Position numbers and translations under genes: made by a program
Notes under the pieces: model-generated
The model's database searches: none
Seen by the model: only the letters and a program-made list of their open reading frames with translations
What the model was told of the DNA's origin: nothing
Shown here: positions 1 through 21,984 of the stretch, piece after piece
Layout of the letters: each line of letters opens with the position of its first letter
How positions within the stretch are numbered: the first letter of the stretch is position 1
From: a virus
Lineage: Duplodnaviria; Heunggongvirae; Uroviricota; Caudoviricetes
Virus record (IMG/VR): IMGVR_UViG_3300012979_000028
Span: 1-21,984 of that record
DNA: 21,984 nt
Reading direction: 5' to 3' (one strand)

Positions 1-1
1 C

Positions 2-769
2 CCTAATACTGATACAAAAGTTACAAGTGCCGCTAACCATTATACACCAGCCACCGACAGTAGTAGTAAGTTATCTGTTGAAGCAAGTGGTGGAACTGCT
101 GCTTGGTCTATTGATGTTGTAAAGGGAGTAACACTAGATAGAGATGCTAAAGGACACGTAACAGGTCTTAGCGTAACATCCGGTAAACTTCCTGCATACC
201 CAAATACTGATGCTAATGTACTTCAATCTGCATCTACATCTGCAAACTGGAGAAATGTAATGTTAGGTAAGAATGAGGGAAGTTCAGTATCTACAGCAGT
301 TTCAGCAGTTACATCGGGAGTATATCAAACTACAGGATTCTCTTTTCAACCTTCGACAAATAGATTACATACTAGCAGAGTTATTCTAGATCCAGGTTCA
401 GGTAGTACTGGAGATGACGGACTAAGAATTAATAAGGCTTCTAGTGGATGGTCTACTATTACTTTAGGTGGAGATTCAGGATCATTAAGTGGAACTGGAA
501 CAGCAACTTGGAGTGTAGGTAGAAGAGGTGCTAATACTACAGGAACAGCTACTTATGGTCCGGCGGGTAGTTTTTCAATTAACTATGGCGGTATTAATTC
601 TACTACTGGAGTCTGCATTAATAGTAGTGGAACTGTCGTATCTAGTGGTATGGTCTGTGCAAAAACAGGATTACGAGTTGGAGGAACTTATAAATCAACC
701 GCAGTAACAGGTGGTTGTAGACAAACTTATAACTCTACTACACAATGCTTAGAGTTTTCATTTGATTAA
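2..769 (+). CDS. Tail fibre protein, C-terminal part (5'-truncated by window edge)
   Basis: The frame is open from base 2 (PNTDTKVTSAANHYTP...) through the tracked ORF at 260. It is G/S/T-rich, repeats PNTDxxV, and ends QTYNSTTQCLEFSFD, a type of terminus seen in gut-phage tail fibres. Confidence 0.75.
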   Translation, partial: PNTDTKVTSAANHYTPATDSSSKLSVEASGGTAAWSIDVVKGVTLDRDAKGHVTGLSVTSGKLPAYPNTDANVLQSASTSANWRNVMLGKNEGSSVSTAVSAVTSGVYQTTGFSFQPSTNRLHTSRVILDPGSGSTGDDGLRINKASSGWSTITLGGDSGSLSGTGTATWSVGRRGANTTGTATYGPAGSFSINYGGINSTTGVCINSSGTVVSSGMVCAKTGLRVGGTYKSTAVTGGCRQTYNSTTQCLEFSFD

Positions 770-778
770 TAAATAAAG

Positions 779-831
779 TAGGTGGGAAGATAATAGTTCT
801 CACCTATTTTTCTACTACCTCCTTATATGTG
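779..831 (+). promoter_or_regulatory. Intrinsic terminator (779-811) followed by promoter-like motif CTTATATGTG (822-831)
   Basis: Stem TAGGTGGGAA/TTCTCACCTA plus T-tract, then the same 10-mer that recurs upstream of minus-strand genes. Confidence 0.7.
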
Positions 832-851
832 AACTAAAAAATGAGATTAAT

Positions 852-3386
852 ATGAGTTTAGTAGCTTGGTATCCTCTTAATGGAACTAAAATAAACAAAG
901 GAATAGCAGATAGTAATTTAATCTGGGATATAGAGCCTACTTATGTAAAAGATAGATGTACTAGAGTTATGACTTCTGGAAAAGGACATCTAGAGGGTGA
1001 ACAAGTTGGAAAAATTCTAGGTTATAAATTCTCTTATTGTGCTTGGATAAAAGTTACTAGTTCTCTTATTCCGGGGATGATATTTGGAAATGACGGGATG
1101 GGAAATGTTGGAAGTATTGCAGTAAATAATAACAGACACTATACATTATTTCATTATCCCACCCGAAACGATTTTCACTGGTATTGGCAAGTAGATTCAA
1201 CTAATATATCTTCCGCACAAGGAGCAATGGCATGTGGTGGTAGATTAACAGGGTTTTTTCCTGACAATACTTGGGTTCATGTAGCTATAACTTACGGAGA
1301 TGGTTATGTAAGGGTGTATAAGGATGGTATTCAAGTTTTTTCAGAAGCTAATACTAATATAAACCCATCTACTATTTCTACTTTTAAATATGCAACAACA
1401 GTATTTCATAACTTGCCTGGAAGAGAAATAAGTGATGTAAGAATCTATAATCATGTACTATCACCTAAAGAAGTAAGTGAAATATCTAAAGGACTCTGCT
1501 GTCATTATAAGTTGGATAGTTTTGGAGGTAGATATGGAAATAAAAACTTACTAAAGAATTCTTGGTATAATGACGGTATATATATGTATTGGAGTGTAAC
1601 GCCTGATATGACTGGTACACTAGAAGATAATGGAGATGGAACTTATACTAGAAAATTTGTAGTTAATTCAAATCCTCCAGACTGGCATTATACTGGAATA
1701 AGTAGTAATATATTTAATCCGAGTAGTATTAAACCAGCGACTAAGTACAATTTTTCTTTCTGGCTGAGGACTAATCGAAGTAGAAATTTTCAAGTTAGTA
1801 TAATAAGACCAAACGCCACATATATATTAACTAACTATATCTACTTCACTAGTATAGGAGATAATCAATGGCATAAGTATTCAGGAGTATTTACAATTAT
1901 ATCAGAGCCAAATTTTAGTGCAGCTCTTGGAGGTCAGATTATATATTTTTATGGACTAGAACTTGAAGGAACCTATGAATACAAGTGGGTAAAACTAGAA
2001 GAAGGTGAGGAGTCTACTGATTGGTGCTGTAATGAAGCTGATACATTATATAAAAAATTAGGATATAATAATTGTGTTGAGGAATGTTCAGGTTTCGTAG
2101 AAGGTACTTATACTACTCCAGGGAATGTAATACTGACTAAAAATTCTCCTATTCATAACTCTTGCTTTAAGTTAGATGGAGCAAATACAGGTACCATTGT
2201 GTTAAAAGCTCCTTGGGAACCTGATACTGAAATAAGTGAATGTACAATTTCTATCTGGGCTTCAACTACAGTAGTGGAATCTAATTACTGGAATTTTTCT
2301 TATAACAAAGGACTTAGAATTAGACCTTACTATACTTGGTCTGATAAATCTGAATGTTCCCTAGATATTATATACTACGATGGAACTATACAGAGATATG
2401 GAACTATTTCTAGATTACCTGCAGACCTGTTAAGTGGAGTTGTTCATAATATCGTACTAACTTGGAAAAACGGTACATTTAAAGGTTACATCGATGGAGT
2501 GTATAAAGGATTATATACAGTAGAATCTTCAATCCTCAAGCCAAACTCCTCTACTTGTATTCTGGGATCTTTTAATGGAACTTCTGAATGTCAGATTGGA
2601 ATATCTAGTGACTTTAGGATTTATTCTACTGCCCTAAGTGATGAAGCTGTTAGAGAATTATACGAAGTAAGAGAAAATATAAGTAATAAAGGTGATGTAG
2701 GAGCTCTTGACTTAATAGATGACACAGGTTCTATACAACTCGGAAAAACTGGATTAATACATTCTCCTATATTTTCAGAGCTTCCAGTGTACTTTGATAA
2801 TAACCTTTATACAGAACAAGATGGTAGTAAATGGGTTCGAGTAGTTCATCATTCAAATCCTGCAACCTACTTATTTAGTTCTACAGATAATTTTACAGCT
2901 CCTTTCTTTACTGATAATAATAGATGGTGGAATATGCCTTTCTGTAATTACTTAAAAAATGGAAACTGGGAAATAATGATTAAACAAATGACAAGTTCTG
3001 GAGGAGATGAAGTTAAGTATAGGTGGATCCAGTATAGTAACCCAATGACTGCAACCTATGAGAGCGTAGATTGGAATAATACAGAAAGAATACTTAGTGA
3101 AGGTTATACTGCTGCAGATGATCTATACGGAGGACTACATTTAATTAGTGGAAGTTATACCTATATCTGCTGTAATAATGGTCATCCTGGTAATTGGTGG
3201 GGTTCTGTAGGTGCTTTCAATCATCATCAGGGAGGTATTCCAGGGTATAGTAATAAAGTAATTACGACTGGTTATCTTGATGTTTATATTCGTGTAGACA
3301 ATCAATTAACAGATACAGCACAACTAACTAAGGCAACTATAGGAAAAACCGGAATTTGTCAAGGAAGAACTTTTATAGAATACTAA
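852..3386 (+). CDS. Multi-domain tail/receptor-binding protein: LamG (concanavalin A-like) x2, central CBM4/9-like beta-sandwich, C-terminal lectin/fibrinogen-like region
   Basis: LamG signatures HVAITY...VYKDG...ISDVRIYNHVLS and HNIVLTW...YIDG...SDFRIYSTALS; CBM-like NLLKNS...YNFSFWLR...QWHKYSGVF...VKLEEGEESTDW; C-terminal DGSKWVRVVHH. Confidence 0.75.
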   Translation: MSLVAWYPLNGTKINKGIADSNLIWDIEPTYVKDRCTRVMTSGKGHLEGEQVGKILGYKFSYCAWIKVTSSLIPGMIFGNDGMGNVGSIAVNNNRHYTLFHYPTRNDFHWYWQVDSTNISSAQGAMACGGRLTGFFPDNTWVHVAITYGDGYVRVYKDGIQVFSEANTNINPSTISTFKYATTVFHNLPGREISDVRIYNHVLSPKEVSEISKGLCCHYKLDSFGGRYGNKNLLKNSWYNDGIYMYWSVTPDMTGTLEDNGDGTYTRKFVVNSNPPDWHYTGISSNIFNPSSIKPATKYNFSFWLRTNRSRNFQVSIIRPNATYILTNYIYFTSIGDNQWHKYSGVFTIISEPNFSAALGGQIIYFYGLELEGTYEYKWVKLEEGEESTDWCCNEADTLYKKLGYNNCVEECSGFVEGTYTTPGNVILTKNSPIHNSCFKLDGANTGTIVLKAPWEPDTEISECTISIWASTTVVESNYWNFSYNKGLRIRPYYTWSDKSECSLDIIYYDGTIQRYGTISRLPADLLSGVVHNIVLTWKNGTFKGYIDGVYKGLYTVESSILKPNSSTCILGSFNGTSECQIGISSDFRIYSTALSDEAVRELYEVRENISNKGDVGALDLIDDTGSIQLGKTGLIHSPIFSELPVYFDNNLYTEQDGSKWVRVVHHSNPATYLFSSTDNFTAPFFTDNNRWWNMPFCNYLKNGNWEIMIKQMTSSGGDEVKYRWIQYSNPMTATYESVDWNNTERILSEGYTAADDLYGGLHLISGSYTYICCNNGHPGNWWGSVGAFNHHQGGIPGYSNKVITTGYLDVYIRVDNQLTDTAQLTKATIGKTGICQGRTFIEY

Positions 3387-3389
3387 AAT

Positions 3390-4082
3390 ATGGCAATACT
3401 AAAAGATTTACTAATAACTGGAAATGGAGGAACTACTGGAACTCTAAGTCTAGGTGTTAGTGGAGAAATTAAAGAAGGAGATTATAGAGCAGTTGATGGA
3501 GATACACTAGCAAGAGCAACAATGTATCCTCCGTATAAAGAAATAATGTTCGGATCAATTAATGGAGATGGAATTACTTTGCCTATTCCTATTGATACTG
3601 TAGTGATGACAACTAGAGCTATTGTTATCAGATCACTTCCATACCCTGGTTCTGGAGCTACACCTACTGATAATGAAACTAGAGTTCCTAGATATTATCA
3701 GTTGTATGACTCTTGGGATTGGTTAAGAAATAATAACAATATAAGTGCTACTAATCCACTGAAGATATACGTTGTTCAAGCAGTTAATTTTAGAACAGGA
3801 ACAATTTCAGGAGACACTGTAACATTTAGCCCTGTAACCCCTTCAATGAAATGTGGTAATAGTGCTGTTAGTGGTTATAATTTTAATGTCATGGTAGCTA
3901 CTAATTCAACCCTGGTACCTCAATCTACAAGTACTATAACCTGGAGCTGTAGTTTTTCCGGTGATGTGAATGTGATCATGACTGCATTTACGATAACTAA
4001 CAGTGGATCTACTCCTATGACTATTAAGAACTATACTACAATAGAAGAGATAGGGGCAGATGGTTTATTAAAATACCTATAA
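3390..4082 (+). CDS. Putative tail fibre/appendage protein, paralog 1
   Basis: Follows the tail gene by 3 nt; shares DLL[IV]TGN, SGEIKEG, PYK, TRAI and QLYD with the next gene; T/S-rich beta-type C-terminus. Confidence 0.55.
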   Translation: MAILKDLLITGNGGTTGTLSLGVSGEIKEGDYRAVDGDTLARATMYPPYKEIMFGSINGDGITLPIPIDTVVMTTRAIVIRSLPYPGSGATPTDNETRVPRYYQLYDSWDWLRNNNNISATNPLKIYVVQAVNFRTGTISGDTVTFSPVTPSMKCGNSAVSGYNFNVMVATNSTLVPQSTSTITWSCSFSGDVNVIMTAFTITNSGSTPMTIKNYTTIEEIGADGLLKYL

Positions 4083-4085
4083 TTT

Positions 4086-4772
4086 ATGGCTGCGATTTTT
4101 AATGATCTACTAGTAACTGGAAATATTAGAACTACCGGGTCATTTACTGTAAGAGAAAGTGGTGAGATCAAGGAGGGTAACAAAGAAGCAATTACCGGGG
4201 ATATGGTTAATAAGTTTATAAATTATCCCTACAAAAAAGTATTATACCTAGAAAATGGATACGATAAAGCAACTGTTCCAATTATAGTAGATGATATTGT
4301 AAAGAAAACAAGAGCAATATCTATACAAGTACTTAAATTGATTGGAAACAGACAACAACGTAATATTCCTGCTCATTTTCAACTATATGACCCAGACGGA
4401 TGGATAAACTCTTTAACACCTAAAACTCAATCTGCCGTAGTTACATTCTATATTTCAGGCTTTACTAGGTCATCTTTTCCAGGAAGTGCTGAACTTTATG
4501 GAGGACGACAGTACCCTTACACATCCTTCCTGACTATAAACACCTTAAATAACGACTTTAATAATCCTGCAATGACTCTTTCTTGTCAGCCTACATCTTT
4601 TCCTTCCGGACTTTTATTTAAATACACTCTATGGAAAACTCCGAAAATAGATGGAACAGGTTACAGTTATGATTTCTCATTCGATACTGTATATAAAACT
4701 TACGAGTCTATAGTCAGTTCAGGGGATCTTAAGTATTATGCAGGAAATAGTGGAAATGATTATAAGAGATGA
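4086..4772 (+). CDS. Putative tail fibre/appendage protein, paralog 2
   Basis: N-terminal ~105 aa align by eye with 3390..4082; the C-terminal half does not. Confidence 0.55.
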   Translation: MAAIFNDLLVTGNIRTTGSFTVRESGEIKEGNKEAITGDMVNKFINYPYKKVLYLENGYDKATVPIIVDDIVKKTRAISIQVLKLIGNRQQRNIPAHFQLYDPDGWINSLTPKTQSAVVTFYISGFTRSSFPGSAELYGGRQYPYTSFLTINTLNNDFNNPAMTLSCQPTSFPSGLLFKYTLWKTPKIDGTGYSYDFSFDTVYKTYESIVSSGDLKYYAGNSGNDYKR

Positions 4773-5515
4773 TAAACGTAGTAATAATTAACAAATCAGA
4801 TAACTTAGAGGACATAGATAGGATGCTAGAAAGTCTATTAGTCCCTGAAAATAACATTAACAAGATCTTTTATATATCGGATAGATGCTCTAAGGAATTT
4901 AACTATCACTTACTTTCTATTCATAATCCTAAGTTAGTAATCAGAATCCTAGAAGACAACTATGAAGGAAGAAGATCATCAAGCCTTAGAAATATTGGTT
5001 ACTCTTATGCTAGGCTGGATTTCAAGGATGGAGTTTCTGGTGTTTTATTTATAGACGGTGATAGATATTTCTTAGAGGGTAGTACAAAGGATATAGATGA
5101 GAGTGAAATAAATAATATACCAGTAGAGATGTTGAGAAGTTTATCGGAAGAAGAGTTACAAATGTTTAAAAGCGAAATTCTAAACTTATTCTACTCCGCC
5201 TGTGTTTATCTACCTAAAGATGTATGTTTAACTCTAGAAGATCATCAATATAAAGGACTACTATGGAATGAAGATATAGAAAGTATTTGGGGAATTGAAG
5301 ATCTATTTATGGGCAATCAACTTAATATACTAGGCATAGATTATAAGTTCAATAAAAAGATAAAACTGAATGATTCTAAGATGACGGGATATAAAAGTGT
5401 AGAGGATAACTTAGTGAATATGGATTATCTAGTAGAGGCTATCTTAGGTTATAAAGAATATATATCAAAAAAGGAGATTTTTTCAACCAAATCACTTATA
5501 CATGAAAATAACTAA
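4769..5515 (+). CDS. GT-A fold (GT2-like) glycosyltransferase
   Basis: N-terminal VVIIN strand, ISDRCS, LRNIG, DxD motif FIDGD and WGIED motif; ATGA overlap with the upstream gene. Confidence 0.75.
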   Translation: MINVVIINKSDNLEDIDRMLESLLVPENNINKIFYISDRCSKEFNYHLLSIHNPKLVIRILEDNYEGRRSSSLRNIGYSYARLDFKDGVSGVLFIDGDRYFLEGSTKDIDESEINNIPVEMLRSLSEEELQMFKSEILNLFYSACVYLPKDVCLTLEDHQYKGLLWNEDIESIWGIEDLFMGNQLNILGIDYKFNKKIKLNDSKMTGYKSVEDNLVNMDYLVEAILGYKEYISKKEIFSTKSLIHENN

Positions 5516-5527
5516 TTGATAAAACAT

Positions 5528-6178
5528 ATGAACATTCTAGATTACTTAGCAAAAAGAGTAAGCAAGAAAGAGATTATAGAAAAATCTTTATATGCAGATG
5601 GAGTTTTTGATATTCTTAGTTTCTTGTTTGTAGATTTATGGGAATTAATGCAAGAGGAAAATAGATTCTTTGGTATTATTCCAGTCTATAAACAAAGTAT
5701 TCAACGTTCTTTTAATAAAGTTAATTCTAGTATTACTAATTTTGATGACATTGAAGTTTATGGAAAAATTTTATATCTATTTAAACCTATTATTCTAAAA
5801 AATTACAGAAAATTATGCTCTAAACATTTATCTAAAGCGGATGCAGTTATTGTACTAATTAATAAAATATCAGAAGTTCTTGAAAATACTACATGGTTTG
5901 AACATAAGGATGAGTTAAAAGATATTCGCAAAATTGTAGAAAAACTATTTAATAATATTCGAAATAATGCTAAGAATGCTGACCTACTACCACTAATCTC
6001 TTCTATTAATTATTATATGGAACAAGGTTGGGCAGGGAAATCAGCACTACACGATTTTCACATAAAAGAAGAAGATGAATTAAGAAAAAATAAAACACCT
6101 CTCGAAGGAAGTGGTGTTAGATTTACAGAAAGTGATAATGAAAGCATAGTTAGTGAATTAGTATGGAAAGACGAATGA
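5528..6178 (+). CDS. Hypothetical protein
   Basis: Long ORF (track TTG start at 5516; ATG at 5528 preferred); no recognised motif. Confidence 0.7.
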   Translation: MNILDYLAKRVSKKEIIEKSLYADGVFDILSFLFVDLWELMQEENRFFGIIPVYKQSIQRSFNKVNSSITNFDDIEVYGKILYLFKPIILKNYRKLCSKHLSKADAVIVLINKISEVLENTTWFEHKDELKDIRKIVEKLFNNIRNNAKNADLLPLISSINYYMEQGWAGKSALHDFHIKEEDELRKNKTPLEGSGVRFTESDNESIVSELVWKDE

Positions 6179-6378
6179 TTAAAACTCTAATAGTAGGTGA
6201 CTCAGATTTAGATTGTGATTGTGAAAAAGTTACACTAGAGAATATGACTATACTTAACTTAGGATTTATTTGGAAAGACATTGAAGATTACGAATTAATT
6301 GTATATAGTGGTAAACGTGGTACTAAAATTTTAAGATCTAAATATTTTGAAACAGGAAAATTAATAAATACAATATGA
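6175..6378 (+). CDS. Small hypothetical protein
   Basis: ATG at 6175 forms an ATGA overlap with the upstream stop; ends just before the terminator. Confidence 0.65.
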   Translation: MIKTLIVGDSDLDCDCEKVTLENMTILNLGFIWKDIEDYELIVYSGKRGTKILRSKYFETGKLINTI

Positions 6379-6380
6379 AA

Positions 6381-6420
6381 GAAAAAAGAGAGGGACGTAA
6401 AAATCCTTCTCTTCTTTTTT
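6381..6420. terminator. Bidirectional intrinsic terminator at the +/- strand switch
   Basis: A-tract, stem AAGAGAGGGA/TCCTTCTCTT, T-tract, between convergent genes. Confidence 0.8.
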
Positions 6421-7175
6421 TTATTCATCTTTCTTCTTTCTTTTACCTAAGTACTTTCCAACTTGATAACCAGCTTCATTTAGTCCTGTAGTAGTAATTG
6501 GCGCCTTCGCATAACTCAACCAAGCACCCGTCAAGTATTTCTTAGAATCCTTTAAACCTTCTTTATCAAGTCCTAGTTTTTTCAGTTTCTTATAACCACT
6601 TACACTAGCACCTTTTTCGGCAACAAGAACAGGAGCGGCTACTAATGCGGGAGCTAATCTACTACCCCACTTTAAAGCTTTGATTTCATCCTTACCCTCC
6701 TTTTCTCTACTTCCGTTAGCATATCCAGCACTAAAACTACCAATTGGCATTATCATCTTCATAGGTTTATTTATGTTATGATAATGCTCGTGAGCTAGTT
6801 TCTGCAACTTTCCATTTTCTCCATTAAAACTATCGAAATGTCCTAATTCATGAGCAATAGTTGAAGGGGAGGATTGTCCAAACTTACTAAGGTGTAGCTC
6901 TTTCTTCTTTAGATCTACAAACTCTTTGCTAAAATTATCTTTCTCATCTACAAACTTTAATCCCTTCCTCTTTGCCTCTTTTGCTAACTCTCTTATAATA
7001 TTATCATGATCTTTTCTAGCTTCTTCTTCTGCACCTGACTTCATTAAACTGATAGAAGCCTTACCTACTCCGTATCCCGTACCAATAATACCAGCCGGCA
7101 CTATTAAGTTTTTAGCTAGTGTTCTTTCTTATCATCATTCTTATCTGAAAAATACTTCTTTCTAATTATTATCAT
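6421..7175 (-). pseudogene. Frameshifted gene: tag-bearing membrane protein with HExxH motif
   Basis: ATG 7175 reads MIIIRKKYFSDKNDDKKEH* (TAG 7118-7116). The -1 frame carries ERTLAKNLIVPAGIIG... into the tracked ORF. Total span 755 nt, one base short of a multiple of 3. Contains AHELGH and hydrophobic Gly/Ala segments. Confidence 0.6.
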
Positions 7176-7194
7176 CTTTTTATGTTTTTTGTTT

Positions 7195-7254
7195 CACATA
7201 TAAGAACACGAAAAAAAAAATACCCAGAGGAAGGTTTTATACTTCCCCCAGGTG
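7195..7254 (-). promoter_or_regulatory. Terminator (7211-7254) plus promoter motif CTTATATGTG (7204-7195)
   Basis: Hairpin plus T10 followed by the motif and an A-rich leader ending at ATG 7175. Confidence 0.7.
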
Positions 7255-7262
7255 TGAATTAC

Positions 7263-7631
7263 TTACTCCTCATCTTTCTCTTCATCATTCTTAGATTTAG
7301 ATGATTTGTACAGTAAGTATCCGCCTACTCCAATAAGTGCGGTAATTCCTACACCCCACGCAAATCCTCTTGAATATGCTGAAGTTGTAGATTTTTGTTT
7401 CTCCAGCACTTGATAACAAAGCTGGCGATCTTCAGGTCTCATTGTTTCTACCTGACGAGGCTTTCCAAGGATAGGTTTAATCTCCAACTCCTCGTTTTTT
7501 AGACCTCTTTTTCTAAGGAAGTCTAAGTCTTTTAGGACCTCCTCTTTTGTTCCTGCTCCACGGTAAATACCAGAGAAGCCTGATTTCTTCACCTCTACGG
7601 TGAACATACGCTTTTCAAATTCTTTTTTCAT
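7263..7631 (-). CDS. Hypothetical protein with C-terminal transmembrane anchor
   Basis: GFAWGVGITALIGVGGYLLY followed by a basic/acidic tail. Confidence 0.7.
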   Translation of the reverse strand: MKKEFEKRMFTVEVKKSGFSGIYRGAGTKEEVLKDLDFLRKRGLKNEELEIKPILGKPRQVETMRPEDRQLCYQVLEKQKSTTSAYSRGFAWGVGITALIGVGGYLLYKSSKSKNDEEKDEE

Positions 7632-7651
7632 TTTTCTTTTGATTTATGTTT

Positions 7652-8140
7652 TTAATCTTTACTTAATGCAGCAGTAGCTACAGCAGCCACCACTAAACAA
7701 CCCAACCCGATGCAGACTATTTTACCAGTCGTAGACATCGGTTTTTTCTTTTTTACTACATTTCGTAGCTGCTCTTCTGTAGAATCAACTACTTTAGATG
7801 TAGTAGAAGTAACTACTGAAACTGGCTGAGGTGGCGTAACTACAACCACTGTCGTAACCTCTTTAACCTCTTCCGTTACCTTTACTTCTTCGTTTTTCTT
7901 TTCCTCATTACCACCGTTTTCTATGATAGCGTCGAGGATGTCTCCCTCAAGTTCAATTTCCCTGAGAGATTTCTTTCTAAACTCTTCCTTAATAAAGAGC
8001 TTTTCTGAGCCATATTCAAACGACTCTTCTAGTCTAGCCTCTTCAGCATCCTCTTTCTCTGAGAATACTCCAAGCTCTTCAACCTGTTTCTTTGTCTTCT
8101 GTAAATAAAGAACAAAGACTTTTTCTTTTAAACCTTTCAT
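7652..8140 (-). CDS. Hypothetical protein with T/V/P-rich linker and C-terminal transmembrane anchor
   Basis: VTTVVVVTPPQPVSVVTSTTS linker; KKKKP then IVCIGLGCLVVAAVATAAL. Confidence 0.7.
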   Translation of the reverse strand: MKGLKEKVFVLYLQKTKKQVEELGVFSEKEDAEEARLEESFEYGSEKLFIKEEFRKKSLREIELEGDILDAIIENGGNEEKKNEEVKVTEEVKEVTTVVVVTPPQPVSVVTSTTSKVVDSTEEQLRNVVKKKKPMSTTGKIVCIGLGCLVVAAVATAALSKD

Positions 8141-8169
8141 AGTTATTTGTGTTTTTGTTTTTAATTTTC

Positions 8170-8245
8170 TATATATAAGGCTTATCGACGATTGAAAAAA
8201 AAAGAAAAAAATAAAGGCTTTCGATTACTCTACTAACCCTTATTT
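8170..8245 (-). promoter_or_regulatory. Terminator plus promoter motif CTTATATATA (8179-8170)
   Basis: Stem ATAAGGGTT/AGCCTTTAT plus T-tracts, then the motif and an AAAAAACACAAATAA leader. Confidence 0.65.
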
Positions 8246-8247
8246 CA

Positions 8248-8931
8248 TCATAAACTTAAACTTCCTAGAATATTATCAATCTCATCTAGCTTGCTATCAT
8301 TACTGTTTTCTTGAATCTTTTTACTAATAACCTTGTCTATGCTATCATTAGTTTCTTTAATCTTCTTGCTATTAGCTTCAATCTCTTTACCATTATTTCT
8401 AATCTTCTCCACCGACTCATTTATGGTTTTGCCCGCACCCTGATGTCTCTTCTGAATACTTTCTGCTACTTGATCTCTAGCTTTTTCAAGGTTATCCCTG
8501 CTTTCGAAGAATTCATCCAACTCTTTCTCTGCTCCTCTGTAAGATTTATTTTCGATAGCATCTACAGCTTTTTTCGTTTTATCAAACCACTCATTTTCTG
8601 CCTCTTTTACAGCACTTTCCAATTGAGCTAATTCACCTTTTTCTACTAGACTTTTCATTCCTAGCTTTTCTCCAAGTTTTTCATAAGCCCTTCCTACCTT
8701 TCCTTGAATCTTATGACCTAGGAATCCTTTTCTCGCAGCTACTAATCCACCTCCGACAGCAGCAGTAGTTCCAGCGACTCCTAATCCAACTTTTGCTGCA
8801 GTTCCTAGTTTTTTCTTCTTTTCTTCATCTTCTTTAGCCGCTTGATATCCCTCGTTAAATGCCTTCTCTTCTATAGCATTAATAAGGTCTTCTTCACTAT
8901 AGATACTAAATACTTTTCTCGTAATTCTCAT
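8248..8931 (-). CDS. Tag-bearing (MRITRKVFS) membrane-anchored coiled-coil protein
   Basis: Gly/Ala hydrophobic segment VGLGVAGTTAAVGGGLVAA flanked by Lys/Arg, then a long charged helical region. Confidence 0.75.
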   Translation of the reverse strand: MRITRKVFSIYSEEDLINAIEEKAFNEGYQAAKEDEEKKKKLGTAAKVGLGVAGTTAAVGGGLVAARKGFLGHKIQGKVGRAYEKLGEKLGMKSLVEKGELAQLESAVKEAENEWFDKTKKAVDAIENKSYRGAEKELDEFFESRDNLEKARDQVAESIQKRHQGAGKTINESVEKIRNNGKEIEANSKKIKETNDSIDKVISKKIQENSNDSKLDEIDNILGSLSL

Positions 8932-8962
8932 TTTATTTTGTTTTTATAGGTTTATCTTCTTT

Positions 8963-9038
8963 CAATTTTAAGGTACGAAAAAAAAACGATCCGAGAGAGT
9001 GGGTAAAAAAGAGACTCAGTTATCTAAACCAAGCCTCT
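8963..9038 (-). promoter_or_regulatory. Terminator (9005-9038), 18-nt repeat (8986-9003) and promoter variant CTTAAAATTG (8972-8963)
   Basis: Stem AGAGGCTTGGTT/AACTGAGTCTCT plus T6; the repeat is shared with 19539-19556. Confidence 0.6.
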
Positions 9039-9046
9039 ATTACATT

Positions 9047-9583
9047 TTACTTTTTATCTTTTTTATACACATGAACCATAAAGCCTAAGAGAGTTCCATA
9101 AGTTAATATTGAATCCCACTCTTTTTTGAAAATTTCCATAATACACTTCTTAGCTTGTTCTGAATTGCTATATTCCTGTTCTAAGAGAGCTTTAATAGTT
9201 ACGTGATTGAAAGTTGTGTTTTGCTGAGATATACATTGAACCTGCTCCTCTAGGTCTTCTTTACACAATGACTCAAAGCTTCTCGTCGGATGACTCAGCT
9301 TTAGTGCAAATAATGATTCAAATAATATACTAGCATCATCAGTATAATCTCCAGACTCTATACTTTCTTTTATTCTAACCCCAGATGTACTTAAATTATT
9401 ATTATTATTCTCAGGCTCCTCTTTAAATTCCCAGTCTAAGATTCCAGGGAGAGAAGATAGTTTTTTATAAGTAGCGCCAGAATCTTCCATCTCAATTTCT
9501 AGGTCAGCATTTTCCACAGATAGTTCCTTTAATACTTCCGTAGCTGATACAGAGTCCACTTTAATTATTATTTTTCTTTTCAT
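9047..9583 (-). CDS. Hypothetical protein
   Basis: 178-aa ORF with plausible ATG and A-rich leader; no recognised motif. Confidence 0.7.
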   Translation of the reverse strand: MKRKIIIKVDSVSATEVLKELSVENADLEIEMEDSGATYKKLSSLPGILDWEFKEEPENNNNNLSTSGVRIKESIESGDYTDDASILFESLFALKLSHPTRSFESLCKEDLEEQVQCISQQNTTFNHVTIKALLEQEYSNSEQAKKCIMEIFKKEWDSILTYGTLLGFMVHVYKKDKK

Positions 9584-9591
9584 AATTTTAT

Positions 9592-10476
9592 TTATTTTCT
9601 GAGTCTCGGGATAAGTTCTTTGATAATACCTTTTTGTTCTATATGAGTTTTAGGAACAAAGTGATCTAGAGACTCAAATCCCTTCTTTGTCATAGTAGTT
9701 TTTGGTATATCTTTTATAATATCTTGTTGACTTAAGAAATTATTACTTCTTTTATTTTGTTTTCCGTAAAGAAATTCATGAAGTTCCTTAGTCATTTCAA
9801 AATTTCCTTTATGTGCTCTTAGATATTTCCTCAACTTTCTAGCATCTGTGTCATGAGTATATTGGCTAGGACTTAAGAAAACTTTACTACCCGCCTGTAC
9901 TTTAGGAGATTGTATGACTAGTTCTCCTGTATCAGACCCTCTGCACAGTACATGATCTTTGCCATCTACCATGAACATTATAGGATTTCTAGTCTTTTTA
10001 TAACTAATACTTGTAGCAGTTCCATTCCCTTCATGTAATCCATCTATATTTTGAATAAGTTCTTCTGGTTTATTAGGGGCTGAAATTGATCCACCACTTA
10101 TAATAGGTTGTACAAAAGATTCATGACCACCTCTTTTTATATACTCAGCTGCTTTATGTTCTGGTGAGTTTTTAGAGGATTTTGTAATAACTGTATCTAA
10201 TAAAGGTCTTCCAACTCTATCCGTTCTATTCTTATAAGCCTCTACTAATTCTTTATCAAATTTACCTAGATCTTGATTTACTAGAAGATCACTAGTTGTT
10301 GGAAATACTGAAAGCCCTATTCTAGAATTTATACTTCCATCCTTCATTATTCCAATAGCACTTTTAGGAGTAGTATAGTGATCCATCCAATGGTCTCCTG
10401 TAACTGGAGTAGCTGGTTTAACACTAGATGATCTATTTTTCTTAGAATGGAAAGTTTTCTGTCTGTATATTATCAT
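9592..10476 (-). CDS. Tag-bearing (MIIYRQKTFH) protein, possible ADP-ribosyltransferase fold
   Basis: HYTTPKSAIGIMKDGSINS resembles the HYT...I..G.I.S start of HYD-type ART domains; later ATSISY and GELVI could be the other core strands. The ORF is solid; the function is tentative. Confidence 0.4.
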   Translation of the reverse strand: MIIYRQKTFHSKKNRSSSVKPATPVTGDHWMDHYTTPKSAIGIMKDGSINSRIGLSVFPTTSDLLVNQDLGKFDKELVEAYKNRTDRVGRPLLDTVITKSSKNSPEHKAAEYIKRGGHESFVQPIISGGSISAPNKPEELIQNIDGLHEGNGTATSISYKKTRNPIMFMVDGKDHVLCRGSDTGELVIQSPKVQAGSKVFLSPSQYTHDTDARKLRKYLRAHKGNFEMTKELHEFLYGKQNKRSNNFLSQQDIIKDIPKTTMTKKGFESLDHFVPKTHIEQKGIIKELIPRLRK

Positions 10477-11212
10477 AAGTATTTCTTAATTAGTTCTATT
10501 TGTTTATTAATAAAAGTCTTGACTGCTTTTATTTCATCAGTAGTAGTATATTCATCACCCTCAGTAAATCCACTCCACTCTGATGCCTCTCGCCCTAACA
10601 TTTCTAGTAATTTTCCCTTGACATTAGGAACATTCTTACCATCACAGCTTATAGTCTTTGTCTTAAAATCATAGCTGAATTTGTAAATATCGCAATCGCA
10701 TCCTACCCAAGCGAAAATATTAGCAACAGGATTTTTATTTTCTTCGATACATTTTAAGACTTGAGCTAATATTTCATCTTCAGTCCAAGTATACATTCCA
10801 GGATCTACACCATCACCAAAATAAGGATAAGTTCCACTATTTCTAAGCTGTTCCTCTATAGTTTTAACTTTTGTATAGATTGATGGTAGGTTACCTAGAA
10901 TATCTTTGATCCAAGGGTAAGTTTTACTAGCCTCCTCAATTTCTCTATTCTGTTCAGCTTCTATTTTCTTCTTTTCATCTTCATCTTTAACATACGAATC
11001 GTGACCTAGAAGTTTATAGATTAAGGCTGCTGCACCTATACCTGCCCCTATTCCACCAATTATTGAAGCTTTCTTACTTAATCCTAATTTCTCCTTCAAA
11101 AAATAACTTCCAAATATAGAGCTTAGTAAACCGACAGTTCCTCCAACTTCTATAGGTCCTCTTTTACCTTTTTCCAATCTATATTACTAAATTGTTTTCT
11201 TAATATTTTCAT
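10473..11212 (-). pseudogene. Frameshifted gene: tag-bearing protein with Gly-rich N-terminal membrane hairpin
   Basis: ATG 11212 reads MKILRKQFSNIDWKKVKEDL* (TAG 11152-11150). The -1 frame carries the 234-aa tracked ORF (...IEVGGTVGLLSSIFG...). Span 740 nt, one base short of a multiple of 3. Its stop overlaps the next ATG (ATGA). Confidence 0.6.
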
Positions 11213-11216
11213 TTTA

Positions 11217-11792
11217 TTATAACGGTATATTTTGATTATTACTTTGCATATCCTGAAATTTCTGTAAGAATCCACCAGCACTAAGGAGAACATCTTTTAC
11301 ACTAGTTTTTCCAGTTAACAAAGGGACATTATATTTCTCACAGTATAATCTTATCTGACTATACATTACATGCTGATCTCCACATCTTACTATCAATTTT
11401 CCACTCTGTAGATTACTTCCAAATTCTAAGATAGGTGATAGAGATTGAGATTTATTCATAATGTTAAGGAATACAATATCTGCCATATCCTGACTAGACA
11501 TTCTCCATTGCATAGTTTGAACGAATGCAGGATTATCTAGGTTTGGAGCGGCAGGAGATTGAAAAGGAACATGAGGATTAAAAATTATCCAGTTAGTGTT
11601 CTTATACATCAATAAACCTTTAAGCGGATCAGTCAAGTTAACCATGGCATTACAAAATTTAGTCTGCCAATCATTATCAGCACTACCAAAATCCATAGTA
11701 CCTCCTAAGTATAGTTTAATAGCTCCTTCTGCCATCTGAGGAACTTGGTCTCCTGGATTTAGTACTGTTATTTTATCACTAAGTTGTATCAT
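11217..11792 (-). CDS. Nucleoside 2-deoxyribosyltransferase-like protein (Nuc_deoxyri_tr2-type)
   Basis: LYLGGTM...DWQ...IFNP...QW...ADIV...SPILEFG...LIVRC...YCEKYNVP pattern. Start moved to ATG 11792 because a terminator lies at 11800-11840. Confidence 0.75.
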   Translation of the reverse strand: MIQLSDKITVLNPGDQVPQMAEGAIKLYLGGTMDFGSADNDWQTKFCNAMVNLTDPLKGLLMYKNTNWIIFNPHVPFQSPAAPNLDNPAFVQTMQWRMSSQDMADIVFLNIMNKSQSLSPILEFGSNLQSGKLIVRCGDQHVMYSQIRLYCEKYNVPLLTGKTSVKDVLLSAGGFLQKFQDMQSNNQNIPL

Positions 11793-11799
11793 ATGTTTT

Positions 11800-11840
11800 A
11801 AAAAATAAATAGGCAAAGACTGTTTTATCAATCCTTGCCG
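11800..11840 (-). terminator. Intrinsic terminator
   Basis: GGCAAGGA...TCTTTGCC stem followed by TATTTATTTTTT on the minus strand. Confidence 0.6.
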
Positions 11841-11858
11841 TTGTTTTGTTATCTCTTC

Positions 11859-12425
11859 TTATTTACCTGTCCAATTTACACATTCTAGTTTTCCAGAGTA
11901 TAATTTTCGTAGACCCTTTATATCTTTATTTCTGATCATAATTACAGCATCTACATACTCGGAAGTTCCATACTCTAGCTCATACTGATTAAATTCATAT
12001 GAACTCTTTGACATCGACTTATACTCATCAAAAGACTTAATGAATAAAAGGTTTCTCTTTGCCTTTACAGCTTCAACAACTTCTTCACTCATCATCTCAA
12101 TATCATAGCCAGTAAGTGGAATAAATTCTGTAGACATTAATTTCTTCTTTATAGCAAACTCATCAAAGAAATCGAGCTGCTCTACAAAGACTGGATCTAA
12201 TGAATATGCAACCATTCTATCATTAACATCAACACATTTCTGGCTACTAACTGGAAGTTGAATCTCAGCTCCTTTACTACCAATTTTATTTACTGATAGT
12301 CCTGGGATACCTCCTTTATACCCCATTATCATTGACTTAAAATTAGGAAAGTAATCAGCTAATAAAGGCGATTCTAACGTAATAGCTATAGCATTCTCCT
12401 TAAGCTTCATTTCTACAACTTTCAT
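11859..12425 (-). CDS. Hypothetical protein
   Basis: 188-aa ORF preceded by motif CTTATAATTG. Confidence 0.7.
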   Translation of the reverse strand: MKVVEMKLKENAIAITLESPLLADYFPNFKSMIMGYKGGIPGLSVNKIGSKGAEIQLPVSSQKCVDVNDRMVAYSLDPVFVEQLDFFDEFAIKKKLMSTEFIPLTGYDIEMMSEEVVEAVKAKRNLLFIKSFDEYKSMSKSSYEFNQYELEYGTSEYVDAVIMIRNKDIKGLRKLYSGKLECVNWTGK

Positions 12426-12455
12426 ACGCTATTTTATTTTATAAGTTATTTTCTA

Positions 12456-12465
12456 CAATTATAAG
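12456..12465 (-). promoter_or_regulatory. Promoter motif CTTATAATTG
   Basis: Matches the recurrent 10-mer, 30 nt upstream of ATG 12425. Confidence 0.55.
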
Positions 12466-12477
12466 AAAACTAGCCTT

Positions 12478-13035
12478 TTATTTTCCCATTTTATGTATAT
12501 TCCCTAAAAAATTAAACGGTCGAAATGGCTTGGGATTCTGCGACTTCATATACTCCACTAATTCCTTAAACTTCGTCTTTTGCTGTGATTCTTTCTCTAA
12601 GTTCCTAATCCTAAATGTAGTTATTCCTATCCTTTTTAAGTATTCATCTCTAGCTCTATCTTTTTCTTCAGAGTGGTAATCAGAGTCTAGTTCTACACAT
12701 AACATTAACTCCGGGAAGAAATAATCAAGTAAAAAGAAACCTCCCTCTACAGATTCCCTTATTACATTCTGAATTATAATAGGAAATTCTCTAAAAACAG
12801 TCAACGGATTAAAATAACCAACATTAATAAAGGCATCAAATATCTTAGCTTGTGTACTCCTCTTCGATAATTGCTTCTTTCTAGTGAACTTCTTTATACT
12901 CTTCGGATTCGGATAAATTATACTCTTTACGTTAAATATATGCCCCTTCTCTGAAACTGAATACACCGGATAGGATTGACCAGGGATATCAGGGAAAACA
13001 AAGGTCTCTAGGTAATTTATATCTTTCTTCTTCAT
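12478..13035 (-). CDS. Vsr/DUF559-like PD-(D/E)XK endonuclease
   Basis: LLDYFFPELMLCVELDSDYH...DRARDEYLKRIGITTFRI matches the family pattern. Confidence 0.75.
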   Translation of the reverse strand: MKKKDINYLETFVFPDIPGQSYPVYSVSEKGHIFNVKSIIYPNPKSIKKFTRKKQLSKRSTQAKIFDAFINVGYFNPLTVFREFPIIIQNVIRESVEGGFFLLDYFFPELMLCVELDSDYHSEEKDRARDEYLKRIGITTFRIRNLEKESQQKTKFKELVEYMKSQNPKPFRPFNFLGNIHKMGK

Positions 13036-13050
13036 AATAAAAAATAAAAA

Positions 13051-13085
13051 TAAAAGAGCTATAATACTAGACTATAACTCTTTTT
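13051..13085 (-). terminator. Intrinsic terminator
   Basis: AAAAGAGCTATA/TATAACTCTTTT hairpin directly after the stop of 13091..13696. Confidence 0.6.
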
Positions 13086-13090
13086 AAATT

Positions 13091-13696
13091 TTAATTTCCT
13101 CCAACAAGATCAGGATTTTCCTCCTCCTCAACAACTGGTACAATCTTTTCTACTACAGTTACAGTCACAGTTTGAGTCTTGATATTATCTGGGTCTGTAA
13201 TATCATAAGCAGTTACAGTTGATGTTCCTGGATTTACTGCATACAACACATTATTAGTAACATGACATACATCAATCTCTACTCCTTCTACTGTGTCCTT
13301 TGTTACCTCCCATACAAGTACTGGTAAATTTTTTGTGCTAGGAACTGGAGTAATTACAAACTTATGAACATCTCCAGCAACAATTGTAAGCTCTGATACT
13401 CCTAGTGAAAAACTTGTAGGCTTGTGTGCATCTGAGTCGTAAACATCAATATCGTCCGGCTCTTTAAAAGTACCATGCTCTAGATTATTTAGCTTACCAT
13501 TATATGCAAGTACTTCATTAACAGACTCTGGTGCATATCCTAGCCCTGGTTCTGTGCTCTCTGGATAAATTCCTGATTCCACTACAAGCACACCATTATC
13601 TCCCTGATGCTGACATACACTAAAGCCATTTACTTCTCTAACTGTAAAGTCATTACCACTCTCATTTCCGTGGTTGTGATTTAATTCATCTGCCAT
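13091..13696 (-). CDS. Acidic protein with C-terminal Ig-like (Big_2-type) domain; possible virion decoration protein
   Basis: SFSLGVSELTIVAG...VITPVP...VWEV...LYAVNPGTSTVTA...TVTVTVV. Confidence 0.65.
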   Translation of the reverse strand: MADELNHNHGNESGNDFTVREVNGFSVCQHQGDNGVLVVESGIYPESTEPGLGYAPESVNEVLAYNGKLNNLEHGTFKEPDDIDVYDSDAHKPTSFSLGVSELTIVAGDVHKFVITPVPSTKNLPVLVWEVTKDTVEGVEIDVCHVTNNVLYAVNPGTSTVTAYDITDPDNIKTQTVTVTVVEKIVPVVEEEENPDLVGGN

Positions 13697-13718
13697 TTTT
13701 ATTTTCTATTTTTAAGGT

Positions 13719-14330
13719 TTATAATTTTAAGTCATCCCAAGTTGATCTTCCAGTATTTCCTTTATTCCAACTTAAGAAGTCTGGGTCAATTCCTTCTAAT
13801 AACTCCGTTGCATGAATTAACTGAACTAGACAATCTGAACATAATACTACATCAGACTCAGTACTTCCGAATGATAGATACTCTCGATTGGTCTCCTCTA
13901 TTGTTCCTGGATTTTTACGTATCATATCATCCCAGACATCCTTCTCATACAACACTTTTCCACATATACAACAATCATCCGTCTCTCTACCCTCTAATGG
14001 AAAAACTTTTGTAGGATCCGAAAATGCATGAATAAGGTGACGAATAAACTTTCCATACTGCTCTGTTCTAAATGCCTCTACTATTAACGTCGCCTCTGAT
14101 GTATTCGGTTGTAACGTTCCGAGAAGAGGTATCCCAAAAGCTGCTCTAAATGCTTGTACTCTGGATGGAAGCTCTCTATCACCTAATACTCTTGGATAAA
14201 CATACGCATAGATTAAGTTCTTCTCTTCTCTACTAAGCTTACTACATGATCCGATGAGTTTTCCTCCTTCTTCTTTGCCGATTTTGTTAGCTATTAAGTA
14301 ATCGACATACTCTTTTACATTGATTGCCAT
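13719..14330 (-). CDS. Hypothetical protein with putative Zn-binding CxxC pairs
   Basis: CCICGK and CSDC motifs. Confidence 0.7.
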   Translation of the reverse strand: MAINVKEYVDYLIANKIGKEEGGKLIGSCSKLSREEKNLIYAYVYPRVLGDRELPSRVQAFRAAFGIPLLGTLQPNTSEATLIVEAFRTEQYGKFIRHLIHAFSDPTKVFPLEGRETDDCCICGKVLYEKDVWDDMIRKNPGTIEETNREYLSFGSTESDVVLCSDCLVQLIHATELLEGIDPDFLSWNKGNTGRSTWDDLKL

Positions 14331-14356
14331 CTCGTTTATAAGAAATTTGTTATTAT

Positions 14357-14395
14357 TTTACATCTATAAGGCATTTAAAATCTTATATATGTAAA
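14357..14395. promoter_or_regulatory. Back-to-back promoter motifs forming a 14-bp inverted repeat
   Basis: TTTACATCTATAAG (14357-14370) and CTTATATATGTAAA (14382-14395), 13/14 match, 11-nt spacer, between divergent genes. Confidence 0.7.
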
Positions 14396-14415
14396 TTTTA
14401 AAAAAAAAATATAAC

Positions 14416-14679
14416 ATGAAAGAGTTTATTTTAAAAGGCGCTATTCCAGGCTTCATTAGATGTCTATGTCTGGCAATAAGTTTTGTAATTTCATTTAATG
14501 CACTAATTACTTCAAACCTGGAAACTATAACTTGGGATACAGCAAAGTTAATAGGCTTGGTGATTCTAGGGATATTTAATTACAATCTCTATGGACAACA
14601 TCTCATTACAGACTTAAGTAAAACTTTAGGAATGATTGGAGTTACTGTAGTCTCATTAGGTTTGTTCGGTTTCTGTTAA
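14416..14679 (+). CDS. Small multi-pass membrane protein (about 3 TM)
   Basis: Three hydrophobic segments in 87 aa; own promoter motif and terminator; occupies an otherwise gene-free gap. Confidence 0.65.
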   Translation: MKEFILKGAIPGFIRCLCLAISFVISFNALITSNLETITWDTAKLIGLVILGIFNYNLYGQHLITDLSKTLGMIGVTVVSLGLFGFC

Positions 14680-14688
14680 AAAATAATT

Positions 14689-14728
14689 GAGAAGAGGATT
14701 AAAAAACTTTCCCCTTCTCTTTTTTTTA
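14689..14728. terminator. Bidirectional terminator
   Basis: GAGAAGAGGA/TCCCCTTCTC imperfect stem plus T-tract between convergent genes. Confidence 0.6.
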
Positions 14729-14986
14729 TTTCTTCCATAACTCTTGTATCCAGCTTCTTAAATTTTTCCACCAACCATCTTCTCCATAACAGTGAATTAC
14801 AGGAATAGGTTGTCCAGTTACAGAATCTTTTTCCACAATCCATTTACTAGACTCTATCTTCCAAAGCGTCTTATAACCAAAATCTCCGACTGTAGTTATA
14901 ACCTTGATTAGAATAATAACCTCAAGAACTATTGATGCAAATATAAGCCAGATAGTTCCTAGTACATACATAAACTTTCTTATCAT
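14726..14986 (-). CDS. Small membrane protein (N-terminal TM)
   Basis: FMYVLGTIWLIFASIVLEVIILI; preceded by motif CTTATAAGTA (15016-15007). Confidence 0.65.
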   Translation of the reverse strand: MIRKFMYVLGTIWLIFASIVLEVIILIKVITTVGDFGYKTLWKIESSKWIVEKDSVTGQPIPVIHCYGEDGWWKNLRSWIQELWKK

Positions 14987-15020
14987 AATATTATATAATT
15001 TTTATCTACTTATAAGGATT

Positions 15021-15209
15021 GAAAAAAAAAATAACTCCAATGGAAATGTTGATCAGTAAGAGTATTATAAATTCATTTTAATATATAGAAGTAACTAAAT
15101 CAACTAAGCCATTGGAGCTAGAGATAGATAGGATATGTCAATCAGTAATTAAATATAATACCTTATTTGAATAGAAGTAACTAAACTGACTAAGCCTCTC
15201 TTCTCTATT
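15021..15209 (-). ncRNA. Putative structured ncRNA of two tandem ~90-nt hairpin units
   Basis: No ORF; lies between promoter motif CTTATAAGTG (15225-15216) and a U-tract. The two units share GGCUUAGUnnnUUUAGUUACUUCUAU and ACUGAUnnACAU and show compensatory stem changes. Confidence 0.65.
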
Positions 15210-15215
15210 ATCTAT

Positions 15216-15290
15216 CACTTATAAGATATTGCCGGGATTTGAAAAGTAGAAAAAAAAATAGAGAGCTAAACAAATCTGCCTAACTCTCTA
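15216..15290 (-). promoter_or_regulatory. Terminator (15250-15290) plus promoter motif CTTATAAGTG (15225-15216)
   Basis: TAGAGAGTTA/TAGCTCTCTA stem plus T-tract, then the motif. Confidence 0.65.
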
Positions 15291-15299
15291 ATCTTTATT

Positions 15300-17453
15300 T
15301 TAATCTCCTAGTACCTGAAGAATCTTTGTATAATCTTGAATAATATCATCTTTCGTTATTTTCAAGACTTTCATTTCCTCTTCTCCTTCTACTAGTTCTG
15401 GCTCAACGTAATCCTGTGAAGATACTACTGTTGCTCCTTGTGATTGATAGTAATGCTCTAGTAGATTAAAGCAATTTACGTAATCACAACACCTAGTAAC
15501 AATCTTCATTATAGTACTACATACTTCTTGGTTCGGAACTATTGCATTATTTCCAACAGTCATATTTACAAGTATAGCCTTTCTCTCAACTAGATCAAAT
15601 AGCCAAGCCTGTAAACTACTACTCTTCGATGTTAGCTTAGTCATGAAGGTTGGATCACTAGGTACCCATTTTACTGAAGCTACCGGAATACCATTAGTTA
15701 AGTACTCATAACCTGACCAACAAGGAAGTGTGTTAAATCCTTTTCCGGTATAGTTATTCAGAGATACAAGCACATACCTATAATTAGCTTTTATTGCCTC
15801 TTCTATGTTGATATCTATGTACTCACTGCAACCTCCACGTCTGTTTCTTACGTCACCGCTATATACTCCGATCTTAGATGACAAGTGACTATTCCAACCT
15901 ACCTTATGAAAATCACTAAAGTTCTCCTCAGCAAAATATCCATGTAGGTCTAAGTCTTCTGTTCCTGAATCATCAAGCCAGTGTACGAAGAATCTTATTG
16001 TATTAACCGACCCTGGAATATCAAATCTTGTTCCTCTCGGCATAGAAGAATCTCCTCTCATATCTACTGGAATAGGTACCTCCTCAAGAAGTTTATCCAG
16101 TACGACAGTGTGATTAAGCATCTCATCACCAGAGAATTTATTTATTATCTTACAGAATAATGCTGTTTTCATTACACTAATCACAGCTTCAACAACATCT
16201 TTAGACATTGCTGGAAGAGCTGGAATTTCTTTGTGTATCCAATTTCCTTCTTTATTCTTAAACTTAACTATTCTACCTCTATCCACCTCTCTTCCTCTAT
16301 AATAGTTAAGAACCTCTAGTAAAGTTTTATTCTTACTACTATTAAAGGCTTTTCCTAGGGTATTAATTAGGAAATTGTTTATGTTCCTTTCCTCCTTAAT
16401 ATACCTACGGAGAATTGAATCTAGTCTTCTCAATAATTCCCCTGGTCTGTGTGATAGAAACTCTGCAATATCATCCAGGTCTGCATTAGTATCATATAAC
16501 TTCTGCAGCTTAGAATTCCAGGTCTCTACATTCTTTCTACCATGATCCTTCGATAAAACTACTTTGCAAAACTCCATAGTAACTGGAAATTTTTTACTAT
16601 AATCCCCACAATGAAGGTTTCGTAGTAATAAGATCCACTGTCCTATATGCCTTGATGTATTCTCTACCCAGATTTCGTGGCTTTTATTAGTTTCCATGCT
16701 TTTCTTCACTAGTAGTTGCTCTAACATGGAAATTATATGCCTTCTATCTTTACGACTGATGGAAGCAACTTTTTCTCGCTTACCAGAAGAGAACTCACTA
16801 GATCCTGTCAACTTATATATTCCTAGTCTAAGTACATCCGTAAGTTCACTAGGTAGATAATCCGGTCTCTTATCCATAACCATAACTAGAGTCTCTTTGA
16901 ATGGTATGGTACTAGGAAGCTTACAATCCTTTATATTCTCTAGAAACCAGGTTAATTCTTCTTTTATTTGATCCGATGGTGCAGTACCTAGAGAACAAAT
17001 TGACTCCGGAATACTGTTAAACTCATCCTCACTCATGACCCCTAGAATAACTGGAGTCTTTACCACTACACCATCTCCCTTCTCTTTTTTGTTGTAGCTG
17101 AATATTGGATCATCATAACTCAACTGCTTATTATAGATCTTTTCCTGAATCTCGGATAGAGTATCTTGATCCATTTCCAATACTTGATCTGGAAATCCTG
17201 GCCAAAGTGGTTTAAAGTCCTCCTTCAAGTCATCGTGAAACTTTTCTTTTAGTAGTGGTAGAGCTTGGTGAAGATACTCTGTCATCTCTTCTGTGGAAAT
17301 ACGCTTCAGTACTTCCTTGTCGAGGTGATAACCAAATCTTTCAAACTCTGCTGTAAAGGTTTGTAACTCTTGAGCTCTTTTTAAATCTAGCTCTAACTCT
17401 TTATTACTAGTTACTAATACCTTACTTCTTCTAAATGCGATAATCTGTTTCAT
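15300..17453 (-). CDS. Large protein with C-terminal TerD-like domain
   Basis: HRPGELLRRLDSILR helical region, then IRFFVHW...DLDLHG...YSGDVR...SEYIDINI...YRYV, a TerD-like pattern. Confidence 0.6.
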   Translation of the reverse strand: MKQIIAFRRSKVLVTSNKELELDLKRAQELQTFTAEFERFGYHLDKEVLKRISTEEMTEYLHQALPLLKEKFHDDLKEDFKPLWPGFPDQVLEMDQDTLSEIQEKIYNKQLSYDDPIFSYNKKEKGDGVVVKTPVILGVMSEDEFNSIPESICSLGTAPSDQIKEELTWFLENIKDCKLPSTIPFKETLVMVMDKRPDYLPSELTDVLRLGIYKLTGSSEFSSGKREKVASISRKDRRHIISMLEQLLVKKSMETNKSHEIWVENTSRHIGQWILLLRNLHCGDYSKKFPVTMEFCKVVLSKDHGRKNVETWNSKLQKLYDTNADLDDIAEFLSHRPGELLRRLDSILRRYIKEERNINNFLINTLGKAFNSSKNKTLLEVLNYYRGREVDRGRIVKFKNKEGNWIHKEIPALPAMSKDVVEAVISVMKTALFCKIINKFSGDEMLNHTVVLDKLLEEVPIPVDMRGDSSMPRGTRFDIPGSVNTIRFFVHWLDDSGTEDLDLHGYFAEENFSDFHKVGWNSHLSSKIGVYSGDVRNRRGGCSEYIDINIEEAIKANYRYVLVSLNNYTGKGFNTLPCWSGYEYLTNGIPVASVKWVPSDPTFMTKLTSKSSSLQAWLFDLVERKAILVNMTVGNNAIVPNQEVCSTIMKIVTRCCDYVNCFNLLEHYYQSQGATVVSSQDYVEPELVEGEEEMKVLKITKDDIIQDYTKILQVLGD

Positions 17454-17481
17454 ATTTTTCTCTTTTTATTTGTGTTTTCTT

Positions 17482-17550
17482 CATACTTAAGGGTTTTAGA
17501 GGGGAAGAAAAAAAAAGAAGAAGAGCCTATCCTTAAACTCTTCTCCCTCT
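17482..17550 (-). promoter_or_regulatory. Terminator plus promoter cassette (CCTCTAAAACCCTTAAGTATG)
   Basis: Near-identical to the cassettes at 17832 and 18662; GGAGAAGAGTTTA/TAGGCTCTTCTTC stem plus T9. Confidence 0.7.
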
Positions 17551-17556
17551 AGTTTT

Positions 17557-17805
17557 TTAGTTTTTCTTTTGAGGATAATAACCTGTACCTGTACCCTCAA
17601 TAGATTTCCTTCCTAGTGCTGCTGCTAGGCGAATGTTAGATTGATGAAGCTCTTTTGCGAGATTTCTTACACTCTCAGCTTCTTCTAATCTCTGTTGAAC
17701 GTCTTTAAGCTGTTTTTTCAATTCAACATTTTTCTGCCTCTCTTTCAAAGCAACACCACCAATTGCCAGAATACCAAGTCCGGCGAAAATTAATTTTTTA
17801 TTCAT
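17557..17805 (-). CDS. Small N-terminally anchored coiled-coil protein
   Basis: LIFAGLGILAIGGVAL followed by a heptad-like charged helix. Confidence 0.7.
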   Translation of the reverse strand: MNKKLIFAGLGILAIGGVALKERQKNVELKKQLKDVQQRLEEAESVRNLAKELHQSNIRLAAALGRKSIEGTGTGYYPQKKN

Positions 17806-17831
17806 ACTTTTACTTTTTTGTGTTTTTTATT

Positions 17832-17895
17832 CACATATAAGGGTTTTAGGGGAGAAGAAAAAAAAGAAACCTATTCCTAGACTTCTTTCTTTTTT
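17832..17895 (-). promoter_or_regulatory. Terminator plus promoter cassette (CCCCTAAAACCCTTATATGTG)
   Basis: AGAAGTCTA/TAGGTTTCT stem plus T-tract, motif, A-rich leader. Confidence 0.7.
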
Positions 17896-17906
17896 ACGTA
17901 GGATGA

Positions 17907-18224
17907 TTAAAGTTTTGACAATGCATCACTTACCTCATCTAATTTTCTCTGGATGTATTTCTCAACACCCTCATCCCTCGGAATATACTTACCTGATTTC
18001 TCTAGGTAAATTGCATACTCCTTTAAGTTCACGAGCTTCTGCCACTCAGGATCAGCTTTTCGTGCAGCTAAGATTTTTTTCATCTCAGACTCCTGACAGT
18101 GAGCAGTAAATGCAACTTGTGCCGAACCTTGTATTCCAGCATTAACCGTTGCGATAGCCCCATCACACAAGGACTTCATATAAACAGCCCCTATGTCTTT
18201 CAAATCATTTAAGAAGGTTGACAT
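17907..18224 (-). CDS. Hypothetical protein
   Basis: ATG 18224 (MSTFLNDL) preceded by GGAGG is preferred over the track start at 18254. Confidence 0.6.
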   Translation of the reverse strand: MSTFLNDLKDIGAVYMKSLCDGAIATVNAGIQGSAQVAFTAHCQESEMKKILAARKADPEWQKLVNLKEYAIYLEKSGKYIPRDEGVEKYIQRKLDEVSDALSKL

Positions 18225-18634
18225 ACAGCCTCCTCCTTTCCACCAAAACGACATTCCAAGAAATTATCTATCCCTTCCCTAGTGAGATTAGGATTTTCCT
18301 CCTTATTATACGTCATTTCGTGAACCAAGTATTCCTCTGCCTCATCTCTTGTGCATGAAGCAGCGTTAAACAAGAACCTCAACTTTTCGTGTCGGTCCTC
18401 AATTCTCTCTGCGTACGTACGAAACTCCTCCGTAGACGCATAACCTTCGTTCACCCTTCTATTCAGGTAAACATTTTTGGATCTTCTCCCCTTCAATGTA
18501 GAGATGAAAAATCCGAAACAAATCTTGATACCCTGTGCAAAAGGCATCATAAATATCTGACTAAAAGCAGTCAGAACCATTGTTGGGAGCATAATTAGAA
18601 CCCCCGCAATGGATTTCATTAATTCTCTAAACAT
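18209..18634 (-). CDS. Hypothetical protein with N-terminal hydrophobic segment
   Basis: 141 aa; directly downstream of a promoter cassette. Confidence 0.7.
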   Translation of the reverse strand: MFRELMKSIAGVLIMLPTMVLTAFSQIFMMPFAQGIKICFGFFISTLKGRRSKNVYLNRRVNEGYASTEEFRTYAERIEDRHEKLRFLFNAASCTRDEAEEYLVHEMTYNKEENPNLTREGIDNFLECRFGGKEEAVCQPS

Positions 18635-18661
18635 ATTTTTATTTTATTTGTGTTTTTTGTT

Positions 18662-18722
18662 CATATATAAGGGTTTTAGAGGAGGTGAAAAAAAAAAGAG
18701 AAGATCAATATTAGTCTTCTCT
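18662..18722 (-). promoter_or_regulatory. Terminator plus promoter cassette (CCTCTAAAACCCTTATATATG)
   Basis: AGAGAAGA/TCTTCTCT stem plus T-tract ends the tRNA unit; motif at 18671-18662. Confidence 0.7.
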
Positions 18723-18729
18723 AAAATAG

Positions 18730-18781
18730 TGGCTGGGATGGGACTCGAACCCGTACGGCCTGTTATGGCCACAGGAGTTTA
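18730..18781 (-). tRNA. trnL: 3' half only of tRNA-Leu(UAA), positions 34-73
   Basis: UAA AC UCCUG, long variable arm GGCC-AUAACA-GGCC, T arm ACGGG UUCGAGU CCCAU (one C-A mismatch), acceptor strand CCCAGCC, A73; no encoded CCA. No 5' half found in the window. Confidence 0.8.
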
Positions 18782-19073
18782 CATACCCAACTTACTTTCG
18801 TAAGCACATTTCTGTTTTGGGTTTGGACTATCTCTTTACCATGCAATATTATTTATTGTTTAGGTACTTAATACGTAGTCTCTGAACCTTCCTCTTGGAT
18901 TTCAAATATATAAATATTCTCTTTCTCTAGAGGCTCGGCTGCTGATTGCCCTATATCAGTTATTTTTATAACATTCGCATTATTTATTTCTAAATATGTT
19001 GTAGTTAACTGATCTCTAAGGGTATTCCAGCAATTCTTTAAGTCACTATTATTATTTTTCAATAATAACGACC
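18782..19073 (-). mobile_element. Group I intron catalytic core (IB/IC-like; subgroup not determined)
   Basis: P AAUUGCUGGAA (19035-19025), Q AAUCAGCAG (18947-18939), R GUUCAGAGACUAC (18887-18875), S AAGAGAUAGUCC (18836-18825), P3 ACUUAA/UUAAGU, GAAA-capped P2 and P9 hairpins, terminal G at 18782. Confidence 0.9.
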
Positions 19074-19512
19074 AATTCTTTTCTAAAATTTTGTGTAAAC
19101 AAGCATGATGTTTTCTACTTAAAATAATTAGATTATTTAAACTATTATTACTAGGATTTTCATCTCTGTGATGTACAACCAAATATGGAATTTTAAATCC
19201 TAATAATTTAATAATTTTTTCTCTAGCTAAAGTATATTTACCATCTTTTGATCTTTTTACACGATTATAATTATCTACAGTTTTATGTTTATGCTTTTTA
19301 TAGCAATCAAAACAAGTATCCTGATTTGGTCTATTTTTAATTATAGTTTTTCCACAAAAGATGCATTGTGTTTCACCATAACGTTTTTGAACAAAACCAG
19401 GTTGTCTATATCTATTTCTTGCATATTCTCTTTTGTTTTCTTTCTTACAAGAAGAACAAAATTTATACTCTGTAGATAATTCACATCCACATTTTTGACA
19501 ATATCGTACCAT
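18868..19512 (-). CDS. HNH homing endonuclease with N-terminal Zn-finger-like CxxC pairs
   Basis: VVHHRDENPSNNSLNNLIILSRKHHACLH; CQKC/CSSC/CIFC/CFDC; the 3' end overlaps the intron core. Confidence 0.85.
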   Translation of the reverse strand: MVRYCQKCGCELSTEYKFCSSCKKENKREYARNRYRQPGFVQKRYGETQCIFCGKTIIKNRPNQDTCFDCYKKHKHKTVDNYNRVKRSKDGKYTLAREKIIKLLGFKIPYLVVHHRDENPSNNSLNNLIILSRKHHACLHKILEKNWSLLLKNNNSDLKNCWNTLRDQLTTTYLEINNANVIKITDIGQSAAEPLEKENIYIFEIQEEGSETTY

Positions 19513-19538
19513 AAAATATATTTTTTAGAAAAAAGTTT

Positions 19539-19556
19539 ACGATCCGAGAAGGTGGG
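19539..19556. repeat. 18-nt dispersed repeat, copy 2 (copy 1 at 8986-9003)
   Basis: ACGATCCGAGAAGGTGGG vs ACGATCCGAGAGAGTGGG, 16/18 identical. Confidence 0.65.
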
Positions 19557-19560
19557 AAAA

Positions 19561-19596
19561 GAAAAAATAAAGCCAATCTATCTCAGACTAGCTTTA
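19561..19596 (-). terminator. Terminator, copy 1 of a duplicated 29-nt hairpin
   Basis: TAAAGCTAGTCT/AGATTGGCTTTA plus T-tract; 25/29 identical to 20340-20368. Confidence 0.75.
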
Positions 19597-19649
19597 CGAA
19601 TAAACAAATATATGATATATGATATACAAGACAATGCTTATTTATTATT

Positions 19650-19710
19650 CAAATATAAGAGTTTTAGCCGGTTGAAAAAAAAATAGATAGAGCTTAACGT
19701 ACTCTACCCT
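19650..19710 (-). promoter_or_regulatory. Terminator plus promoter cassette (CTTATATTTG, an exact TAnnTTTG match)
   Basis: GGTAGAGT/GCTCTATC stem plus T9; motif at 19659-19650. Confidence 0.7.
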
Positions 19711-19730
19711 GAAGCCTCTCAGCTAACTTA

Positions 19731-20261
19731 TTAATACATTATTTTTTCAGTTTTTACTATATCTAAGTCTGTAAATGCACCTGATACTAAGTTTATACCT
19801 ACTTGTTGCAAAGCCCATCCTAAGACAGTTAAATTACCGTAAGAATCCATAGCTCTCTTATCTCCAGACTTTACTGATTCTATCTTTGGAAAATACAATA
19901 CATAATCATCAATAGAAAATTCACAATCATTAGTTTCTGAAAGTAGATCTGTAAAATTATCAAAATCTTTAATAACTCTACCATTCCATTTTATACTTGA
20001 ATTGAGCCTGAGAATATAAGGTCTTACTTCTACCCCTTCCTGATCAGTATAGATTCTTGATATTACTCTACACCCATTTTTAAGAAGAGACTCTATTTTC
20101 TCTCTAGGATAATTCTCTACGTTTATTATGATTGTTTTTCCAGTTAGATATTTAATACTCTCCGGATTTACAAAAACATCACAAGAACTTATTTTATTAT
20201 CTAATTCATCATTGAGATAAATACACTCTACTATAGACTCTAACCCTTCTAAATAAATCAT
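19731..20261 (-). CDS. Hypothetical protein
   Basis: 176 aa; preceded by motif CTTATAGGTA (20300-20291). Confidence 0.7.
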   Translation of the reverse strand: MIYLEGLESIVECIYLNDELDNKISSCDVFVNPESIKYLTGKTIIINVENYPREKIESLLKNGCRVISRIYTDQEGVEVRPYILRLNSSIKWNGRVIKDFDNFTDLLSETNDCEFSIDDYVLYFPKIESVKSGDKRAMDSYGNLTVLGWALQQVGINLVSGAFTDLDIVKTEKIMY

Positions 20262-20329
20262 ATATATAGTTTAAATTTAATTATTAACTCTACCTATAAG
20301 AATTATACCCGAACTAAGAGGCAAATTAA

Positions 20330-20368
20330 GAAAAAAAAATAAAGCCAATCTATCCCGAGCTAGCTTTA
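20330..20368 (-). terminator. Terminator, copy 2 of the duplicated 29-nt hairpin
   Basis: TAAAGCTAG...TTGGCTTTA plus T9. Confidence 0.75.
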
Positions 20369-20400
20369 TTAATGAAAGAAAAAAAATTTATAACATTTTA

Positions 20401-20458
20401 CATATATAAGATTTTGAGGTGAAAAAAGAAGAAGAGCCTCCTTAGACTCCTCCCTCTT
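20401..20458 (-). promoter_or_regulatory. Terminator plus promoter cassette (CTTATATATG at 20410-20401)
   Basis: GGAGGAGTCT/AGGCTCTTCTTC stem plus T-tract; related to the terminator at 17516-17550. Confidence 0.65.
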
Positions 20459-20464
20459 AAACCC

Positions 20465-20740
20465 CTAGACTAGCTTAATACTTTTTACTGCTAGTCCTAA
20501 TGTTATAGAATTACTCTTCTCAACCTCTCCATCTGCAAGAAGGCGAACTCTATACCGATATGGGGTCATAGAATAAACCGTGTGAACTGATCTACCACGG
20601 CTCATAGTTCTGGATATAGTGTTAAGCTCCATTGAGATCGTACATCCAGATTTAACTAACTCTTCTGACAAGGCCTTTGCTTCAGCCTCGCTTTTTACAA
20701 GGAACTTCTGCCCTTGTTTTAAATTCAGTTTATTGTTCAT
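20465..20740 (-). CDS. Small hypothetical protein
   Basis: 91 aa; own promoter cassette and terminator. Confidence 0.7.
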   Translation of the reverse strand: MNNKLNLKQGQKFLVKSEAEAKALSEELVKSGCTISMELNTISRTMSRGRSVHTVYSMTPYRYRVRLLADGEVEKSNSITLGLAVKSIKLV

Positions 20741-20766
20741 ATTTATTTGTTTGTGTTTTTTTTATT

Positions 20767-20828
20767 CATATATAAGGATCTTAGGCGATAGAAAAAAGAA
20801 AGAGAGCCTTGATATAACTCCCCTTCTT
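20767..20828 (-). promoter_or_regulatory. Terminator plus promoter cassette (CTTATATATG at 20776-20767)
   Basis: GGGGAGTT/GGCTCTCT stem plus T-tract; AAAAAAACACAAACAAATAAAT leader. Confidence 0.65.
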
Positions 20829-20836
20829 CACTTAAC

Positions 20837-21256
20837 CTAATCTTCCGAGGATAGGATGCTCTTTATTAAACTCAGCTTTTCCTCTCTAGACTCTTTTGCA
20901 GTATTAAATAACCGCTTAATATCCTCTAGTTTATCTTTACACTTTAATTTTAATGCAAGAGGATCCTTTAAGTCTTCGCTCGGAATCCAGTATCTTAACT
21001 CTAGACATATCTGTTGTACTAGTTTACGTGATAATATGTCTTCATCAAGCTTATCTATATCACACCAACCGTTAAGTTTATGTTCAAGCCGTAACCACTC
21101 TTTCTTAAATGAATCTATTTCTTCCGGGTCAATAAAACAATCATATACTCTTAGCACTGTTTTCTCGTCACCCGTGATCTTTACTAACTGAATATTAACC
21201 TCAGCGTGAAAATCAGTTATATTATAAGTTTCTTCTAGGTTTATTATTTCTTCCAT
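20837..21256 (-). CDS. Hypothetical protein
   Basis: 139-aa ORF starting 3 nt after the upstream stop. Confidence 0.7.
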   Translation of the reverse strand: MEEIINLEETYNITDFHAEVNIQLVKITGDEKTVLRVYDCFIDPEEIDSFKKEWLRLEHKLNGWCDIDKLDEDILSRKLVQQICLELRYWIPSEDLKDPLALKLKCKDKLEDIKRLFNTAKESREEKLSLIKSILSSED

Positions 21257-21258
21257 TC

Positions 21259-21984
21259 CTACATCACCCTAATTATATCTTCTGTAAATTTAACTGGATC
21301 GAAATTCTTTAGCTCTTTCAATCTATTCTTCAAGGCCTTTACTCGATCAGCCGTATCCTTATTTTTTCTTAAGTACGATATAGGCTTTTCACATACAACC
21401 TTTATAACATCTTCAGAAATACCAGTTAACTTCTGAATATCTTTATCTGTTATAGCTGGGTTCTTTAATAATAATTCACCAATAATCGGAATAGACTCTT
21501 GAACTAGAATATCAAACTTACATTTATCTATTCTCTTGTTATTAACTTCCGTAACAAGGTTGATGTAATTATTGTAAGTATATCCTATCCAATCCTTAAG
21601 CGGTATTCTAAAGGCACTATTACCATCTGTTACATTAAGTTGATAAGTCTTTAAGTTAAAACAGATCTGTCGTGCTATCTTTTCAATATCCGCATAACTA
21701 ATACCTCTAGCCCCTGGAACTCTACCTATAAATAACTTAGAACTTGTTTTGTCAGTCAAGTTTTCTATATATACTTTTCCATCCTCCACTAGTTTATCGA
21801 ATTTCTTTAGGAATTTCTTTAGGTTAGGTGTAAATATCTCAGTACCATTCGTAGTCTCAAATAATACACCTTCACTTTTTCCATCAGGGGACATAGACTT
21901 TGAAATTTTATAAGCATAGACTACCTTACCAATTCCAGTATACCATAGCTTCTCTAACTCACTATGCTCTTTATCCAGAATTAA
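21259..21984 (-). CDS. Type IIA DNA topoisomerase A subunit (GyrA/ParC/gp52-like), C-terminal part, 5'-truncated
   Basis: The frame is open to the window edge: LEKLWYTGIGKV resembles the GyrA-type aYeTGrGsi motif; KTYQLNVTDG...IPLKDWI resembles the N-x-x-x-x-dG...l.l..l segment. Confidence 0.6.
   Translation of the reverse strand, partial: LILDKEHSELEKLWYTGIGKVVYAYKISKSMSPDGKSEGVLFETTNGTEIFTPNLKKFLKKFDKLVEDGKVYIENLTDKTSSKLFIGRVPGARGISYADIEKIARQICFNLKTYQLNVTDGNSAFRIPLKDWIGYTYNNYINLVTEVNNKRIDKCKFDILVQESIPIIGELLLKNPAITDKDIQKLTGISEDVIKVVCEKPISYLRKNKDTADRVKALKNRLKELKNFDPVKFTEDIIRVM

What the first reader, a model, noticed from the sequence alone, without database searches (positions are those of the whole stretch)
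15021..15225. Unannotated RNA: two tandem long hairpins with conserved internal loops and covarying stems
Seen (minus strand). Unit A (15207-15119): UAGAGAAGAGAGG-CUUA-GUCAG-U-UUAGU-UACUUCUAU...ACUGA-UUGAC-AUAU-CCUAUCUAUCUCUA. Unit B (15120-15032): UAGCUCCAAUGG-CUUA-GUUGA-U-UUAGU-UACUUCUAU...ACUGA-UCAAC-AUUU-CCAUUGGAGUUA. The ~12-bp outer stems have unrelated sequences yet both pair. The middle stem changes compensatorily (GUCAG/UUGAC vs GUUGA/UCAAC). The CUUA/AUWU internal loop, the bulged U, UUAGU/ACUGA and the unpaired UACUUCUAU are conserved. G-U pairs only work on the minus strand. The unit has its own promoter motif and ends in a U-tract. Inference: a two-site protein-binding decoy, for example an antitoxin or crRNA mimic against host defence, or a sponge for a host RNA-binding protein. 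I do not recognise it as a known family.
Basis: partly seen in the sequence, partly recalled or inferred. Interest (0 to 1): 0.8.

Follow-up and report, generated by a model that had tools for sequence, protein, structure and literature searches.

The report
New phage hairpin RNAs flanking one protein
The two hairpins are real small RNAs from a previously undescribed family that sits, in one to five tandem copies, beside one uncharacterised protein gene in many large phages, often inside their tRNA gene clusters, which suggests an unknown RNA-protein machine.

Summary
Two abutting hairpin units of about 88 nt lie on the minus strand at 15207-15121 and 15120-15032. They have their own promoter and end in a 10-U run. 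Neither matches Rfam or a tRNA model.

In close relatives the stems covary: 14 units are 91.9% paired, against 25-47% in slid controls. The promoter block also drives tRNA-Leu in relatives, which marks the hairpins as a stable-RNA gene.

The main new result concerns the upstream 717-aa gene. It encodes a helical domain resembling the ZorC EH domain, followed by a TerD domain. A covariance model built from the units finds the same RNA next to distant homologues of this gene (22-34% identity):
- At least 59 of 80 viral loci carry it, with 149 matches, all on the gene's strand.
- In whole-record scans, 48 of 66 matches lie within 1 kb of the gene, against 2 expected by chance.
- Cultured phages XacN1, Weasels2 and LpeD carry units in unannotated gaps flanking the gene.
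- tRNA or tmRNA arrays surround the module in 21 of 57 loci.

The GGC / UU(A/C)CUUCUA / UUUCC signature is conserved, and 21 of 22 stem pairs covary.

Best reading (inferred, not shown): the RNAs are partners of the adjacent protein and form a ribonucleoprotein that works like Ro60-Y RNA, without belonging to that family. This scan had not found the element before on other DNA.

The parts
15121..15207 (-). Hairpin RNA unit A: outer stem with two bulges, CUUA/AUAU internal loop, GUCAG/UUGAC helix, bulged U, UUAGU/ACUGA helix, and an apical loop that starts with UACUUCUA
   Evidence: Sequence. Fold. Model R2 scores 82.7 bits and R3 59.8 bits. Covariation.
15032..15120 (-). Hairpin RNA unit B: perfect 12-bp outer stem including one G-U, CUUA/AUUU internal loop, GUUGA/UCAAC helix, bulged U, UUAGU/ACUGA helix, and an apical loop that starts with UACUUCUA
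   Evidence: Sequence. Fold. Model R2 scores 89.4 bits and R3 77.7 bits.
15022..15031 (-). Run of 10 U directly after the basal stem of unit B. Together with that stem it probably acts as an intrinsic terminator and marks the 3' end of the RNA.
   Evidence: Sequence. The same U-run follows the last unit in all close relatives. Termination itself is inferred.
15208..15247 (-). Promoter block of the stable-RNA type: TTTCAAATCCCGGCAAT, then ATCTTATAAGTG, then a short leader
   Evidence: The block occurs only twice in the 184-kb genome. It is conserved in relatives whose neighbouring protein is only 51% identical, and it lies directly upstream of a tRNA-Leu(UAA) gene in L005, L026 and L027. Promoter activity is inferred.
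15250..15290 (-). Intrinsic terminator of the upstream protein gene (14-bp stem plus T-run). It separates that gene's mRNA from the hairpin RNA unit.
   Evidence: Terminator scan. Weak Rfam matches that cover only terminator hairpins.
15300..17453 (-). Gene for the 717-aa protein P0001: an N-terminal helical domain resembling the ZorC EH domain, then a C-terminal TerD-fold domain. It is the proposed protein partner of the RNA.
   Evidence: The AlphaFold model has pLDDT 85.9. The TerD fold scores Z 13.1. AFDB Foldseek gives E 6e-19 to a cluster named as a ZorC EH domain protein. NCBIfam RING_SCO0854 scores E 4e-42, below its cut-off. Co-location with the RNA family is shown.
14995..15016 (-). 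Short promoter-like motif CCTTATAAGTAGATAAAA of the next gene (86 aa, 14726-14986). It shows that the RNA unit is insulated on both sides.
   Evidence: Sequence. The motif class was noted in earlier finding e1-5384844. The same arrangement occurs in relatives.

Best explanation
The locus is a stand-alone gene for two small stable RNAs. It is transcribed on the minus strand from a promoter of the kind that also drives the phage's tRNA-Leu, and it ends at the U-run after unit B.

Each unit of about 88 nt is a long irregular hairpin. Its helices are free to change sequence. Three elements stay fixed: GGC at the top of the basal stem, the internal-loop and 3' UUUCC side, and UU(A/C)CUUCUA at the 5' edge of the apical loop.

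The units belong to a previously undescribed RNA family. In many large phages this family flanks, in the same orientation, the gene for one protein family (a ZorC-EH-like helical domain plus a TerD domain). The module often lies inside tRNA/tmRNA gene arrays.

The most likely mechanism is that the hairpins are the specific RNA ligands of that protein. The conserved loop nucleotides on a defined helical scaffold would be the recognition surface. The resulting ribonucleoprotein would act on RNA, probably in tRNA-centred maintenance or conflict, in the way Y RNAs work with Ro60.

Shown here: the structure, its conservation, its strand, its genomic association and its context. Inferred: transcription, processing, protein binding and the cellular role.
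For: Structure:
- z = -3.0 for the 201-nt stretch.
- 14 close units are 91.9% paired against 25-47% slid, with covariation 0.474.
- 35 units from distant phages are 89.9% paired against 31-46% slid. 21 of 22 pairs change on both sides. Covariation is 0.542 against at most 0.086. An independent count gave the same picture.

Stand-alone RNA gene:
- A terminator lies upstream and a U-run downstream.
- No ORF fits the region.
- The promoter block is shared with tRNA-Leu in relatives and occurs only twice in 184 kb.

Association with the protein:
- The RNA lies downstream of the orthologue in all close relatives.
- Model R3 gives 149 matches at E<=0.01 in 650 kb around distant homologues. All are on the gene's strand, and at least 59 of 80 loci have a match.
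- In unbiased scans of 37 whole viral records, 48 of 66 matches lie within 1 kb of the gene against 2.06 expected, and 65 of 66 are on the same strand.
- Cultured phages XacN1, Weasels2 and LpeD carry 2-3 units in the unannotated gaps that touch the gene.

Protein suited to binding nucleic acid:
- The N-domain matches an AFDB cluster named as a ZorC EH domain protein at E 6e-19. ZorC's EH domain binds dsDNA (PMC11946911).
- E187 and H281 are invariant, and R234, R237, R336, R342, R349 and R394 are invariant or at least 90% conserved.
- The best hit in the solved-structure search is the Ro60 ring of a phage, with Z 7.6 over 262 residues.

RNA-centred context:
- tRNA and tmRNA arrays on the same strand occur in 21 of 57 loci.
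- RtcB and RlaP lie near some homologues.
Against: - No transcript data exist for this phage, so expression and RNA ends are inferred.
- No binding test was possible.
- The nearest outgroup of the protein (28-36% identity; L006-L015 and L031-L037) has no detectable unit within 3-4 kb. In three of these records the only matches lie 5-10 kb away. Adjacency is therefore not universal.
- The Ro60 similarity is below the level at which helical-repeat matches can be trusted (Z 7.6), and Foldseek against the PDB did not find it.
- The only biochemistry known for the EH domain is sequence-independent dsDNA binding, not RNA binding.
- Part of the co-location could reflect shared residence in tRNA arrays. 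However, 36 of 57 loci have no tRNA within 3 kb, and many of those loci still carry units.
Confidence: 0.6

Rival explanations
1. The hairpins are cis-acting elements of the protein gene's own expression, not trans-acting RNAs. Candidates are autoregulatory operator hairpins, or processing or stability signals in its 5' and 3' untranslated regions.
For: In many distant phages the units end 20-100 nt before the start codon or begin just after the stop codon, on the same strand. Examples are L076 2909-2982, L047 2920-3005 and L127 1593-1681. Many phage RNA-binding proteins autoregulate in this way (established knowledge).
Against: In the window and all close relatives a strong terminator lies between the gene and the hairpins, and a dedicated tRNA-type promoter drives them. 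Arrays of up to five units, units 2 kb away (L062) and units placed among tRNA genes fit separate small RNAs better.
Confidence: 0.15
2. The hairpins act independently of the neighbouring protein as decoys or sponges for a host factor, for example an anticodon nuclease or another tRNA-directed defence enzyme. They are near the protein only because both sit in tRNA regions.
For: The units are tRNA-sized, lie in tRNA arrays and share a promoter with tRNA-Leu. The invariant CUUCUA has the form of an anticodon loop (pyrimidine, U, UCU, A), read directly from the sequence. This is an inference.
Against: The association with the protein gene is much tighter than with tRNAs. 48 of 66 matches lie within 1 kb of the gene. 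Units are present in loci with no tRNA within 3 kb, such as L076, L062 and L056. No tRNA-like fold is detected. No host is known.
Confidence: 0.13
3. The module is an RNA-antitoxin (type III-like) pair. The tandem RNA units neutralise a harmful activity of the adjacent protein.
For: Tandem RNA units lie next to a protein gene in the same orientation, separated from it by a terminator. This recalls toxI-toxN (established knowledge; architecture seen).
Against: The units are 70-95 nt, differ from one another in their stems and are not near-identical short repeats. The protein has no nuclease-like fold or match. Units lie on either side of the gene.
Confidence: 0.06
4. The element works at the DNA level, as a recombination or cassette-boundary repeat or a compound terminator, or it is not functional.
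For: The gene plus its units occur in varied genomic contexts like a movable cassette. Unit B with its U-run resembles a terminator.
Against: Pairing is kept through G-U pairs that fail on the other strand. All 149 matches share the gene's strand. Unpaired loop nucleotides are invariant while the stems covary. A terminator needs none of these features.
Confidence: 0.04

Closest known systems
Ro60 (Rsr) with Y RNAs, including YrlA of bacteria and mycobacteriophages
   Same: Both are small RNAs of 80-130 nt closed by a long 5'/3' stem. Both are encoded in one to four tandem copies right next to the gene of their protein partner, in bacteria and in phages, and are linked to RtcB-type RNA repair and to tRNA biology (PMC4201824; PMC7824862). 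The best solved-structure match of the protein's N-domain is a phage Ro60 ring.
   Different: There is no TROVE domain by sequence. The C-terminal domain is TerD, not vWA. There is no GGUCCGA or GNCGAA motif and no tRNA-like T/D arms. The region has no Rfam Y RNA or YrlA match. The conserved signature is GGC / UU(A/C)CUUCUA / UUUCC.
Type III toxin-antitoxin RNA arrays (toxI/toxN and relatives)
   Same: A tandem RNA array lies beside a protein gene on the same strand, with a terminator between them.
   Different: Here the units are long irregular hairpins with divergent stems, not 34-36-nt identical repeats. The protein is 700 aa with no ToxN-like fold. The units can lie on either side of the gene.
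ZorC of type I Zorya, and the MXAN_6230/SCO0854 RING-domain family (NF041916)
   Same: The protein's helical domain matches an AFDB cluster named as a ZorC EH domain protein (E 6e-19). The protein matches NF041916 over 438 residues (E 4e-42). The family has an invariant E and H.
   Different: The phage proteins lack the RING domain and score below the family cut-off. PADLOC ZorC models do not match. No ZorA, ZorB or ZorD lies nearby. No RNA partner has been reported for ZorC or the SCO0854 family in the papers searched.
Small stable RNAs of unknown function in the phage T4 tRNA cluster (species 1 and 2, rnaC and rnaD); recalled from memory, not tested here
   Same: They are non-tRNA stable RNAs encoded within a phage tRNA gene cluster.
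   Different: No sequence or structure comparison was made, and no associated protein is known for the T4 RNAs.

Membership tests
Y RNA / YrlA (Ro60-associated RNAs) | Encoded adjacent to a TROVE-domain Ro60 orthologue | tested here: not met
   No Pfam TROVE match in P0001 or in any of 42 family members. No TROVE match in the 184-kb genome. A fold resemblance to a phage Ro60 ring exists (Z 7.6, 262 residues, rmsd 4.3) but is too weak to count.
Y RNA / YrlA (Ro60-associated RNAs) | Conserved Ro60-binding motif GGUCCGA (animals) or GNCGAAN0-1G (bacteria) in the 5' strand of the stem (PMC4201824) | tested here: not met
   The 5' strand reads GGCUUAGUYRR-U-UUAGU. The helix that resembles GUC.G/UUGAC in unit A covaries freely in other units.
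Y RNA / YrlA (Ro60-associated RNAs) | 80-130 nt, with a long stem formed by the 5' and 3' ends plus a large loop | tested here: met
   The units are 78-94 nt, with a basal stem of 9-13 bp and an apical loop of about 25-40 nt.
Y RNA / YrlA (Ro60-associated RNAs) | tRNA-like domain (T and D arms) in at least one RNA per locus | tested here: not met
   ARAGORN finds no tRNA in the window or the genome. The units match no Rfam tRNA, YrlA or Y RNA model, even at E<=10.
Type III antitoxin RNA (ToxI-like) | Array of near-identical short direct repeats (about 34-36 nt) next to an endoribonuclease toxin gene | tested here: not met
   The units are 70-95 nt, and the two window units share only the loop elements. 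The protein has no nuclease family or fold match.
CRISPR repeat or RNA anti-CRISPR mimic | Similarity to a CRISPR direct repeat, with a spacer-repeat layout | tested here: not met
   The only Rfam CRISPR-DR match is a 16-bit, E=4 match on the other strand, outside the units. The 86-nt periodicity reflects whole hairpins.
Any Rfam 15 family | Score at or above a family's gathering threshold | tested here: not met
   There are no matches in the window. The hairpins have none at E<=10. In nine distant loci only tRNA and tmRNA match, never the units.
TerD domain (protein partner, C-terminal part) | TerD beta-sandwich fold | tested here: met
   Residues 480-652 align to TerD structures 2qz7 (Z 13.1) and 2kxt (Z 12.0). 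Foldseek probability is 1.00 to TerD/TerZ/TerE entries. Pfam TerD itself is only marginal, matching 2 of 42 members.
MXAN_6230/SCO0854 RING-domain family (NF041916) | Full-length match above the curated cut-off, including the N-terminal RING domain | tested here: not met
   The score is 144 bits against a cut-off of 600. The match covers model positions 187-652 only, and the RING part is absent. The protein is related but is not a member.
ZorC (Zorya type I) | EH-signature core domain and a genomic association with ZorA, ZorB and ZorD | tested here: inconclusive
   The fold matches an AFDB cluster named as a ZorC EH domain protein (E 6e-19, TM 0.60). E187 and H281 are invariant. However, no PADLOC ZorC model matches, Pfam EH_Signature does not match, and no Zorya genes are seen in the neighbourhood.

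The most novel reading that the evidence does not exclude
The hairpin RNAs and the EH+TerD protein form a widespread phage-specific ribonucleoprotein system, present in phages with hosts in at least three bacterial phyla. It is embedded in tRNA/tmRNA arrays and guards or manipulates the tRNA pool during infection. Possible modes are sensing, sequestering or helping to repair tRNAs cut by host anticodon nucleases, with the invariant CUUCUA loop mimicking an anticodon loop. It would be a functional counterpart of Ro60-Y RNA that arose independently.
Probability: 0.3. Interest if true: 0.9.

Novelty: categorically new. Interest (0 to 1): 0.82.

Why it matters
Phage tRNA clusters are now seen as counter-defence against host tRNA-cleaving immunity, yet non-tRNA genes inside them are mostly ignored. 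This work defines a new structured RNA family with strong covariation and ties it to a large protein family. That family has at least 3,192 clusters at 50% identity and no known function. It is related to the DNA-binding ZorC component of Zorya defence and to bacterial RING/TerD proteins.

The pairing gives both components a first functional handle and suggests a new RNA-protein machine in large phages. The module is present in cultured phages with tractable hosts: Xanthomonas XacN1, Rhodococcus Weasels2 and Lactobacillus LpeD. The idea can therefore be tested directly. It also shows that the unannotated gaps next to this gene in deposited phage genomes hold RNA genes.

Tried and rejected
- **Exact-motif scans.** Scans of IMG/VR and of JGI metagenome contigs found only chance matches inside coding regions. 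They say nothing about distribution.
- **Peptide-pattern search.** A search of IMG/VR with the single protein found nothing. The alignment-based search succeeded.
- **RNA expression.** No RNA holder was listed for this stretch among public runs. DNA contigs laid on the region only confirmed natural variants.
- **Seed pairing.** The complement of UACUUCUA is not enriched in the phage genome: 18 sites against about 14 expected. This gives no support for a base-pairing sRNA that acts on phage mRNAs. Host targets could not be tested.
- **Closest outgroup.** Models R1 and R2 found nothing within 4 kb of the 32-36% identical homologues, even with filters off.
- **Records not held.** Searching the records behind the ENA/Logan loci was not possible.
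- **Link to TROVE or ZorC by sequence.**
  - A profile search of PDB sequences found only marginal TerD.
  - Pfam scans of all 42 members found nothing.
  - PADLOC found nothing.
  - Foldseek of the N-domain against the PDB found nothing.
  - The big profile search returned only the family itself in its top 150.
- **Absences in the genome.** RtcB and TROVE were not found in the 184-kb genome, which is an incomplete record.
- **Not attempted.** Complex prediction was not used, because it cannot take RNA.

Full report
**The element.**
The window is the first 22 kb of a 184-kb IMG/VR virus record that CheckV rates about 49% complete. The same protein occurs on contigs of 325-351 kb, so this is a jumbo phage. 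The sequencing runs that hold the stretch are from bovine gut.

On the minus strand, two hairpin units abut: unit A at 15207-15121 and unit B at 15120-15032. A run of ten U follows at 15031-15022.

The 201-nt stretch folds to -42.7 kcal/mol with z = -3.0. The plus strand gives z = -2.06. The region has no tRNA and no Rfam match at the gathering threshold. At E<=10 the hairpins themselves also have no match. The region holds no usable reading frame on the minus strand.

**Transcription unit.**
The upstream gene (15300-17453, minus strand, 717 aa) ends in its own intrinsic terminator at 15290-15259. A conserved block follows: TTTCAAATCCCGGCAAT, then ATCTTATAAGTG. The hairpins start 3-9 nt after it.

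This block occurs only twice in the 184-kb genome. It is nearly identical in relatives whose neighbouring protein is only 51% identical. In relatives L005, L026 and L027 it lies directly upstream of an intron-less tRNA-Leu(UAA) gene.

It therefore looks like a promoter class used for stable RNAs. That is the best available evidence that the hairpins are made as RNA, since no RNA-seq run holding this phage could be listed. The shorter CTTATAAGT-type motif is the general promoter-like motif noted in earlier finding e1-5384844. It recurs before the next gene, at 15016-14995.

**Conservation in close relatives.**
Homologues of the 717-aa protein were found in metagenome assemblies and their contigs were fetched. 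Every contig that reaches past the gene carries two tandem units at the same place.

Fourteen distinct units were aligned (A6). With the structure I specified:
- 91.9% of cells pair, against 25-47% when partners are slid by 1-3 columns.
- Ten pairs change on both sides.
- The covariation score is 0.474, against at most 0.157 in slid controls, and 0 of 500 shuffles reach it.

The middle helix appears as GUCAG/UUGAC, GUUGA/UCAAC, GUUAG/UUAAC, GUUAG/UUGAC and GUCUG/CAGAC. Natural variants in other samples show the same paired changes, for example 15188 with 15139.

There are 39 G-U cells on the minus strand and 12 on the plus strand, which gives 91.9% against 83.1% paired. This favours an RNA read from the minus strand. 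The rest of the apical loop is A/U-rich and changes in sequence and length even between near-identical phages.

**The neighbouring protein.**
P0001 has no significant Pfam or PADLOC match. It matches a PHROG of unknown function. It also matches NCBIfam NF041916 (MXAN_6230/SCO0854 RING-domain family) at E 4e-42, far below the cut-off and without the RING part.

A confident AlphaFold model (pLDDT 85.9) shows a C-terminal TerD fold (Z 13.1). When folded alone, the N-terminal helical domain gives three results:
- Its best solved-structure match is the Ro60 ring of Thermus phage phiLo (Z 7.6, 262 residues, rmsd 4.3). This is suggestive but below a safe level for helical repeats.
- Foldseek against the PDB finds nothing.
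- It strongly matches an AlphaFold DB cluster named as a ZorC EH domain protein (E 6e-19, TM 0.60, 23% identity). ESM Atlas clusters of prokaryotic RING family 4 and SCO0854 proteins also match.

The family has an invariant Glu and His (E187, H281), and R234, R237, R336, R342, R349 and R394 are invariant or at least 90% conserved. ZorC's EH domain binds double-stranded DNA without sequence preference (PMC11946911). The family is very large: 3,192 clusters at 50% identity with E<=0.001.

**The decisive result: the RNA family follows the protein family.**
An alignment-based search of IMG/VR returned 80 loci that encode homologues at 22-34% identity. Many are on contigs of 100-500 kb.

Model R2, built from the 14 close units, was used to scan 37 of those records end to end. 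It gave matches that clustered next to the homologue. On the 80 loci, 49 of its 50 matches were on the gene's strand.

The matched sequences share GGC, UU(A/C)CUUCUA at the 5' edge of the apical loop, and AUUUCC, on stems of unrelated sequence. Thirty distinct distant units were 91% paired against 33-47% in slid controls.

Model R3 was rebuilt from 35 units, nearly all from distant phages. It gave three results:
- **Loci.** 149 matches at E<=0.01 in 650 kb searched on both strands. All are on the gene's strand and lie upstream of the gene (nearly all within about 1 kb) or downstream of it (mostly within 0.5 kb, the furthest about 2 kb in L062). At least 59 of 80 loci have a match, with arrays of one to five units.
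- **Whole records.** 66 matches at E<=0.001 in 27 of 37 records. 48 lie within 1 kb of the gene against 2.06 expected, and 65 of 66 are on the same strand.
- **Own genome.** Only the two window units match.

On alignment A10, 89.9% of cells pair against 31-46% in slid controls. 21 of 22 pairs change on both sides, and the covariation score is 0.542 against at most 0.086. That alignment is fitted to the model, which inflates the pairing figure somewhat. The slid controls were run on the same alignment.

**Context.**
In nine distant loci, Rfam finds only tRNA and tmRNA, and never matches the units. ARAGORN finds tRNA or tmRNA genes, nearly all on the gene's strand, within 3 kb in 21 of 57 loci. 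The units sit between the tRNAs and the protein gene without overlapping them.

Some homologues lie near RtcB, RlaP and an AAA protein, and the window's own genome has an RlaP gene. In the window's lineage a tRNA-Leu gene lies about 3.5 kb upstream. In this genome it is reduced to an intron-bearing remnant (earlier finding e1-5384839).

**Cultured phages.**
tblastn finds the protein in Xanthomonas phages XacN1 and Xoo-sp13, Rhodococcus phage Weasels2, Lactobacillus phage LpeD, Rhodobacter phage RcXuper, Salicola phage SCTP-2 and others. R3 places units in the unannotated gaps that touch the gene:

| Phage | Units | Position relative to the gene |
|---|---|---|
| XacN1 | 3 | gap upstream of ORF396 |
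| Weasels2 | 3 | gap downstream of gp266, within a tRNA array |
| LpeD | 2 | just upstream of orf166 |

The module therefore spans phages of Proteobacteria, Actinobacteria and Firmicutes hosts, as well as this rumen phage.

**Interpretation.**
Three patterns fit a protein-recognised RNA: invariant unpaired nucleotides on freely covarying helices, strict co-orientation with one protein family, and tight adjacency to it across very distant phages. The neighbouring protein is the obvious candidate partner.

The closest working analogy is Ro60 with Y RNAs. These are small stem-closed RNAs, often in tandem next to the protein gene, in bacteria and phages, tied to tRNA-like RNAs and RtcB repair (PMC4201824; PMC7824862). 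Membership fails, however: no TROVE domain, no Ro-binding motif and no tRNA-like arms.

Weaknesses of this reading:
- Expression and binding are not shown.
- The nearest outgroup of the protein lacks detectable units nearby.
- The only biochemistry on a related domain concerns DNA.

The rival readings are a cis-regulatory role for the gene's own mRNA, an independent host-directed decoy, an antitoxin-like RNA and a DNA-level element. They are weighed in the Rival explanations section. Full-text searches found no paper that describes this RNA or an RNA partner for this protein family.

Noticed in passing
Own genome G000:C1:140530-140800 (minus strand), outside the window; held as locus L030: The only other copy of the stable-RNA promoter block (TTTCAAATCCCGGCAAA TTCTTATAAGTG) precedes an ORF-less stretch of about 230 nt. 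The stretch is relatively G+C-rich and ends in a U-run. It has no Rfam match and an unremarkable fold z-score (-0.66). It may be a second, unrelated small RNA gene.
   Followed up: partly
L005:678-830 and L026/L027:117-270: Relatives carry an intact, intron-less tRNA-Leu(UAA) gene behind the same promoter block. In this window the corresponding tRNA is a remnant joined to a group I intron, according to earlier finding e1-5384839.
   Followed up: partly
L049:6771-7172 and L095:5538-5897: Phage-encoded tmRNA genes lie 1-2 kb downstream of the protein-plus-hairpin module, in the same orientation and within tRNA arrays.
   Followed up: no
L006 (contig of the 36%-identical homologue P0005) and L014: Homologues that lack detectable hairpin units nearby sit close to RNA-repair genes (RtcB, RlaP) and an AAA ATPase. 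In records G002-G004 the only matches to the RNA model lie 5-10 kb upstream of the gene.
   Followed up: partly
L126 (Xanthomonas phage XacN1 AP018399.1, 286828-291186): In XacN1 the module lies about 1.4 kb downstream of a gene annotated as a nucleotidyltransferase (ORF399). This might be an RlaP-like RNA-repair enzyme. It was not checked.
   Followed up: no
window 14904-15059 (+): A 51-codon TTG-start frame on the plus strand overlaps unit B. It is most likely spurious, because the region is conserved as RNA structure rather than as coding sequence.
   Followed up: partly
window 15032-15120 and the B units of relatives: The near-perfect B hairpins also score about 26-29 bits on the opposite strand with the RNA model, simply because they are palindromic. 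Such antisense matches must be removed from any seed alignment.
   Followed up: yes

What the first reader, a model, noticed from the sequence alone, without database searches (positions are those of the whole stretch)
18730..19556. Group I ribozyme carrying a 3' half of tRNA-Leu(UAA) with no 5' exon: relic or natural trans-splicing tRNA module
Seen: all core elements (P, Q, R, S, P3, P7, P9, terminal G) look intact and join at 18782/18781 to tRNA positions 34-73. A candidate internal guide GGUC (19073-19070), just 5' of P2, is the complement, with the G-U wobble, of the GACU expected at positions 30-33 of a Leu(UAA) 5' half. The HNH gene sits where loop L1 would be. Upstream of the HNH start there is only AT-rich DNA, an 18-nt repeat and a terminator; I found no GGCUGGG-starting D-arm half on either strand of the window. 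Established: ribozymes lacking a 5' exon can trans-splice their 3' exon onto a target via the guide (engineered Tetrahymena ribozymes), natural trans-spliced group I introns exist in some mitochondria, and the anticodon nuclease PrrC cuts tRNA-Lys at the 33/34 bond. Inference: the unit could splice onto a 5' half encoded elsewhere in the phage, or onto host tRNA-Leu(UAA). The default alternative is deletion of the 5' exon, leaving a pseudo-tRNA; the C50-A64 mismatch and the lack of a clear promoter for the HNH/intron unit fit that.
Basis: partly seen in the sequence, partly recalled or inferred. Interest (0 to 1): 0.85.

Follow-up and report, generated by a model that had tools for sequence, protein, structure and literature searches.

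The report
Headless phage tRNA-Leu intron remnant
A huge rumen phage carries an intact self-splicing intron with its own DNA-cutting enzyme, joined only to the back half of a leucine tRNA, because a recent deletion removed the front half that close relatives still have; it is a broken gene, not a new trans-splicing system.

Summary
On the minus strand, a complete group I intron (19538-18782) carries an HNH gene (19512-18868) in loop L1. It is followed by positions 34-73 of tRNA-Leu(UAA) (18781-18730) and a terminator. No 5' half exists in the window or in the 184-kb record.

- A syntenic relative (L019, HNH 96% identical) and about 30 other loci carry the 5' exon (GGCTGGG...CAGGACT) in cis, 24 nt upstream of the HNH start.
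- A bovine-gut contig that is 99.5% identical over HNH and intron also has the 5' exon in cis.
- Intron-less relatives (L014-L016) have an intact tRNA-Leu at the same place.

In the window, the leader of a neighbouring 192-aa gene is fused directly to the first intron nucleotide. The deletion removed that gene, the tRNA promoter and the whole 5' exon.

The junction is reproduced in an independent Logan contig (L197), so it is not a scaffolding artefact. However, only one sequencing run holds it.

The ribozyme is intact (2 of 64 covariation-supported pairs broken). The T stem is uniquely mismatched (0 of 26 relatives).

This scan has already noted the intron family about 139 times on other DNA. 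Verdict: a recent deletion relic of low interest.

The parts
19650..19657 (-). Bacteroides-type -7 promoter box TATATTTG of a repeated terminator-promoter-leader cassette. In relatives it drives the 192/184-aa gene; here it is the only promoter-like element upstream of the HNH-intron unit.
   Evidence: Read from the sequence. The same cassette lies upstream of the 192-aa ORF in L014 and L008. Promoter function is inferred from the TAnnTTTG consensus (own knowledge).
19540..19596 (-). Leader hairpin (AAAGCTAGTCT...AGATTGGCTTT), T run and the last 16 nt (CCCACCTTCTCGGATCG) of the neighbour gene's leader. This sequence now stands where the 5' exon should be.
   Evidence: It aligns with L014 up to position 3119 and with L008 up to 4718; in those loci it is followed by a T run and the 192/182-aa ORF.
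19538..19539 (-). Deletion junction: T 19539 (position -1, shared by both parents) joined to A 19538, the first intron nucleotide.
   Evidence: The window is colinear with L019 from L019 position 2976 (last exon base) onward at 91.3% identity. The junction is reproduced letter for letter in Logan contig L197.
18782..19538 (-). Complete 757-nt group I intron, from the first nucleotide to the terminal G.
   Evidence: Homologous end to end with the 755-nt intron that ARAGORN delimits in L019 (2977-3731). It is 95.2% identical over HNH, intron and 3' exon.
18868..19512 (-). HNH homing-endonuclease gene (214 aa) in loop L1. Its last ~70 codons overlap P1' to P7 of the ribozyme, and the stop TAA lies inside P3'.
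   Evidence: Pfam HNH_3. There are 155 full-length homologues. In alignment A1 the ribozyme-overlapping tail is the most conserved part.
19527..19534 (-). 5' strand of the P1 extension (UUUUUUCU), pairing with AGAAAAGA at 19084-19077.
   Evidence: Read from the sequence. The L019 counterpart is UUUUUCU with AGAAAAA. This pairing is inferred.
19070..19084 (-). 3' strand of P1: AGAAAAGA-A-UU-GGUC. The internal guide GGUC is at 19073-19070; here it has no cognate exon partner.
   Evidence: It pairs with exon GACU in cis relatives. The guide reads GAGUC where the exon ends GACUU.
19049..19068 (-). P2 hairpin (UUAUUAUU GAAA AAUAAUAA).
   Evidence: 8 pairs, 7 of them with compensatory changes in at least one sequence across 23 sequences.
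18867..19042 (-). P3 (19042-38 / 18871-67) enclosing P4 (19032-27 / 18945-40), P5 (19022-20 / 18951-49), the P5 extension, P6 (18939-37 / 18888-86) and P6a.
   Evidence: RNAalifold consensus with covariation. P3 has 5 of 5 pairs with compensatory changes.
18826..18880 (-). P7 (GACUA 18880-76 with UAGUC 18830-26) enclosing P8 (18866-63 / 18840-37).
   Evidence: The conserved R and S elements are invariant in A2. P8 covaries. The P7 pairing was read by eye.
18782..18822 (-). P9 domain (18822-18 / 18789-85, with two internal hairpins) and the terminal G at 18782.
18730..18781 (-). tRNA-Leu(UAA) 3' half, U34 to A73: anticodon UAA, 3' anticodon-stem strand, long variable arm, T arm with the C50xA64 mismatch (A at 18739), and 3' acceptor strand CCCAGCC.
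   Evidence: It aligns with the 3' exons of 26 intron-bearing tRNA-Leu genes. ARAGORN and RF00005 call no tRNA here.
18688..18722 (-). Intrinsic terminator (AGAGAAGA...UCUUCUCU plus a U run) directly after the tRNA half.
   Evidence: Read from the sequence. It is conserved in L014 and L019.

Best explanation
This is a recent deletion derivative of an ordinary, cis-spliced, intron-bearing phage tRNA-Leu(UAA) gene.

The ancestor had the order: promoter and leader, a 192-aa gene, the tRNA promoter, the 5' exon (GGCTGGG...CAGGACT), then a group I intron with HNH in L1, the 3' exon and a terminator.

A deletion of about 0.74 kb removed the 192-aa gene, the tRNA promoter and the whole 5' exon. Its right end lies exactly at the 5' splice site (plus or minus the one shared T). 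The neighbour's leader is therefore fused to the first intron nucleotide.

What remains is an intact HNH gene and an intact ribozyme, now transcribed from the captured promoter, followed by a tRNA 3' half that cannot become a tRNA.

Of the exon part of P1, only the U-G wobble survives (UCGU instead of GACU opposite GGUC). Normal splicing is therefore not expected. At most there would be inefficient 5' cleavage or hydrolysis at the 3' splice site.

Shown: the anatomy, the cis form in relatives, the deletion end points and the presence of the junction in reads. Inferred: the loss of tRNA function, transcription from the captured promoter and the residual ribozyme chemistry.
For: 1. The cis form exists in the nearest relatives.
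- L019 is a syntenic 338-kb scaffold with HNH 96% identical. It has the 5' exon at 2943-2976 directly before AAACTTTTTCTAAAAATATATTTTATG, and ARAGORN calls tRNA-Leu(taa) i(35,755).
- Bovine-gut contigs (runs X1, X2, X5) run on past 19534 into the reverse complement of GTGAAATTGGTAGACACTCAGGACT. The X2 contig differs from the window at only 4 letters and one 3-nt gap over 18680-19534.

2. Every informative locus with a homologous HNH-intron has the exon in cis. This covers about 30 loci from ARAGORN plus L122, L124, L130 and L137 by eye.

3. Intron-less relatives L014-L016 have an intact tRNA-Leu(UAA) at the same place, preceded by the 192-aa ORF. More distant relatives L010, L012 and L013 also have tRNA-Leu(UAA) there.

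4. Break points.
- Window 20415-19539 aligns with L014 2254-3119.
- Window 19539-15868 aligns with L019 2976-6643.
- The window lacks everything between.

5. The junction is real. Logan contig L197 (k=31 graph of run SRR6059713) contains it, together with the whole unit including A64.

6. There is no 5' half and no orthologue of the 192-aa gene anywhere in the 184-kb record.

7. The T stem is mismatched only here: 0 of 26 relatives show a mismatch.

8. The ribozyme is intact, with 2 of 64 pairs broken against 0-9 in cis relatives. This fits a recent event.
Against: - The record is only about 49% complete, so a 5' half in the unseen part cannot be excluded.
- The junction is seen in one sequencing run only, probably the window's own sample. 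Its frequency in the phage population is unknown.
- A deletion end point falling exactly on the splice site is an unlikely coincidence for a random deletion and hints at an intron- or HNH-related mechanism that I could not identify.
- The HNH gene and ribozyme show no decay, so continued selection on them is not excluded.
Confidence: 0.85

Rival explanations
1. Natural trans-splicing module. The exon-less ribozyme with its 3' half splices onto a tRNA-Leu 5' half supplied in trans, from the unseen half of the genome, a co-infecting phage or the host. The partner would be held by acceptor-stem and anticodon-stem pairing plus GACU:GGUC.
For: - The ribozyme, guide, terminal G and 3' half are intact apart from one T-stem mismatch.
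- The record is about 49% complete.
- Pairing of tRNA halves could in principle position a trans 5' half. This is inference from split-tRNA and engineered trans-splicing ribozymes (own knowledge).
Against: - The nearest relatives, up to 99.5% identical, are cis, so the state is very young and there has been no time to evolve a partner gene.
- There is no 5' half in 184 kb.
- No representative genome of 185,579 bacterial and archaeal species has GGCTGGG...CAGGACTTAAACTCCTG. The anticodon stem-loop alone occurs in only 16.
- Known natural trans-spliced group I introns are split inside the intron. This one is whole and lacks only the exon.
- The T stem carries a mismatch that no functional relative has.
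- The same deletion also removed an unrelated gene and the tRNA promoter.
Confidence: 0.04
2. Assembly artefact or rare defective molecule. The true dominant genome has the cis 5' exon, and the headless join is a misjoin or a minority variant that the assembler happened to follow.
For: - No indexed public run other than the probable source holds the junction words.
- The best-holding runs show the cis form.
- Earlier follow-ups in this scan found 'headless' genes that were contig-join artefacts.
Against: - The two sides share only one base at the junction, so a de Bruijn graph could not join them by mistake.
- An independent k=31 Logan contig (L197) spans the junction with 52 nt on one side and 890 nt on the other.
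- The window has private substitutions in the adjacent exon (18739, 18744, 18731) that mark a distinct lineage.
Confidence: 0.05
3. The remnant is retained for its endonuclease. After the deletion the HNH gene behaves as a free-standing homing endonuclease under a captured promoter, with the ribozyme and tRNA half as its 3' untranslated tail. It may still cut intron-less tRNA-Leu alleles of competing phages and spread the headless allele by gene conversion.

As to origin, the allele could itself be the product of one aberrant homing repair: homologous on the 3' side with the tract ending in the T loop, and illegitimate on the 5' side.
For: - The HNH ORF is full length and 96% identical to that of the cis relative.
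- The unit sits behind a promoter and leader.
- The window's two T-arm differences from its nearest cis relatives (G59, A64) are the states found in the intron-less L014 allele, as expected if a conversion tract ended in the T loop.
- The 10 nt before the junction (CTCGGATCGT) loosely resemble the true exon end (CTCAGGACT).
Against: - There is no switch in flank similarity between L014-like and L019-like sequence on either side.
- The allele is seen in one sample only.
- The cleavage site and activity of this HNH are unknown.
- The resemblance at the junction is weak and could be chance.
Confidence: 0.06

Closest known systems
HNH-encoding group I introns in phage tRNA-Leu(UAA) genes. This large family was seen here in about 30 loci and noted about 139 times earlier in this scan. 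The 2014 review PMC3984707 still states that all phage introns known then were in protein-coding genes. The Lak-phage preprint 10.1101/356790 calls phage tRNA introns 'enigmatic'.
   Same: The intron is the same from first nucleotide to terminal G. HNH lies in L1 and reads into the core. The guide is GGUC, the insertion site is between U33 and U34, and the 3' exon and terminator match. It is syntenic with L019.
   Different: The 5' exon, the tRNA promoter and the upstream 192-aa gene are deleted. The T stem carries a mismatch found in none of 26 relatives.
[quoted passage not shown]
   Same: A group I intron in the anticodon loop of tRNA-Leu(UAA).
   Different: The classical intron lies between U34 and A35 and usually has no ORF. 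This one lies between U33 and U34, carries an HNH gene in L1, and its core is most similar by blastn to introns of phage protein genes such as Twort nrdE. Some distant members of the phage family do use 34/35, with a shifted guide.
Natural trans-spliced group I introns of organelles (for example cox1 in placozoans and lycophytes; own knowledge) and engineered trans-splicing Tetrahymena ribozymes
   Same: A ribozyme carrying a 3' exon without a covalently attached 5' exon.
   Different: Natural cases are broken inside an intron loop, and both pieces with their exons are encoded and conserved in the genome. Here the intron is whole, no partner is found, and the state arose by a very recent deletion. 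Engineered ribozymes start at the guide sequence. This RNA keeps its own P1 5' strand and a 430-nt L1 with an ORF.
Truncated or 'headless' intron-bearing genes left by deletion between or next to mobile introns (for example earlier scan note e1-1840903, a phage intron joining mismatched tRNA halves)
   Same: A structurally intact intron flanked by an exon remnant that cannot give a functional product.
   Different: Here one exon is missing entirely and the break coincides with the splice site to within one base.

Membership tests
Group I intron (Rfam RF00028 Intron_gpI) | Score at or above the Rfam gathering threshold (50 bits) | tested here: not met
   26.7 bits, E 1.8e-4, for 19078-18801. 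There is no match at the gathering threshold, and the locus is not listed in the whole-record search. The model is cut short by the long L1 with its ORF and by the AT-rich peripheral helices.
Group I intron (Rfam RF00028 Intron_gpI) | Conserved core helices P3-P9 supported by covariation, including the P/Q/R/S elements | tested here: met
   23-sequence alignment A2: 64 consensus pairs, 42 with compensatory changes. The window breaks 2. The R (GGTTCAGAGACTA) and S (AGATAGTCC) elements are present.
Group I intron (Rfam RF00028 Intron_gpI) | P1 with a U-G wobble at the 5' splice site formed by the exon end and an internal guide, and a terminal G before the 3' exon | tested here: inconclusive
   The terminal G (18782), the guide GGUC and U at position -1 are present. 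However, positions -2 to -4 are UCG instead of GAC, so 3 of the 4 exon pairs are lost. In cis relatives the feature is met, and the guide differs between the two insertion registers.
Group I intron (Rfam RF00028 Intron_gpI) | Self-splicing activity | not testable with these tools
   Needs in vitro transcription with GTP and Mg2+.
Phage tRNA-Leu(UAA) HNH-intron family | Homologous HNH ORF in L1 reading into the ribozyme core | tested here: met
   155 homologues cover 100% of the 214 aa, and the closest is 96% identical.
Phage tRNA-Leu(UAA) HNH-intron family | Both tRNA exons present in cis, so that splicing yields tRNA-Leu(UAA) | tested here: not met
   The 5' exon is absent. It is present in all informative relatives.
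tRNA (RF00005 / ARAGORN) | Complete cloverleaf | tested here: not met
   There are no tRNA calls in the window or the record. Only positions 34-73 are present.
Natural trans-spliced group I intron | A partner locus encoding the 5' exon (with or without a 5' intron piece), conserved among relatives | tested here: not met
   No partner is found in 184 kb, and relatives are cis. The unseen half of the genome could not be tested.
Natural trans-spliced group I intron | Chimeric spliced RNA product | not testable with these tools
   No raw RNA reads of this strain were available. The one RNA run laid (X9) holds only a relative's contig covering 18690-18881.
HNH_3 endonuclease (Pfam PF13392) | Score above the Pfam gathering threshold | tested here: met
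   26.9 bits against a cut-off of 24.8, residues 111-137. H114, H115, N123, N127, H136 and H140 are invariant in A1.

The most novel reading that the evidence does not exclude
The headless unit is still active. Either the intact ribozyme uses its free guide, together with acceptor- and anticodon-stem pairing of its 3' half, to trans-splice onto tRNA-Leu 5' halves from a co-infecting phage, the host or the unseen part of the genome. Or the allele is a selfish 'tRNA-killing' homing allele that spreads through its HNH enzyme while deleting the recipient's 5' exon and neighbouring gene.
Probability: 0.04. Interest if true: 0.8.

Novelty: new member of a known kind. Interest (0 to 1): 0.22.

Why it matters
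A natural trans-splicing group I ribozyme in a phage would have been a first. The evidence shows instead a freshly broken copy of a common mobile intron.

The modest value lies in three points:
- It catches intron-associated gene loss almost in the act. A 99.5%-identical relative is still intact, and the break point falls exactly on the 5' splice site.
- It shows that the last tRNA gene at this locus in this phage lineage is dispensable, at least in the short term.
- It adds a well-resolved example to a very abundant family of HNH-bearing tRNA-Leu introns in phages. I found no description of this family in the papers I searched.

Tried and rejected
- Rfam at gathering threshold found nothing. 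The sub-threshold LOOT, ncr1241, snoR127 and tmRNA matches in 18691-18866 overlap P8-P9, the exon or the terminator and are chance.
- An exact T-arm pattern and the single 176-aa neighbour protein found nothing in viral contigs. The single HNH protein found only distant HNH domains there.
- The 192-aa ORF of L014 is not an HNH homologue.
- The junction-centred run search failed at 61 nt. At 101 nt it found no holder with more than 1 of 7 words. This gives no independent sample for the junction, but it is no proof of absence.
- Contigs of runs X1, X2, X5 and X9 do not bridge 19535-19562. They represent relatives, so this says nothing about the window's own strain.
- The genome search could not open the records behind L019, L013 and L010. 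I therefore could not count the tRNAs in a complete relative.
- The 17-nt 5'-exon word in viral contigs gave one chance match in a GC-rich coding region (L200).
- Sliding identity of the flanks against L014 and L019 showed no clear recombination switch. 'Aberrant homing' versus 'simple deletion' therefore stays open.
- The literature searches found no description of this intron family or of a headless copy.
Full report
**What is there**

Everything lies on the minus strand of the window. Reading 5' to 3':
- the terminator of a 176-aa gene;
- a promoter-like box TATATTTG (19657-19650);
- a leader hairpin and T run (about 19596-19561);
- 16 nt of leader ending ...CTCGGATCGT (T at 19539);
- AAACTTTTTTCTAAAAAATATATTTT, followed by the start of a 214-aa HNH gene (19512-18868; Pfam HNH_3);
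- a group I ribozyme core;
- the terminal G (18782);
- 52 nt that are positions 34-73 of a tRNA-Leu(UAA) (18781-18730);
- an intrinsic terminator (18722-18688).

ARAGORN finds no tRNA in the window. Rfam finds nothing at gathering threshold. In a local search the group I model matches 19078-18801 at 26.7 bits, E 1.8e-4.

**Genome context**

The window is the start of a 184-kb virus record, estimated 49% complete and 33% G+C. The record holds at least seven other group I introns. Earlier notes of this scan describe it as a huge gut-type phage of Bacteroidales with many introns. That agrees with the published intron load of 'Jug' phages (PMC12880540).

The whole record has no tRNA gene (RF00005 and ARAGORN). 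It has no GGCTGGG...CAGGACT pattern. It has no match longer than 12 nt to the relatives' 5' exon.

**Relatives decide the question**

The neighbouring 176-aa and 141-aa proteins have many homologues. I fetched their contigs.
- Close relatives L014, L015 and L016 (141-aa neighbour 95% identical) have an intact, uninterrupted tRNA-Leu(UAA) at the same place. It is preceded by an unrelated 192-aa ORF, and there is no HNH and no intron.
- More distant relatives L010, L012 and L013 also have tRNA-Leu(UAA) there, with one or two further tRNAs.

The HNH protein has 155 homologues that cover its whole length. The best one (96% identical) lies in L019, a syntenic locus of a 338-kb scaffold. There the order is:
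1. a 176-aa gene, a 61-aa ORF and a 184-aa ORF;
2. GGCTGGGTGGTGAAATTGGTAGACACTCAGGACT;
3. AAACTTTTTCTAAAAATATATTTT, followed by the HNH start;
4. the ribozyme and the 3' exon.

With introns allowed, ARAGORN calls this tRNA-Leu(taa) with a 755-nt intron after nucleotide 34.

The same architecture is found in about 30 further loci from ENA, Logan, IMG/VR and JGI metagenomes. Loci that ARAGORN missed were read by eye, and all the informative ones also have the exon in cis (L122, L124, L130, L137). The others are cut by a contig end or are free-standing HNH genes without a ribozyme.

**The deletion**

Window 20415-19539 aligns with L014 2254-3119 (91.8%). Window 19539-15868 aligns with L019 2976-6643 (91.3%). 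L019 position 2976 is the last base of the 5' exon.

In the three-way alignment the window follows the L014/L008-type leader up to ...CTCGGATCGT. It then continues with the first intron base. In L014 and L008 that leader continues with a T run and the 192/182-aa ORF.

Relative to both kinds of relative, the window therefore lacks the 192-aa gene, the short tRNA promoter region and the whole 5' exon. That is about 0.74 kb in L014 coordinates. The two parents share only one base (T) at the junction, so the right-hand end point coincides with the 5' splice site to within one nucleotide. The record holds only paralogues that share the 192-aa protein's N-terminal 35-54 residues, and no orthologue.

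**Is the junction real?**

The best-holding public runs (bovine gut) carry relatives, not this strain. Their contigs leave the window at 19534 and continue into the reverse complement of GTGAAATTGGTAGACACTCAGGACT, which is the cis exon.

One of these contigs (X2) differs from the window at only 4 letters and one 3-nt gap over 18680-19534. The intact ancestor-like form is therefore about 99.5% identical, and the deletion must be recent.

No indexed run holds the junction words. However, the window's exact HNH protein is encoded on a 942-nt Logan contig (L197, run SRR6059713). That contig reproduces the junction and the whole unit letter for letter, including the T-stem mismatch. The window's exact 141-aa and 176-aa proteins occur only in the same run, so this is probably the source sample.

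It is nevertheless an independent k=31 assembly. With one base of overlap at the junction, no graph or scaffolding artefact could produce it. I therefore take the deletion as real DNA. Its frequency in the population is unknown.

**State of the parts**

- *Ribozyme.* An alignment of the window with 22 homologous introns (A2) gives an RNAalifold consensus of 64 pairs, covering P2, P3, P4, P5 with its extension, P6, P6a, P8 and P9 with two hairpins. Of these, 42 have compensatory changes. The window breaks 2 of them, against 0-9 in the cis relatives. P7 (GACUA/UAGUC) is intact by eye.
- *Guide and P1.* The guide GGUC (19073-19070) pairs with the exon end GACU in cis relatives. The adjacent UU and AGAAAAGA pair with the intron's own AA and UUUUUUCU.
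- *Guide versus register.* In family members where the exon ends GACUU (intron between U34 and A35), the guide reads GAGUC instead of UGGUC. This supports the assignment.
- *Exon part of P1 in the window.* It reads UCGU, so only the U-G wobble is left.
- *tRNA half.* It has a C50xA64 mismatch (A at 18739). All 26 distinct relatives have a fully paired T stem. Relative to the nearest cis contigs, the window's private changes cluster in this exon (18739 and 18744). Both are the states seen in the intron-less L014 allele. This fits either relaxed constraint or a conversion tract that ended in the T loop.

**Mechanism**

The most likely reading (0.85) is a recent deletion that killed the tRNA gene. 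It left the HNH gene and the ribozyme intact behind the captured promoter and leader of the deleted neighbour. Splicing needs the exon part of P1, so I expect at most weak 5' cleavage or 3' splice-site hydrolysis. These chemical steps are inferred, not shown.

How the end point came to lie on the splice site is unexplained. Three possibilities are open:
- chance;
- weak similarity between the leader end (CTCGGATCGT) and the exon end (CTCAGGACT);
- an aberrant repair of an HNH-induced break.

Flank identities give no clear recombination signal.

**Trans-splicing (0.04)**

Several points speak against it:
- There is no partner in 184 kb.
- The near-identical relatives are cis.
- The same deletion removed an unrelated gene and the tRNA promoter.
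- The T stem is mismatched.
- No representative genome of 185,579 bacterial and archaeal species has a tRNA with this acceptor strand and anticodon stem-loop. The stem-loop alone occurs in only 16.

It cannot be fully excluded, because half of the genome is unseen.

**Comparison with what is known**

The 2014 review of bacterial group I introns states that all phage introns known then were in protein-coding genes (PMC3984707). The Lak-phage preprint reports 'enigmatic' tRNA introns (10.1101/356790). My searches found no paper that describes HNH-bearing group I introns in phage tRNA-Leu genes.

This scan itself has already noted the family about 139 times on other DNA, including the 33/34 register and the HNH gene reading through the core.

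The present locus is a truncated member of that family. It is a new member of a known kind, and as a broken copy it is of low interest. The only curiosities are the exact coincidence of the break with the splice site and how recent the event is.

Noticed in passing
window 19078-18868 (minus strand); alignment A1: The last ~70 codons of the HNH gene are also P1', P2, P3, P4-P6 and the 5' strand of P7 of the ribozyme. In 41 homologues this tail is the most conserved part of the protein (NCWN, GQSAAEP, EEGSET). In many homologues the frame runs on through P8 and P7' (DIVQTQ). The conservation is probably RNA constraint rather than protein function.
   Followed up: partly
L044, L045, L131, L132, L133, L134, L135, L138 compared with L019-L043: The family uses two insertion registers. 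One lies between U33 and U34 (exon end GACU, guide UGGUC). The other is the classical U34/A35 site (exon end GACUU, guide GAGUC). ARAGORN mislabels some members as tRNA-Phe(GAA) or tRNA-Gly(CCC); their long variable arms show that they are tRNA-Leu(UAA).
   Followed up: partly
L014 3825-3909, L016 323-407: The intron-less tRNA-Leu(UAA) allele of close relatives differs from the intron-bearing allele at many positions in the D arm, anticodon stem and variable arm. It also has an A31-C39 mismatch. It may be an allele that the HNH enzyme no longer recognises.
   Followed up: no
window 19700-19560, 18722-18650, and similar places at about 17500, 18250 and 20300: A repeated cassette stands between most genes here: terminator, CTAAAAC(T/C)CTTATAT(T/A)TGAA (containing a Bacteroides-type -7 box TAnnTTTG) and a leader. 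These repeats are also where Logan contigs of the source run break (L197-L199).
   Followed up: partly
G000 C1 8931-8836 (window ORF 8248-8931), 32142-32014, 114644-114498, 139692-139585, 140454-140305: The N-terminal 35-54 residues of the deleted 192/184-aa protein are shared (60-90% identity) with at least five other ORFs of this genome. This looks like a family with a common N-terminal module and variable tails.
   Followed up: no
L043 1350-1829; L130 about 1400-1890: Members of the same intron family occur with the HNH gene deleted (a 480-nt intron) or truncated. The endonuclease is therefore lost repeatedly while the ribozyme persists.
   Followed up: no
L139 1501-2091; L047/L140 1501-2004: Homologous HNH genes stand free, without a ribozyme, next to tRNA clusters. 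In L139 the cluster includes an intact tRNA-Leu(UAA).
   Followed up: no
L010 211-2703, L017 278-2767, compared with L008/L013/L014: In some relatives the topoisomerase IV-type subunit upstream of this locus carries an intein with an HNH domain (829-830 aa). In others it does not (449-451 aa).
   Followed up: no
L019 2020-2205: L019 has an extra 61-aa ORF inserted into the leader between the 176-aa gene and the 184-aa gene. It is absent from the window, L014 and L008.
   Followed up: no
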